From Candidatus Oxydemutator sp. (GTDB taxonomy: Bacteria; Pseudomonadota; Gammaproteobacteria; Poriferisulfidales; Oxydemutatoraceae): a DNA stretch of 64,000 bases. The stretch spans positions 2,016,001 through 2,080,000 of the forward strand of contig OZ241883.1 of NCBI GenBank assembly GCA_965203445.1, written 5' to 3'. The position numbers and the translations under genes are program-made. Of this stretch, positions 1 through 64,000 are shown in pieces (position 1 is the first letter of the stretch; each line of letters opens with the position of its first letter). The notes below the pieces were generated by a model, which was not told the origin of the DNA, did no database searches, and saw nothing but the letters and a program-made list of their open reading frames with translations.

Positions 1-392
1 AGGTCGGGCTGCACAAGACGCACGAACTTGGTTTTCCATTGGAGGACGTAGCCGACGGCGTCGGCAGCGCGCCGCTGGCGCCGCCGGGCGGTGACTTTGT
101 GCGGGCGATGGGGCGCACCAACGACGCGATCCTTTTTGCCGGGCGCATACACTTGTTCGTCCGGGGTCGCGCCGACGCCGCGCAAAGACTCGCCGATGCG
201 CTGCCGAGCAGCACGTCGCGCGACTACGGCAGGCCGTTCGCCGAGGTGTTCAGGCGTTACGACCACGACTTCTTCAAAATCGATCCGACGTTGTTCAGCC
301 CGGCGCAAGTGGCGGTGACGCACCTGCCGAGCGGCCGTACTTTCCACGCTGGTGCCGTCGCCCTCGACTTGCTCGACCAGTCGTTCGCGTAA
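1..392 (+). CDS. mch: Methenyl-tetrahydromethanopterin cyclohydrolase, C-terminal part (gene starts before the window)
   Basis: Frame open from position 3: [13 protein letters not shown]...GSAPLAPP...[10 protein letters not shown]...[17 protein letters not shown]...[13 protein letters not shown] are typical Mch C-terminal motifs; first gene of the mch-orf5-orf7-fae block. Confidence 0.93.
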
Positions 393-1292
393 ATGACGGA
401 GGTGCACGCTGTTGTGCACGTCGCGCTGGTCGCCGACGAATGCGGTTGGCACTGCGAGACCCTCGAACGCGCTTTTGCCGAGCGCGGTTGTCGCGTCACG
501 CGCGTGGCGCTGGCGGCGTGCGAGTTCGGCGGCGACGGCGTCATCCTGCCGGGTTTCGCACCAACGCGACCCGACGGCGTCTTTGTCCGGGGCGTGCCCG
601 CCGGCTCGCTGCAATCGGTGGTTTTTTGCCTCGACGTGCTGCATGCGCTCGGTGAAGACGGCGTGCTCGTGTACAACGACGCGCGCATGATAGAGCGCAG
701 CGTGGACAAGACGATGACCAGTTTTCTGCTGCGTCGCGCCGAGGTGCCGACGCCGCCGGCGTGGTCCTTCGCCGGGGCCGAGCGCGCCCGCGAATTCGCG
801 GCGCGGCGCGTGCGTTCGGGCGCCGCGCTGGTGTGGAAACCGGTATTCGGCTCGCAGGGCAAGGGACTGCGCCTGATCGGGCGCGGTGCCCCGATGCCCG
901 ACTTCGACGACGAGGAGCAGGTGTATTATTTCCAGGAATTCATCGAAAGCCTGGGGCCGGGCTTCAGCGATTGGCGAGTCTTCGTGATCGGCGGCAGGGC
1001 GGTCGCCGGCATGAAGCGCATCGGCGCGACCTGGATCAACAACGTGGCCAACGGCGCGGACTGTCGCGGCACCGAAATCAGCGCCGAGATGGCCGGCCTG
1101 GCCGAACGGGCCGCCGCCGCCATCGGCATGTTCTACGCCGGTGTTGATTTGATCCATGACCGGGAACGGCGGTGGTGGGTGACCGAAGTCAACAGCATTC
1201 CCGCCTGGCGCGGTTTGCAGGGGGTGACGACGACGAATATCGCCGCCCGTCTGGTAGCAGACTTCCTGCGCCTTCGAGAGGCGCGCGAATAG
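393..1292 (+). CDS. RimK-family ATP-grasp ligase (orf5 of H4MPT clusters; putative methanopterin/cofactor glutamate ligase)
   Basis: DKTMTSFLL, KPVFGSQGKG, YFQEFI, DWRVFV, WINNVANG, YAGVDLI, EVNSIPAW motifs; ATG directly follows the mch stop. Confidence 0.85.
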   Translation: MTEVHAVVHVALVADECGWHCETLERAFAERGCRVTRVALAACEFGGDGVILPGFAPTRPDGVFVRGVPAGSLQSVVFCLDVLHALGEDGVLVYNDARMIERSVDKTMTSFLLRRAEVPTPPAWSFAGAERAREFAARRVRSGAALVWKPVFGSQGKGLRLIGRGAPMPDFDDEEQVYYFQEFIESLGPGFSDWRVFVIGGRAVAGMKRIGATWINNVANGADCRGTEISAEMAGLAERAAAAIGMFYAGVDLIHDRERRWWVTEVNSIPAWRGLQGVTTTNIAARLVADFLRLREARE

Positions 1293-1341
1293 CCGGGAGA
1301 GATTCGGGAATATCTTGCAGGAAGACTCTCTAAGCTCCCGT

Positions 1342-2181
1342 ATGGCGGCATTTTTTCGCGGGGCCTGCGAAACCGACGTCAAGGCGTTGAAGCCCGGCAA
1401 CGTCGGCGCGCATCGGGCCGGACACGGCATGCGTTGGCAGGACTTCAGCGCCAGCGCTGCGGCCTGCGCCGAGCCATTGTGCCGCTCGCGGGCGACGTTA
1501 GGGGAGCGCATCCTGGCGGCGATTCAGGCGACGCGCCGGGTCGTCTCCCAGAATACGAACCTTGGCATCGTGCTGCTGTGCGCGCCGCTTGCGCACGCGA
1601 TGTTTCAGCGGCGTGCGGCGCAATCGTTGCGAGACGCCGTCGCCGAGGTTCTGGACGACACTACGGTCGAGGACGCGGTGCAGGCGTATCGCGCCATTCG
1701 CATGGCCGAAGCGGGAGGATTGGGGCGCGTGCCACACCTCGACGTCGCGCGGGAGCCGGACGTGAATCTGCGCGAAACGATGCGCGCGGCGTGCCGGCGC
1801 GACCGGATAGCCGCGCAATATGTCAATGATTACCGTGAAATTTTTGAATATGGCGCACCGTTGCTGCTTGAGTTTCGGTCGAAATGGGGTGATAATGCCG
1901 ACTGGCCTGCCGTCGGCGTCTATTTGACGCTGCTGGCGGAATATCCGGACAGCCTGGTTGTTCGCAAGCACGGAGCGAAAGAAGCGGAAGCGATAAGCCG
2001 CGAAGCCGCGCCGTTGCAAAGTCAGCTGGCCCGAAGCGAGGAGCCCGAGAAATTCAGGCGACGCTTTCTGACCCTGGACGCCGACCTCAAACGACGAGGT
2101 CTCAATCCGGGGACTACGGCCGATGTGACCGTCGCCAGCATTTTTGCCGCTGATCTGGAACAGATGATCTCAACCCAATAA
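1342..2181 (+). CDS. CitG-like triphosphoribosyl-dephospho-CoA synthase family protein (orf7 of H4MPT clusters)
   Basis: KPGNV, NTNLGIVLL, DSLVVRKHG, NPGTTAD motifs; position between orf5 and fae; ATG 1342 preferred over TTG 1315. Confidence 0.85.
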   Translation: MAAFFRGACETDVKALKPGNVGAHRAGHGMRWQDFSASAAACAEPLCRSRATLGERILAAIQATRRVVSQNTNLGIVLLCAPLAHAMFQRRAAQSLRDAVAEVLDDTTVEDAVQAYRAIRMAEAGGLGRVPHLDVAREPDVNLRETMRAACRRDRIAAQYVNDYREIFEYGAPLLLEFRSKWGDNADWPAVGVYLTLLAEYPDSLVVRKHGAKEAEAISREAAPLQSQLARSEEPEKFRRRFLTLDADLKRRGLNPGTTADVTVASIFAADLEQMISTQ

Positions 2182-2199
2182 CCAAAGGAGTATTATTCA

Positions 2200-2724
2200 A
2201 TGGCAATTGACAAAGTCATGGTAGGAGAAGCCCTGGTCAATGACAATGATCCTTCCGGCACGATGGCGGAAATCGCGCATATAGACCTGATCATGGGGCC
2301 TCGCGGTTCCGCCGTCGAGACCGCTTTTTGCAACGGTCTGGTCAACAACAAGGACGGCTTCACGTCCCTGCTCGCGGTGATCGCGCCCAACCTGCCGTGC
2401 AAGCCGAACACGATGATGTTCAACAAAGTGACGATCAAGGGCGCCAAGCAGGCGGTGCAGATGTTCGGCCCGGCGCAGACCGCGGTCGCGAAAGCGGTCC
2501 AGGACTGCGTCGCCGAGGGCACGATTCCCCAGAGCGAGGCCGACGACGTATACGTTTGCGTCGGCGTGTTCATCCACTGGGAAGCCGAGAGCAACGAGGC
2601 GATTTACGAAAACAACTACAAGGCTACCAAACTGGCGATCGAAAACGCCGTCAAAGGCGTACCTACCGCGGCCGAAGTTACGGCACAGAAAGACAGTGCC
2701 GAACATCCGTTCAAAGGCTTCTGA
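2200..2724 (+). CDS. fae: Formaldehyde-activating enzyme
   Basis: [56 protein letters not shown] motifs; strong AAAGGAG RBS. Confidence 0.96.
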
Positions 2725-2890
2725 TCCATCTCGCGCCGCATCCTCCCCCCTGACACGGCGACTCCGCCTGCCGGGGGGAGGGGTCTCGCCGGTGCGAACG
2801 TGCACCGCCGTCGCCGGACGGGTGGGCACGTCGTGCCCGAGACAACTCTGACGGTGGCGTTGCAACGACGCAGTTTCGACTGAGGATTAC

Positions 2891-3433
2891 GTGCTCGTGG
2901 ACGGCGCCGGGGCGCGACTGCGACGGCTCAGAGGGTTGCCGCCGCTGGCGTCCCCCAAGTCCCGTATCCTCATTCTCGGTTCGATGCCGGGCGCGGCGTC
3001 GTTGCAAAAGAGGGAGTACTACGCGCATCCGCGCAATCAGTTCTGGGGCATCATGGAACGCTTGTTCGGCATCGCCCGGGATCTTCCGTACGCCGAGCGA
3101 TGCCGCCGGTTGGGCGATTGCGGCGTCGCCGTGTGGGACGTGGTCGGCCGTTGCCGGCGTCGCGGCAGTCTCGATACCGACATCGCCGAATCTTCCGTCG
3201 TCGTCAACGGTCTGGCGGCGTTTCTCAGGCGCCACCGTTGTATCCGTCGCATTTTTTTCAACGGCGCGAAATCCGAGCACATCTACGTCCGCCGTGTACT
3301 CGCGGACGTTGAGAAAATCGGGCGTCCGATGGAATACCGGCGCCTGCCCTCGACCAGCCCGGCGCATGCGGCTCTGTCGGCGGCGGAAAAATTGCGGCAG
3401 TGGCGGATCGTCGCCGAGCATGCGCGTCCCTGA
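2891..3433 (+). CDS. DNA-deoxyinosine (hypoxanthine) glycosylase, UDG superfamily family 6
   Basis: LILGSMPGxxSL, YYAHPRNQFW, WDV, GSLD, FFNG, LPSTSPA motifs. Confidence 0.88.
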   Translation: MLVDGAGARLRRLRGLPPLASPKSRILILGSMPGAASLQKREYYAHPRNQFWGIMERLFGIARDLPYAERCRRLGDCGVAVWDVVGRCRRRGSLDTDIAESSVVVNGLAAFLRRHRCIRRIFFNGAKSEHIYVRRVLADVEKIGRPMEYRRLPSTSPAHAALSAAEKLRQWRIVAEHARP

Positions 3434-3490
3434 GCCGCGTTTTTGGCGGCGATATTTGACTCAGCCCGGGTTTTCATCGAGCATAACACC

Positions 3491-4144
3491 ATGAAATTCT
3501 TCATAGACACGGCGCGGCTCGACGAGATAGAGCGCGTCGCGGAATTCGGCATACTCGACGGTGTGACCACCAACCCGACGTTGATGGCGAAGGCCGGCAT
3601 ACGCGGCGACAACGCGGTGTACGCGCATTATCGGGCGATCTGCGAAACCGTGGACGGCGACGTCTCGGCGGAGGTAATCAGCACCGACTTCGCCGGCATG
3701 ATGCGCGAGGCGGAGATCCTGGCCGCGCTCGATCCGCGCATCGTCGTCAAAATACCGATGCTGCCAGACGGCGTGCGCGCGCTGCACTCCCTGCGCGGGC
3801 GAGGTATCCGCACCAACTGCACGCTGGTGTTCTCGGCGGCGCAGGCACTGTTCGCGGCCAAGGCCGGCGCCGACTATATCTCGCCTTTCATCGGACGCCT
3901 GGACGACGTCGCCGAATCGGGGTCGGAATTGATACGGCGGCTCGTGCGCATCTTCGGGAATTATTCGTTCGACGGCGCGATACTCGCGGCCTCGATCCGT
4001 AGTCCCCGGCACGTCGTCCAGTGCGCCGAAGCCGGCGCCCACGTCGTCACTTGCCCGTACGCGGTGTTCGAGGCCATGTTCCAACATCCGCTGACCGCCT
4101 CCGGCCTTCGGAAGTTCCTGGAAGATCACGAAGCAAGCAGATGA
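3491..4144 (+). CDS. tal: Transaldolase / fructose-6-phosphate aldolase (short TalC/MipB type)
   Basis: MKFFIDTA, GVTTNPTL, VVKIP (Schiff-base Lys), TNCTLVFS, SPFIGRLDD, AASIR, HPLT. Confidence 0.9.
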   Translation: MKFFIDTARLDEIERVAEFGILDGVTTNPTLMAKAGIRGDNAVYAHYRAICETVDGDVSAEVISTDFAGMMREAEILAALDPRIVVKIPMLPDGVRALHSLRGRGIRTNCTLVFSAAQALFAAKAGADYISPFIGRLDDVAESGSELIRRLVRIFGNYSFDGAILAASIRSPRHVVQCAEAGAHVVTCPYAVFEAMFQHPLTASGLRKFLEDHEASR

Positions 4145-4151
4145 ATTCACC

Positions 4152-4766
4152 TTGAAAAAGAACTCATCCAAAAGAGCCGCAGCGGGCGACGAAGACCGCG
4201 AGCGCGCCGCACAACCGAAGTTCACGGCGTTCACGATCAAGGCGGACGGAGCGATGGCGGTCGTCCTGCTCGACGTCGAAATCAGTCCGGTGCCGGCACC
4301 GGGCAGGGTGCCGCCGCCCGAAGCGATGCACAAGTGCCGGGCGGCGTGGAACACCGGGATCCGCCGCTCGCGCGTCTCCGGCAAAATCATCCGGACGCTG
4401 GGCTTGCAGCCTCGCCGGGGCGACGGGCGGGAAACCACCGAGCAATACCTGGTGGATATTTATCTACCAAACAGGATTCGTTTCACCTCGGTCGTCGCCG
4501 ACAAGATGGAAGACGTGAACGCCGGGGTCGCGGTGGAGTGCATGATCGGCATGGACATCATCCGTCACGGCGATTGCAGCGTCTCCCATCGGAACGGGAA
4601 GACCATGTTTTCGTTCCGCGTGCCGTCTCTCGGCGGCGTGGATTACGTCGAATTGGCGCCGGCGCCCGCCAAGCGCGACGTGGTGACGGTGATGGCACGG
4701 CGCAACCAGATGTGTCCTTGCGGCAGCGGCAAGCGCTACAAGAATTGCTGCGGCAAGTTCGTATAG
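4152..4766 (+). CDS. Retropepsin-like domain protein with C-terminal SEC-C Zn motif; catalytic Asp appears replaced (WNTG)
   Basis: AAWNTG in place of (A/L)WDTG, downstream IGMDII motif, TMFSFRVPS, C-terminal RNQMCPCGSGKRYKNCCG. Confidence 0.72.
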   Translation: MKKNSSKRAAAGDEDRERAAQPKFTAFTIKADGAMAVVLLDVEISPVPAPGRVPPPEAMHKCRAAWNTGIRRSRVSGKIIRTLGLQPRRGDGRETTEQYLVDIYLPNRIRFTSVVADKMEDVNAGVAVECMIGMDIIRHGDCSVSHRNGKTMFSFRVPSLGGVDYVELAPAPAKRDVVTVMARRNQMCPCGSGKRYKNCCGKFV

Positions 4767-4785
4767 CCGGCGGCCAGGGAACGGG

Positions 4786-6237
4786 TTACAGGCGGCGTTT
4801 CATCGCTTCCCACAATTCGGTGATTGCGGCGCGCTTGTCTCTGATGCGCGCGTGCGCGGCGCGATCGGCGTCGCGCGCCCCTTCGGCCAGCCGCAACTGT
4901 TGCAACGCGAGCGCAAAGCGGCCGTGCAACGAATAGTAGTCGGCGAGGTGCTCATGCCCCAGGCTTTCGCGTTTGAGCGCGGCCGCGGCTCGTGCGCTGA
5001 GCCGGTGTAACTGAGGGTGATAACGAAACGACGCCTTGACCGTGCGCAGGCGGTCGAGCGCCCGACGGGCCTCGCCGCTCTCGATCAGGCACACGGCAAG
5101 GTAGTAGTTGACGCTGGTCCTTCCCGGATGCAGCTCATTCAATTCGGCAAACAGGTGCCGCGCCTTGCGGTAGTCGCCCCGCGCAACGTGCGCCTGGCCC
5201 AGCGCCAGCATGAGCGGCAGCCCGCGCTCTGCCCGCGGGACGCGCTCGAGCGTCTGCAATGCCTCGCGGGCGAGGCCGCGTTGCGCCAGCGCGACGCCTT
5301 CGCGGTACAGCCGCAGCGAGGCAGTCTCGGTTTCGCCGGGCGCCGGCGCGGCGTCACGCAACGCGCGCAGGCGCGCCCGGATGTAGCGGAACTCCCTGCT
5401 GTCGCGGTGCAGGTTCTCGGGGTAATCTGCGACGCGCGCCTCGGCGTCGCGCAGGCGCTCCAGCGTCAACGGGTGGGTGCGCAGAAACTCCGGCACTTGG
5501 CGCCGCCCCTCCCGCGCCTGCAGCTTTGAGAAAAAACGCGGCACGCCGCGCGGATTGATTCGAGCCGCGGCCATCAGGCGTATGGCCGCGGCGTCGGCCT
5601 CACGCTCGAAGCCGCGCGTATAACTCAGTCGCCGGTCCATCGGCAGCGCGGTGCCGGCGAAAGTGGCGAGCTGCGCAAGTTCCGGGTTGTAGGCGCCGGC
5701 CATCAGCCCGGCGATCATCACCAGCGCGCCGGCCCAGCTGGTGGTTTCCAGCTTGGTGTTCAGGCGCGCAATGTGGCGCAAGGTAACGTGCGAGATCTCA
5801 TGCGCGACGACCGCGGCCAGTTCGCTCTCGTCGTCGGCGAACAGCATTAACCCCTCGTTGATCGTAACGACGCCGCCCGGCGTCGCGAACGCGTTGATCG
5901 CGCGTTCGGCCACCGGCAGGAAATGAAAATCGAGCCGGTTGTCGGTCTTTTGCGACAGCAGCCGCAGACCGAGCGTGCGCAGGTATTCCTGCACTTCGAC
6001 GTCGTCGGTCACCGGCAGGCGCGCGCGTACCTGCGCGAGGATCGCGCGGCCCAGTTTTTTCTCGTCGGCAAGACTGAGCGCGGAGTAGGAGGGGTCGCCG
6101 ATTTCCGGCAGCGGCCGCCGCGCTTCGGCGTACGCGCCGGCGGGCGCTCCGGCGAAGGCCGTCTGCGCCAGCGCGAGCGTCAGCGCGATTCCGACGCGCG
6201 CGGCGCCGCCCGGAACCATCCTGTCATCGCCGTCCAT
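4786..6237 (-). CDS. bepA: M48 metalloprotease with TPR repeats (BepA/YfgC-like)
   Basis: Signal peptide, LPEIGD, INAFATPGG, ESELAAVVAHEISH (HExxH), EREAD, PEFLRTHP, helical C-terminus. Confidence 0.9.
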   Translation of the reverse strand: MDGDDRMVPGGAARVGIALTLALAQTAFAGAPAGAYAEARRPLPEIGDPSYSALSLADEKKLGRAILAQVRARLPVTDDVEVQEYLRTLGLRLLSQKTDNRLDFHFLPVAERAINAFATPGGVVTINEGLMLFADDESELAAVVAHEISHVTLRHIARLNTKLETTSWAGALVMIAGLMAGAYNPELAQLATFAGTALPMDRRLSYTRGFEREADAAAIRLMAAARINPRGVPRFFSKLQAREGRRQVPEFLRTHPLTLERLRDAEARVADYPENLHRDSREFRYIRARLRALRDAAPAPGETETASLRLYREGVALAQRGLAREALQTLERVPRAERGLPLMLALGQAHVARGDYRKARHLFAELNELHPGRTSVNYYLAVCLIESGEARRALDRLRTVKASFRYHPQLHRLSARAAAALKRESLGHEHLADYYSLHGRFALALQQLRLAEGARDADRAAHARIRDKRAAITELWEAMKRRL

Positions 6238-6346
6238 GCCGCTATGATACCGGATGGAAAGTTGCGTTTTACCGCGTCATCGAATATAAAACCGTCGGGG
6301 AAACCCAGTTGTTCACGCAAACCAGATACAAACAAGGAAACGACAA

Positions 6347-6577
6347 ATGCCAGAATTCGACCAGGAGCTCGACACCTGCGGGCTGAACTGCCCGATGCCG
6401 ATTTTGAAAGCGAAGAAAGCGCTTGCAGGGATGGAGCAGGAGCAGGTGCTGCGCGTCATCGCAACCGACCCCGGCGCGGTCAAAGATTTCGAGGCTTTCG
6501 CCAAACAGACCGGAAACGGCCTACTCGAATCGCGCGCCGAGGACGGCAAATTCTACTTCCTGCTGAAAAAAGCCTAG
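6347..6577 (+). CDS. tusA: Sulfur carrier TusA/SirA family
   Basis: LDTCGLNCPMPILKAKKAL, ATDPGAVKDF; AAGGA RBS. Confidence 0.92.
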   Translation: MPEFDQELDTCGLNCPMPILKAKKALAGMEQEQVLRVIATDPGAVKDFEAFAKQTGNGLLESRAEDGKFYFLLKKA

Positions 6578-6615
6578 GCGAGGGGCCTGGGCGCCCAAAA
6601 AGCAAACCTTTGCCG

Positions 6616-7137
6616 GTGGCGCCAATCGTATCAAGCTCGAAACACGTGCTCTCGATTCTGCTCGCCAACGAGGCGGGCGTTTTGACCCGTGTCTCGGGGT
6701 TGTTTTCGGCGAGGGGCTATAATATCGAGTCGCTGGTCGTCGCGCCGACCAACGATCCGGCTTTTTCACGCATGACCATAGTCACGGTCGGTGGCGACGA
6801 ACTCGCGGTGCAGGTGATAAAGCAATTGCACAAACTGGTGGACGTGGTCGCGGTCTCCGACCTCGGCGCCGACAGGCACGTGGAGCGCGAGACCCTGCTG
6901 ATCAAAGTCGCCTGCGACGACAGCGTCGCCGACCGCTCAAAACTCGGTGCATTGGCCGGCGAGCACGGCGCCAGCGTCATAGAGTGTATCAGCCGCGCTT
7001 GCATCATGCAGATGACCGCATCGAGCCGGCAGATAGATTATTTTATTGCGACGATGGAAAAACGACGCAGTATTCTCGAAATCGCGCGTTCCGGCGTTAT
7101 CAGCCTGAGCCGCGACGACTCGACTCTGGAAGCGTAA
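6616..7137 (+). CDS. ilvH: Acetolactate synthase small (regulatory) subunit
   Basis: KHVLSILLANEAGVLTRVSGLFSARGYNIESLVV, SRMTIV, QLHKLVDV, ERETLLIKV, EIARSG; start uncertain (in-frame GTG 6616 or TTG 6610). Confidence 0.9.
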   Translation: MAPIVSSSKHVLSILLANEAGVLTRVSGLFSARGYNIESLVVAPTNDPAFSRMTIVTVGGDELAVQVIKQLHKLVDVVAVSDLGADRHVERETLLIKVACDDSVADRSKLGALAGEHGASVIECISRACIMQMTASSRQIDYFIATMEKRRSILEIARSGVISLSRDDSTLEA

Positions 7138-8184
<1,047 letters not shown>

Positions 8185-8186
8185 GC

Positions 8187-8966
8187 ATGCACAAACCCGG
8201 CCGCGGCATCTACCTGCTGCCTAATCTGATCACCGCGAGTTCGCTGTTGATCGGTTTCTTCGCCGCGATCAAGGCCTTCAACGGATACTTCGAGGTGGCC
8301 GCGATCGCGCTGCTGGTGTGCGTCGTGCTCGACAGCCTCGACGGCAACGTTGCGCGTCTGACGCGCACGACCAGCCGCTTCGGCGCCGAGTTCGACAGCC
8401 TGACCGACGTCGTCGTGTTCGGCTGCATCCCGGCGCTGGTCATCTACAACTGGTCGCTGGCGACGATAGCCGAACTGGGATGGCTGTGGGCCAAGCTCGG
8501 CTGGCTCGTGGCGTTTTTCTACACGGTCGCGACCGCGCTGCGGCTGGCCCGTTTCAACTCGCAGATCACGTCGTCGGAAAAGTCGTTTTTTCGCGGTCTG
8601 CCGTGCCCGGCCGCGGCGACCCTGATGATGAGCTTCGTCTGGTTGTCGCAGGAGACGGGGTATTCCGGCGGCGACGTCGCGTGGTGGAGTTTCGCGCTGA
8701 TGGTGCTCGCCGGCGCGGCCATGGTCAGCAATTTCAGCTACTACAGCCTGCAGGGCGTCAACCTGAAGAGCCGCGTCCCCTTCATCGCGCTGCTGGCCGT
8801 CGTCGCCGGCCTGATCCTGGCCGCGATAGACCTGCCCAAGTTTCTGTTTTTCCTGGCGCTGCTGTACATTGCTTCCGGGCCTTTGCTGTACGCGTTGCGC
8901 CTGGCCAAAAAAAACCTGTCGCGCCGCCGCAACGCCAATGAGGATCTGCCGGACCGGCGCACGTGA
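8187..8966 (+). CDS. pssA: CDP-diacylglycerol--serine O-phosphatidyltransferase
   Basis: GIYLLPNLIT, DSLDGNVAR...FGAEFDSLTD CDP-alcohol motif, LRLARFN, FRGLPCP; conserved ilvC-pssA order. Confidence 0.92.
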   Translation: MHKPGRGIYLLPNLITASSLLIGFFAAIKAFNGYFEVAAIALLVCVVLDSLDGNVARLTRTTSRFGAEFDSLTDVVVFGCIPALVIYNWSLATIAELGWLWAKLGWLVAFFYTVATALRLARFNSQITSSEKSFFRGLPCPAAATLMMSFVWLSQETGYSGGDVAWWSFALMVLAGAAMVSNFSYYSLQGVNLKSRVPFIALLAVVAGLILAAIDLPKFLFFLALLYIASGPLLYALRLAKKNLSRRRNANEDLPDRRT

Positions 8967-9172
8967 ACCGATTGCATGGACGCGCTCTCCTCATCCTCGT
9001 CGCGCACTAAGAACAAGGCATAACCGCATGCCGCCGGATTCATCCTGACGACTGCGCCGGACACCGCGACACGGCGCGTCCGTGCACCGCAAAAGTCCGC
9101 CACAAAGTCCGGCGGTTCGCTGACGAAAGAGAGGAGGCGGGGGTGGGAATGGTGAAAGGGGCGTGGGCAGCG

Positions 9173-9685
9173 TCACCGCAAGCGCGGCATCAGTTCGACC
9201 AGGTTGCACGGGCGCGTGCGGTAATCGAGTTGTTTGTTGATCAGTTTGTCCCAGGCCTCGGCGCAGGCGCCGCTCGAACCGGGCAGGCAGAAAACGTAGG
9301 TGGCATTGGCGACGCCCGCGAGCGCGCGCGATTGCAGCGTCGAGGTGCCGATGGTCTCGTATGACAGTAGCCGGAACATCTCACCGAAACCAGTGATGAT
9401 CTTGTCGAGCAGCGGTGCGACCGCCTCCGGGGTGCCGTCCCGTCCGGTGACGCCGGTGCCGCCGGTCGTCAACACGACCTGCACCTCGGCGTCGGCGATC
9501 CACGCCGAGACCGCGGCGCGCACCCGGTAGACGTCGTCCGGCACGATGCGCTTGTCGTGGCAACGGTGTCCCGCCTGGGTCAAACGTTCGACCAGCAGCC
9601 GCCCGGAACGGTCGTCTTTTTCGGTGCGCGTGTCCGAGACGGTCAACACCGCCACGTCCAGAGGAATGAAATCTCGTTCGGCCAT
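9173..9685 (-). CDS. moaB: Molybdenum cofactor biosynthesis protein B
   Basis: [54 protein letters not shown]. Confidence 0.95.
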
Positions 9686-9787
9686 TGCTTGCAATGATGC
9701 TACGAGATTATATACTTGTCCGCCACCGTTTCACCGCCCGCCGGCCGGCTTACCCGCGCAAACGACACACGACCCGATGCAAGCCAG

Positions 9788-10636
9788 ATGACGCCGCACC
9801 GAAAACCCCAAAGAAAAGGCACGGGCATGGCCGTGTCTTTGTTTCTGCTCGCGGCGAGCGCCGTCGGCCTCGGCGCGTACGCGTACATGGAGCACGCCGA
9901 GCAGGCGCGAATAACGCGGGAACACGAAAAAAGATACTTCCGCGATTGCGAGCAGTGTCCGTTGATGGCGAGGCTTCCTTCGGGTTCGTTCATGATGGGG
10001 GCGCCGAAATATGCCGACCATATCGAGGGGCCGGTGCATCGCGTCGACGTGGCCGGGTTTGCCGCCGGTGTGCGTGAAGTGACGTTTGCCGAGTGGGAGG
10101 CGTGCGTCGCCGCCGGCGGCTGCAACGGCTACCGCTCGAAAGACGACGGCTGGGGGCGCGGCAAACGCCCGGTGATCTACGTGAGCTGGGAGGACGCACA
10201 GGCATACGCGGACTGGCTGAGTCGTGAGACCGGGCAACGCTATCGCCTGCTGAGCGAGTCGGAATGGGAATACGCGGCGCGCGCCGGCACGACGACGCCG
10301 TACCACACGGGCGCCGAAACGCCGAGCAAGGTGGATGCCCACTACGGCGACCGCCAAACGCTCGAGGTCGGAACGCTCGCCGCAAACCCGTGGGGGCTGC
10401 ACGACGTGCACGGCAACGTCTGGGAATGGGTGCAGGACTGTTGGCACGAGAACTATGACGGAGCGCCGAACGACGGCAGCGCGCGGGAGGGCGACGCCTG
10501 TGGCGAGCGCGTACTGCGCGGCGGTTCCTGGAACAGCCGCGTCTGGAGTCTGCGCTCGTCGTACCGCATGCGGCGCGCCGTCGCCGACCGCAGCAACTTG
10601 ATCGGGTTTCGCGTGGCACGCGCGCTCACCCCGTGA
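9788..10636 (+). CDS. Membrane-anchored formylglycine-generating-enzyme (SUMF1/FGE-sulfatase, C-type-lectin fold) domain protein
   Basis: N-terminal hydrophobic segment, DCEQCPLM, FMMG, EVT, PVIYVSWEDA, RLLSESEWEYAARAG, NPWGLHDVHGNVWEW, RGGSW, GFRVAR; start uncertain (9788 or 9828). Confidence 0.85.
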   Translation: MTPHRKPQRKGTGMAVSLFLLAASAVGLGAYAYMEHAEQARITREHEKRYFRDCEQCPLMARLPSGSFMMGAPKYADHIEGPVHRVDVAGFAAGVREVTFAEWEACVAAGGCNGYRSKDDGWGRGKRPVIYVSWEDAQAYADWLSRETGQRYRLLSESEWEYAARAGTTTPYHTGAETPSKVDAHYGDRQTLEVGTLAANPWGLHDVHGNVWEWVQDCWHENYDGAPNDGSAREGDACGERVLRGGSWNSRVWSLRSSYRMRRAVADRSNLIGFRVARALTP

Positions 10637-10684
10637 GTTGCGCGCCGATCTACGTTGCGCGCGCGGCGCGGCCGCCGGGCATTC

Positions 10685-10713
10685 TTGACTATTCTTCGCA
10701 CAATAGCGACAAT
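10685..10713 (+). promoter_or_regulatory. Putative sigma70 promoter of tRNA-Glu
   Basis: TTGACT (10685-10690), 17-nt spacer, GACAAT (10708-10713), then a GC-rich stretch just before the tRNA. Confidence 0.6.
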
Positions 10714-10727
10714 TCGCACTCCGCAAA

Positions 10728-10803
10728 GTCCCCATCGTCTAGAGGCCTAGGACATCGCCCTTTCACGGCGGCAACAGGGGTTCGAATCCCCTTGGGGACG
10801 CCA
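10728..10803 (+). tRNA. tRNA-Glu (anticodon TTC)
   Basis: GTCCCCATCGTCTAGAGGCCTAGGACATCGCCCTTTCACGGCGGCAACAGGGGTTCGAATCCCCTTGGGGACGCCA; 76 nt, TTC at 10762-10764, GTTCGAATC T-loop, encoded CCA. Confidence 0.98.
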
Positions 10804-10837
10804 CGAGGGCGCGCTTTTGCCCACGTCCGTCCGAGGA

Positions 10838-12244
10838 TTACGCGGTTGTGCGCGGAAACAGGTCGGTAACCACGCCTTCGGCCACCTCGGCTGCGAGTCC
10901 CACGGTCTCCGAAAGAGTAGGGTGGGGGTGCACGACCAGCGCCAGGTCCCGCGAATCGGCCGCCATTTCAATGGCCAGCACGGCTTCGGCGATCAAGTCG
11001 CCGGCGCCGTTTCCGCAAATACCCGCACCCAGCAGCACGCTCGTCCCGGGGTCGAACAATAATTTGGTCAGGCCGTCGCCGCGCCCGGTGGCCAGGGCGC
11101 GGCCGTTCGCCCGCCATGGGAAAACGGCTTTTTTATAATCCAGGCCGCGCTGCCGCGCCCGTTGCTCGGTAAGGCCGGCCCAGGCTATTTCCGGATCGCC
11201 ATAGACGACCGCGGGGACTATCCGGTTCTCGAAGCCGGCTTCGCGCCCGGCAACGTTGTCGGCGGCGACCTTGCCCTGATGCGCCGCCTTGTGCGCCAAC
11301 AGCGGGGGGCCCGCGACGTCTCCCACCGCATAGATATGGGGAACGTTCGTGCGCTGCCGGTCGTCGGCCGCGATGTATCCCCGGCGGTCGGTCTCGACGC
11401 CGGCGCGTTCCAGGCCGATTGCGTCGCTGTTCGGCCGGCGTCCGACGGCGCAGAGAACCGCGTCGAAACGCTCGTCGGAGGAAGGCGACGCCTCCCGCTC
11501 CAGGCGAACGGTCAGCTCGTCGGCGCCCGCGGCCGCGACTCGCCGCACACGGGTGCTCGTCAGAACTTCACACGACTGCGCGAGACGCGCGCACAACGGC
11601 GCGCGCAAATCGTCGTCGCACTCGCCTAGCAGCCGCGCTTCGCTCTCGACCAGCGAGACGCGCGTTCCCATTCCTTCGTAGAGGCAGGCCATCTCGACGC
11701 CGATGACGCCGCCGCCGATGATCAGCAGGCGCTCGGGGATGGTCTCAAAACGCAGCGCGCCGGTGGAATCGAGCAGCCGCGGGTGGCCTTGCGGCAATCC
11801 CGGCAGCGTGTCGTTGCGCGAGCCGGTGGCGATGATTGCATGCTCGAAATCGAGCGTGCGTCCGCTGTTTTCAAGACGCACCTGGTGCGGCGACGCAAAA
11901 ACCGCGGTCTCTTCGATGACCTCGACTTTGCGCCGTCGCGCGAGCGACGCCAGTCCGTTGCCCAGGCGTTCGACGAGCTCGTTCTTGAAGGCGGCGATGC
12001 GTCGTGGGTACAGCTTTGGCTCGCCGAATATGATACCGCGCTCGCCCAGCCCGCGTGCCTCGCGGCCGACGGCCGCCAAGTGCAACAACGCCTTCGACGG
12101 GATGCAGCCGACGTTCAGGCAGACGCCGCCCAACGACGGATAGCGCTCGATCAGTGCGACCGAGCAGCCGAGATCGGCGGCGCGAAAGGCCGCGGTGTAG
12201 CCACCGGGGCCGCCTCCCAATACCAGCACCTGAACGTCTTTCAT
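10838..12244 (-). CDS. lpdA: Dihydrolipoamide dehydrogenase (E3)
   Basis: GGGPGGY, GGVCLNVGCIPSK, IGGGVIG, HPHPTLSE; ATG 12244 overlaps the aceF stop. Confidence 0.95.
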   Translation of the reverse strand: MKDVQVLVLGGGPGGYTAAFRAADLGCSVALIERYPSLGGVCLNVGCIPSKALLHLAAVGREARGLGERGIIFGEPKLYPRRIAAFKNELVERLGNGLASLARRRKVEVIEETAVFASPHQVRLENSGRTLDFEHAIIATGSRNDTLPGLPQGHPRLLDSTGALRFETIPERLLIIGGGVIGVEMACLYEGMGTRVSLVESEARLLGECDDDLRAPLCARLAQSCEVLTSTRVRRVAAAGADELTVRLEREASPSSDERFDAVLCAVGRRPNSDAIGLERAGVETDRRGYIAADDRQRTNVPHIYAVGDVAGPPLLAHKAAHQGKVAADNVAGREAGFENRIVPAVVYGDPEIAWAGLTEQRARQRGLDYKKAVFPWRANGRALATGRGDGLTKLLFDPGTSVLLGAGICGNGAGDLIAEAVLAIEMAADSRDLALVVHPHPTLSETVGLAAEVAEGVVTDLFPRTTA

Positions 12245-13482
12245 CGCGCGTCCGGCAACAACCGGTGCGTTTCGGACAGCAAGCGGCAGTAGCCGTCCAG
12301 AAAACGCGCGGCGTCGGCGCCGTTGACGACGCGGTGATCGTAGGAAAGGTCGAGCGGCAGCATCAGACGCGGCACGAAGGCACGCCCGTCCCACAGCGGC
12401 GCGATGCGCGCGCGGCTGACGCCGAGAATCGCGGTCTCCGGCGCGTTGACGATCGGCGTGAAGGCGCTGCCGCCGATGCCGCCCTGGTTGCTTATCGTGA
12501 TACAGCCCCCCTGCAGGTCGGCTGCGGCGAGCCTGCCGGCGCGCGCCCGCCGCGCAAGATCGTTGACGGTGCCTGCGATTTCGAGCACGTCTTTGCGGTC
12601 GGCGTTGCGCACGACCGGGGCAAACAAGCCGCCGGGGACGTCCATCGCGACGCTGACGTGACAGTACTGCTTTTGTATCAGGCGCCCCTTGTCATCGAAC
12701 GCGACGTTGAATTTTGGGCAGCCGCGCAACGACAAAGCCAGGGCTTTTATCAGAAAGGCAAGCAGCGTCAATTTGATTTTTTCGCCGGCCGCCGCCAGTT
12801 GCTTGCGTCTGTCCTCCAGATCGGTGACATCGGCCTCGTCGTGCTGGGTGACGTGTGGCACGTTCCACCAGGCTCGGCGCACGCGCTCGGCGACGGCGGA
12901 CTGGATGCGGTCGGGTTCGACAATTTTCACCGGGCCGAAGCGCGAGAAATCCGTACTTCGCACCGCTGGCAATGGCGGTGAGGCAACGTGTTGTGACGTT
13001 CTCCTGACAAAATCTTTCACGTCCCGCTCCAGAATGCGCTCCTTCGGGCCGCTGCCCCGAACGGCGCGCAGATCTACGCCGAGTTCGCGCGCAAAGCGCC
13101 TGACCGAGGGGCCGGCTCTGATCATGCCTTGTTCCCGCGTCCGTTTCTCCGGCGGTGTTCCGGGCGGCGCGCCCGCTTCGGTGGCGCGCGCGACGCCTGC
13201 TGCCGGTGGTCGTGGCGAAGCGGCCTTTGCGGACGCCGCCGGCTCGGATGTCTCGAGCGTCAGCAGCGGCGCGCCGGCCGCGACCTTGCTCCCCAGCTTC
13301 ACGTGCAGCGTCCGCACGACGCCCGCCGCCTGCGCCGGCAATTCCATGGCCGCTTTCTCGCTTTCCAGCGTTACTACCGAGTCGCCCTCGGCGATGCGAT
13401 CTCCCGGTTCGACCAATATCTCGATAACCTCGACTTCATCGAAATCGCCGAGATCGGGGAGCGTAAGAACGTGCTCTTTCAC
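12241..13482 (-). CDS. aceF: Pyruvate dehydrogenase E2, single lipoyl domain
   Basis: LESEKA lipoyl site, GPSVRRFARELGVDL E3-binding domain, ISNQGGIGG, LSYDHRVVNG; GTG start 13482. Confidence 0.93.
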   Translation of the reverse strand: MKEHVLTLPDLGDFDEVEVIEILVEPGDRIAEGDSVVTLESEKAAMELPAQAAGVVRTLHVKLGSKVAAGAPLLTLETSEPAASAKAASPRPPAAGVARATEAGAPPGTPPEKRTREQGMIRAGPSVRRFARELGVDLRAVRGSGPKERILERDVKDFVRRTSQHVASPPLPAVRSTDFSRFGPVKIVEPDRIQSAVAERVRRAWWNVPHVTQHDEADVTDLEDRRKQLAAAGEKIKLTLLAFLIKALALSLRGCPKFNVAFDDKGRLIQKQYCHVSVAMDVPGGLFAPVVRNADRKDVLEIAGTVNDLARRARAGRLAAADLQGGCITISNQGGIGGSAFTPIVNAPETAILGVSRARIAPLWDGRAFVPRLMLPLDLSYDHRVVNGADAARFLDGYCRLLSETHRLLPDAR

Positions 13483-13495
13483 CGGCTTCCCGTTC

Positions 13496-16156
13496 TCAGC
13501 GCGACGCGCCCGGCGCGGGCTTGTCGGCTTCGATACCGTAGCGTTCGATTGCCTGCTCCACGTGTGCGCTTCCGACGTTCGCGGCCGCGGAGCGCGCCAG
13601 TGCATGCAGCGCGGTGACGGCGATATGGCGGCGGCTGACCTCGAAAAAATTCCGTAGTTGCTCGCGCGTGTCGGAGCGCCCGAAACCGTCGGTGCCGAGA
13701 GTGTGGTAGGGGGCCGCGACGTAGGCCCGGATCTGCTCGGCGTACGCGTGCACGTAGTCGCTGGCGGCGACGACGGGCGCCGCGCCGTCTCCCAGACAGC
13801 CCGCGACCCACGACTTGCGGCGCGCGCTACCGGGGTGCAGGCGATTGTAGCGTGCAACGCGGCGGCCGTCGCGCGCCAGCTCGGTGAAGCTGGTCACGCT
13901 CCAGACTTCGGCCGCGACGCCCCATTCCTCCGAGAGCATCTTTTGCGCGGCCAGGCATTCCCTCAGGATGGCGCCGGAGCCGAGCAGACGCACGTCCGGG
14001 TTTTCGACGCGCTCCAGGAGATACATGCCGTTCAATATGCCGTCCTCCGCGCCCGCCGGCAGCGCCGGGTGGGAATAGTTCTCGTTCATCAGCGTGATGT
14101 AGAAGAACACGTCTTCCTGCTCTTGCACCATGCGCTCGAGCCCTTTGCGAATGATGACGGCCAGTTCATACGCGTAGCAGGGATCGTACGACACGCAGTT
14201 CGGCACCACCGAGGACAGCACGTGGCTGTGCCCGTCCTGGTGCTGCAAGCCTTCGCCGGCGAGCGTCGTGCGCCCGGCGGTGCCGCCCATCAGGAAACCG
14301 CGCGCCTGCATGTCGCCGGCGGCCCAGATCAGGTCGCCGACGCGCTGGAAGCCGAACATCGAGTAGAAGATGTAGAAGGGCACCATGTTGACGCCGTGTA
14401 TCGCGTATGCGGTGGCGGCCGCGAGCCAGGATGAGAATGCGCCGGCTTCGCAGATGGCCTCCTCGAGTATCTGGCCCGACCGGTTTTCTTTGTACACCAT
14501 GACCTGATCGGCGTCCTGCGGCTCGTACAGCTGCCCCACCGACGAGTAGATTCCCAGCGTGCGAAACAGGCCTTCCATGCCGAAGGTGCGCGCCTCGTCG
14601 GGGACTATCGGCACGACGCGGCGTCCGAACCGCGGTTCCCTGCAAAGCAGCGTCAAAACGCGCACGAAGGCCATCGTCGTCGAGAATCGCCGCTCGCCGC
14701 CGGCTTCGAGCAGCGGCGCCAGCACCTCGGGCGCCGGCGGCGGCAGCGGCCGCGCCTCGAGGTGGCGGCGGCGCTGGGGCATAAAGCCGCCCAATGCCTC
14801 GCGGCGGTCGCGCAGATAACGGTACTCGGGCGTGTCCCGACGCAGGCGGACGTATTCGAGGCGCTCGACCTGTTCGTCGTCGAGCGGGATGTCAAAGCGG
14901 TCGCGCATTTCTTTCAGCGACGCGACGTTCATTTTTTTCTGTTGGTGCGACTTGTTCTGTCCCTCGCCGGACTCTCCCATGCCGTAACCCTTGACGGTCT
15001 TCGCCAGAACCACGGTGGGCTGCCCCTCGTGGCGCACCGCCTCGTGGTAGGCCGCATACACCTTGTGCGGGTCGTGGCCACCGCGATTCAGGCGCCACAG
15101 CTCCTGATCCGACAGATGCGAGACCATGTCCAGCAGTTCGGGGTGCGTGCCGAAGAAATGCTCGCGGATGTAGGCGCCGTCCCGCGCCTTGTAGTTCTGA
15201 TAGTCTCCATCCACCGCCTGTTCCATTCTATTGAGAAGCAGTCCTTTTTTATCTTTTTCCAGCAGCGGATCCCAATAGGAACCCCAGATGACCTTGAGCA
15301 CGTTCCAGCGCGCACCGCGAAAAACGCCTTCCAGTTCCTGGATAATTTTGCCGTTGCCGCGCACCGGCCCGTCGAGGCGCTGTAGATTGCAGTTGATGAC
15401 GAAGATCAGGTTGTCGAGTCGCTCGCGCCCGGCCAGCGAAATCGCGCCTAGCGATTCCGGCTCGTCCATCTCGCCGTCGCCCAGAAACACCCATACTTTT
15501 CTACCGTGCGCGTCCGCCAGTTTCCGGTTGTTCATATATTTCATGAAGTGCGCCTGGTAAATACCCATAATAGCGGACAGCCCCATGGATACCGTCGGGA
15601 ATTGCCAGAATTCCGGCATCAGCCGGGGATGCGGATAGGAAGACAGGCCGCAACGCTTGATCTCGCGGCGAAAATTATCGAGTTGTTCCTCATTCAGGCG
15701 CCGCTCCAGAAACGCGCGCGCGTAAATGCCGGGCGAACTGTGGCCCTGGATGAACAGCAAATCGCCGCCGTTTGCAGCGTCAGGTCCTTGGAAAAAATGG
15801 TTGAAACCGACGTCGTAAAGCGTCGCCGCGGAGGCGAAAGTCGCGATATGGCCTCCCAGGCCGGGATTCCTGCGGTTGGCGCGGATGACCATGGCGGCCG
15901 CGTTCCAGCGAACGTAGGAGCGAAGGCGGCGCTCGATAGCCTGATCGCCGGGACTTGGCGCCTGGCGCTCGACCGGGATGGTGTTGCGGTAAGGCGTGTT
16001 GACGCCGCGTGCCGCGCCTAGGCCCAGGCGCTCGCCCTGGGCGGCCAGTCGGGTGAGCAGATAAGCGCCGCGTTCGCGGCCATCGTTGGCTACGACCGCT
16101 CGCAGGGCGTCGATCCATTCTTCGGTTTCTCGCGGGTCGCCGTCGTGGGTCGCCAT
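13496..16156 (-). CDS. aceE: Pyruvate dehydrogenase E1 (homodimeric type)
   Basis: GGHIATFAS, SSYPHP, GDGEMDEPES, NCNLQRLDGPV, PDEARTFGMEG, GEGLQHQDGHS. Confidence 0.97.
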   Translation of the reverse strand: MATHDGDPRETEEWIDALRAVVANDGRERGAYLLTRLAAQGERLGLGAARGVNTPYRNTIPVERQAPSPGDQAIERRLRSYVRWNAAAMVIRANRRNPGLGGHIATFASAATLYDVGFNHFFQGPDAANGGDLLFIQGHSSPGIYARAFLERRLNEEQLDNFRREIKRCGLSSYPHPRLMPEFWQFPTVSMGLSAIMGIYQAHFMKYMNNRKLADAHGRKVWVFLGDGEMDEPESLGAISLAGRERLDNLIFVINCNLQRLDGPVRGNGKIIQELEGVFRGARWNVLKVIWGSYWDPLLEKDKKGLLLNRMEQAVDGDYQNYKARDGAYIREHFFGTHPELLDMVSHLSDQELWRLNRGGHDPHKVYAAYHEAVRHEGQPTVVLAKTVKGYGMGESGEGQNKSHQQKKMNVASLKEMRDRFDIPLDDEQVERLEYVRLRRDTPEYRYLRDRREALGGFMPQRRRHLEARPLPPPAPEVLAPLLEAGGERRFSTTMAFVRVLTLLCREPRFGRRVVPIVPDEARTFGMEGLFRTLGIYSSVGQLYEPQDADQVMVYKENRSGQILEEAICEAGAFSSWLAAATAYAIHGVNMVPFYIFYSMFGFQRVGDLIWAAGDMQARGFLMGGTAGRTTLAGEGLQHQDGHSHVLSSVVPNCVSYDPCYAYELAVIIRKGLERMVQEQEDVFFYITLMNENYSHPALPAGAEDGILNGMYLLERVENPDVRLLGSGAILRECLAAQKMLSEEWGVAAEVWSVTSFTELARDGRRVARYNRLHPGSARRKSWVAGCLGDGAAPVVAASDYVHAYAEQIRAYVAAPYHTLGTDGFGRSDTREQLRNFFEVSRRHIAVTALHALARSAAANVGSAHVEQAIERYGIEADKPAPGASR

Positions 16157-16163
16157 CTTTCGT

Positions 16164-16952
16164 CTAGGCGCGGATACCGACGCCGCGATCGAGCAGGTAC
16201 AGGCACAGGAGCGTGAACGCGACGAGGAAAAGCGTGATGACGGCCAGGGCCACGCCGGTGCCGACGTCGCTGTCGCCGAGGGCGCCTTCGCGGAACACGT
16301 TGATCATGTAAAAGATCGGATTCAGCAGCGATACCACGCGCCAGAAATCCGGCAGCATTTCGATGGAGTAAAAAATACCGCCCAGGTAGGTCAGCGGCAT
16401 CAACACGAAGGTCGGGATGATGGCTATGCCGTCGAAGCTTTTTGCGTACACGCCGTTGACCAATCCGGCCATCGAAAACAGGATTGCGGTCAGCAGCAAT
16501 ACCAGCACGGCGAGGCCCGCGTCGGGAAAGGGCAGGTGGCCGAAAAACAGGGACACCGCGAGCACGACGGCGCCGACGGTCAAGCCCCGCAGCACTCCGC
16601 CGATAACGAAGCCGGCCAGGATGATGGACGGCGGCATCGGCGAGATCAGCATTTCCTCGATGTTGCCGTGAAAGCGCGAGCTATAGAACGACGCGACGAC
16701 GTTGGCATAGGCGTTGGTGATCACCGACATCAGAATCAGGCCCGGGATGATGTATTCGACGTAGCTGTGCGCGCCGACGTCGCCGATTTGCGAACCGATC
16801 AGTTTGCCGAAAATGACGAAATACAAGACGGTTGTGACGGCCGGCGGCAGCAGCGTCTGCACCCAGATGCGCGCGAACCGCAGCACCTCGCGGTACGCCA
16901 ACGTGTAGAGGGCGATCGCGACGTAGCGCGGGCTGATTCGTGCGGTGGACAT
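16164..16952 (-). CDS. yadH: ABC-2 transporter permease (YadH-like)
   Basis: RIWVQTLLPP, PGLILMSVITNAYANV, PLTYLGGIFYS, NPIFYMIN. Confidence 0.88.
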   Translation of the reverse strand: MSTARISPRYVAIALYTLAYREVLRFARIWVQTLLPPAVTTVLYFVIFGKLIGSQIGDVGAHSYVEYIIPGLILMSVITNAYANVVASFYSSRFHGNIEEMLISPMPPSIILAGFVIGGVLRGLTVGAVVLAVSLFFGHLPFPDAGLAVLVLLLTAILFSMAGLVNGVYAKSFDGIAIIPTFVLMPLTYLGGIFYSIEMLPDFWRVVSLLNPIFYMINVFREGALGDSDVGTGVALAVITLFLVAFTLLCLYLLDRGVGIRA

Positions 16953-16960
16953 CGTGCGCG

Positions 16961-17884
16961 CTACTCCGTCGCCACCAGCTTGAGGAACAGCTCCTCAAGC
17001 CGGTTGCTGGTGTTGCGCAGGCTGAGCAGTCGGACGTCGTGGCTTTGCAGCTCGCTGAATACCGCCGCCAGATCGGTGTCCTTGCCGGTCACCAGTTCGA
17101 GCGTGCGGCTGTCGATCAGGCGCAAACGCGCCGAGCGCAGGCGCGGCGCCTCGGTGAGCGGTTCTTTCAGGTACAACGTGAACGATTCCGACTCCAGCCG
17201 TTCGAGCAGGTTTCTCATCGGCGAGTCCGTGATGATCTTCCCACCGTCTATGATCGCGATGTTGCGACACAGGCGCTCGGCTTCCTCCAGGTAGTGCGTG
17301 GTCAGGATGATCGTCGTCCCCCGGCGGTTCAGATCGATCAGAAAATCCCAGACCATGCGACGGATCTCGATGTCCACGCCGGCGGTCGGTTCGTCCAATA
17401 TCAGCAGGCGCGGGCGGTGGAGCAGGGCGCGCGCAATCATCAGGCGGCGCTTCATGCCGCCGGACAGGCTGCGCGCCTGCTCGCGGCGCTTCTCCCACAG
17501 ACCGAGCCGCACCAGTTGTTCCTCGGCGCGGCGCGTAGCCTCGCGCGGCGGCACCCCATAGTAGCCCGCCTGGTTGACCAGTATCTCCTGGACCGGCTCG
17601 AACTGGTTGAAACTGAACTCCTGCGGCACCAGACCGATGTGAATCTTGGCCTGCGAGGGGTTTTTGTCCAGGTCGTGGCCGTACACCGATATGCTGCCGG
17701 CGGTCTTGTTGACGAGCGAGGTGACGATGCCGATGGTGGTGGATTTGCCGGCGCCGTTCGGCCCGAGCAGCGCGAAGAAATCGCCGTGCTCGACCTGAAG
17801 GTCTATGCCTTGCAGGGCGACGTGGCCGTTTGCATACACTTTGTGCAGTTGCGAGATGGCAAGCGCGGTATTCGCGGTATTCAT
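16961..17884 (-). CDS. yadG: ABC transporter ATP-binding protein (YadG-like)
   Basis: GPNGAGKST, GLVPQEF, LSGGMKRR, ILDEPTAGVD, TTHYLEEA, NRLEELF. Confidence 0.88.
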   Translation of the reverse strand: MNTANTALAISQLHKVYANGHVALQGIDLQVEHGDFFALLGPNGAGKSTTIGIVTSLVNKTAGSISVYGHDLDKNPSQAKIHIGLVPQEFSFNQFEPVQEILVNQAGYYGVPPREATRRAEEQLVRLGLWEKRREQARSLSGGMKRRLMIARALLHRPRLLILDEPTAGVDIEIRRMVWDFLIDLNRRGTTIILTTHYLEEAERLCRNIAIIDGGKIITDSPMRNLLERLESESFTLYLKEPLTEAPRLRSARLRLIDSRTLELVTGKDTDLAAVFSELQSHDVRLLSLRNTSNRLEELFLKLVATE

Positions 17885-17957
17885 GGTGCGGGATTGATTA
17901 CAGCCATTCGGGAATTATATACTTGCCTTCGCCGGTTGCCTGCCGACGGGCGCGCCT

Positions 17958-18983
17958 ATGATGGACACGATAGACAGGAGCTTCTGCGTCGCACCGATGA
18001 TGGAGCGCACCGACCGACATTTCCGCTATCTGTTGCGCCTGATGTCGAAACGCGCGGTGCTGTATACCGAGATGCTGACGGCGTCGGCGTTGCTGCACGG
18101 CGACGCGCGGCGCCTGCTTGCGTTCGACGCCGGCGAACACCCGTTGGCGTTGCAGATCGCCGGCCACGACGCCACCCGGATGGCGCGTTGCGCCGTGCTT
18201 GCCCGGGAATGGGGCTACGACGAGATCAACGTCAACGTCGGCTGCCCCAGCGCGCGCGCGCAATCCGGCAACTTCGGCGCGTGCCTGATGCAGACGCCCG
18301 AGGTCGTCGCGCGTTGCGTCGCTGAGATGGTCGCGGCCGCGCGTCTGCCGGTCACGGTCAAATGCCGCATCGGCGTCGAGCGGCGCGGCGCCCGAGTCGA
18401 AAGCCGGGCTGAAAACGGTTATCGGGACTTGTGTCGCTTTGTCGAGAGCGTATCGCGGGCGGGCTGCAAAACCTTTATCATCCACGCACGCAAGGCGCTG
18501 TTAGGCCGAGGCGGCCCGTCGCCGAAGCAAAACCGCCGAGCGCCGCCGCTGCAGTACGACCGCGTCCATGCACTGAAGCGTGATTTCCCGGAGCTCGAAA
18601 TCATTCTGAACGGAGGGATGCAGTCGCTGGAACGGGCGAGGGAAGCCGTCGGCAACCTCGACGGCGTCATGTTGGGGCGCGCGGTGTACGCCGACCCGTT
18701 TATAGTGCGCGACGTGGATCGCCTGTTCTATGGGATCGAGGACGCGCCGCCCGCAAGCCGCCGCCAAGTCGCGCACGCGATGTCGGGCTATATCGAGACG
18801 GCAATGGAAAACGGCGTTCCGGCCGGGCGCCTGGTGCGCCATCTTGCGCACTGGTGCGACGGTCGGCGCGGCACTCGAAACTGGCGGCGCTGGCTCAGCC
18901 TGGAAGCACCGAAGCTACCGCGGCGAGAGTTGATGCCCGAATTGAGGCTGCGTCTTAAGGCAGTGTGCCCGGAGTTCGCCTGA
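17958..18983 (+). CDS. dusA: tRNA-dihydrouridine synthase A
   Basis: VAPMM, TDRHFRY, LYTEM, EHPLALQ, NVGCPS, FGACLM, VTVKCRIG, HARKA, NGG, GVMLGR. Confidence 0.93.
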   Translation: MMDTIDRSFCVAPMMERTDRHFRYLLRLMSKRAVLYTEMLTASALLHGDARRLLAFDAGEHPLALQIAGHDATRMARCAVLAREWGYDEINVNVGCPSARAQSGNFGACLMQTPEVVARCVAEMVAAARLPVTVKCRIGVERRGARVESRAENGYRDLCRFVESVSRAGCKTFIIHARKALLGRGGPSPKQNRRAPPLQYDRVHALKRDFPELEIILNGGMQSLERAREAVGNLDGVMLGRAVYADPFIVRDVDRLFYGIEDAPPASRRQVAHAMSGYIETAMENGVPAGRLVRHLAHWCDGRRGTRNWRRWLSLEAPKLPRRELMPELRLRLKAVCPEFA

Positions 18984-18993
18984 ATACGAGCCG

Positions 18994-19767
18994 ATGGCCG
19001 CCTGGATACGCTTTGCCAGAGGCGCGGACACAGGCTTCGGGCGCCTGGACGGTGATCACGTACGCGTACACAAAGGCGACTTGTTCGCCGCGCCGACGCC
19101 CGCGAACGAGCGCCTGGCGCTCGCCGACGTCGAGATTCTGACACCGTGCACGCCGTCGAAGATGATCGCACTGTGGAACAACTACCACGCGCTGGCGGCG
19201 GCGAAAGCTCTCGAACCTCCGCGCACGCCGCTGTATCTGTTCAAGCCCGCAAATACCTGGCTGGCCCACGAACGGAGCATATACCACCCGCAAGGCTACG
19301 ACGGCAAAGTCTTCTACGAAGGCGAACTCGGCATAGTGATCGGCTCCAGGGTCGCGAACGCGAGCGTCGCCACCGCCGCCGCCGCCATCTTCGGCTACAC
19401 CTGCGTCAACGACGTTACCGCCTTCGATCTGCTGAAGGAATACCCGGGCTTCGACCAATGGAGCAGGGCCAAGGGCTTCGACGGCTTCGGCGCGTTCGGA
19501 CCGGCCATCGTAAGCGATCTGGATTATCGCGCCCTCGAGATCATAACCCGCGTCAACGGCGACGAAGTGCAGCGCTATCCGGCCGCCGACATGATTCTGG
19601 CGCCGGACGAGGTGGTGGCGGCGCTGTCGTGCAACATGACGCTGCTGCCGGGCGACGTGATTTGCTGCGGCACCTCGGTCGGGCTCGGGGCGATGCCACC
19701 AGGCTGTCGGGTAGAAGTGGACATAAAAGGCATAGGGCGTTTGGTAAATACCTATAAAATCAGATAA
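18994..19767 (+). CDS. Fumarylacetoacetate hydrolase family protein
   Basis: PSKMIA, FKP, YEGELGIVIG, GYTCVNDVTA, AKGFDGF, TLLPGDVI. Confidence 0.9.
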   Translation: MAAWIRFARGADTGFGRLDGDHVRVHKGDLFAAPTPANERLALADVEILTPCTPSKMIALWNNYHALAAAKALEPPRTPLYLFKPANTWLAHERSIYHPQGYDGKVFYEGELGIVIGSRVANASVATAAAAIFGYTCVNDVTAFDLLKEYPGFDQWSRAKGFDGFGAFGPAIVSDLDYRALEIITRVNGDEVQRYPAADMILAPDEVVAALSCNMTLLPGDVICCGTSVGLGAMPPGCRVEVDIKGIGRLVNTYKIR

Positions 19768-19783
19768 ATTGGTCTCTTCCATA

Positions 19784-19811
19784 ATTTAACATAATATACA
19801 TTATGCGAAGT
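19784..19811 (-). other. dif: dif site (XerC/XerD chromosome dimer resolution site)
   Basis: Minus strand reads ACTTCGCATAA TGTATA TTATGTTAAAT: XerD arm and spacer identical to E. coli dif (GGTGCGCATAA TGTATA TTATGTTAAAT), XerC arm differs only in its outer bases; lies in an AT-rich intergenic region. Confidence 0.95.
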
Positions 19812-19896
19812 AAGGAGTGTACGAACTTATGGGCTGCGCACTAGGACAAAGAACGCCCTGAGGATACGATCCGGGGCCACGGTCGACCTCGCCCTA

Positions 19897-19924
19897 TTGC
19901 CATGTGTCGAACAATAAATATAAT
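19897..19924 (+). promoter_or_regulatory. Putative strong sigma70 promoter of the Lpp/OprI-like lipoprotein gene
   Basis: TTGCCA (19897-19902), 16-nt spacer, TATAAT (19919-19924); GGAG RBS at 19987-19990. Confidence 0.6.
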
Positions 19925-19998
19925 TCCCGCGTTCGCTCGCTTGGTTTGTTTCTAACCATGCATGATCACAACAATCAAAGAACCCTGGAGTTTTATCT

Positions 19999-20235
19999 AT
20001 GAAGAAGCATTACCTTCTGGCTTCCGTTTGCATGCTGCTTTTGGCGGGTTGCGGCGGCATGACCATGGAACAAATGAAAATGATGGAAGACATGAAGACG
20101 CATATGAATGAAATGCAATTTCAAGTCAACAAGGCTGAAACCGACGCGGCACGCGCCAAGGAAATGGCCCACGAGGCCATGATGAAAGCCACTCATTCGA
20201 AGAAAAGAAAGAGAATGCGCGGGATGATGAAATAA
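19999..20235 (+). CDS. Lpp/OprI-like alanine-zipper outer-membrane lipoprotein, methionine-rich
   Basis: MKK+hydrophobic+LAGC lipobox, 78 aa, 3-4 heptad spacing, basic tail ending in Lys; own promoter, RBS and terminator; convergent with an L,D-transpeptidase. Confidence 0.85.
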   Translation: MKKHYLLASVCMLLLAGCGGMTMEQMKMMEDMKTHMNEMQFQVNKAETDAARAKEMAHEAMMKATHSKKRKRMRGMMK

Positions 20236-20258
20236 TTGTCTCGATTTCTCGTCCACCT

Positions 20259-20286
20259 GAAAGGGGCCGCCAGGCCCCTTTTCTTT
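20259..20286. terminator. Intrinsic (probably bidirectional) terminator
   Basis: GAAAGGGGCC-GCCA-GGCCCCTTTTCTTT hairpin with U-tract between convergent genes. Confidence 0.85.
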
Positions 20287-20318
20287 GGCCCGGCTTCGGT
20301 GCCGACCCTTGCACGCGC

Positions 20319-21314
20319 TCAGAAAACGTAGTCCGCCTTCGGTTGCCTGGCCGCGACCGGCGCGCGCGGCGCCGTCTTGAAGCTGGGCGACGTGCCGCGG
20401 TTCAGCGGAACCGGTATGCCGCGCCCCTGCTTCGCCGTGTCGATCAGCCTTTCCCAGTCTATCGCTATCCCTTGCCCGGCGAGCAGCTCGACGACCTCGT
20501 GTATCGCCGCTCCTAGATAACGATCCATCCATTCCGCCTGCCCGCGCCCGTGCGATTCAAAATACACGACGCCTTCGATCAGCGCGCTTTTGAAGGGCTG
20601 AAACTGTATCGTCACCGGCGTACCGCGCTCTACCTTGCCGAAAAAATGCTCGATGTCGGCGGGACGCATGCGGATGCAACCGTGAGTGGCCTTCATTCCG
20701 ATTGCGTACGGGCGGTTGGTACCGTGAATAAAGTAACCGGCCAAATCGAGTTGCAGCGCGTATTTGCCGAGCGGGTTGTCCGCGCCGGGCGGCACGCTGC
20801 GCGGCAGCGGATCGCCGGCCAGCTCGTGCTCGCGGCGCACGCTCTCTGGCGGATACCAGGTCGGGTTGACGATTTTGTCCGTGACCTCCGTTCGCGCAAC
20901 CGGCGTCTGCCAGTCGCCGCGCCCGATACTGATCGGATAGGTTTCGACGATGCTCCCGCCGCCGTCGACGGCACGCCCGGTCGTGTAATAAATCCGCATT
21001 TCGGCGAGATTCACGTATATGCCGCGATAGGACGGGCGCGGCACGATGAACTGGCTCGGAAGCACCACCTGGGTGCCGTCGCCCGGCACCCAGGTATCGA
21101 TTCCCGGGTTGGCCGCCATCACCTCCTCGTACCCCAGCTCGAATTCCTGCGCCAGGGTCAGGATCGTGTCCTGCGGCTGCACCACGGTCTTTTGCAGAAC
21201 GCCTATTAGTGTATGATTTGAATCGAACTGGTAAGTCGCCGGAAACACGGCCGCGACCGGCGCCAACATCATGCAAACGACCGATGACAACCGCCTGATA
21301 TGGGTGCAAAACAT
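20319..21314 (-). CDS. L,D-transpeptidase (ErfK/YbiS/YcfS/YnhG family) with N-terminal LysM-like domain
   Basis: Signal-like N-terminus, LGYEEVMAANPGID, VNLAEMRIYY, YPISIGR, NPTWYPP, NPLG, IHGTN...THGCIRM catalytic His/Cys; start 21314 or ~21272. Confidence 0.92.
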   Translation of the reverse strand: MFCTHIRRLSSVVCMMLAPVAAVFPATYQFDSNHTLIGVLQKTVVQPQDTILTLAQEFELGYEEVMAANPGIDTWVPGDGTQVVLPSQFIVPRPSYRGIYVNLAEMRIYYTTGRAVDGGGSIVETYPISIGRGDWQTPVARTEVTDKIVNPTWYPPESVRREHELAGDPLPRSVPPGADNPLGKYALQLDLAGYFIHGTNRPYAIGMKATHGCIRMRPADIEHFFGKVERGTPVTIQFQPFKSALIEGVVYFESHGRGQAEWMDRYLGAAIHEVVELLAGQGIAIDWERLIDTAKQGRGIPVPLNRGTSPSFKTAPRAPVAARQPKADYVF

Positions 21315-22514
21315 ATGCCGGACATTATAACCGCAAGCGCCCAGGCGGAAAACGCGGCGGACGACGCGAACGTCGCCGAATCTTTTGCACTGCGCGACGA
21401 CGTCGCCTACCTGAACCACGCCGGAGTCGCGCCGTGGCCGCGTCCCACGGTGCGCGCCGTATGCGACTTCGCAAACGAGAACATGCGCGCCGGCGCCCTC
21501 GGTTACAACTCCTGGCGGGAGACCGCGGCCGAGCTGCGCGAGATGCTGCGCACACTGATCAACGCCGCCTCGGCGGACGAAATCGCCCTGGTCAAGAATA
21601 CCTCGGAGGGCCTGTCCTTCGTCGCCTACGGACTGGATTGGAGCGAGACGGACAACGTCGTCGTCGGCATCCAGGAGTTTCCATCCAACCGCATAGTCTG
21701 GGAATCCCTGCGCGCACGTTTCGGCGTCGAGGTGCGCGCCGTGGACTTGTACCGCGGCGCCTCCCCCGAACGCGCGTTGCTCGAGCGCCTCGATTCGCAT
21801 ACGAAGCTGATCGCGGTCAGCTCGATCCAGTATGCGACCGGCTACCGCATGAACCTCGACGAACTGGGCGCCGGATGCCGCGAAACCGGCGCCCTGCTCT
21901 GCGTGGACGCGATTCAAAGCCTGGGAGCGGCACCGCTGGACGTGCGGGCCTCGAGCGTTGATTTCCTCGCCGCCGACGGCCACAAATGGATGCTGGCGCC
22001 CGAGGGCATCGGCTGCTTTTATTGCCGCCGTCGGCATTTGAAAACCCTGAAGCTGCACCAATACGGCTGGGGCATGTCGCACGACGCGATGAACTACGAC
22101 GCGCTGTACGGCGAGGCCGCCGTCGGTGCCTGGCGCGAGGCCGACGACGCGCGGCGTTTCGAGTGCGGCAGCCTGAACTCGCTCGGCATATACGCACTGC
22201 GCGCAAGCCTCGGCTTGTTGTTCGACGTGGGTCTCGAGCGGGTTTTCGACGGCGTCGCCGCAAACGTGTCCTATCTCGCCGACAACCTCCCGGGGCAACG
22301 CTTCCGCTTGCTGACGCCACCGCAACCACACCAGCGCGGCGGCATCCTGACGCTCCAGCCGCGGCGCGACGACGTGCAAAAACTATACAAGCGGCTGCAA
22401 AGCGCCGGAATCGTATGCGCGTTGCGCGGCGGCGGCATCCGTTTGTCTCCCCATTTCTACACGTCGCGCGCGACCCTGGACCGGGCGCTCGAGTGTCTGC
22501 ACCGCCGGCCTTAG
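21315..22514 (+). CDS. Class V PLP-dependent aminotransferase / cysteine-desulfurase-like enzyme
   Basis: YLNHAGVAP, NTSEG, EFPSN, VDAIQSLG, ADGHKW (PLP Lys), RFECGS, IRLSPHFY. Confidence 0.88.
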   Translation: MPDIITASAQAENAADDANVAESFALRDDVAYLNHAGVAPWPRPTVRAVCDFANENMRAGALGYNSWRETAAELREMLRTLINAASADEIALVKNTSEGLSFVAYGLDWSETDNVVVGIQEFPSNRIVWESLRARFGVEVRAVDLYRGASPERALLERLDSHTKLIAVSSIQYATGYRMNLDELGAGCRETGALLCVDAIQSLGAAPLDVRASSVDFLAADGHKWMLAPEGIGCFYCRRRHLKTLKLHQYGWGMSHDAMNYDALYGEAAVGAWREADDARRFECGSLNSLGIYALRASLGLLFDVGLERVFDGVAANVSYLADNLPGQRFRLLTPPQPHQRGGILTLQPRRDDVQKLYKRLQSAGIVCALRGGGIRLSPHFYTSRATLDRALECLHRRP

Positions 22515-22516
22515 CG

Positions 22517-23452
22517 TCAAAAACCGAAAGCCTTTTGCCATTCGAGCAGACTGCTCTCCAACAACAGGCGCGGATTCAGATTGTCGTAGGCCGGGCGGCA
22601 GCGCTCGCTCTGGCGGGAATGCAACCGTTGCAGGGTATCGAAGGACGGGCCGGCGGCGGGCGCCGCACGGCGCGTCGCGTCGAAGCGGGCGCGCGCCATC
22701 CGTTGCAATTCCTCGAGCAGCCACTGCTGGATCAAAAGACAAGGTTGTTCGCTCCATCGCTCCACCGCCTGCGCAAGCGCCAGCCTCCCGTCGAGCAGCT
22801 GCGCCAGTTCGCGGTGAAATTGCTCGCGGTCGAGTCCGGCGGCGGCTTTGCGCGCGGCCTCCAGCGGGCGCATTCCAAACAGAGCCAAGCGCCGCCGCGC
22901 CCGTTTTTCCTCGAGGGACAATTCCCGCGCAAGCCACGCAACCGCGTCATCGCCCGGCAGCGGAAAACGGATCTTGCGGCAGCGGCTGCGGATCGTCGCC
23001 GGCAGGCTCGCCAGCCGCCGGCAGGCCATGACGATGACGCCGGCGGGCGGCGGCTCCTCGAGCGTCTTCAGCAACGCGTTGGCGGCGGCATGGTTGAGGG
23101 CGTCGGCCTCGGGCAGGAACGCCACGCGGTGGCGACCGTAGTGCGGGTTCAACGAGAAAAAGTCCCCCAGCTCACGAATCTGTGACACCTTGATCTCTTT
23201 CTTCTCCGGCGCCAGAGTGAGATAATCCGGATGGTTGCCAGACGCCAACAGGCGGCAGCTCTTGCACGCGCCACAGGCCCCGTCTTTTCCACGCCCGCAC
23301 AACAGGCTGCGGCACAGACTGGTACCGAAACGTTCGATACCGCCACCGGCCGCGCCGCTCAGCAACAAGGCGCTGGGAATACGCCCGCCGGCTACTATCC
23401 TCAACCACGCGATCCATTGCTCGCGCTGCCATGGATAGACCGCGTCATCCAT
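22517..23452 (-). CDS. holB: DNA polymerase III delta-prime subunit
   Basis: YPWQ, CGACKSC, NHPD, AANALLKTLEEPP, LPATIRSRC; follows tmk. Confidence 0.92.
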   Translation of the reverse strand: MDDAVYPWQREQWIAWLRIVAGGRIPSALLLSGAAGGGIERFGTSLCRSLLCGRGKDGACGACKSCRLLASGNHPDYLTLAPEKKEIKVSQIRELGDFFSLNPHYGRHRVAFLPEADALNHAAANALLKTLEEPPPAGVIVMACRRLASLPATIRSRCRKIRFPLPGDDAVAWLARELSLEEKRARRRLALFGMRPLEAARKAAAGLDREQFHRELAQLLDGRLALAQAVERWSEQPCLLIQQWLLEELQRMARARFDATRRAAPAAGPSFDTLQRLHSRQSERCRPAYDNLNPRLLLESSLLEWQKAFGF

Positions 23453-24107
23453 CGTCGGCTTCCGTGTTGCCGGGCGTGTCGTCGCTTCCAAAGCAGCGTC
23501 GCGCCACCGCGGCCGCCACTTGCCGCGCGACGACTTCCTCGCCCATGGTCGCGTCTATGACCTCGAAACGCGCGGGGTCGCGCGCGGCTCGTTCGAGATA
23601 GGCGTCCCGGACGCGACGGAAGAACGTCTCCTCTTCACCCTCGAAATTGTCCGGCGCACGGCTACCGAGCCTGCCGTGCACGCGCCCGGGCGGCAAATCG
23701 AGCAGCAGCGTCAGGTCGGGCACCAAGTCGCACAGCGTCCATTCGACGAGTGTATCTATCCACGCGCGCGGGATCCCGCGCCCGCCCCCCTGGTAGGCGT
23801 AGCTCGCGTCGGCAAAGCGGTCGCACACGACCCAGCGGCCGCCCGCGAGCGCCGGTTTCACCACGGTGCGCACGTGCTCGGCACGCACCGCAAAAAACAG
23901 CAGTAGTTCGCCGACGTCGGACAACCCTTCCCGTTGCTCGAGCAAAATGCGCCGCACCGCCTCGCCCACCGGCACGCCGCCGGGCTCCCGGGTGGCGACC
24001 ACGTCCAGGCCGCGCCGCTCGAGACGTGCCGCCAGGGCCGCGGCCTGCGTGCTCTTACCGGCGCCGTCCACTCCCTCGAAGGTGATCAGTTTTCCGCGGC
24101 GCGTCAT
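23445..24107 (-). CDS. tmk: Thymidylate kinase
   Basis: ITFEGVDGAGKSTQ, TREPGG, CDRFADASYAYQGGGR, PDLTLLLD. Confidence 0.96.
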   Translation of the reverse strand: MTRRGKLITFEGVDGAGKSTQAAALAARLERRGLDVVATREPGGVPVGEAVRRILLEQREGLSDVGELLLFFAVRAEHVRTVVKPALAGGRWVVCDRFADASYAYQGGGRGIPRAWIDTLVEWTLCDLVPDLTLLLDLPPGRVHGRLGSRAPDNFEGEEETFFRRVRDAYLERAARDPARFEVIDATMGEEVVARQVAAAVARRCFGSDDTPGNTEADDG

Positions 24108-24120
24108 GGCTGCCTCAAAG

Positions 24121-25125
24121 CTACTGATAGCGGGCGACCGCGGCCCGATGCTCCTCGTAGGTCGCCGAAAAATGGTGGCTGCCGTCGCCTTTGCCGACGA
24201 AGTACAGATCGCCGGTTTTGTCGGGGTGCAGCGCCGCCCGCAACGACGCAAGTCCCGGCATCGCGATCGGCGTCGGCGGCAATCCCTTGTGCAGATAGGT
24301 GTTGTACGGGGTGTCCGCCTCCAGGTCTTTTCTGCCGATATTGCCGTCGAAGCGATCGCCCATGCCGTAGATTACCGTGGGATCGGCCTGCAGGCGCATA
24401 CCCTTCTCGAGCCTGGTTGTGAACACGCCGGCGATGCGCGCACGCTCGTCGGCACGCCTCGCCTCCTTTTCGACGATGGACGCGAGAATCAACGCCTCGT
24501 AGGGGGACGCGAGCGCCACGTGCGGCGCGCGTCCGCGCCATTGCGCCTCAAGCGTTTGCCTCATCTTCTGATAACCGCGACGGAACAGCTCGACGTCGCT
24601 GTCCCCGGTTTGGAAGAAATACGTATCCGGAAAAAACCAGCCTTCCAGCGAGGGCGTGGCCACGTCGAGCCGTCTTCTGAGGTCGTCCGCGTCCGCGACG
24701 ACGTTTTTTATCGCGTCGTTTTGTCGCATGGCCTGCAATACTTGGCGCAGCGTCGCACCCTCGACGATGAGCAGGCGCCGCATGGTCGCGTCGCCGCGAA
24801 CCACCATGTCGAAAAAGGCCGCGGGCGTAGTGTTTGCCCGAAGCGTGTAGTTGCCGGCCTTCACGGCGCGCTCCAGACCTTGGACCTTGGCGTGAAGTCT
24901 CATATAAAGAATCGTCGGTAACAAATTATTACCACGGATTAAGCCGAGCCGATCCAGATCGGCGACGACCTCTCCGAATGAGGCGCCCGCGGCGACCTCC
25001 CAGGCCATTGCCCGCGTGTTCGTAAGCGGCTCGACGTAGATGCCGCGATAGTAGTCGTAGCCGAGTAGCGAGCACGCCGAAACGGCGGCGATCAGGCCGA
25101 TAAACGTGCAACGCCCGCCCGTCAT
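24121..25125 (-). CDS. mltG: Endolytic transglycosylase MltG
   Basis: LEGWFFPDTY, LASIVEKE, MRLQADPTVIYG, PYNTY, GLPPTPI, LYFV. Confidence 0.95.
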   Translation of the reverse strand: MTGGRCTFIGLIAAVSACSLLGYDYYRGIYVEPLTNTRAMAWEVAAGASFGEVVADLDRLGLIRGNNLLPTILYMRLHAKVQGLERAVKAGNYTLRANTTPAAFFDMVVRGDATMRRLLIVEGATLRQVLQAMRQNDAIKNVVADADDLRRRLDVATPSLEGWFFPDTYFFQTGDSDVELFRRGYQKMRQTLEAQWRGRAPHVALASPYEALILASIVEKEARRADERARIAGVFTTRLEKGMRLQADPTVIYGMGDRFDGNIGRKDLEADTPYNTYLHKGLPPTPIAMPGLASLRAALHPDKTGDLYFVGKGDGSHHFSATYEEHRAAVARYQ

Positions 25126-25132
25126 CGGCGTC

Positions 25133-25960
25133 TCATGCAGCGGCGCCGACCCGCGCGAACGGCAGTCGCCCAAGCACCCGGTGCACGGCTGCCACGTCGT
25201 AGTCGCGGGCGCCTTCGAGCGTGCGTACCGGCCACGCCCGGATCACCGCGTTGCACAGAAAAACACCATCGGCGCGCAGCAAGTCCTCGCGTCCAAGCCG
25301 CGCCTCCGACGCCGCGATACCGCACTCGCGGCAGGCTTCGATAATCCAGTCGCGCATGACCCCCCTGACCCCGCAGCAGTCGAGCGGCGGCGTTTGCAGC
25401 GTATCGCCCGTGACGACGAAAATATTACTCATCGTGCCCTCGATGACCCGATCCTGATAATCCAGCATGATGCCTTCTTGAAACTCTTCCCGCCACTCCA
25501 TCCGCGCCACCACCTGCGCGAGCCGGTTCAGATGTTTGATGCCGGCGAGATCCGGTTCATGCGCCAGGCGTTTGCGGCAAAAGCGCACGGCGACTCCACG
25601 CACGGAGAAATCATCCGGGTAGTCGGGCGGTGGCAGCGCCACGACGATGCGCGTCGGCTTTTGCACCGATGGCCTGCGGTAGCCGCGCCCGCCACGGCCG
25701 GCGGTCACGACGACCTTGAGAACGGCTTCCGTGCTTTTGGCGGCCACAATCCGCACCTCCTCGTCCAGGATGGCCGCGTCGTCGAAGGCTATGCCCAGTC
25801 TGCGGCAGCCGTCGAGCAGGCGCGCGCGGTGGCGCGGCCACAAGCGCGCGACGCCGCCGGTGACGACGACGGTCTCGAACACGCCGTCGCCGTAGGCCGT
25901 TCCTCTGTCGGTCGGCGGCAGTCCGTCGCCGGGCCGGCCGTTGATCAGGGCCTCGGACAT
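25133..25960 (-). CDS. pabC: Aminodeoxychorismate lyase
   Basis: DRGTAYGDGVFET, GRGY, LAGIKHLNRL, EGTMSNIF, GVRGVMR; fabF-pabC-mltG-tmk-holB order. Confidence 0.93.
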   Translation of the reverse strand: MSEALINGRPGDGLPPTDRGTAYGDGVFETVVVTGGVARLWPRHRARLLDGCRRLGIAFDDAAILDEEVRIVAAKSTEAVLKVVVTAGRGGRGYRRPSVQKPTRIVVALPPPDYPDDFSVRGVAVRFCRKRLAHEPDLAGIKHLNRLAQVVARMEWREEFQEGIMLDYQDRVIEGTMSNIFVVTGDTLQTPPLDCCGVRGVMRDWIIEACRECGIAASEARLGREDLLRADGVFLCNAVIRAWPVRTLEGARDYDVAAVHRVLGRLPFARVGAAA

Positions 25961-25991
25961 CGTGCGCAAAGAGGTCTAACCGGGAGTTTCG

Positions 25992-27233
25992 TCAAACGGC
26001 GCGAAATATCAGCGAGGCGTTGGTGCCGCCGAAACCGAAGGAATTGGACAGCACGCATCGTATCTTTCCCTCGCGCGCCTCGTTTGGCACGTAGTCGAGA
26101 TCACACTTCGGATCCGGCGTTTCGAGGTTGATGGTCGGCGGCATTACCTGATGTGCAAGCGTCAGCACCGAGAACACCGCCTCGACCCCGCCGGCGGCGC
26201 CGAGCAGGTGGCCGATCATGGATTTGGTCGAGCTCATCGGCAGTTTCTTCGCGCGTTCGCCGAAGACAAGTTTCACGGCGTCGCTTTCGGCCTCGTCGCC
26301 CAGCGGCGTCGAGGTGCCGTGCGCGTTGATGTAATCCACCTGCTCCGGGTTCAGCGCCGCGTCCTTGAGCGCGTTTTCCATGCAACGCGCCGCGCCCTCG
26401 CCGCCCGGCACCGGTTGCGTGATGTGGTGGGCGTCGCTGCATGCGCCGTAACCGGCCAGTTCGCAGTAGACGTCGGCACCCCGGCGCGCCGCGTATTCGC
26501 TTTCCTCCAGGATCATGACGCCGGCGCCGTCGCCGATGACGAAGCCGTCGCGATCCTTGTCCCACGGACGGCTCGCGCGCTCGGGATCGTCGTTGTGCGA
26601 CGCGCACAACGCGCGCGCCGCGGCGAAACCGCCGACGCCCAACAGCGACGTCGCCATCTCGGCGCCGCCCGCGATCATGACGTCGGCGTCGCCGCGCGCG
26701 ATCATGCGCGCCGCTTCGCCGATGTTGTGGTTGCCGGTGGCGCACGCCGACACGATCGCGAAGTTGGGGCCGCGCATCCCGTAGCGTATGGACAGGTTGC
26801 CGGAGATCATGTTGATGATGCTGCCCGGCACGAAGAACGGCGAGATCTTGCGCGCGCCGCCGGCGTGGTAGGCGTCGTGATTCTCCTCGATGAACGGCAG
26901 GCCGCCGATGCCGGAGCCGATTGCGACACCGATACGGTGGGCGTTGTCCTCGGCGACTTCGAGGCCCGAATCCTCCAGCGCCTGCACCGCGGCGCCGATG
27001 CCGTAGTGGATGAACAGGTCAGCGCGCTTCTGCTCCTTCGGCGGGATGTAGTCGTCGGCGTCAAAGCCTTCGACCGAGCCGGCGATCCGCACGCGCAGGC
27101 CGGAGGCGTCGAACGAAGAGATCTTGCGTATGCCGCTGCGCCCGGCCGTGATCGCCCGCCACGCGTCGCCTATGCGCGAACCGAGCGGGCAGACGATGCC
27201 GATTCCGGTGACGACGACCTTTCTGTCTTGCAC
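25992..27233 (-). CDS. fabF: 3-oxoacyl-ACP synthase II
   Basis: VVVTGIG, GSGIGG, SACATG, SRPWDKDRDGFV, DAHH, NAHGTST, KSMIGHLLGAAG, NSFGFGGTN. Confidence 0.97.
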   Translation of the reverse strand: MQDRKVVVTGIGIVCPLGSRIGDAWRAITAGRSGIRKISSFDASGLRVRIAGSVEGFDADDYIPPKEQKRADLFIHYGIGAAVQALEDSGLEVAEDNAHRIGVAIGSGIGGLPFIEENHDAYHAGGARKISPFFVPGSIINMISGNLSIRYGMRGPNFAIVSACATGNHNIGEAARMIARGDADVMIAGGAEMATSLLGVGGFAAARALCASHNDDPERASRPWDKDRDGFVIGDGAGVMILEESEYAARRGADVYCELAGYGACSDAHHITQPVPGGEGAARCMENALKDAALNPEQVDYINAHGTSTPLGDEAESDAVKLVFGERAKKLPMSSTKSMIGHLLGAAGGVEAVFSVLTLAHQVMPPTINLETPDPKCDLDYVPNEAREGKIRCVLSNSFGFGGTNASLIFRAV

Positions 27234-27249
27234 GAGGTCTCGCGGGCGC

Positions 27250-27489
27250 TCAACCGTCGGTGTGTTTCTCGATGTAGTCCACGGCCTGCTTCACGGTGGT
27301 GATCTTTTCGGCCTCTTCGTCCGGGATCTCGCATTCGAATTCCTCCTCGAGGGCCATCACCAGCTCGAGCGTGTCGAGGGAATCCGCGTTCAGGTCATCT
27401 ACGAAGGAGGCGCTCTCGGTGACCTTGTCCTCCTCGACGCTCAGTTGTTCGGCCACGATCTTGCGGACGCGCTCATGGATGTTGCTCAT
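27250..27489 (-). CDS. acpP: Acyl carrier protein
   Basis: [16 protein letters not shown]...[20 protein letters not shown]; AGGAG RBS. Confidence 0.97.
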
Positions 27490-27550
27490 TCTTGTCTCCT
27501 GTTGTATTGGGTCTTTGAAAACACTGAATGGGGACGAAGGCGCGCGGCCT

Positions 27551-28303
27551 TCAAGCCATGTACATACCGCCGTTGACATGGACGGTCTCGCCGGTGATGT
27601 ACGCGGCCGCCTCGGAAGCCAGGAAGCAGACCAGCTTCGCCACCTCGTGGGCCTCGCCGAAGCGCGCCGCGGGTATCGTGTGCATGATTTCCTTCCGGTA
27701 TTTCTCCGGCAGCGCCCGCACCATGTCGGTCTCGATAAAGCCGGGTGCGACGCAGTTGACGGTGATATTACGGGTTCCCAATTCTTTTGCAAGGCTTTTG
27801 CTGAAAGCGACCATGCCGGCCTTGGCCGCGGCGTAGTTGGCCTGCCCCGGATTGCCGGTGGCGCCGACCACCGAGGCGACGTTGACGATCCGGCCCCAGC
27901 GTTTTTTCATCATCGGGCGCGCGCACGCCTTGCACAAGCGGAACACCGAATGCAGATTGACGTTGATGACTTCGAGCCATTGCTCCTCGCTCATGCGCGG
28001 CAGCAGATTGTCGCGCGTGATGCCGGCGTTGTTGACTAGAACGTCGGGCATCTTGCCGCGCGCGGACAGGTCGGCGACCGTCGCCGCGACCGCGTCGGAG
28101 TCGTCCACCCGCAGTTGCAACCCTTGTCCGGCAACGCCCGCTTCGGCGAAAGCCGCCGTGATCGCGCCCGCGCCAGCCTCGCTGGTAGCGGTGCCATAGA
28201 CTTCCAGCCCGCCACGCCCCAGTTCGAGTGCAATCGCGCGCCCGATGCCGCGCGAGGCGCCGGTAACCCATGCGATTTTTGCGACTTTTTCTTGTTCTGC
28301 CAT
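27551..28303 (-). CDS. fabG: 3-oxoacyl-ACP reductase
   Basis: [41 protein letters not shown]. Confidence 0.97.
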
Positions 28304-28370
28304 TTTTTTTCCGTCAGTATATAAGGGGGTTATAGCGGGAAGCTCGTTTTTCATCCAGTATAACGCGAGG

Positions 28371-29321
28371 TCATTGAAGCTCCGCAAGCGCGTCGGCAAG
28401 GCTGGCCGGATCGTTCACGTTGCAGGTCTCCACTGTTTTGTCCATGCGTTTGACGAGGTTGGTCAGCACCCGCCCCGGCCCGAATTCAACGAAGCGCCCG
28501 ACGCCGGCCTCGATCATCCGTTTGATTGTGCGCACCCATTGCACCGGATTGCATAGCTGCCCGCCCAACGCTCGCAGTATGCCGTCGGGCGTCGAACGTG
28601 GCTGCGCGTCTATATTGTGCAGCACCTTGAAAGCGGGCGCCTTAATCTCGATGGTTGCAAGGAAGGCCGCAAACTTTTTGGCCGCCGGACGCATCAGCGA
28701 CGAGTGCGCCGGAACGCTGACCGGCAGCAGCATGCATTTGCGCGCGCCCTGCTCTGTGGCCGCTGCCATCGCCCGTTCGACCGCCGCCTTGTGCCCGGCG
28801 ATGACGGTCTGCGTCGGCGCGTTGAAATTGACGGCCTCGACGACCTGCCCGTCGCCGAGTGCGGCGCACAACGAGACGACCGCCTGCGCTTCGAGGCCGA
28901 TGATCGCCGCCATCGCGCCATTCTCGACGGCGACCGCCTCCTGCATCAACTCGCCGCGCTTGGCGGCGACCGCGACCGCGTCCTCGAAGCCAAGCGCACC
29001 GGCACAGACCAGCGCGGTATATTCACCGAAGCTATGGCCGGCGACGACGCCCGGCTCGGCGCCGCCTAAGCGCCTCCAGATTCTCCAGACGGCGACGCCC
29101 GCGGCCAGCATAACCGGCTGCGTGTCGACGGTCCTGTTCAGCGCCTCCTCAGGTCCTTCCAGCGCAAGCGCGTAGAGATCGCGCGAAAGGATTTCGGAAG
29201 CCCGCGTGAAAGTCTCGCGCACTTCGGGGTATTCGCCCGCAAGTTCGCGCAACATGCCCACGTGCTGCGAGCCTTGTCCCGGAAACAGAAAGGCGGTGTC
29301 CGCCAACGTCCGCGTCGTCAT
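28371..29321 (-). CDS. fabD: Malonyl-CoA:ACP transacylase
   Basis: FPGQGSQ, TQP, GHSFGEY, RGELMQ, VSVPAHS, EFGPG. Confidence 0.96.
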   Translation of the reverse strand: MTTRTLADTAFLFPGQGSQHVGMLRELAGEYPEVRETFTRASEILSRDLYALALEGPEEALNRTVDTQPVMLAAGVAVWRIWRRLGGAEPGVVAGHSFGEYTALVCAGALGFEDAVAVAAKRGELMQEAVAVENGAMAAIIGLEAQAVVSLCAALGDGQVVEAVNFNAPTQTVIAGHKAAVERAMAAATEQGARKCMLLPVSVPAHSSLMRPAAKKFAAFLATIEIKAPAFKVLHNIDAQPRSTPDGILRALGGQLCNPVQWVRTIKRMIEAGVGRFVEFGPGRVLTNLVKRMDKTVETCNVNDPASLADALAELQ

Positions 29322-29396
29322 GATAATGATGAAATAACTTGAGTTATGTACTCAGATTACCGATAATGTGCGCTCTTTTCCAGCGAAAAGCGATTG

Positions 29397-29615
29397 ATGG
29401 CAAAAAGCGAACATTTCGAGATGAAGGGCATCGTCACCGAAGTCCTTCCGAACACCGTATTTCGGGTCAAGCTCGAAAACGATCACGTCGTCACCGCGCA
29501 CATATCGGGCAAGATGCGCAAACATTATATCCGCATACTGACCGGCGACCGCGTCACCGTGGAGATGAGCCCCTACGACCTGACCCGCGGGCGCATCACC
29601 TACCGCGAGAAATAA
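29397..29615 (+). CDS. infA: Translation initiation factor IF-1
   Basis: [12 protein letters not shown]...[37 protein letters not shown]. Confidence 0.98.
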
Positions 29616-29671
29616 CCCCCGTCGCCATGACCCAGGTGGCCAACCCGAATCGAGGTGTCCGCCGGAATCAT
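29600..29671 (-). pseudogene. vapC: Truncated VapC (PIN-domain toxin) remnant
   Basis: ATG overlaps the vapB stop (ATGA); reads MIPADTSIRVGHLGHGD, a degenerate form of the VapC N-terminus (MILVDTSVWxDHL..GD), then runs into the infA 3' end and stops after 23 codons. Confidence 0.7.
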
Positions 29672-29865
29672 GCCGGTTTTGATTGTCGCCGGGGGATTGG
29701 GCGCAGTCTGGGTTCGGTTCCACCCAGTTGTGCCAATCGTCGGGCGCTTTCGCGCTCGATCAGGGCGCGCAACCCTTTATTGACCAGGGTCGTTTTTTCC
29801 GCTATCCCGGTCATCCGCTGCGCTTTCGCCAGCAGTTCGTCGTCAATATTCAGCGTGATTCTCAT
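29668..29865 (-). CDS. vapB: Type II toxin-antitoxin VapB-family antitoxin
   Basis: MRITLNIDDELLAKAQRMTGIAEKTTLVNKGLRALIERESARRLAQLGGTEP; 65 aa, RHH-type N-terminus; preceded by an AT-rich promoter region. Confidence 0.85.
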   Translation of the reverse strand: MRITLNIDDELLAKAQRMTGIAEKTTLVNKGLRALIERESARRLAQLGGTEPRLRPIPRRQSKPA

Positions 29866-30017
29866 TGTGCTACCCCCGTTGATGCACTGAAAATAATCAA
29901 TAGACGATATTCCATATGTATCTGCAAAAATGCAAGCGGTAGAAAGCGACAAGAATACATGGGAGTTATCGCTGACTAGTGCATGCGCCCCGTACGTTCC
30001 GGGGGCAGACCTCGCCG

Positions 30018-32306
30018 TTATTCCACGGGGGCGCTTTTCTTGCGGGGGGCGGTTTGGGGGGCGCCGTCGCAGGAGTAGCGTATGTCGCCGTTCTCGAGCG
30101 TGAAACGGGCGGTGCCGCCCTTCTTCAATTTGCCGAACAGAATATCGTCCAGCAGCGGTTTCTTCAGCCGCTGCTCTATCAGGCGGCGCATCGGCCTGGC
30201 TCCCATCGTCTTGTCGAAACCGTGTTCGACCAGCCATGCGCGCGCCTTGTCGTCCACCGCAAGTTGCACGCGCTTGCTTTCTAATTGCGCCTGGAACTGG
30301 GTCAGGAACTTGTCCACGACGTTCAGTATCGTGTTTTTGTCGAGCGGCTTGAAATGCACGATCGCGCTCAGGCGGTTGCGAAACTCGGGCGCGAACGCCT
30401 TCTTAATCTGTTCGGCGCAATCCGGCGTCCGCTCCTGATCGGTGAAGCCGATGCCGGCGCGGCTCATCTCCTCGGCGCCGGCGTTGGTCGTCATCATCAG
30501 CACCGTGTGGCGGAAGTCCACCTTGCGCCCGTTGGCGTCGGTCAGCAGGCCGTGATCCATGACCTGCAACAGCAGGTTGAACACGTCCGGGTGCGCCTTT
30601 TCCATCTCGTCCAGCAACACCACCGCCTGCGGAAACTTCAGCACCGCGTCGGTCAGCAGGCCACCCTGATCGAAGCCGACGTAGCCCGGCGGCGCGCCGA
30701 TCAGGCGCGACACCGTATGCCGCTCCATGTATTCGGACATGTCGAAGCGCACCAGTTCCATGCCGGTGCTCGCGGCCAGCTGGCGCGCGGTCTCGGTCTT
30801 GCCGACGCCGGTAGGTCCTGCCAGCAGGAACGAACCGACCGGCTGGTTCGGTTCGCCCAATCCGGAGCGCGCCATTTTGACCGTGGCCACTATCGCCTCC
30901 AGCGCCTGATCCTGGCCAAAGATCACCATCTTCAAGTCGCGCTCCAGGGTGCGCAGCATCTTTGCGCTGTCGCCGGTGACGTTCCTGGCCGGCACGCGCA
31001 TCATCTTTGCGACCATGTTCTCGACGTGGCTGGTGCGCACTATCGGGCGCGCACTTTGCGACGACGCGCAGATGCGCAGATGGGCGCCGGTCTCGTCCAC
31101 CAGGTCGAGCGCCTTGTCCGGCAGAAAGCGGTCGTGCAGATAGCGCGACGCCAATTCGGCCGCGGTGCGCAGACTCTGCTTCGAGTAGCGCACGTTGTGA
31201 AAGCGCTCGTAGTGCTCCTTCAAGCCAAGCAAAATGCGATAGGTCTCGTCGAGCGACGGCTCCTCGACGTCTATTTTTTGAAAGCGCCTGGCCAGCGCAC
31301 GGTCTTTCTCGAAGATCGCGCGGTATTCGCGGTAGGTCGTGGCGCCGATACATTTGAGTTCTCCGGATTGCAGCTTCGGCTTGACCAGAGTCGAGGCGTC
31401 CATCGCGCTGCCGGACGCGGAACCCGCGCCTATCAGCATGTGAATCTCGTCGATGAACAGGATGACGTTTTTCTCCTTCTGCAGCTGCGCCAGCACCCTC
31501 TTCAGGCGTTTCTCGAAGTCGCCGCGGTACTTGGTGCCGGCCACCAGCGCGCCTAAGTCGAGCAGATAGACGACCGTGTCCTTCATCATCTCGGGCACTT
31601 CGCCGTCCGTGATTTTCTTCGCCAGCCCCTCCGCCAGCGCGGTCTTGCCGACGCCCGGCTCGCCGACGTACAGCGGATTGTTCTTGTTGCGCCTGCACAA
31701 CACCTGTATGGTTCTGTCTATCTCGGCGTCGCGCCCGACCAGCGGGTCTATGCGCCCGGCGCGCGCCTTCTCGTTCAGGTTCTCGGCGAATTGCTCGAGC
31801 GGTCGCGGCGGTGCCTGGCGCTCGCGCCCGCTCTCGCCGCCGACGGCGCCATCCGCGTCCTCTTTTGCGGTTTCTCTGGCGATGCCGTGCGCGATGTAGT
31901 TGACGACGTCCAGGCGCTCGACGTTGTGGCAGCCGAGCAGATAGACCGCCTGCGATTCCGGTTCGCTGAAGACCGAGACCAGCACGTTATCGCCCTTGAC
32001 CATGTTCGTCGGCGACACCGACTGCACGTGAAACACGGCGCGTTGCAGCACGCGCTGAAACGCGCGCGTCTGTTGGATATCGCCGTCGTCGGACGGCTCG
32101 AACCTGGGCGTAGACTTGTTGATATAGTTGGTGAGATCAGAGGCGAGTTCACGCAGGTTGACGCCGCACGCGCCCAACACCTCGGCGGCGTCGCGATTGT
32201 CTATCAGGCCGAGCAGCAGGTGCTCGACGGTGACGTATTCGTGGTGGTTTCTCGAGGCAAGCTCGAACACCGAATTCAGCGTACGTTCAAGATTTTTGTC
32301 GAACAT
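30018..32306 (-). CDS. clpA: ATP-dependent Clp protease ATP-binding subunit ClpA
   Basis: HEYVTVEHLLL, AFQRVLQRA, GEPGVGKT, FIDEIH, GPTGVGKTE, RFDMSEYME, LLDEMEKAH, MGARP. Confidence 0.97.
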   Translation of the reverse strand: MFDKNLERTLNSVFELASRNHHEYVTVEHLLLGLIDNRDAAEVLGACGVNLRELASDLTNYINKSTPRFEPSDDGDIQQTRAFQRVLQRAVFHVQSVSPTNMVKGDNVLVSVFSEPESQAVYLLGCHNVERLDVVNYIAHGIARETAKEDADGAVGGESGRERQAPPRPLEQFAENLNEKARAGRIDPLVGRDAEIDRTIQVLCRRNKNNPLYVGEPGVGKTALAEGLAKKITDGEVPEMMKDTVVYLLDLGALVAGTKYRGDFEKRLKRVLAQLQKEKNVILFIDEIHMLIGAGSASGSAMDASTLVKPKLQSGELKCIGATTYREYRAIFEKDRALARRFQKIDVEEPSLDETYRILLGLKEHYERFHNVRYSKQSLRTAAELASRYLHDRFLPDKALDLVDETGAHLRICASSQSARPIVRTSHVENMVAKMMRVPARNVTGDSAKMLRTLERDLKMVIFGQDQALEAIVATVKMARSGLGEPNQPVGSFLLAGPTGVGKTETARQLAASTGMELVRFDMSEYMERHTVSRLIGAPPGYVGFDQGGLLTDAVLKFPQAVVLLDEMEKAHPDVFNLLLQVMDHGLLTDANGRKVDFRHTVLMMTTNAGAEEMSRAGIGFTDQERTPDCAEQIKKAFAPEFRNRLSAIVHFKPLDKNTILNVVDKFLTQFQAQLESKRVQLAVDDKARAWLVEHGFDKTMGARPMRRLIEQRLKKPLLDDILFGKLKKGGTARFTLENGDIRYSCDGAPQTAPRKKSAPVE

Positions 32307-32309
32307 GGT

Positions 32310-32669
32310 TCAGTCCCGTTCCATCTTGCACAACAATGGATGCTTGTTCGAGCGCGAATAGTCGTTGACCGCGCTCACTTTGGTCTCGGCGATCTCGCGC
32401 GTGAACACGCCGCACACGCCCCGGCCCTGCGTATGTATCGCCAGCATCAACTGTACCGCCTTGTCGAGACTCATGCGGAAGAAACGTTGCAGGATGTGGA
32501 CGACGAACTCCATCGGCGTGTAATCGTCGTTGATCAACAACACTTTGTACATCGGCGGACGCTTCGGCTTGGTCGCGGCCGGGGCGAGGGCGATACCGCC
32601 GGCCTCGTCCACGTCATCCGGTTCGCGGACGTCCTCGCCCGCGCCCTGCAAGACGAATTTCCGTTTCAT
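32310..32669 (-). CDS. clpS: Clp protease adaptor ClpS
   Basis: [41 protein letters not shown]; start approximate. Confidence 0.96.
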
Positions 32670-32743
32670 AGTCAATGGCGCGCCGCTCGCGCGCGGTTCA
32701 TATGGATTATTATAGGGATTATGCGGCAGCAGCGCAAAAAAAC

Positions 32744-33217
32744 ATGGCTTGGCCGTTGCACGTGACGGTGGCCGCCGTCGCCGGCAAGGGCGATTCCTTC
32801 CTGCTCGTCGAGGAGCAGGTCGGCGGCAAGCCGCTCTACAACCAGCCCGCCGGTCATCTCGAGGAAGACGAGAGCCTCGTCGAGGCCGTGGTGCGCGAAA
32901 CCTTCGAGGAAACCGCGCACCATTTCACGCCGCGGCACGTGGTCGGCGTCTATCAATGGCGGCAACCCGGCGCGCGCGACACCTATATCCGCGTCGCGTT
33001 TATGGGCGACGCGCAAATCGCGGACGATCCGCCGGCGCTCGACGACGGCGTGTTGGGCGCACACTGGATCGACGTCGGGCGAATCCGTGCCCTGCCCGAG
33101 GCGCGTTTCCGCAGTCCCATGGTAAGACGCTGCATCGAGGATTGCGTCGCCGGCCGGCGCTTGCCGTTGGCGGCCGTCGCCTGTTTGAACGAGCACGGAA
33201 AGTCGCGGCGGCGGTGA
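32744..33217 (+). CDS. nudJ: NUDIX hydrolase (NudJ-like)
   Basis: [37 protein letters not shown] Nudix box, RSPMV; directly upstream of mnmA. Confidence 0.88.
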
Positions 33218-34293
33218 GCACGACGGCCAAGACTATCGTCGGTCTGTCCGGCGGCGTGGATTCGGCCGTCTGCGCGCTGCTGCTGAAGCGCCAGGGCCGC
33301 GACGTGGAGGCGCTGTTCATGAAGAACTGGGACGAGGACGACAACGAGTACTGTCACGCGGCCGAGGACCTGGACTCGGCCCGCGGCGTCGCCGACGCGC
33401 TCGACCTGGTGCTGCACACGGTCAACTTTGCCGCCGAATACTGGGAGCAGGTATTTTGCCGCTTCCTGGACGAGCACCGACGCGGGCGCACGCCGAACCC
33501 GGACGTGCTGTGCAACCGCGAAATCAAGTTCAAGACTTTCGCCGAACACGCGCGCAAGCTTGGGGGCGCGATGATTGCGACCGGCCATTACGCGGGCATA
33601 GGGCGGCAAAACGGCCGCCGCCGGCTGCTCAAGGGCGCGGACGCCGACAAAGACCAATCTTATTTTCTGCATACGTTGGATCAGGACAGCCTCGCCTGCT
33701 CGTTGTTCCCGCTGGCCGAGCTGCACAAACGCGAAGTGCGAAACACGGCCAGGCGACACGGCCTGCGATGCCACGACCGCAAGGACAGTACCGGCATCTG
33801 CTTCATAGGCGAAAGGAGGTTCCGGGAATTCCTGTCGAGGTACCTGCCGCCCGAAAGCGGCGCGATAGTGGATGAGAACGGACGCGAGATAGGACGCCAC
33901 CGGGGCTGCTGGTATTACACGATCGGGCAGCGCAAGGGACTAGGTATCGGCGGCGCCAAAGGCGGCGACGGCCGTGCCTGGTACGTCGCCTCGAAAGACG
34001 TCTGCAACAACGTGCTGACCGTGGTGCAAGGCGAGCGACACCCGCTGCTGTTCCAAAAAACTCTGCGCGCGGGCACGCCGCACTGGATCGATCCCGTTCG
34101 CCCGGCGGTGCCGGGCGAACGGCTTGCGTGCAAAATACGCTACCGCCAAGCCGATCAATCGTGTATCATTACCGAAATAGATGAGAACGCGCTCGAGGTA
34201 AGCTTCGAGCAGCCGCAAAGGGCCGTGACGCCGGGGCAATCCATCGTGTTTTATCGCGGGCGGGAATGTTTGGGCGGGGCGGTTATCGAATGA
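33214..34293 (+). CDS. mnmA: tRNA 2-thiouridylase
   Basis: GLSGGVDS, FMKNW, RTPNPDVLCNREIKF, ATGHY, KDQSYFL, KDSTGICFIG, TIGQRKG, AVTPGQ. Confidence 0.96.
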   Translation: MSTTAKTIVGLSGGVDSAVCALLLKRQGRDVEALFMKNWDEDDNEYCHAAEDLDSARGVADALDLVLHTVNFAAEYWEQVFCRFLDEHRRGRTPNPDVLCNREIKFKTFAEHARKLGGAMIATGHYAGIGRQNGRRRLLKGADADKDQSYFLHTLDQDSLACSLFPLAELHKREVRNTARRHGLRCHDRKDSTGICFIGERRFREFLSRYLPPESGAIVDENGREIGRHRGCWYYTIGQRKGLGIGGAKGGDGRAWYVASKDVCNNVLTVVQGERHPLLFQKTLRAGTPHWIDPVRPAVPGERLACKIRYRQADQSCIITEIDENALEVSFEQPQRAVTPGQSIVFYRGRECLGGAVIE

Positions 34294-34389
34294 CGGCGGA
34301 TACCCGCCTTGCCTGCAAGCGATCCTTTGTTTCCTCTATATCTTGCCAAAACAAGTTCTTGAATAGAATATCTGACACAAACCATCACC

Positions 34390-37083
<2,694 letters not shown>

Positions 37084-37143
37084 ACGGGGGCTTAGGGCGG
37101 GCGCCGTGAGACGCCGCTCGTCGGGAGCGCTTACTCAGGCCGC

Positions 37144-38526
37144 TCACTCAGGCTGCTCAGGCCGCGTCAGGGCCGCCGGATTGAGCAGGCGCGCCGCCTC
37201 GGCTTCGGACAGGTCGGTCTCCTCGAGCACGACCTCAAGGATGGGACGCTTCTCGCGGTACGCCTTCTTGGCGATGGCGGCACCCTTCTCATAGCCGATC
37301 AGGCGATTCAGCGCGGTCACCAGGATCGGGTTCTTCGCGAGCGCCGCCCGGCGGCGCTCGTCGTTGACGATGAAGCCGTCCACGGCCTTGTCGGCCAGCA
37401 CCCTGGCGGCGGCGCCCAACAATTCTATGCTCTGCAACAGGTTGTAGGCGATGATCGGCAGCATTACGTTCAGCTGGAAGTTGCCGGACTGCCCGGCCAG
37501 CGTTATGGTCGCGTCGTTGCCGACGACCTGCGCGCAAACCATCGCCACCGCTTCCGGGATCACCGGGTTGACCTTGCCCGGCATGATGCTGCTGCCGGGC
37601 TGCAACGCCGGTAGAGCGATCTCCCCCAGCCCCGCCAGCGGCCCCGAGTTCATCCAGCGCAGATCATTCGATATTTTCATCAGACTCACCGCGATCGTTC
37701 TTAGTTGGCCGCTCATTTCGACCGCGGCGTCCTGGGCGCTCAAGGCCTCGAAACGGTTCGGCTTGATACAAAAGGAAACGCCGGTCTCCCGTGTCAACAG
37801 CTCGCAGAACAATTTCGGGAAATCGCGGTGGCAGTTGACGCCGGTGCCGACCGCGGTGCCGCCCTGCGCCAGTTCCTTGAGGCGCGGCATCGAGGCGTCT
37901 ATGCGCTGTATGCCGTAGTTGACCTGCTGCGCCCAGCCGCTCAATTCCTGGTCGAGGCCGACCGGCATCGCGTCCATCAGGTGGGTGCGCCCGGTCGTGA
38001 CCTTGCCGGCAACGTCTTCCATCCTGGCCTCGATGCGCGCGGCCAAGTGCAGCAGCGCCGGCAGCAGCGCGCTTTCGATCAGCAGGCAGGCGCCGACGTG
38101 TATCGCCGTCGGCACGACGTCGTTCGAGCTTTGCCCGAGGTTCACGTGGTCGTTCGGGTGCACCGCAAGGCCCGTGTTCTGGGTCGCGACGTGGGCGATG
38201 ACCTCGTTGGCGTTCATGTTGAAACTGGTGCCGGATCCGGTCTGGAACACGTCCACCGGGAAGTGGTCGTTGCAGGCGCCGTCGGCGACGCCGCGCGCGG
38301 CCTGCTCGATGGCCTCGGCAACCTCGGGATCGAGCAGTTGCAAGCGCCGGTTGGCGCGCGCGCAGCACAGCTTGATCAGGCCGAGGGCGCGAATAAACGC
38401 ATCCTGCATACGCAGGCCGCTGATGGGAAAATTGTCAATCGCGCGCTGCGTCTGCGCGCCGTAAAACTTGTCCGCCGGCACGCGCAGCTCGCCCATGCTG
38501 TCCTTGACGATGCGATATGAAGTCAC
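37144..38526 (-). CDS. fumC: Class II fumarate hydratase
   Basis: GAQTQRA, QTGSGTS, HPNDHVN, QSSND, GRTHLMDA, GSSIMPGKVNP; GTG start 38526. Confidence 0.95.
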   Translation of the reverse strand: MTSYRIVKDSMGELRVPADKFYGAQTQRAIDNFPISGLRMQDAFIRALGLIKLCCARANRRLQLLDPEVAEAIEQAARGVADGACNDHFPVDVFQTGSGTSFNMNANEVIAHVATQNTGLAVHPNDHVNLGQSSNDVVPTAIHVGACLLIESALLPALLHLAARIEARMEDVAGKVTTGRTHLMDAMPVGLDQELSGWAQQVNYGIQRIDASMPRLKELAQGGTAVGTGVNCHRDFPKLFCELLTRETGVSFCIKPNRFEALSAQDAAVEMSGQLRTIAVSLMKISNDLRWMNSGPLAGLGEIALPALQPGSSIMPGKVNPVIPEAVAMVCAQVVGNDATITLAGQSGNFQLNVMLPIIAYNLLQSIELLGAAARVLADKAVDGFIVNDERRRAALAKNPILVTALNRLIGYEKGAAIAKKAYREKRPILEVVLEETDLSEAEAARLLNPAALTRPEQPE

Positions 38527-38744
38527 GTCGTTTCCTTTGTCGGATAAGTGAATTCCTGATGAGATTCCCGATGCCGCGCGCCTCACGCCGCCGGCCGGTG
38601 TCCCCGCGTTCCCGTAGTCGTCAACATTATCACAGGAAAGCCGTTGCGGTCAGCTATTCTCGCCACGTCCTCTTCCGGATGGATGGCTCTGGATGGTTGC
38701 AGTATAATCATCCGCTTGCAGGCGCCCACGTGTGCCCGATTCGG

Positions 38745-40115
38745 ATGACTTTATCGCCACTCACCGCCGTGTCCCCGATAGACGGGCGCTACCACTCCAA
38801 AACCGCCTGTCTCGCCGACATCTTCAGCGAATATGCGTTGATCCGCCACCGCGTGCTGGTCGAGATCGAGTGGCTGAAACTGCTGGCGCGCACCGACGGC
38901 GTCGGCGATCTGGCGCCGTTGTCCGAGGCTGCGCGGGGCCGCCTCGACGCACTGGCGGCAGACTTCGACGAAAACGACTGCGCGCGCGTCAAGGAGCTGG
39001 AAAAATCCACGAACCATGACGTCAAGGCGGTCGAGTATTTCATAAGAGAGAAACTTAAGAAAGACCCGGAGCTATCTGAAACGGAACACTTGGTCCATTT
39101 TGCCTGTACCTCGGAGGACGTCAACTCGGTCGCCTACGGCCTGATGCTCGCCAAGGCGCGTGCCGACGTTCTGCTGCCGCGTCTTAACGCGGTGCGGGAG
39201 GCGCTGCGGGAGCAGGCGCTGCGCTACGCGGCGCTGCCGATGTTGGCGAGGACCCACGGGCAACCGGCGTCGCCTACGACCCTGGGCAAGGAGATCGCGG
39301 TCTTCTGCGAGCGCCTGCGGCGCCCCGTCGAACGCATACGCAACGCGCCGATTGCGGCCAAGATGAGCGGCGCGGTCGGCAACTACGGCGCCCACTACGT
39401 CGCATATCCCGACGTGAATTGGGACGCCGTCACCGCCGCATGGATTTCGTCGCTGGGACTGTACCCCGCGCGCTGCACCACGCAGATCGAACCGCATGAC
39501 TGCCTTGCGGAACTGCTAGACGCCGTCGCCCACAGCGCGCGCATTTTGATAGATTTGTGCCGCGACGTATGGGGTTACGTCGCGTTAGGAGTCTTTGTGC
39601 AACAGGCGGTCGCAGGCGAGGTCGGTTCCTCGACGATGCCGCACAAGGTCAATCCGATAGACTTCGAGAACGCCGAGGGCAACTTCGGTGTCGCCTGCGC
39701 ACTGGCGCGCCACCTTTCGGAAAAACTGCCGATCTCGCGCTGGCAGCGCGATTTGTCGGACTCGACCGTGATGCGCTCGCTCGGCAGCCTGTTCGGGCAT
39801 TACCTGATCGCCGCGGACAGCCTGTGCCGGGGATTGGAAAAACTCGACGCCGACGCGCGGCACCTTGCGACCGAGCTTGCAGCGCACCCGGAAGTGTTGG
39901 GCGAGGCGGTGCAGACCATTTTGCGCAAACACCAGGTCGAGGACGCCTACGAGAAGGTCAAGGCGCTGTCGCGCGGAAAGAAAATCACAAGGCGCGATCT
40001 GGCCGCGGGCATCCGCGAGCTGAAGCTGCCCGACGAGGTCGAGAAAGAATTGCTGGCGCTTGCGCCCGAGGACTGCCTCGGCATTGCCGAGAAACTCGCG
40101 CGCACCGTCGAGTGA
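38745..40115 (+). CDS. purB: Adenylosuccinate lyase
   Basis: LTAVSPIDGRY, TNHDVKAVEY, HFACTSED, ARTHGQPA, GSSTMPHKVNPIDFENAEGN, SRWQRDLSDSTV. Confidence 0.96.
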   Translation: MTLSPLTAVSPIDGRYHSKTACLADIFSEYALIRHRVLVEIEWLKLLARTDGVGDLAPLSEAARGRLDALAADFDENDCARVKELEKSTNHDVKAVEYFIREKLKKDPELSETEHLVHFACTSEDVNSVAYGLMLAKARADVLLPRLNAVREALREQALRYAALPMLARTHGQPASPTTLGKEIAVFCERLRRPVERIRNAPIAAKMSGAVGNYGAHYVAYPDVNWDAVTAAWISSLGLYPARCTTQIEPHDCLAELLDAVAHSARILIDLCRDVWGYVALGVFVQQAVAGEVGSSTMPHKVNPIDFENAEGNFGVACALARHLSEKLPISRWQRDLSDSTVMRSLGSLFGHYLIAADSLCRGLEKLDADARHLATELAAHPEVLGEAVQTILRKHQVEDAYEKVKALSRGKKITRRDLAAGIRELKLPDEVEKELLALAPEDCLGIAEKLARTVE

Positions 40116-40346
40116 TTCCCGAATGTCAAATCAAAGCAGAAATGTCCTATTGTTTCCAACGCACAGAGGTCCTATTGTCGGCAGGGCTTAGCGCTTTCGG
40201 GATCCCCCGCCAGCGTCTCCACGGATGATCCGGCGCCGGCTTATGGCCTGAACCGCGACGCCGGCGCGCAACCCTCGGCACTGCTCATCTCCTGCGGCCG
40301 CCGCGAAAAAGGCACCGGGGCAACCTCGGCAATGCCGACCCGTTGC

Positions 40347-43300
40347 CTACGGCGCCGAAAACGTCCTGCACCGACCCTGGTTCCCCGGCGCGAGCATGAA
40401 ACACCGATCGGCGGATAACACCTCGCCGTCGAAGTCCAGATCCGCGTCCACCGCGTAATTGCCGGCCGCGTCCGGGTCGCGGTACGCGCCCGCGCCCAAC
40501 GACCTCAGGTTGTGCACGCGGATCAATACCTCGTCTCGCTCGTCTATCACGCCGTTGCGATCCACGTCGCCCGCGAACATCGCATACGTGCCTTGCCCGA
40601 CTTCGGCCTGCCCGTCCCCGTGCGACTGCGCGAACCGGAAGTCCACGCAGTAGCCGGCGGTGCAGCCCTCGCTGCCGGGCGCCAATGCATTCGCGGATAT
40701 TACCGACAGGTGGTTGCGGTGGTGAACCAACACGTACACTTCCTGACCTTCGGGCAGCTCCGTCTCAAAACGCACGCCGTTCAAGAACAGCGTATCCGCC
40801 GCCGTCGCCGCCTCCTCGTTGATCCCTGCGATACGACCGTCGCGCAACAGCAAACCCGCCGCGCGACCGCCCGTCGTCGGCGCCGATGCCAACGCCGCGT
40901 CCGCGGTCGCGCCGGTGCGCAGCTCCACCAACACCCAGTCCACTATCGTCGAAGTTACGCCGCTCAATCCGAGCTCCTCCCCGACGTGCGGCACCGTCGT
41001 CGCCGCCGGGTAGTTCCACGGAGCCACGTTATAGGGTTGTCGCCTCGGCAAAACGTCTATCAATCCGGTGCTCATGCCACGCGAACCCCCATACGCACCC
41101 TGCAAATACACGCGCGCGTCCACCACCACCAACCTGTCGTCGTTGGCTATCGTTACGACCGTCGAAAACCGGGTCGTGGCAACCGCAACGCTATCGCCCC
41201 GAGTACGCAACAGCTGCAACACCAGCTCCTCCTCCGGTTCTATGACGTAGTCGTCCAACAGGCGCAACCGTATCACCGCCCTCGTCGTGCCCACGGCCAT
41301 CACCACCATGCCGCCATCCTCGTCTCTATAATCGGCACCCGCCGTCGCCGTGCCGCTTACCTGATAATGGATGGTTACGTCCTCGCCGATAACCGCAGTA
41401 GCAGGCGACAAAGCCACCTCGAACCGAAGCTCCACGTCGCTCTCCGTCGTGCGTATATGGGCCGGCGTCGCCAGCATCACCACCGGCACCGACGGCTGCC
41501 TCTGGCGCTGCACGCGGATACTCGTGGTGTTGCCGCCGGGATAACGTATGCTTACACCGCGCAACGCCGGATAATCGAAACGACTCCCGAAATCCCACGG
41601 CGCGTCGTCATTCAACGTCACGACACCCATGGCCGTGCTCGCCACGCCGTCCACGTCCAACTGGTCCCAACCGGCGTAGATGCCCATGGCCGCCGTCGGC
41701 GCGCGCAACTCGATGGACGTCCTGGACGACCGATCCGGCGACGGCTCGTTCTCGCCACAACACGAACTCTGCCCGCTGCGCGCGTGGTCAAAGTAGCTCG
41801 CCTGAACGTCGTATTCGGCCGCGTCGGCTTCATCACGCCCCCCCACCAGGCCGCCCCGGTAGATGCTTGCGCCGTGCGCTCCCCCCGTCACCCTGCCTAT
41901 CGAGTAACTGGCGCTCACCACCGAACCTGCGGCGGCCCGGCCTATCAGACCACCCGAGCGGAGCCCATCCGCGTGCACTCCCACGGCCGCGTAACTCGCC
42001 AATACCGCGCCATAATTGGCACCCGCCAGACCGCCCGTCGCGGAAACACCCTTTACCCTGCCGCCTGTCACGTAACTCGCCGCCACCTTGCCTTCGTTAC
42101 GACCCACCAACGCCCCCGTGTGCATACTGCCGCCACCCACCTCCACGTTCACGTCCCGCAAGCCCACGTTGCGGATCGTGCCGGCGCCGCTTACGGCGCC
42201 GAACAAGCCCGCGTTATCCAACCGTAGCGACGACTGGATACGCAAGTTGCTTACGACGTGGCCGTTGCCTTCAAAAACGGCGGTGTAATACTTTGTCGGA
42301 TTCCCGCCCCCTATCGGCGTCCAGTTCCGCACGCTCGACAAGTCCACGTCGTTCGACAACTCGTAGCCTTTGCAACCGCCCGCGCAAGTCTCGGCCTCGT
42401 CAAAAAACGGAAAGGCCTCGTCGTAGGCAACCACGTCTCCATCAGCCACGCCGCGCAAACCCGCGCCGCCCAAGTCATGGCGGATCGCCGCCAACTGCGA
42501 CGTCGTCGCAACGTTTATCAGATTGTTGCCGTCGGGATCGTAATCCTTCCCGTGCGGGGCGATGACGCTGACGACCGCGGAACTGGCGACGTTCAAGCGC
42601 CGGCGCAACGCGCTCGACGTCACAAATCCGCTCACTCTCACTCGGAACGTCTCTCTCAAATCCGGCGTCCCGTCATCCGCTATACTCACCTGGAAAACCG
42701 CGCTCCTGGTATTGGTCAGGAACAGAAATCCATCCCTGTCCCCGTCAAAATCCGACGCCTCGGCGTGGCCGTCGCCGGCACCGGTGTACTCCACGGACCA
42801 ATTCATCACCAACTGGATGACGCTGGGAACGTCCAACTCTACGATGTACTCCACGTCCTGCCCCTCCGTTACCAGGTCGGCGCCCCGCTGCGACAACGTC
42901 AGCGACACCGGCGGCTGCAAGCGCCGTTGCACGCCGGCACTCGTGGTGTTGCCGGTGGGATAACGCGCGCTCACGCCGCGCAATACCGGATAATCCAAAC
43001 CACTCCCGAAATCCCACGGCGCGTCGTCATTCAACGTCACGGCACCCATGGCCGTGCTCGCCACGCCGTCCACGTCCAGCTGATCCCAACCGGCGTAGAT
43101 GCCCGCGGCCGCCGTCGGCGCGCGCAACTCGATGGACGTCCTGGACGACCGATCCGGCGACGGCTCGTTCTCTCCACAACACGAACTCTGCCCGCTGCGC
43201 GCGCGGTCAAAGTAGCTCGCCTGAACGTCGTATTCGGCGGCGTCGGCTTCATCACGCCCCCCCACCAGGCCGCCCCGGTAGGTGCTTCCTCCACGTGCTC

Positions 43301-46300
43301 CCCCTGTCACCCTGCCTATCGAGTAACTGGCGCTCACTACCGAACCTGCGGCGGCCCGGCCTATCAGACCACCCGAACGGAGCCCATCCGCGTGCACTCC
43401 CACGGCCGCGTAACTCGCCAATACCGTGCCATGATTGGCACCCGCCAGACCGCCCGCCGCAAAAACACCCTTTACGCTGCCGCCTGTCACGTAACACGCC
43501 GCCACCTTGCCTTCGTTACGACCCACCAACGCCCCCGTATGCATACTGCCGCCACCCACCTCCACGCTCACGTCCCGCAAGCCCACGTTGCGGATCGTGC
43601 CGACACCGCTTACGGCGCCGAACAAGCCCGCGTTATCCAACCGTAGCGACGACTGGATACGCAAGTTGCTTACGACGTGGCCGTTGCCTTCAAAAACGGC
43701 GGTGTAATACTTTATCGGATTCCCGCCCCCCAGCGGCGTCCAGTTCCGCACGCTCGACAAGTCCACGTCGTTCGACAACTCGTAGCCTTTGCAACCGCCC
43801 GCGCAAGTCTTGACCTTGTCAAAAAACGGAAAGGCCTCGTCGTAGGCAACCACGTCTCCATCAGCCACGCCGCGCAAACCCGCGCCGCCCAAGTCATAGC
43901 GGATCGCCGCCAACTGCGACGTCGTCGCAACGTTTATCAGATTGTTGCCGTCGGGATCGTAATCCCTCCCGTTCGGGGCGATGACGCTGACAACCGCGGA
44001 ACCGGCGGGGTTCAAACGCACGTTGTCCGGGCCTTGCAAATCGCTTATCCTCACTCGAAACGTCTCTCTCCTCTCCGGCGTCTCGTCCTCCTTTATCCCT
44101 ACCTGGAAAACCGCGCTGGCGGTGCCCGCCAGAACCACCTGCCCGCTCGTCGCACCGTCAAAATCCAACGCCTCGGCGTGGCCTTCGCCTACGCCGGTCA
44201 ACTCCACCGACCAATTCATCGTCACCGCGCCGGCGCCGCGAGTGCTCAAGGTCACCGCGTACTCCGCCTCCTCACCCTCCGATTTTCTTCCGGCGCCCTG
44301 CGACAACGTCACAAATACACCGGCCGCCAGCCGCTGCGCTCGGATGCCGGTGGTGTTGCCGTCGGGGTAACGCTCGCTTACGCCGCGCAGCACCGGATAA
44401 TCCAGATTCGTACCGAAGTCCCACGGGTTGTCGTCGTTCAACGTCAAAACCCCCATCACTGTGCCCGTCGTGTCGTCCACGTTCAGACCGCTCCAGGCGG
44501 CATAAATGCCCTCGGCCGCGACCGGCGAACGCAACTCCCGGCTCGTCCTGACCGCCGTCGCCGACACGTTCGTACCGCCCGATGATAAGCCGCCGCTATC
44601 TCTGTCATAGTAACTGGCCTCTATCGCGGTCGACGCGGCATCGTTTTGGCCCACCAAACCGCCATCGTTACGCGTCGCATGGGGCCAGACAACACGCGCC
44701 AGCCCTACGATTCCTAATGAATAACTCGCTATGATCTTCCCGCCGGGAGCGTTATAACCCACCAGACCACCGGTAGGGGATGCAGCCCCCCTGACGTACG
44801 CGTTGGCGTAACTGGCAATGATCGTCCCCTCATTGCCACCCACCAGACCACCCACGGTCCAACTGCCGATCACGTCTCCCTGATCATCTTCGCCCACCAC
44901 GTAACACGCCGCCACTTTGCCGCCGTAGTTGACCCCCGCCAACCCGCCCGTTGATATGCTGTTCATGTGCACGGCCACTTTCGCGCCCATCAGGCCCACG
45001 TTGCGAATGACACCGCCGGCGCCCAAGCCCCGGAACAAGCCCACAAAGTGCCAGACAACGTTCGGCGCGTTCACTTCCATGTTGCTGATAACGTGGCCGT
45101 TGCCTTCGAACACCGCTTTGTAAAGGTACTTCTCAGGCAGCCGGCCATCCACCCGGGGATCGAGCCCCCCGCCCCCTATCGGTTGCCAGGCCAGGCCCGA
45201 CAAGTCTACGTCGTTCAGCAACTCGTAACCCTTGCAGCCGCCCGCACACGCCCCGATCTCGTCAAAAAACGGAAACGCGCCTTCGTAAGCGGCTACAGCG
45301 GCCACGTCTTCGCCATCCACGCCACCCAGACCCATACCTCTCAAATCATAGCGGATCGCCGACAACTGCGACGTCGTCATAACGTCTATCAGACCGTTGT
45401 CGTCGGCGTCGTAATTTTTGCCATGCGAGGCGATGACGCTGACAACCGCGGAACTGGCGACGTTCAAGCGCTGGCGCAACGCGCCCGACGTCAAAAATCC
45501 GCTCACCCTCACTCGGAACGTCTCTCTCAACTCCGGCCTCACGTCATCCGCTATCCGTACCTGGAAATCCGCGCTGCTGGTATTGGTGAGGACCAGCACC
45601 CCATCCATGTCCCCGTCAAAATCCGACGCCTCGGCGTGGCCGTCGCCGGCACCGGTGTACTCCACGGACCAATTCATCACCAACTGGCTGACGCGACCAT
45701 CCAATTCCACCGTGTATTCCACCACCTGCCCCTCCGTCAACAAGTCAGCGCCCCGCTGCGACAACGTCAGCAACACCTGCGGCTGCAAGCGCCGTTGCAC
45801 GCCGATACCGGCGGCGTTGCCGCCGGGAAAACGCGCGCTCACGCCGCGCAGTACCGGATAATCAAAACCACTCCCGAAATCCCACGGCGCGTCGTCGTTC
45901 AAATCATCGTCATCAAGCTGATCCACGCCGTCCACGTCCAATTTGTCCCAACCGGCGTATATGCCCACGGCCGACGTCGGGGCGCGCAACTGTAAGGACG
46001 TCCTCGACGTATGCGCGTCCGACGACGGCGGCGTCTGGCCGCCACAGCACGATGTCTGCCCGCTGCGCCCGCGGTCGTAGTAGCTTGCCTGAACGTCGTA
46101 TTTGTCGGCATCGCTTTCATTGCGCCTTCCCAACAAGCCGCCCCTTACGGTGCTTCCGCCATAGCGACCCCCGGACACCATACCGACGGAGTAACTGGCG
46201 CTCACCACCGAACCTGCAATGGCTTCGCCTATCAGACCACCCGCCGTGTGGGCGTCCGCATGTACCCCCACGTCCGCGTAACTCGCTATTACCGTGCCAC

Positions 46301-49300
46301 CATTGGCGCCCGCCAAACCGCCCGCCCCCCAAACACCCTTTACCCTGCCGGCTTGACCATCTACGCTGCCACCCAGCACGTAACACGCCGCCACTCTGCC
46401 TTCGTTACGACCCACCAGCGCGCCCGTATGAACTCCTGCCCCCACGCTCACGAAAACGTCCCTCAGGCCCACGTTGCGGATCCTGCCGCCGACGCCCACG
46501 GCACTGAACAAACCCGCGTTATTCAACGACGGGCTCTCAATACGCAAATTGCTTATGACGTGGCCGTTGCCTTCAAAAACCGCGGTGTAATACTCTAACG
46601 GAGACCCACCCCCTAACGGCGTCCAGTTCCCCACGCTCGACAAATCCAGGTCGTTCGACAACTCGTAGCCGGCGCACGTGCCGGGACAGGTGCTACTCTC
46701 GTTAAAAAATGGAAATGCCTCTTCGTAAGCATCCGCGTCGTCTCCATCAGCCACGCCGAGCAAACCCATACCGCCCAAGTCATAGCGGATCGCCGACAAC
46801 TGCGACGTCGTCGCAACCTCTATTAAATTATCGCCGTCGCGGTCGTAATCCATCCCGCGGTTCCTTTCGATGCTGCTGACGACCGCGGAACTGGCGGCGC
46901 TCAAACGCAGCCCGTCCAAACCCCTCGGTTCGCTCAAGCGCACGCGGAACGTCTCTCTCCCCTCCGGCCCGTCGCCATCCCTGATAGTGATGCTGAAAAC
47001 CGCGCTGTCGGTGTTGACCAGGACCACCTCCCCGCGCGTCGCCTCGGAAAAGTCGTCCGCATCGGCGTGGCCTTCGCCGACGCCGGTCAACTCCACCGAC
47101 CAATTCATCGTCACCACACCAGCGCCGTAAGCGCTCAATGTCACCGCGTACTCCGCCGCCCCGCCCTCAAAGTTCCTTCCGACACCCTGCGACAACGTCA
47201 CCAATACGTCGGCCACCGGGCGCTGCACTCGGATGCCGGTGGTGTTGCCCTTGGGGTAACGGGCGCTCACGCCGCGCAGTACCGGATAATCAAAACCACT
47301 CCCGAAATCCCACGGCGCGTCGTCGTTCAAATCATCGTCATCAAGCTGATCCACGCCGTCCACGTCCAATTTGTCCCAACCGGCGTATATGCCCACGGCC
47401 GACGTCGGGGCGCGCAACTGTAAGGACGTCCTCGACGTATGCGCGTCCGACGACGGCGGCGTCTGGCCGCCACAGCACGATGTCTGCCCGCTGCGCCCGC
47501 GGTCGTAGTAGCTTGCCTGAACGTCGTATTTGTCGGCATCGCTTTCATTGCGCCTTCCCAACAAGCCGCCCCTTACGGTGCTTCCGCCATAGCGACCCCC
47601 GGACACCATACCGACGGAGTAACTGGCGCTCACCACCGAACCTGCAATGGCTTCGCCTATCAGACCACCCGCCGTGTGGGCGTCCGCATGTACCCCCACG
47701 TCCGCGTAACTCGCTATTACCGTGCCACCATTGGCGCCCGCCAAACCGCCCGCCCCCCAAACACCCTTTACCCTGCCGGCTTGACCATCTACGCTGCCAC
47801 CCAGCACGTAACACGCCGCCACTCTGCCTTCGTTACGACCCACCAGCGCGCCCGTATGAACTCCTGCCCCCACGCTCACGAAAACGTCCCTCAGGCCCAC
47901 GTTGCGGATCCTGCCGCCGACGCCCACGGCACTGAACAAACCCGCGTTATTCAACGACGGGCTCTCAATGCGCAAATTGCTTATGACGTGGCCGTTGCCT
48001 TCAAAAACCGCGGTGTAATACTCTAACGGAGACCCACCCCCTAACGGCGTCCAGTTCCCCACGCTCGACAAATCCAGGTCGTTCGACAACTCGTAGCCGG
48101 CGCACGTGCCGGGACAGGTGCTACTCTCGTTAAAAAATGGAAATGCCTCTTTGTAAGCATCCGCGTCGTCCCCATCAGCCACGCCGAGCAAACCCATACC
48201 GCCCAAGTCATAGCGGATCGCCGACAACTGCGACGTCGTCGCAACCTCTATTAAATTATCGCCGTCGAGGTCGTAATCCGTCCCGCCGCTCCTTGCGATG
48301 ACGCTGACGACCGTGGACCTGGCGGCGCTCAACGACGAGTTGGCCGGCGCCTGAAAGTCGCTCAACTGCACTCGGAACGTCTCTCTGCCTTCCGTCATCT
48401 GATCGCGCGCTATGCCGATCTGGAAAACCGCGCTGTCGGTGTTGACGAGGGTTACCGTCCCTCTCGTCGTGGAAAAATCGGCCGCAACGGCGTGGCCGGT
48501 GCCGACACCGGTGAGCACCACCGACCAGCTCATCGTCGCCACGTCGGCGACGCCGCCCAATTCCACCGCATACGTCGCCGTCGAACCTTCCGCTGCCAAA
48601 GCGCCGCCTCGTTGCGAGAACGTCGCAAATACCGGCGGCTGCAAGCGCTGCTGCACGCCGATATTCGTGGTGTTGCCGTTGCCGCGCAACACCGGATATT
48701 GGAACGGATTGCCAAAGTCCCACGGCGCGTCGTCGTTCGTGCCGGCGCCGTTCAAGTCCAGCTTGTCCCAACCGGCGTATATCTCCACCGCGGACGTCGG
48801 CGTGCGCAACGCGACGGAACTCTTGGGCGACCGATCCGGCGACGGCGCGTTACTGTCGCAGCACGAACTCACTCTGGCGCGCCTTTTATCAAAGTAGCTC
48901 GACTGAATCTCGGCGGCTGAATCATGCTGCCCCACCAGACCGCCGAACCCGGAAGGGTTCTCCGACACTACCAGCGTGTAACTGGCACTCACTATGCTAT
49001 TGGCGCGGGTACGGCCTACCAGACCGCCCAACGGCTGAGACGTGGCACGAGGTATCGACACATTGGTATAACTGGCAATTATGATTCCACGCGCGCGCAA
49101 ATCGCCCACCAGACTGCCCGTGTAAAAACCGCCGGATACCGTGCCACCTGCCACGTAACTCGACGCTATTCTGCCATGGGCAGTTCCCGCCAATGCGCCC
49201 GTATAGAAGCTGAAGCTGCCTGTATGCAAGCTCACGTTTACGTCCACCAAACCCACGTTGCGGACGACACTGGCGGCGCCCAGGCCGCGGAACAAACCCA

Positions 49301-49718
49301 CAAAGTCCCAATCGGAATTCCCGCCGTCAATGCTCATGTTGCTGATAACGTGGCCGTTACCCTCGAACACTCTGTTGTAATGGTTCCCATCAGGCAAAAT
49401 TGCAGGAAAAGATGCGCGCGATCCGCCCCCTATCGGGTTCCAGTTCGCGCCCGACAAGTCTATATCATTCAACAGTTCATAACCGGTGCAGGTGGAAGGA
49501 CAACCCATGCCTTGTATGGCGTCGGGAAACGCGTCTCTATAGGCGGCCGCGGCGGCGTTGCCGACGCCCATCAAATCATGGGTGATGGCCTGTAACTGCG
49601 CCCGATCTCTGACGTCTATCAGATTGTTGTCATTATTGTCATAGTCAACGGAGGTTTGGATTTGGGCCGCGGCACCCGTGGCAAAAAACATCAACAGCAA
49701 GTATGCGACAATTTTCAT
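40347..49718 (-). CDS. Giant secreted repeat protein / putative adhesin (~3,120 aa): signal peptide, 6 x [acidic DYD motif + Cys-containing cap + GLUG-like beta-helix + Calx-beta-like domain], C-terminal dockerin-like domain
   Basis: Uninterrupted 9.4-kb ORF; MKIVAYLLLMFFATGAAA|Q signal; repeated FEGNGHVISNL, GLF, GALVG/GGLVG, WDFG...YP.L; Calx-beta-like EG...DF...D...E.RETF.V; start 49718, 49736 or 49805. Confidence 0.85.
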   Translation of the reverse strand: MKIVAYLLLMFFATGAAAQIQTSVDYDNNDNNLIDVRDRAQLQAITHDLMGVGNAAAAAYRDAFPDAIQGMGCPSTCTGYELLNDIDLSGANWNPIGGGSRASFPAILPDGNHYNRVFEGNGHVISNMSIDGGNSDWDFVGLFRGLGAASVVRNVGLVDVNVSLHTGSFSFYTGALAGTAHGRIASSYVAGGTVSGGFYTGSLVGDLRARGIIIASYTNVSIPRATSQPLGGLVGRTRANSIVSASYTLVVSENPSGFGGLVGQHDSAAEIQSSYFDKRRARVSSCCDSNAPSPDRSPKSSVALRTPTSAVEIYAGWDKLDLNGAGTNDDAPWDFGNPFQYPVLRGNGNTTNIGVQQRLQPPVFATFSQRGGALAAEGSTATYAVELGGVADVATMSWSVVLTGVGTGHAVAADFSTTRGTVTLVNTDSAVFQIGIARDQMTEGRETFRVQLSDFQAPANSSLSAARSTVVSVIARSGGTDYDLDGDNLIEVATTSQLSAIRYDLGGMGLLGVADGDDADAYKEAFPFFNESSTCPGTCAGYELSNDLDLSSVGNWTPLGGGSPLEYYTAVFEGNGHVISNLRIESPSLNNAGLFSAVGVGGRIRNVGLRDVFVSVGAGVHTGALVGRNEGRVAACYVLGGSVDGQAGRVKGVWGAGGLAGANGGTVIASYADVGVHADAHTAGGLIGEAIAGSVVSASYSVGMVSGGRYGGSTVRGGLLGRRNESDADKYDVQASYYDRGRSGQTSCCGGQTPPSSDAHTSRTSLQLRAPTSAVGIYAGWDKLDVDGVDQLDDDDLNDDAPWDFGSGFDYPVLRGVSARYPKGNTTGIRVQRPVADVLVTLSQGVGRNFEGGAAEYAVTLSAYGAGVVTMNWSVELTGVGEGHADADDFSEATRGEVVLVNTDSAVFSITIRDGDGPEGRETFRVRLSEPRGLDGLRLSAASSAVVSSIERNRGMDYDRDGDNLIEVATTSQLSAIRYDLGGMGLLGVADGDDADAYEEAFPFFNESSTCPGTCAGYELSNDLDLSSVGNWTPLGGGSPLEYYTAVFEGNGHVISNLRIESPSLNNAGLFSAVGVGGRIRNVGLRDVFVSVGAGVHTGALVGRNEGRVAACYVLGGSVDGQAGRVKGVWGAGGLAGANGGTVIASYADVGVHADAHTAGGLIGEAIAGSVVSASYSVGMVSGGRYGGSTVRGGLLGRRNESDADKYDVQASYYDRGRSGQTSCCGGQTPPSSDAHTSRTSLQLRAPTSAVGIYAGWDKLDVDGVDQLDDDDLNDDAPWDFGSGFDYPVLRGVSARFPGGNAAGIGVQRRLQPQVLLTLSQRGADLLTEGQVVEYTVELDGRVSQLVMNWSVEYTGAGDGHAEASDFDGDMDGVLVLTNTSSADFQVRIADDVRPELRETFRVRVSGFLTSGALRQRLNVASSAVVSVIASHGKNYDADDNGLIDVMTTSQLSAIRYDLRGMGLGGVDGEDVAAVAAYEGAFPFFDEIGACAGGCKGYELLNDVDLSGLAWQPIGGGGLDPRVDGRLPEKYLYKAVFEGNGHVISNMEVNAPNVVWHFVGLFRGLGAGGVIRNVGLMGAKVAVHMNSISTGGLAGVNYGGKVAACYVVGEDDQGDVIGSWTVGGLVGGNEGTIIASYANAYVRGAASPTGGLVGYNAPGGKIIASYSLGIVGLARVVWPHATRNDGGLVGQNDAASTAIEASYYDRDSGGLSSGGTNVSATAVRTSRELRSPVAAEGIYAAWSGLNVDDTTGTVMGVLTLNDDNPWDFGTNLDYPVLRGVSERYPDGNTTGIRAQRLAAGVFVTLSQGAGRKSEGEEAEYAVTLSTRGAGAVTMNWSVELTGVGEGHAEALDFDGATSGQVVLAGTASAVFQVGIKEDETPERRETFRVRISDLQGPDNVRLNPAGSAVVSVIAPNGRDYDPDGNNLINVATTSQLAAIRYDLGGAGLRGVADGDVVAYDEAFPFFDKVKTCAGGCKGYELSNDVDLSSVRNWTPLGGGNPIKYYTAVFEGNGHVVSNLRIQSSLRLDNAGLFGAVSGVGTIRNVGLRDVSVEVGGGSMHTGALVGRNEGKVAACYVTGGSVKGVFAAGGLAGANHGTVLASYAAVGVHADGLRSGGLIGRAAAGSVVSASYSIGRVTGGARGGSTYRGGLVGGRDEADAAEYDVQASYFDRARSGQSSCCGENEPSPDRSSRTSIELRAPTAAAGIYAGWDQLDVDGVASTAMGAVTLNDDAPWDFGSGLDYPVLRGVSARYPTGNTTSAGVQRRLQPPVSLTLSQRGADLVTEGQDVEYIVELDVPSVIQLVMNWSVEYTGAGDGHAEASDFDGDRDGFLFLTNTRSAVFQVSIADDGTPDLRETFRVRVSGFVTSSALRRRLNVASSAVVSVIAPHGKDYDPDGNNLINVATTSQLAAIRHDLGGAGLRGVADGDVVAYDEAFPFFDEAETCAGGCKGYELSNDVDLSSVRNWTPIGGGNPTKYYTAVFEGNGHVVSNLRIQSSLRLDNAGLFGAVSGAGTIRNVGLRDVNVEVGGGSMHTGALVGRNEGKVAASYVTGGRVKGVSATGGLAGANYGAVLASYAAVGVHADGLRSGGLIGRAAAGSVVSASYSIGRVTGGAHGASIYRGGLVGGRDEADAAEYDVQASYFDHARSGQSSCCGENEPSPDRSSRTSIELRAPTAAMGIYAGWDQLDVDGVASTAMGVVTLNDDAPWDFGSRFDYPALRGVSIRYPGGNTTSIRVQRQRQPSVPVVMLATPAHIRTTESDVELRFEVALSPATAVIGEDVTIHYQVSGTATAGADYRDEDGGMVVMAVGTTRAVIRLRLLDDYVIEPEEELVLQLLRTRGDSVAVATTRFSTVVTIANDDRLVVVDARVYLQGAYGGSRGMSTGLIDVLPRRQPYNVAPWNYPAATTVPHVGEELGLSGVTSTIVDWVLVELRTGATADAALASAPTTGGRAAGLLLRDGRIAGINEEAATAADTLFLNGVRFETELPEGQEVYVLVHHRNHLSVISANALAPGSEGCTAGYCVDFRFAQSHGDGQAEVGQGTYAMFAGDVDRNGVIDERDEVLIRVHNLRSLGAGAYRDPDAAGNYAVDADLDFDGEVLSADRCFMLAPGNQGRCRTFSAP
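41540..43964 (-). repeat. Highly similar internal direct repeat (modules 5 and 6; offset 1419 bp)
   Basis: DYDPDGNNLINVATTSQL starts at 43964 and 42545; shadow ORFs at 42088/43507 offset by 1419; scattered substitutions. Confidence 0.92.
45832..48278 (-). repeat. Near-identical internal direct repeat (modules 2 and 3; ~1.0 kb copies, offset 1428 bp)
   Basis: Identical shadow ORFs at 46011/47439, 45899/47327 and 46117/47545, all offset by 1428; only about three substitutions noticed by eye. Confidence 0.93.
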
Positions 49719-49858
49719 TGTCCGCGCCTTGGCCATGAGCAACCGCGGCTGCTCGCCCGCAACTCGCGCATTAATTCCAAATCTGAGGTTCATTCTATAT
49801 CGCATCCAGCGAAACTTGACAGGGTTACTATTACGGGTTTGCGATGCTCGCGCCTGCC

Positions 49859-50899
49859 TTACGGTGTCTTCTTGCGCGTCAGGGTGTCCGTGCTCGCGGT
49901 AAGCGGTTCATAGACCGCATCGTGTAAGCGGTAGTACCAACGGGAGAAATGCTCGTCCAAGGATTGCGCCTCGGCCGCGATCTTGGCACGCTTGTCGTCT
50001 GCGACCGCGAACTGCTCCATGATCTGATCGTCGGCGTGCGCGCCGACCGCGGCGTAGGGGGTTTCCCCGACCCGATACACCCGTAACGCGATCTGCAAGC
50101 CGTCGAAAGTCGTAAATATCGCCGTTATGGTGTCGTCCGGCAGGGTGAAATCGTCGTTTTTGACGTAGACTTCGTTAAAGTCGAGAAAATCCACGGTCGC
50201 GGCGATTCGGTTCAGCGCTCCCGGATCTTTCAATTCATAATCCTCGCCAAGCGCCGCAAGCGCCAACTCCTGGCCGCGGCCCTGGCGCACCATCTCGAGC
50301 GTCTCGCCGTCCGGCTTCGCAATCGTCGCGCGGTGCAGATCGGCCGGCTCCATATGGATTATGCGCGTATCGAGCCAGGTGCGCGCCTCGGTTTCCAGGA
50401 AAAACCTGCGGTTTATCAGCCAGCTCGCATCTTCGTCCGCGATACGCACGAACTGGCCCTCGCTCAGCTGGCTGCTTGGATTGCCCATGATGACCTCCCA
50501 GGAACGCTGCGCACCGGCGAGCGCTACCGACAGACCGCCGCCCGCCTCCGGGCCGGCGACGCCCAACTGCTCGTATTGCTCCGGCTTCGAGGTCATACGC
50601 TCGACCCGTCGCGCCTCCGACAGCGCCAGCAGCAAGTTGCGGATTTTCACCCGATCCGCCGGGTAGCCGTCCTTATTCGCAACCCGCCACACGTCGCGCT
50701 CGCCGCGCACAAGATGCACTTCGGCGCCGCCCGCGCCCCGCAACGTGATTGCGGAGACGCGATTGGCCGCGTCCACGTCGAGATCGGGGAACAATGCGCC
50801 GTGGCCGTCGCCGTCGTCGTCCTCGCCGGCGAGGAACGCGACTCCCGCGATTGCCAGCAGCGCGATCAGGACGATGAAGACGACCGACCGGTTACTCAT
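49859..50899 (-). CDS. DUF4340-like periplasmic protein with N-terminal membrane anchor
   Basis: N-terminal TM, LFPDL, WRV...GYPAD..KI..LL..L, YEQLG, duplicated beta-rich halves; last gene of a GldAFG-type operon. Confidence 0.75.
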   Translation of the reverse strand: MSNRSVVFIVLIALLAIAGVAFLAGEDDDGDGHGALFPDLDVDAANRVSAITLRGAGGAEVHLVRGERDVWRVANKDGYPADRVKIRNLLLALSEARRVERMTSKPEQYEQLGVAGPEAGGGLSVALAGAQRSWEVIMGNPSSQLSEGQFVRIADEDASWLINRRFFLETEARTWLDTRIIHMEPADLHRATIAKPDGETLEMVRQGRGQELALAALGEDYELKDPGALNRIAATVDFLDFNEVYVKNDDFTLPDDTITAIFTTFDGLQIALRVYRVGETPYAAVGAHADDQIMEQFAVADDKRAKIAAEAQSLDEHFSRWYYRLHDAVYEPLTASTDTLTRKKTP

Positions 50900-52823
50900 T
50901 CCTAAGGCGCCCGCGGAAGCGAATGAACGCGAACAACAACGCCAGCAGTATCACGATACCCGGCACCAGACCGATGTTGATCACTTTCAGGCGGTTGCCG
51001 AGCGCGTCTATGTCTTTCGCCAACTTGTGCTTGACGTCGCGCAACTCCTTGCGCGTCTGCACCATCTGCGCGCGCAGGCGCGCGACTTCCTGCTGCTGTT
51101 CGGCGGTCAGTATCGTCGAGCGGCTGTCGGTGCGCTTGCTTTGCAGTTCCTGAAGTTTGCGTTCGGTCTCGCCGACCTTGCGTTGCAGGCCCTCCTCGGT
51201 CGCGCGGTACCTGGCGCTCGATTGGCGCTCGAGTTCGAGCACGCGCGTGAACGGGCGGCTCAGGCTTGCGCGCCCGCGGATGCCGATCAATTCGTTGCCG
51301 CCGGTGTAGTGGTCGACCGCGTTGATCATGAAATCGCGGTTGCTGGCGTGGGGCTGATAGATCCTCCTGCCGAAAAACTCGCGCGCCTGCACCCACATGC
51401 GGTCGGACAGCACGTCGACGTCGGCCACGACCAGCAGATTGGCCTCGCCGTCCGTCCGTGCGACGTGTTCCCGTTGCGGCGGCTTCGCCTGTTCCTGCTC
51501 TTTCTGATCGTCGCCGCCGTCCTCCTCTTGGTCGTCGGGCGGCGGGCCTTCGAAGGCGCTGTCAAGCGCGCCCGTTATCTTGGCGACCACCGGGTAGCGC
51601 TCGCCGCTCGGAGAAAACCCCTGCATCAGGGCGCTCGCGTCGGCGACGAAGCGCAGGCGCGCCAGCGGCATCAGCATCGAGTTTTCGCTCGACTGCACCA
51701 GCGGCGTCATCTCGACCCGCTCCTCGTCGAGCACGCGCACGTGCGATGCGATCCCGAAATTGACCTGCTCGAGCATTGCCGTTACGACGTCCTCGCGGTT
51801 CATGTTGCCCTTCGTATATCCGAGCAGCACGGCGTTGCGGCTCGGCGTCTGTCCCGGCGCCGCCGCCATCAGCGCGTGGTTGGGGTCGGCGACCACGGTG
51901 TCCTCGGGCACGACGAACCCCCACGACTTGAACAGGCGGTTCAGCGACGAACTCCTGGCCCGGGCGTCGGGCAGCGGCACGTCCTGCGGCACCGGTATCT
52001 CCTCGACCTCGGCGTACGGATCCACGAAAAACAGCGCCTTGCCGCCCTTCATCACGTACTGGTCTATCGCGTACAGGGTCTTGTCGGCAAGCTGCTTCGG
52101 ATGCGCGACGACCAGCAGGTCGACGTCATCCTCCACGCGCTCGGCGTCGGTGAACACCAACTTGACCGTGAACAACTGCTCCAACTGCTCGATAATCACC
52201 CACGGGTTTTGCGGGTTGCCTATCGGCGAGCCGAAGCCGGTCGGATACATCGGCAACGACGTCATCAGCCCCAGCACCGGCTTCTTCGGATGTATCAGGC
52301 TGTAGAGCAGCTTGTCCACGTCGTATTCGAGAAATACCTCGCGGTTCGAGTGCAGAAAAGGTATCACCTCGACGTTGCCGACCGCGTTGCTGCCGGCGAG
52401 ACCGAAGTACAGCGACTGGCCGGTGTTCTGAATCGGCACCTTTTGCAGGCCGAAGCCAGTGGCGCGGTCCTCGTCCTCGGAAAAAGGTTCCGGGTCTATC
52501 GTGTGCAGCTGAATCTTTCCGTCGGCGTGAAACACGAACTCCTCCAACAGTTCACGCACTTGCGCGTGGTACTTGCGCAGCGGCGCCAAGTCCCTGCTGG
52601 GGTCCTCGGAAAAGAACAGATAGAGCTTGATCGGCTGCTCTATGCTTTCGATGATCTCCAGCGTGTTGTCCGACAACGTGTAAATCTTGTTCTCGGTGAG
52701 ATCGAGGCGCAAGTGTTTCAGGCCGATATTGGCGAGCGTCATCAGCACGATGAAGGTCAGCCCCAGCAGCGCGTAGATTACGGGCGCCGGCACGGCGGCG
52801 CTTTTTTTCACGTCACTCGCCAC
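50892..52823 (-). CDS. GldG-like ABC auxiliary protein (ABC_transp_aux domain)
   Basis: RLDLTENKIYTLS, IDPEPFSEDED, YFGL, LEYD, HPK, AIDQYVMKGG, FVDP, ADVDVLSD, NRDF..NAVD, LIGIR, coiled coil, C-terminal TM. Confidence 0.88.
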   Translation of the reverse strand: MASDVKKSAAVPAPVIYALLGLTFIVLMTLANIGLKHLRLDLTENKIYTLSDNTLEIIESIEQPIKLYLFFSEDPSRDLAPLRKYHAQVRELLEEFVFHADGKIQLHTIDPEPFSEDEDRATGFGLQKVPIQNTGQSLYFGLAGSNAVGNVEVIPFLHSNREVFLEYDVDKLLYSLIHPKKPVLGLMTSLPMYPTGFGSPIGNPQNPWVIIEQLEQLFTVKLVFTDAERVEDDVDLLVVAHPKQLADKTLYAIDQYVMKGGKALFFVDPYAEVEEIPVPQDVPLPDARARSSSLNRLFKSWGFVVPEDTVVADPNHALMAAAPGQTPSRNAVLLGYTKGNMNREDVVTAMLEQVNFGIASHVRVLDEERVEMTPLVQSSENSMLMPLARLRFVADASALMQGFSPSGERYPVVAKITGALDSAFEGPPPDDQEEDGGDDQKEQEQAKPPQREHVARTDGEANLLVVADVDVLSDRMWVQAREFFGRRIYQPHASNRDFMINAVDHYTGGNELIGIRGRASLSRPFTRVLELERQSSARYRATEEGLQRKVGETERKLQELQSKRTDSRSTILTAEQQQEVARLRAQMVQTRKELRDVKHKLAKDIDALGNRLKVINIGLVPGIVILLALLFAFIRFRGRLRNE

Positions 52824-53547
52824 GCCTGCTCTCCAGTACGACGACGTTGGCGCCCAGCCAGAACACGATCATCAGCACAAAGTACACCAGGTCGCGCGCG
52901 TCTATCACGCCCTTGCTGATCGAGACGAAGTGCGACAAAAAACTCAGCGACGAGATCGTGTCGACGAACATCTGCGGCAGCCACGCCTGGAACAAGTCGA
53001 GCACGAACGGCAGGCTGCTCGACAAAAACACAAAGCAGATGACGATGCTGATGATGAAAGCGATGACCTGGTTGCGCGTGGTCGCCGAGACGCACGAACC
53101 GATGGCCAGAAATGCCCCCGCCATCAGGAAGCTGCCAAGATAGGCCGAGAGAATAACGCCGTTGTCCGGCTCGCCCAGATAATTGACCGTGATCCAGAGC
53201 GGGAAAGTCAGCACCAGCGCGGTGCCGGTGAACAGCCACGCGGCGATGTATTTGCCGAGCACCGCCTGCGCCGGGGTGACCGGCAGCGTCATCAGCAGCT
53301 CGATGCTGCCGCTCTTGCGCTCCTCGGCCCACAGGCGCATCGAGATCGCCGGTATCAGAAACAGATACAGCCACGGATGGAACTGGAAAAACGGCTGCAG
53401 ATCCGCCTCGCCGCGCTCGAAGAAATTGCCCAGATAAAACGTGAACGTCGCGATCAGCACCAGAAAAATGACGATGAACACGTACGCCAGAGGCGTCGCA
53501 AAATAGCCGGCCAGCTCTTTTCTCAGTATCGCGCCGACGACCTTCAT
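52813..53547 (-). CDS. GldF-like ABC-2 permease
   Basis: KELAGYFATPLAYVFI, PAISMRLWAEERKSGSIELLMTLP, VLGKY, TRNQVIAF, KGVID.RDLVYF. Confidence 0.88.
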   Translation of the reverse strand: MKVVGAILRKELAGYFATPLAYVFIVIFLVLIATFTFYLGNFFERGEADLQPFFQFHPWLYLFLIPAISMRLWAEERKSGSIELLMTLPVTPAQAVLGKYIAAWLFTGTALVLTFPLWITVNYLGEPDNGVILSAYLGSFLMAGAFLAIGSCVSATTRNQVIAFIISIVICFVFLSSSLPFVLDLFQAWLPQMFVDTISSLSFLSHFVSISKGVIDARDLVYFVLMIVFWLGANVVVLESRRGE

Positions 53548-54473
53548 GCGATGCTGCCTTCGGTGATCTCACGGAACACTTCATCGAGCCGCCCGTGCTC
53601 GATACGCAAATCGTCCGCAGCCAGTTCGCGGCCCGCGATGCGCCGGCCCAGGTCCTGATAGACGGCGTGCCGGCGGTCGCCTTCGGTGAAAATCACCCAG
53701 CGCTGGTGGACCAGGTCCTCCTCGACCGCGGTCACGCCTTCCATTTCGCCAAGCGCGCGCACCGCGTCGCGGTCGTCGCTTTGCAGGCTGACGGCGTGGT
53801 GGTAGCGCGAACGCGCCAGCAGTTCCGGCGGCGTCGAGTCCGCCAGCAGGCGTCCGTGCGCGATGATCAGCGCGCGCGTGCACACCGCCGAGACTTCCTC
53901 GAGGATGTGCGTCGAGATGACGACTATCTTGTCTTTGCTGAGCGAGTTGATCAACGCGCGCACGTGGTGCTTCTGGTTCGGATCAAGCCCGTCGGTCGGC
54001 TCGTCCATGATCAACACGCGCGGGTCGTGCATCAACGCCTGCGCCAGTCCGACGCGCCGCTTGAAGCCTTTGGACAGCGTATCCACCGGCTGGCGCAGCA
54101 CGTCTTGCAGTGCCAGCTCCTGCACGACGTAATCAAAACCGTCGCGCGCCCGCGCCTTGCCGAGCTGCCTGACGCGCGCGATGAAACGCAGAAAATCGGC
54201 GACCGTCATGTCGCCGTAGCTGGGCGCCCCCTCCGGCAGGTAGCCGATGATGCGCTTGGCCTCCAACGGCTGCTCGGTGATGTCAAAATCGCAGACGCCT
54301 ATGCGCCCCGAGGTCGGGCGCAGGAACCCGCAGACCATCTTCATCGTCGTGGATTTGCCGGCGCCGTTCGGCCCGAGGAAGCCGAGCACGTCGCCCGGGC
54401 GCACCTCGAAAGAGACCTTATCAACGGCCACAAGCCGGCCGAAACGCTTGCAGAGATTTTCTACTTTGATCAT
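53544..54473 (-). CDS. GldA-like ABC ATP-binding protein
   Basis: GPNGAGKSTTMK, IGYLPE, LSKGFKRRVGLAQAL, DEPTDGLDPNQ, STHILEEV. Confidence 0.9.
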   Translation of the reverse strand: MIKVENLCKRFGRLVAVDKVSFEVRPGDVLGFLGPNGAGKSTTMKMVCGFLRPTSGRIGVCDFDITEQPLEAKRIIGYLPEGAPSYGDMTVADFLRFIARVRQLGKARARDGFDYVVQELALQDVLRQPVDTLSKGFKRRVGLAQALMHDPRVLIMDEPTDGLDPNQKHHVRALINSLSKDKIVVISTHILEEVSAVCTRALIIAHGRLLADSTPPELLARSRYHHAVSLQSDDRDAVRALGEMEGVTAVEEDLVHQRWVIFTEGDRRHAVYQDLGRRIAGRELAADDLRIEHGRLDEVFREITEGSIA

Positions 54474-54692
54474 GACGTTGCAGCTGAATCCGCGCCGGCC
54501 CGGAATTTTCGGGCGCTATTTGTAACGAAAATCGCGGCGCTTTTCAAGTGCCCGTATGCGTCCAATCGCCGGAGTTTGGGGAATATCATCCCGTGCAAGC
54601 TGCTGAAAGACAACTCTCCCGTTTGCCCAGAACATGGTGGCCCACGCGCACCCGCACCAGGCACGACCCCTCGAGCACCTCAAGGCCGGCCG

Positions 54693-55469
54693 CTACGCGC
54701 TGCATCGAGAGGCACGACCCGGTGACCACCTCGACGAAGCGGCGGCTTTCTCCAGGTCTTCCTCGGTGTCTATGCCAAGGTGGCGCGAGTGGCGGGCCAG
54801 GACGATGCGGATGCGATGGCCGGATTCCAACAGGCGCAGTTGCTCCAACTTCTCGCGGCGCTCGAGGGAGGAGCGGGGCAGCGCGGCGTACTGCCTGAGG
54901 GTTGCGTGGCGGTAGGCGTAGATGCCCAGATGACAAAGCCAGTCGCCCTCGCCGGCGGGAATCGGGGAGCGGCTGAAATACAGCGCGAATCCGGCCGCGT
55001 CGCGGACTACCTTGACCTTGTTCGCATCGTCCTTGCCTCGCGGCGAAGTCACTGCGGCGGCGAGCGTCGCGCAGCCGGCGTCCTCGGCGGCGAGACCGGC
55101 GGCCAGGCGGTTGACGTCGGCGGCCTCCAAAAACGGCTCGTCCGCCTGCACGTTGACGACCACCATATCATCCGGCCACCCTCTGGCCGCGGCCACCTCG
55201 GCGACGCGGTCGGTGCCGCTTGCGTGGGTGCCCGCCGTCATGCAGACGTCGCCGCGCACGCTTTCCATGCATTCGGCGATGCGCTTATCGTCGGTGGCGA
55301 CTATCACCTCATCCGCGGCGCTGGCGAGCGCGTTGTCGTACACGTGCCGTATCAGCGGCCGCCCCGCCAAGTTGCGCAACGGCTTGCCCGGCAGCCTGTG
55401 CGAGCGATAGCGCGCGGGAATGACGATCTTGAACTCAGGTATCGGGGTGTTTCTTCCGGTGGCTTTCAT
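54693..55469 (-). CDS. kdsB: 3-deoxy-manno-octulosonate cytidylyltransferase
   Basis: [70 protein letters not shown]. Confidence 0.95.
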
Positions 55470-55641
55470 ACTCCTCCTGGAAGATCTGCCGCGCTTCTTC
55501 GGGCAGCATGACCGGGATGCCGTCGCGCACCGGATAGGCCAGGCGCGCCGACAACGAGAGCAATTCCTGCCGCTCGCGGTCGTAGATCAACGCGCCTTTC
55601 GTCACCGGACAGACGAGTATATCGAGCAAATGTTCATCCAT
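55435..55641 (-). CDS. ycaR: Trm112-family protein (YcaR/UPF0434)
   Basis: [12 protein letters not shown]...[13 protein letters not shown]; lpxK-ycaR-kdsB order. Confidence 0.92.
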
Positions 55642-56674
55642 TGAGCAGCACCTCGACCCGGTCCAGCAGTTGTTCCTCGAAATCGGCGTCGAGCCGCGCT
55701 TCGGTATCGACGATCCACGCGTCGTGCAAAGTGCGCCGCCAAGCCGCGGCGTCGGAACGCGCCGCGGCTTGGCATTGTACTCCATCCTTCGCGGTCATGA
55801 CAACGGCGAGATCGTCGCCAAAACGCAGATCGGATCCGCGATAGGCGTGATGATCGGGAAACACGTGCCGCTGCGATTTCATGCCAAGATCATCCAATAG
55901 TTCGAAGAAACGATCCGGATTGCCGATACCGGCGCAGGCGTGGACGCGCTTGCCTCGGAAATAATCGCAAGCCTCCTCGCGCCCGCTCAGCAGGTGGCGC
56001 AAACGCAACGGGCGCACCTCCATGCGCCGAGGTTCGGCGATTCCGGCGACGGGCGCCGTGTCGCTGCCGTTGACAACGACGTAATCTACCGTCTCGAGGC
56101 GCGACAGCGGTTCGCGCAGCGGGCCCGCGGGCAGCAGGCGCCCGTTGCCGAACTTTCTGCCGCCGTCGACGACGACGATCTCAAGCGAGCGCGGCAGCGC
56201 GAAATGCTGCAAACCGTCGTCCGACAAGATCAATTCGACGCCGCAGTTTTCGATCAGATACTGAGCTGCTTCCCGGCGGCGCGCCGCTATCACAATCGGG
56301 CAGCCGGTCTCGTCGGCGATCAGGCGAGGTTCGTCGCCGACCAAGAGCGCGTCATCGTCGGTGTGCACGCGGTGGGGAAAGCGCCGCAAACGCGACCGAT
56401 AACCGCGGCTGACAATGCCGATATGATGGCCTCTATTCTTAAGAAGCCGCGCCAAATAAATGACAAAAGGGGTCTTTCCGCTGCCGCCTGTAGTAAGGTT
56501 GCCGACGACGATAACCGGAACCGCCAGCGCCGGCGACGAACGTCGCCCCAGCACGCGCGCGACGATGAAGCCGAGGCGGTAGATCGCCGCCAAAGGCGCC
56601 AGCCAGGCGCCCGCCCGGTGGCCGCCGTACCAGACGCGCGCGGCAACGTCGCTCGCCAAAGCGCGCGCGTTCAC
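55634..56674 (-). CDS. lpxK: Tetraacyldisaccharide 4'-kinase
   Basis: [61 protein letters not shown]. Confidence 0.95.
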
Positions 56675-58479
56675 GCGATTATTTTGTTCGCTTCGGAAGC
56701 GCTGTACAAGCGACAATAGCGCCCGCGCGCGGCCATTAATTCCTCGTGCGTGCCCTGCTCGACGACGCGCCCCTGCGACAGCAGCACGATACGGCTCGCC
56801 AATGCTATCGTCGAGAAACGGTGCGCGATGATCAGCATCGTCCGGGTGCCCGCGATCTCGGCGAGAGCCGCCTGCACCGCGCGCTCGGACTCGGCGTCGA
56901 GTGCCGACGTGGCCTCGTCGAAAATCAGAATCGCCGACTCCTTCAACAGACCCCTGGCGATCGCGACGCGCTGGCACTGGCCGCCCGACAGGCGCGCGCC
57001 GGCGTTGCCTACCGGCGTGTCGAAGCCGCGCGGCAGGCGCTCGATGAAGTCGAGCGCCTGCGCCTTGCGCGCCGCCTCGATCAGCGCCCGCTCGCTGACG
57101 TCGCGCCCATAGACGATGTTGTTGCGTATCGTGTCGTTGAACAACGCGACGCTCTGGCCGATGTAGGTGATCTGCGCGCGCAACTCGGACAACGAGACGT
57201 CGCGCACGTCGCAGCCGTCTATCTCGATACGCCCCTCGCTGCAATCGTAGAGGCGCGGAATCAAGCCGACCAACGTGGACTTGCCGGCGCCCGACTTGCC
57301 GACCAGGGCGACGCTCTCGCCCGCGTCTATGGACAGATCCACCGCGTGCAGCGCGGCCTCATCGCCAGCGCCGCCGCTATCGTCGCCGTCGTAGCGGTGC
57401 GACACGCCGACGAAGCGGATCGCGCCGCGCCAGCGTCGCCCGGTGCGCCTGCCGGTGTCCCGTTCCGGCGGCGTGTCGAGCAGGCCGAAAATACTCTCGC
57501 CGGCGGCGATGCCCTGCTGGACAACCGCGCTGACGTTGACGAGATTGCGCATCGGCCGAAACAACAGCATGGCCGCGACCACGAACGAGATGAAAGTACC
57601 CACCGAAATCTCGTTGGCGACGATCTGAAAGCTCGCCAGGTAGATGACCCACGCTATGCTGGCGCCGATCAGCAACATCACCACCGGCGCGCCCGCGGCC
57701 CGTGTCAGCGCCATCTTCATGCTGTGCTCGAAGGTGCGCCGGTTGCTGGCGCTGAAGTTCGCCAGCTCGTATTCGTAACCGCCCAGCACCTTGACCGCGC
57801 GGTTGGCGTTGACTACCTGCTCGACGTCGCTGGCCAGGTAGCCCATGGCCCGTTGCAGCTTGCGGCTGATCCTGCGAAAACGCCGGCTCAGGTAGCGCAG
57901 CGCCCACGCGATCACCGGCGCCGCCGCCAGAAAAATCAGCATCAGAAACCATTGGATGTACAACATCCAGGCGAGCAGCCCGACGACGGTCAGGCTGTCG
58001 CGCACGATGATGGTCAACGCCTTGGTCGCCGACGTCGAGATGCGTTCAACGTTATAGATCATCTTCGAGATAACGTCGCCGCTGGCTGCTCGGTCGTAGT
58101 AGGACGAAGGCAGGCACAGCAGGTGCTCGAACACCTCTTGGCGCAACTGCCTCATCACGTGCTGGCCGACGTAGGCCATGCAGTAGCCCGACAGAAAGGC
58201 GCCGACGCCGCGCAACAGCAGGATACCGACCAGGCCTAGCGACAGCAGTGCGCCCTGCTCCGGGTCGCGGGCGACGAAAGTCTCATCGAGAAACGGCTTC
58301 ATGATCGCCGCGAAGCCGACGTCGGTCGCCGAATACACGGCCATACCGAGGATCGCGAGCGCAAACCAGCGCCAGTGCGCCGCGGCGTAGTCCAGCAGCC
58401 GACGATAGACTTGCAGCGGCGAGTACGTCGCGCCGACGCCGGCGTCCGCCTCCGGGCGCACGTCAAGCGCCAGGCGCAT
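56671..58479 (-). CDS. msbA: Lipid A flippase MsbA
   Basis: Six-TM domain plus GKSGAGKST, LFNDTIRNNI.YG, LSGGQ, IFDEATSALD, IAHR; upstream of lpxK; start approximate. Confidence 0.92.
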   Translation of the reverse strand: MRLALDVRPEADAGVGATYSPLQVYRRLLDYAAAHWRWFALAILGMAVYSATDVGFAAIMKPFLDETFVARDPEQGALLSLGLVGILLLRGVGAFLSGYCMAYVGQHVMRQLRQEVFEHLLCLPSSYYDRAASGDVISKMIYNVERISTSATKALTIIVRDSLTVVGLLAWMLYIQWFLMLIFLAAAPVIAWALRYLSRRFRRISRKLQRAMGYLASDVEQVVNANRAVKVLGGYEYELANFSASNRRTFEHSMKMALTRAAGAPVVMLLIGASIAWVIYLASFQIVANEISVGTFISFVVAAMLLFRPMRNLVNVSAVVQQGIAAGESIFGLLDTPPERDTGRRTGRRWRGAIRFVGVSHRYDGDDSGGAGDEAALHAVDLSIDAGESVALVGKSGAGKSTLVGLIPRLYDCSEGRIEIDGCDVRDVSLSELRAQITYIGQSVALFNDTIRNNIVYGRDVSERALIEAARKAQALDFIERLPRGFDTPVGNAGARLSGGQCQRVAIARGLLKESAILIFDEATSALDAESERAVQAALAEIAGTRTMLIIAHRFSTIALASRIVLLSQGRVVEQGTHEELMAARGRYCRLYSASEANKIIA

Positions 58480-58922
58480 CCGGCAGCACCCGGCGAACCA
58501 CGTCGGCGGAATAACCTCGGCGGCGCAGGTAGTTGCCGCGCTTGGCGTACTCACCGTAGTCCGCGGGCGGTGCCTCCCCGAAACGTTTGCGATGGCAGCG
58601 CACGGCGTTATCGAACCAGTCGTCGCCGCCGCCTGCCAGGGCGCGCCGGACGACGTCCTCGTCAAAGCCCCGCTGTATCAGTTCCAGGCGGATGCGCTCC
58701 GGACCGTAAAGACGCCGCCGGCGCTCGGCGACGTAGGCCTCGAGGTAGCGGGCATCGGACAGCCGTCCGTCCGCGCGCAGCCCGGCCAGCGCCCGTGCAA
58801 TCGCCTGCTCGCGGTAGCCGTCGCGGCTGAGCTTGCGCCTTAACTCTTCCTCGTAATATTCTCTTCTGGCAAGGTATTTCAGCGCCTTTTCAAGCGGCGC
58901 ATCCGCCTTCGAGGAGGTCTCG

Positions 58923-58933
<11 letters not shown>
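58463..58933 (-). CDS. recX: Regulatory protein RecX
   Basis: ALKYLARRE...[31 protein letters not shown]; follows recA. Confidence 0.9.
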
Positions 58934-59954
<1,021 letters not shown>

Positions 59955-60261
59955 TTTCCCATCCTTTATTCAGGTGACAAATATGCCAAGAGCGTTCCCG
60001 GCAGCACGGTCGGGAAGTATCCCACATCCGCGCCTTCGGATAAACCGGCGATAAACCGGCCGAGCCGCCCCCGGCCGCCCGGTGGCACGCTACCGCGGGC
60101 GGTCGGCGACTACGGCAAAAGCCCGACGAAACGGCTCATCTGGCCGACGAATGACCGACGGCGGCAGGCCACGAGGAGCGAAGCCGGGCGGCGTGCGCCA
60201 CGATCCGCGTCGGCGGGCACACACCGTCGTATTCATCCGTCTTCGGCCATAATCCAGGTTT

Positions 60262-61062
60262 TCACATCGGCCCCGCCAGCAACTGCGGGTCGAGGCGCCG
60301 CTCAAACCAGTTCACCCGCCAATCGAGGTGCGCTCCGGTGGCGCGGCCGGTGGCGCCGACCTCGGCGATCGGCGCCCCCCGTTCGACGCGCGCCCCGGGC
60401 GCCATCAGCGCTTTGCTCAGGTGCAAAAAAGTCGAAGACACGCCGTAGCCGTGATCGAGCACCAGCGTGATGCCCGAAAAATACATGTCGTGCACCAGGG
60501 TTACGATGCCGCCGGCGGGCGCGCGCACGACGGTGCCCGCGGGCGCCGCGATGTCAACGCCGTAATGCGGGCTGCGCGGCTGGCCGTTGAGAACGCGCGC
60601 GCTGCCGTAGACACCGGTGATCGTATTCTTGAGCGGCCACCGAAATTCGCCGAAGCAGTCCCGATGCTCCAGGGCGCGCCGCCGCACTTCGGCGATCAAC
60701 GCCCGCTCTCGGCGTATGCGCGCGAACGTCTCCGGCGGCGGGTTGACCTGGGCCTCGGCGAGATTGTCTATCCGCTGCACTTCGTAGTTCCTCCGGCGCA
60801 CCGCTACGACGCGTCGCTGCCGCTCGCCGCCGGGAAGCGCGACCTCCAGCTCCGACCGCGCCGGTGCGTCGCGCCCGAAACCGACGACGAAGCGCCCGTC
60901 CGGCGCGACACGCACGTCGCCACCGTCGAACCGTACCTCGGCGCCCGGCGCGACGCGCCCGCGCACCATGCCGCCCTGCGTGAAATCGCCCTCGAGGAAC
61001 AACGGCGGATCACCGGCCAGCGGCGGCGCAAAAGACAGCAGCAAAATTAACAAGCGGCGCAT
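60262..61062 (-). CDS. M23 family metallopeptidase
   Basis: Signal peptide, FVVGFGRDA, GVYGSARVLNG, HYGVD (HxxxD), LDHGYG, FLHLS, GATGRATGAHL (HxH). Confidence 0.9.
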   Translation of the reverse strand: MRRLLILLLSFAPPLAGDPPLFLEGDFTQGGMVRGRVAPGAEVRFDGGDVRVAPDGRFVVGFGRDAPARSELEVALPGGERQRRVVAVRRRNYEVQRIDNLAEAQVNPPPETFARIRRERALIAEVRRRALEHRDCFGEFRWPLKNTITGVYGSARVLNGQPRSPHYGVDIAAPAGTVVRAPAGGIVTLVHDMYFSGITLVLDHGYGVSSTFLHLSKALMAPGARVERGAPIAEVGATGRATGAHLDWRVNWFERRLDPQLLAGPM

Positions 61063-61078
61063 GAAACGAGCGGCGCCG

Positions 61079-61348
61079 TCATCGAGGCGGCTTCCAAATG
61101 CCGAAAGCCGATTGCGCCCGCGGCCGCGCGCGGCTGAGATCGGTATAGACGTGGCGCATAAAATCCCTGAGCTCCTCGAGGAGATCGTCCTTATGCGCCG
61201 GCGACGCGCTGTCCGAGGCCACCAGGTAGGCGACGACCGCGGCCAGATATTGCGCCGCTATCAGGGCGTCGTCGCACGCCGGCTCGCGGTGCCGCAAAAC
61301 CTCGACGATCTCCTCCACCAGGCGGCGCGAAAGATTAATTTGCTCCAA
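61079..61348 (-). CDS. Small hypothetical helical protein (89 aa)
   Basis: TTG start behind GAGGAG RBS, overlaps the lptE end; AQYLAAVVAYLV and SAFGIWKP look like conserved segments; no family recognised. Confidence 0.65.
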   Translation of the reverse strand: MEQINLSRRLVEEIVEVLRHREPACDDALIAAQYLAAVVAYLVASDSASPAHKDDLLEELRDFMRHVYTDLSRARPRAQSAFGIWKPPR

Positions 61349-61943
61349 CGTCTCCTCCTCGAGTCTCGTTCAGGGATCGGCGCGCGCCAAGCGCGGCCAG
61401 GCGCCCGACGACCCGGCGGGCGAGATCGCGGCGCACGTGTCGCAGCGTTCGCCGGCGTTCGCTCTCGCTGGCCGATGGTCTCCTGTCGTCATAAAGATAC
61501 GAACCCTCGGAACGTATGCGTTGTCTCGCAAGCAGCACGCGCCCGTTGTCAGCGTGCACTGAAAACTCGAGGGACGCGGTCACCAGGTACTCGCGCGCCT
61601 TGGCGTCGCCGGTGATCGCCAGCGGCCGCCGCGTGATCTCCTCGCCGGCGAGAACCAGGCGCGCCGGTGCCGCGCCGGCGGCCACGACGCGCACGCCGCG
61701 CACGCGCAGCGCCGATTTCAGCGCCACGCGCAACGGCGCGTGGCGCTGCATGCCCTCGAGCGATATCTTCGCCAACGACGGGGACACGAAGCGCGCGCCA
61801 TGGTCGCTGGCGCCCAACTGGTAGCCGCAAGCGGCCGCGAGCGTCGCCGCGGCGACGCACAACGCGGCAAGCGCGCGCCGGCGGGCGGCGTCAGCGCACG
61901 ACGAAATTGACGAGTCTACCCTCGACGTGGATCGTTTTGACAA
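61335..61943 (-). CDS. lptE: LPS assembly lipoprotein LptE
   Basis: Lipobox LAAACGYQL, AREY, follows leuS; true start uncertain (probably near 61890-61860). Confidence 0.8.
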   Translation of the reverse strand: MSKRSTSRVDSSISSCADAARRRALAALCVAAATLAAACGYQLGASDHGARFVSPSLAKISLEGMQRHAPLRVALKSALRVRGVRVVAAGAAPARLVLAGEEITRRPLAITGDAKAREYLVTASLEFSVHADNGRVLLARQRIRSEGSYLYDDRRPSASESERRRTLRHVRRDLARRVVGRLAALGARRSLNETRGGDVGAN

Positions 61944-64000
61944 CGTCCTTGCCCTCGATGAAGCGGCGCACCCTGCCGTCGGCCAACGCGCGCTTCTCTA
62001 TCAGCGCGCGTTCACAGCCGTCGGGCAACCGCAGCCTGGCGCGCAGCTTGCCGTCGACCTGCACGACGATCTCGCGATGATCGGTCTGCATCGCGCGCTC
62101 ATCGGCGAGCGGCCACGTGCAGTCGAGCACCGGCGTGCGGTGTCCGAGGCGCCGCCACAGACAATGCATGACGTGCGGCGTCACCGGCGCCATCATTTTG
62201 ACAATCGCCTCGTAGCCTTCGCTCCGGACCTTGCGCCCCTTGTCGGAATCGTCGGCGAACCGCGCCAGCGCGTTGCTCAGCTCCATGTTCGCCGCAATCG
62301 CGGTATTGAAGGAGCAGCGGCGCGCGTAGTCGTCGCTGACCTTGGCGATGGTCGCGTGGATGCGGCGGCGCAGGTCGCGGCATGCGGTCTCGTCGGGCCG
62401 GGCGCCGACGGGCGCGGGTGCCGCCAACGCGCGGCAATGCTCCGACACTTGGCGCCAGAAGCGCCGCAAAAAACGAAAACCGCCCTCGACGCCGGCGTCC
62501 GACCATTCCAGCGCTTGCTCCGGCGGCGCCGCGAACATCAGGAAAAGGCGCACGGTGTCGGCGCCGTACTTTTCTATATAGCGTTCTGGATCCACGGTGT
62601 TGCCTTTCGACTTCGACATCTTCGCGCCGTCCTTCAGCACCATGCCCTGCGTCAGCAGGCGCGTGAACGGTTCGTCGCCCTCGACCAGGCCGAAATCTCG
62701 CATCAGTTTGTGGAAAAAGCGCGCGTACAGCAGATGCAGCACCGCATGCTCTATGCCGCCGACGTAACAGTCCACCGGCAACCAGTAGGCAGCCTCGTCG
62801 TCGGGAAGATTCCTGCCCGCGGCGGCAAAGCGCACATAGTACCAGCTTGATTCAAAAAAAGTATCGAAAGTATCGGTTTCACGAGTAATTTCGCGTCCGT
62901 CACCATCATGCCCCGCGTGCCGAAAATCGGGTAGCTGCGACAATGGCATCACACCGGCGCCGCTCTGCCGAGGCAGGCGTACCGGCAATTCATCCTCGCT
63001 CGCCATGCGACAGTCGCCGTCATGATACAACGCCGGAATCGGTGCTCCCCAGTAGCGCTGCCGCGATACGCCCCAGTCCTTGAGGCGGTAGTTCACGCGC
63101 TCCTCGCCGCGCCCGCGTTCCACCAGGTCGCGCAAAATCGCATCGAACGCGGCGGCAAAATCCATGCCGTCGTAGCGCCCGGAGTCGCACAGCACGCCTT
63201 TTTCGGTGAACGCGCCTCGTTCGAGATCGGTCTCGCTGCCGTCGGCCGGGCGGATGACCCGGCGCAGCGGCAAACCGTGGCGGCGCGCGAATTCCCAGTC
63301 GCGCTGGTCGTGCGCCGGCACCGCCATCACCGCGCCCGCGCCGTATTCCATCAACACAAAGTTGGCGCACCACACCGGCAGCAAATCGCCGCTCAACGGG
63401 TGCAGCGCACGCAGCCCGGTGTCCACGCCGTGCTTCTCCCGGGTCATCGCTTCGGCTTCCGAGGTCGGCCTGCGACGACATTCCTCGACCAGTCCGGCCA
63501 GCGCCGGGTTGCCGTCGAGCAACCCCTCGAGCACCGGGTGTTCGGCGGCGACCGCAACGTAGGTCACACCCATCAGCGTGTCCGGGCGCGTCGTGAACAC
63601 CGTCAATGCGTCGTTCCGACCGGCAAGATCGAAGCGAACGGCGACGCCGCGCGAGCGCCCGATCCAGTTGCGCTGCATCTGCCGCACCTGCTCGGGCCAG
63701 GCTGCGAGGTGCTTAAGGTCGTCCAGCAGCTGCTCGGCGTAGGCGCCGATGCGCAAAAACCACTGCGGTATTTTCTTGCGCTCGACGCGCGCGCCGGAGC
63801 GCCAGCCGAGACCGTCTATGACCTGCTCGTTGGCGAGCACGGTCTCATCCACCGGATCCCAGTTGACCCACGCCTCCTTGCGGTAGGCCAGCCCGCGCTC
63901 GTGCAGCTTCGTGAAAAACCACTGCTCCCAGCGGTAGTAGTCCGCTTCGTTGGTAGCGAACTCGCGCTTCCAGTCGTAGCCGTAACCCAGGCGTTTCAGT
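61891..64000 (-). CDS. leuS: Leucyl-tRNA synthetase, C-terminal part (gene starts beyond the window)
   Basis: TVLANEQV, MQRNWIGRS, FTTRPDT, VPAHDQRD, DWGVSRQRYWGAPIP, GGIEHA, KMSKS, VQVDGKLR. Confidence 0.97.
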   Translation of the reverse strand, partial: LKRLGYGYDWKREFATNEADYYRWEQWFFTKLHERGLAYRKEAWVNWDPVDETVLANEQVIDGLGWRSGARVERKKIPQWFLRIGAYAEQLLDDLKHLAAWPEQVRQMQRNWIGRSRGVAVRFDLAGRNDALTVFTTRPDTLMGVTYVAVAAEHPVLEGLLDGNPALAGLVEECRRRPTSEAEAMTREKHGVDTGLRALHPLSGDLLPVWCANFVLMEYGAGAVMAVPAHDQRDWEFARRHGLPLRRVIRPADGSETDLERGAFTEKGVLCDSGRYDGMDFAAAFDAILRDLVERGRGEERVNYRLKDWGVSRQRYWGAPIPALYHDGDCRMASEDELPVRLPRQSGAGVMPLSQLPDFRHAGHDGDGREITRETDTFDTFFESSWYYVRFAAAGRNLPDDEAAYWLPVDCYVGGIEHAVLHLLYARFFHKLMRDFGLVEGDEPFTRLLTQGMVLKDGAKMSKSKGNTVDPERYIEKYGADTVRLFLMFAAPPEQALEWSDAGVEGGFRFLRRFWRQVSEHCRALAAPAPVGARPDETACRDLRRRIHATIAKVSDDYARRCSFNTAIAANMELSNALARFADDSDKGRKVRSEGYEAIVKMMAPVTPHVMHCLWRRLGHRTPVLDCTWPLADERAMQTDHREIVVQVDGKLRARLRLPDGCERALIEKRALADGRVRRFIEGKDVVKTIHVEGRLVNFVVR

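Follow-up and report, generated by a model that had tools for sequence, protein, structure and literature searches.

A candidate wall-tether lipoprotein rich in methionine, encoded beside an L,D-transpeptidase in Candidatus Oxydemutator

The window (the whole stretch of 64,000 nucleotides of Candidatus Oxydemutator sp. DNA that we analyzed) encodes a small lipoprotein in which nearly a quarter of the mature residues are methionine. This protein is very probably a divergent wall-tether lipoprotein of the Lpp/OprI alanine-zipper type, and its Met-rich character is common to the whole family Oxydemutatoraceae but not to the neighboring families that we sampled. Our reading of the methionines is tentative: selection may have raised the Met content of an Lpp/OprI tether so that it could also act as a wall-anchored oxidant sink, which would be recycled by MsrPQ. 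We put this combined statement forward as the reading that we prefer, not as one that we hold with confidence.

The lipoprotein and the convergent transpeptidase

The lipoprotein gene lies on the forward strand at positions 19,999–20,235 of the window and encodes 78 amino acids plus the stop. As read from the sequence, the gene begins with a lipoprotein signal peptide (19,999–20,052) whose lipobox, LLAG/C (residues 14–18), would make Cys18 the lipidated first residue. (In 17 aligned lipoprotein sequences, neither G17 nor C18 varies, and C18 is invariant in 44.) The mature part includes a Met-rich N-terminal segment (residues 21–39; 20,059–20,115), which has 10 Met and the four core layers M29, M32, M36, and M39; a Val/Ala zipper (V43, A46, A50, A53, A57, A60, and A64; 20,125–20,190), which is common to ordinary OprI-like proteins; and a basic, Met-containing tail (residues 65–78; 20,191–20,232), which ends in MMK with a C-terminal Lys. 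All of these are on the forward strand. An earlier reading of this DNA, made from the sequence alone, had described a 61-residue mature protein with 14 Met (23%), 3 His, no Leu or Ile, and an MMK end, and our re-count gave the same figures, along with one Val and 13 Lys or Arg. Charged residues (Lys, Arg, Asp, or Glu) make up 21 of the 61 (34%). The unbroken 3–4 heptad that had been described is also as stated, with M, M, M, M, V, A, A, A, A, A, A at positions 29, 32, 36, 39, 43, 46, 50, 53, 57, 60, and 64. Ala occupies columns 50, 53, and 57 in at least 90% of 44 aligned sequences (33–34 of the 34 Met-rich sequences and 8–9 of the 10 outgroups), while the His positions are not conserved among the aligned relatives.

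The assignment to the Lpp/OprI type, which the sequence-only reading had also made, rests on three comparisons. The protein is similar to NF040598 (Lpp/OprI alanine-zipper lipoprotein) across residues 8–69, with E = 1.1e-8 and a score of 35.5 bits that falls short of the cut-off (43). A profile of 17 family sequences had 38 matches in 1.84 billion representatives, and these included ordinary low-Met OprI-like lipoproteins with tails of the ...RMFKKSMYK type. Among Atlas clusters, those nearest to the lipoprotein are Alanine_zipper/LPP (score 0.93–0.94), and they carry PF11839 or PF04728. Neither of these Pfam models matched the lipoprotein itself at E ≤ 1. When we searched the sequences of solved structures with a profile, the matches were limited to signal peptides or generic coiled coils (best E = 0.012), with no Lpp entry among them. 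Of the 40 proteins listed, in a listing with 22 Met-rich clusters, 36 retain a C-terminal Lys, and the window gene is the only Lpp/OprI-type gene in its own 2.38-Mb genome.

Like OprI and the proteins described by NF040598 and PF11839, the window protein is a small lipoprotein that has a C-terminal Lys and Ala at the a/d positions of its heptads; its modeled assembly, a parallel trimer, and its putative YkuD transpeptidase partner are further points of likeness to OprI. It differs from ordinary OprI-like members in its Met content (23% versus 0–12%), in having Met instead of V, L, I, or A in the first four core layers, in having no Leu or Ile, in its Met- and Lys-rich tail, and in lacking the Cys-Cys pair found in many of its ordinary relatives. 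With Braun's Lpp from E. coli it shares the proposed role, the (predicted) trimeric coiled coil, the putative location as an outer-membrane lipoprotein, and the C-terminal Lys, but the two proteins are unlike in composition and have no meaningful sequence match (E = 0.67 for NF011925, with 10.2 bits versus a cut-off of 108). In the literature that we searched, which had most subscription journals outside it, we found no paper that describes a Met-rich Lpp/OprI homologue.

A three-copy structure model had an ipSAE of 0.74, versus 0.02 for the best control. Of the proteins solved as pairs of one chain, 20 of 30 reached this ipSAE mark, as did 1 of 23 solved as single chains, but our job was unlike this calibration in that it had three copies and its own alignment. 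The model runs agree in at least 94% of contacts, with pLDDT of at least 80, and the contacts are in register (46–46, 50–50, 53–53, and 57–57). In each of the three copies, all 11 heptad residues are part of the interface, and residues 68–78 of the tail are outside it. The model supports a parallel, in-register trimer with Met at four core layers (the sequence-only reading had considered a trimer), but this is by prediction only, and the pass may only reflect likeness to solved Lpp. The proposed order, with a Met zipper preceding an Ala zipper, is seen both in the alignment and in the modeled interface.

On the reverse strand, at positions 20,319–21,314, is a convergent gene for a 331-residue YkuD L,D-transpeptidase with a signal-peptide-like N terminus, a weak LysM match, and an IHGT...THGCIRM active site. 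As the sequence-only reading had it, this is an ErfK-family enzyme with its His and Cys intact: positions 3–146 of the 146 in PF03734 (YkuD) are matched (86.5 bits versus a cut-off of 23.4, E = 3.5e-24), and the catalytic His and Cys are kept in 19 of 19 orthologues. The genome has four YkuD genes, and the convergent one is the only one of the ErfK/YbiS/YcfS/YnhG type. It scores alike on the models for LdtE, PRK10190, and PRK10260 (151–167 bits), all of which are far below their cut-offs. The pairing with the lipoprotein gene, which had been noticed in the window, is kept across the family: the two genes are convergent and adjacent in 15 of 15 loci (L008–L022, which are the window's own and 14 others from the same family), in all three genus-g5 genomes, and in one genome from a sister family. 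According to two reports, LdtA, LdtB, and LdtC join E. coli Lpp to peptidoglycan via its C-terminal Lys (PMC10653827), and OprI of Pseudomonas aeruginosa is anchored by LdtPae2, a YkuD transpeptidase (PMC10434034). Given this knowledge of the family and the conserved gene pairing, we infer that the convergent transpeptidase may anchor the lipoprotein.

Upstream of the lipoprotein gene are a sigma-70-type promoter (TTGCCA-16-TATAAT; 19,897–19,924, forward strand) that matches at 11 of 12 positions and a GGAG ribosome-binding site (19,985–19,988, forward strand; read from the sequence), 8 nucleotides 5' of the ATG. Both had been reported before, the promoter as near-consensus. Our promoter scan found one site, but the match alone is weak evidence because shuffled sequences give 0.8 sites on average. 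Between the convergent genes, a GC hairpin (20,259–20,282) is followed by a U tract and has an A run on its other side (20,259–20,286). This is likely a terminator, and it possibly serves both genes. The hairpin and U tract that had been proposed as a terminator are present, but the 65-nucleotide stretch with the hairpin, which folds at -24.7 kcal/mol, has a z score of only -1.6 against shuffles, and our terminator scan did not call it and chose another, weaker site. The neighbors of the lipoprotein gene are Dus, an FAA hydrolase, the transpeptidase, and a class-V aminotransferase. The aminotransferase and the FAA hydrolase are likewise syntenic across the related loci.

Methionine in the genome and in related lipoproteins

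If Met is about 1.5% of residues in this genome (from a crude set of ORFs), then the probability of finding at least 14 Met in 61 residues is 2.7e-13. Excluding the initiator, the lipoprotein is 19.5% Met and is the most Met-rich ORF of at least 50 amino acids in the genome. No other ORF of this length exceeds 10%, and the next most Met-rich one (10%) is probably spurious. As rough figures, Met is about 1.6% overall in a GC3-filtered set (1,476 ORFs covering 74%) and about 1.1% in 210 predicted exported proteins, none of which is above 5% except for one artefact of 24 residues. So, the objection that the whole secretome might be biased towards Met did not hold.

The lipoprotein gene is 47% GC, as compared to 64% for the genome. 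This hinted at horizontal acquisition, which we rejected, as synteny across six genera speaks against it and the amino acid composition itself lowers GC. The Met enrichment runs counter to the mutational background of a 64% GC genome.

A homologue is carried by 17 of 18 genomes from the same family (the named relatives are MAGs of Ca. Porisulfidus or Oxydemutatoraceae). The Met content of 17 family homologues (the 14 loci L009–L022 and three from g5) ranges from 8% to 30%, and 16 of the 17 end in MMK. (Two ordinary low-Met relatives, P0032 and P0035, also end in MMK.) In sister families, Met accounts for 1 of 42 residues in one homologue and 6 of 77 in another, and a sample of 400 genomes from the class had ordinary versions only, with 0–12% Met at 14 readable loci (7 of the 21 loci were left out, six for a wrong ORF and one for a different protein). 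Hence, in the samples that we searched, relatives from outside the family are not Met-rich, which had been another objection.

The trait that runs through the family is a Met- and Lys-rich C-terminal tail, with 3–21 Met. The core residues M29, M32, M36, and M39 are conserved within the window's genus, but genera g4, g5, and g6 have L, V, or A at the core positions and are enriched for Met in the tail only. The sequence-only reading had singled out the Met core as the unusual part. It is unusual in that the outgroups have V, L, I, or A at those positions, but the core is limited to some genera and the tail is not. Some of the homologues have Met-rich tandem repeats, with 4.3 copies of an 18-bp unit in L020 and 3.4 copies of a 15-bp unit in L017, where a five-residue Met-Met-His-Asp-Asp unit is repeated and the protein has 6 His. 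These differing repeats arose separately. Another relative, P0015, has 10 His, and the tails of some relatives have repeat units that fit the pattern M-x-K-D-x. Because ordinary OprI-like proteins end in SMMK, GMMK, or SMYK, the ancestral tail held some Met.

Possible roles for the methionines

The mechanism that we favor would work as follows. Lipoproteins are sorted by the residue at position +2, and with Cys18 lipidated and Gly at +2, the protein would sit in the outer membrane. Residues 26–67 or so would form a parallel, three-stranded coiled coil, and the convergent transpeptidase would attach the C-terminal Lys to peptidoglycan through the epsilon-amino group of that residue. Within Oxydemutatoraceae, selection would have repeatedly raised the Met content of the N-terminal end, the first core layers, and the flexible tail, with the alanine zipper retained. 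The abundant, wall-anchored lipoprotein could then double as a sink in which thioethers are sacrificed to hypohalous and other oxidants, and MsrP-MsrQ of the same genome would reduce methionine sulfoxide back to methionine. In effect, a function like that of MrpX or BcrX would be laid onto a structural protein. The oxidant-sink role, which we propose by analogy, is a tentative assignment.

As reported, MrpX from Azospira suillum is an exported hypochlorite sink that is encoded with yedYZ and is 20% Met and 44% charged (PMC4436054), and BcrX from Brucella melitensis is a peptide that acts as a sink for HOCl and is called an MXKDX repeat protein (PMC8315932). As these sources portray them, the window protein is similar in that it is small and exported, with 23% Met, many charged residues, and MsrPQ in the genome, and M-x-K-D-x-like units are repeated in the tails of some relatives. 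The resemblance is compositional: the MXKDX/MrpX models from NCBIfam had no match, even at E ≤ 10, to the window protein or to ten of its relatives. Also, these sources present MrpX and BcrX as soluble, probably unfolded, and encoded in an msrPQ operon under the control of an ECF sigma factor, whereas the window protein is a lipoprotein with a predicted coiled coil and a sigma-70-like promoter. Its gene (at 2.036 Mb) is about 670 kb from the adjacent genes for MsrP (459.5 bits, cut-off 207) and MsrQ (169.1 bits, cut-off 130) at about 1.3625 Mb, and they share no operon. MsrP is present in 18 of 18 genomes from the lipoprotein's own family (f1), 16 of 16 from a sister family (f2), and 0 of 17 from f3, and it does not discriminate because the 16 sister-family genomes lack Met-rich lipoproteins. 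Within 4 kb of msrP at 16 loci (seven from f2, seven from f1, the window's own genome, and one from another family), we found no Met-dense ORF that had a signal peptide or an MrpX-like composition. These loci thus give no hint that an MrpX was lost and that the lipoprotein took its place. Weak Met-dense ORFs are near msrP at 4 of the 16 loci, and these look spurious. Within the window protein, the core Met would be buried and hence would be poor sink residues.

We favor the oxidant sink over its close rival, the main idea of the sequence-only reading, in which the stacked Met3 layers of the same tether's core, together with flanks rich in Met, His, and Asp, would act as a periplasmic buffer for Cu(I) or Ag(I). 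In Ctr1, CusF, and SilE, these ions are bound by Met triads and Met-His motifs, and the window protein is like SilE/PcoE, CusF, Ctr1, and the Met-rich regions of CopA/CueO in its Met clusters with some His and i/i+3 or i/i+4 spacing; the three-fold Met layers of its modeled core also resemble the Met triads of Ctr1. Four consecutive Met layers (29, 32, 36, and 39) in the modeled in-register interface, their conservation in the window's genus, and the M-x-x-H and H-x-x-M spacings (M32/H35 and H58/M61) all point to metals, and the enrichment of His and Asp in some members (the L017 unit and P0015) fits metal binding at least as well as it fits a sink. We did not find CusF or CopC in the genome, so another periplasmic binder of Cu(I) could be useful, but the genome already has one multicopper oxidase; none of this decides between copper and oxidants. 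The family as a whole argues against metals, as g4, g5, and g6 lack the Met core and no His position is conserved, and so does the neighborhood, which is unrelated to metals and has no copper-resistance gene among the immediate neighbors. No metal-binding model in Pfam or NCBIfam matched at E ≤ 1 except for CopL (E = 0.47), and metal-binding models had no match to the lipoprotein's relatives. In contrast to CusF, CopC, SilE, and PcoE, the window protein has no detected homology to such proteins and lies outside of any metal-resistance operon. Overall, we consider metal buffering to be unlikely, but it deserves serious attention. Another reading, which we doubt to a similar degree, is that the tether is as proposed and Met has no chemical role, being a tolerated or structural hydrophobic residue that spread by drift in this lineage via repeat slippage. 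(The Met could, for instance, make the core more flexible or fit the tail to its cognate transpeptidase or to peptidoglycan.) Met does replace V, L, I, or A in the core without breaking the heptad, Met-rich stretches do arise by tandem duplication, Met content varies widely (8% to 30%) in the family, the ordinary tails held Met already, and small symbiont genomes are subject to strong drift. Yet, drift would have to explain why three parts of the protein are enriched, with repeat units that differ by genus and always towards Met, against a GC-rich mutational background, in no other protein of the genome, and, in the samples searched, not outside of the family.

The tether itself could also be questioned. 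The protein might be a free or surface Met-rich lipoprotein, with a transpeptidase that only makes 3-3 cross-links and an adjacency that is just conserved gene order. The enzyme's best match in NCBIfam is LdtE, a cross-linking enzyme (with all scores far below the cut-offs), the aminotransferase and FAA hydrolase neighbors are syntenic too, and PMC10434034 states that the function of L,D-transpeptidases does not follow phylogeny and cannot be read from sequence lineage. Nevertheless, the retention of the C-terminal Lys, a convergent pairing that survives down to 40% identity of the enzyme and into a sister family, and the absence from the genome of a second enzyme of the ErfK/YbiS/YcfS/YnhG type make a free lipoprotein improbable. 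The sequence-only reading had also mentioned sulfur storage and the sparing of branched-chain amino acids. We rejected both: we found no support for either, and a single protein of 61 residues would be too small to matter unless it were extremely abundant.

What a methionine-rich tether would mean

Lpp/OprI-type tethers are among the most abundant proteins of the envelope and, to our knowledge, are seen as having a mechanical role only. In this case, an entire family of symbionts seems to have rebuilt such a tether with 8–30% Met, and the window's genus has a methionine zipper without Leu or Ile. A far more speculative idea, to which we give little credence, is that the wall tether evolved in these sponge symbionts into a redox- or metal-responsive Braun lipoprotein, both chemical sensor and shield. 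The Met core layers and the exposed Met/Lys tails would react with hypohalous oxidants from the host or capture Cu(I); once oxidized or loaded with metal, the buried Met layers would make the N-terminal half of the rod reversibly looser or stiffer; and the distance and mechanical coupling of the outer membrane to the wall would thereby respond to chemical attack by the host, with MsrPQ resetting the system.

The lipoprotein is a natural test case for how an all-Met core is accommodated in a trimeric coiled coil. If the oxidant-sink reading (or metal buffering) is correct, then a structural protein was recruited as a high-capacity thioether reservoir that is fixed in the periplasm. This would bring together in one protein the Braun tether and the sacrificial sink of the MrpX type (or the copper buffer), both of them known ideas, and it would indicate a chemical pressure that is specific to life inside sponges.

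The lipoprotein gene and its convergent transpeptidase

The lipoprotein gene (window positions 19999-20235, + strand; 78 codons) encodes a lipoprotein signal peptide with the lipobox LLAG/C and a mature protein of 61 residues, of which 14 are Met (23%), 3 His, 13 Lys or Arg, 8 Asp or Glu, one Val, and none Leu or Ile. The protein ends in MMK. Upstream lie a promoter-like site (TTGCCA-16-TATAAT, 19897-19924; 11/12 match) and a GGAG 8 nt 5' of the ATG. Between this gene and its neighbor, RNA folding identified a GC hairpin (20259-20282) followed by a U tract, but the fold barely beats shuffled sequences (z = -1.6) and was not called by a terminator-scanning tool. On the - strand (20319-21314), a convergent gene encodes a 331-aa YkuD L,D-transpeptidase (PF03734, E = 3.5e-24 over the full-length domain) with a signal-peptide-like start and the motif IHGT...THGCIRM. 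The sequence-only reading, which had described the open reading frame, its composition, its flanking signals, and the transpeptidase, was right in every detail that we checked.

That reading also proposed a Braun-type (Lpp/OprI) lipoprotein, and the searches bear this out. The nearest curated family is NCBIfam NF040598 (Lpp/OprI alanine-zipper lipoproteins; E = 1.1e-8), although the score of 35.5 bits falls short of its cut-off, 43; the Pfam models Alanine_zipper and LPP did not match the lipoprotein at E ≤ 1. Clusters of Alanine_zipper/LPP lipoproteins lie closest to it in the Atlas when language-model features are compared (scores of 0.93-0.94). Only three relatives came from a word-seeded search over 5.8 billion proteins. 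A HMMER profile built from 17 family sequences retrieved 38 proteins at E ≤ 1e-3 from 1.84 billion representatives. Twenty-two of these contain at least 10% Met, and the other 16 are ordinary lipoproteins (1-8% Met, most with tails like ...RMFKKSMYK), so the Met-rich proteins form a small and divergent offshoot of OprI-type lipoproteins. Judged by sequence, the lipoprotein is a remote homolog of OprI/Lpp, even though it fails the curated score. It is the only plausible member that NF040598 finds in its own genome.

The proposed pairing with the transpeptidase also held up. The two genes are convergent at all 15 loci examined in the lipoprotein's own bacterial family, f1 (the window's locus and 14 relatives), as well as in three genomes of the f1 genus g5 and in one genome of a sister family (G042). 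The G042 lipoprotein is ordinary, so the pairing predates the enrichment in Met. Across loci, the identity of the transpeptidase falls as low as 40%, and all 19 orthologs keep the catalytic motif. The genome contains three other YkuD genes, which encode a short DpaA-like protein, an ElsL-like protein, and a YkuD-Cds6_C protein, so the neighbor is its only enzyme of the ErfK/YbiS/YcfS/YnhG type. The transpeptidase scores alike on the LdtE, PRK10190, and PRK10260 models, far below each cut-off; a study of P. aeruginosa describes cross-linking, anchoring, and hydrolysing enzymes as forming no separate lineages (PMC10434034). We infer an anchoring activity because the two genes are paired and the genome encodes no other candidate enzyme.

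Several other features of the locus and genome were seen. GC content is low across 19768-20235 (47% in the lipoprotein gene and 45% in the upstream spacer, versus 64% in the window), and GC3 is 0.56 in the gene's non-Met codons versus 0.78 in the transpeptidase gene. The transpeptidase start (21314, -) overlaps the start of a divergent class-V aminotransferase gene (21300, +) by 15 bp (21300-21314), and the aminotransferase gene is syntenic in relatives too. A protein from another contig (P0001, 96% identical to the lipoprotein) lacks Ala-Thr-His at the coil/tail junction, a strain-level in-frame indel. At the gathering score, Rfam matches nothing in the window but a tRNA gene (10728-10800). 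Elsewhere in the genome (G000:C1:1381631-1389343), a run of small open reading frames carries one shared 12-residue peptide at regular intervals, a pattern typical of a direct-repeat array read in translation, possibly CRISPR.

Methionine content within and beyond the family

At the genome's Met frequency of about 1.5% (from a crude set of open reading frames), the probability of at least 14 Met in 61 residues is 2.7e-13. Among open reading frames of at least 50 aa in the single-contig, 2.38-Mb genome, the lipoprotein has the highest Met content (19.5%); the runner-up (10%) looks spurious. The sequence-only reading had considered that the whole secretome might be Met-biased. It is not: 210 predicted exported proteins, from a GC3-filtered set, average 1.1% Met and none exceeds 5% except one 24-residue artefact, although these are order-of-magnitude figures because gene calling was rough.

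Within f1, the profile matches a homolog in 14 of 18 genomes (six genera). The three g5 genomes that it missed have a lipoprotein at the same position, next to the transpeptidase ortholog; its coil is of the ordinary L/V/A kind, and its tail is rich in Met, Lys, His, and Asp and ends in MMK. In the remaining genome, which is 85% complete, we found neither gene. Met content in these 17 sequences (14 loci and the three from g5) is 8-30%, versus 23% in the window's lipoprotein. Every f1 tail is Met-rich (3-21 Met, versus 1-4 in ten outgroups), and MMK is the C-terminus of 16 of the 17 relatives, L022 (YHK) being the exception. Met in the coil is present only in some genera: core columns 29, 32, 36, and 39 have Met in 20, 22, 12, and 13 of 34 Met-rich sequences, versus V/L/I/A in the outgroups, and columns 50, 53, and 57 are Ala nearly everywhere in both. 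The Met-rich repeat units differ by genus and are recent tandem DNA duplications (for example, 18 bp x 4.3 at L020 and 15 bp x 3.4 at L017). In a gene of 47% GC within a window of 64% GC, the gains of Met run counter to the compositional trend. We read the pattern as a repeated, directional gain of Met.

Named records of close relatives are metagenome-assembled genomes (uncultured Candidatus Porisulfidus sp., Candidatus Oxydemutatoraceae bacterium, and Gammaproteobacteria bacterium); these were left out of the counts and may coincide with f1 genomes already counted. Porisulfidus appears in a list of known sponge symbionts (PMC12988363) and was the outgroup to SUP05 in one phylogeny (PMC9123188).

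Outside f1, Met was scarcer in the versions sampled. In f3, a sister family in the same order with genomes near 1 Mb, a 60-aa lipoprotein has 1-2 Met in 42 residues, and the version in one genome from the other sister family has 6 Met of 77. In a class-wide sample of 400 genomes, 24 match at E ≤ 1e-4, and 22 of the matching genomes lie outside f1. OprI-like lipoproteins read at 14 of 21 newly fetched loci (L067-L087; six were dropped for a wrong open reading frame and one for another protein) contain 0-12% Met, and just one reached 10%. The shortened f3 lipoprotein (e.g., L049-L056) is near-identical in eight reduced genomes, and MsrP was found in none of 17 f3 genomes. Many ordinary gammaproteobacterial OprI-like lipoproteins conserve a Cys-Cys pair, located some 15 residues ahead of the C-terminal Lys (retrieved proteins P0025, P0027, P0031, and P0032; loci L048/L066, L056, L067, L068, L072-L075, and L080). 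The Met-rich family lacks this pair. The pair may matter, as is reportedly suggested by a preprint on a redox-active LppB of Salmonella (10.1101/2025.11.13.688167).

A predicted trimer and the role of the methionines

We predicted the structure of three copies of residues 19-78 from an alignment of our own. All three runs gave an ipSAE of 0.74, versus 0.02 for the best control; in the calibration, which differed in both copies and alignment, 20 of 30 proteins solved as one-chain pairs reached this mark, compared with 1 of 23 solved as single chains. At least 94% of contacts recur between runs, pLDDT is at least 80, and the contacts of lowest error are in register (39-39, 46-46, 50-50, 53-53, 57-57, and 60-60). 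All 11 residues of the heptad proposed from sequence fall within the interface of every copy in this model, and residues 68-78 lie outside it. The Lpp trimer has been solved, so the pass may reflect mere likeness. The lipoprotein is very probably the family's Braun-type tether, working like OprI/Lpp despite its score: a trimer that would sit in the outer membrane, with the C-terminal Lys joined to peptidoglycan by the neighboring transpeptidase.

For the methionines, we tentatively rank an oxidant sink first. The composition resembles that of MrpX, which is exported, oxidised by hypochlorite, 20% Met and 44% charged, and encoded with yedYZ (PMC4436054), and M-x-K-D-x-like units recur in the tails of some relatives. 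BcrX, a Brucella HOCl-resistance peptide, has been called an MXKDX repeat protein (PMC8315932). Genes for MsrP and MsrQ, both scoring above their cut-offs, lie side by side in the genome, which also encodes MsrA and contains no other Met-rich open reading frame. However, msrPQ is unlinked to the lipoprotein gene and equally present in a sister family, and core Met residues would be buried. The likeness to MrpX/BcrX is compositional only: no family model searched ties the lipoprotein to that group, and it lies outside their operon context. Buffering of Cu(I)/Ag(I), which we rate somewhat less likely than the sink, would suit the Met layers stacked in the modeled core and the repeats rich in His and Asp that some members carry. 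However, neither the Met core nor the His positions are conserved, and metal genes are absent nearby. (CusF and CopC were not found in the genome and one multicopper oxidase is present, which decides nothing between a copper and an oxidant role.) That the methionines are purely structural or neutral is about as likely as metal buffering.

No Met-rich Lpp/OprI homolog is described in the literature that we searched, which excludes most subscription journals. The lipoprotein is a clear case of a classic structural protein that was recomposed toward Met, family-wide and directionally.
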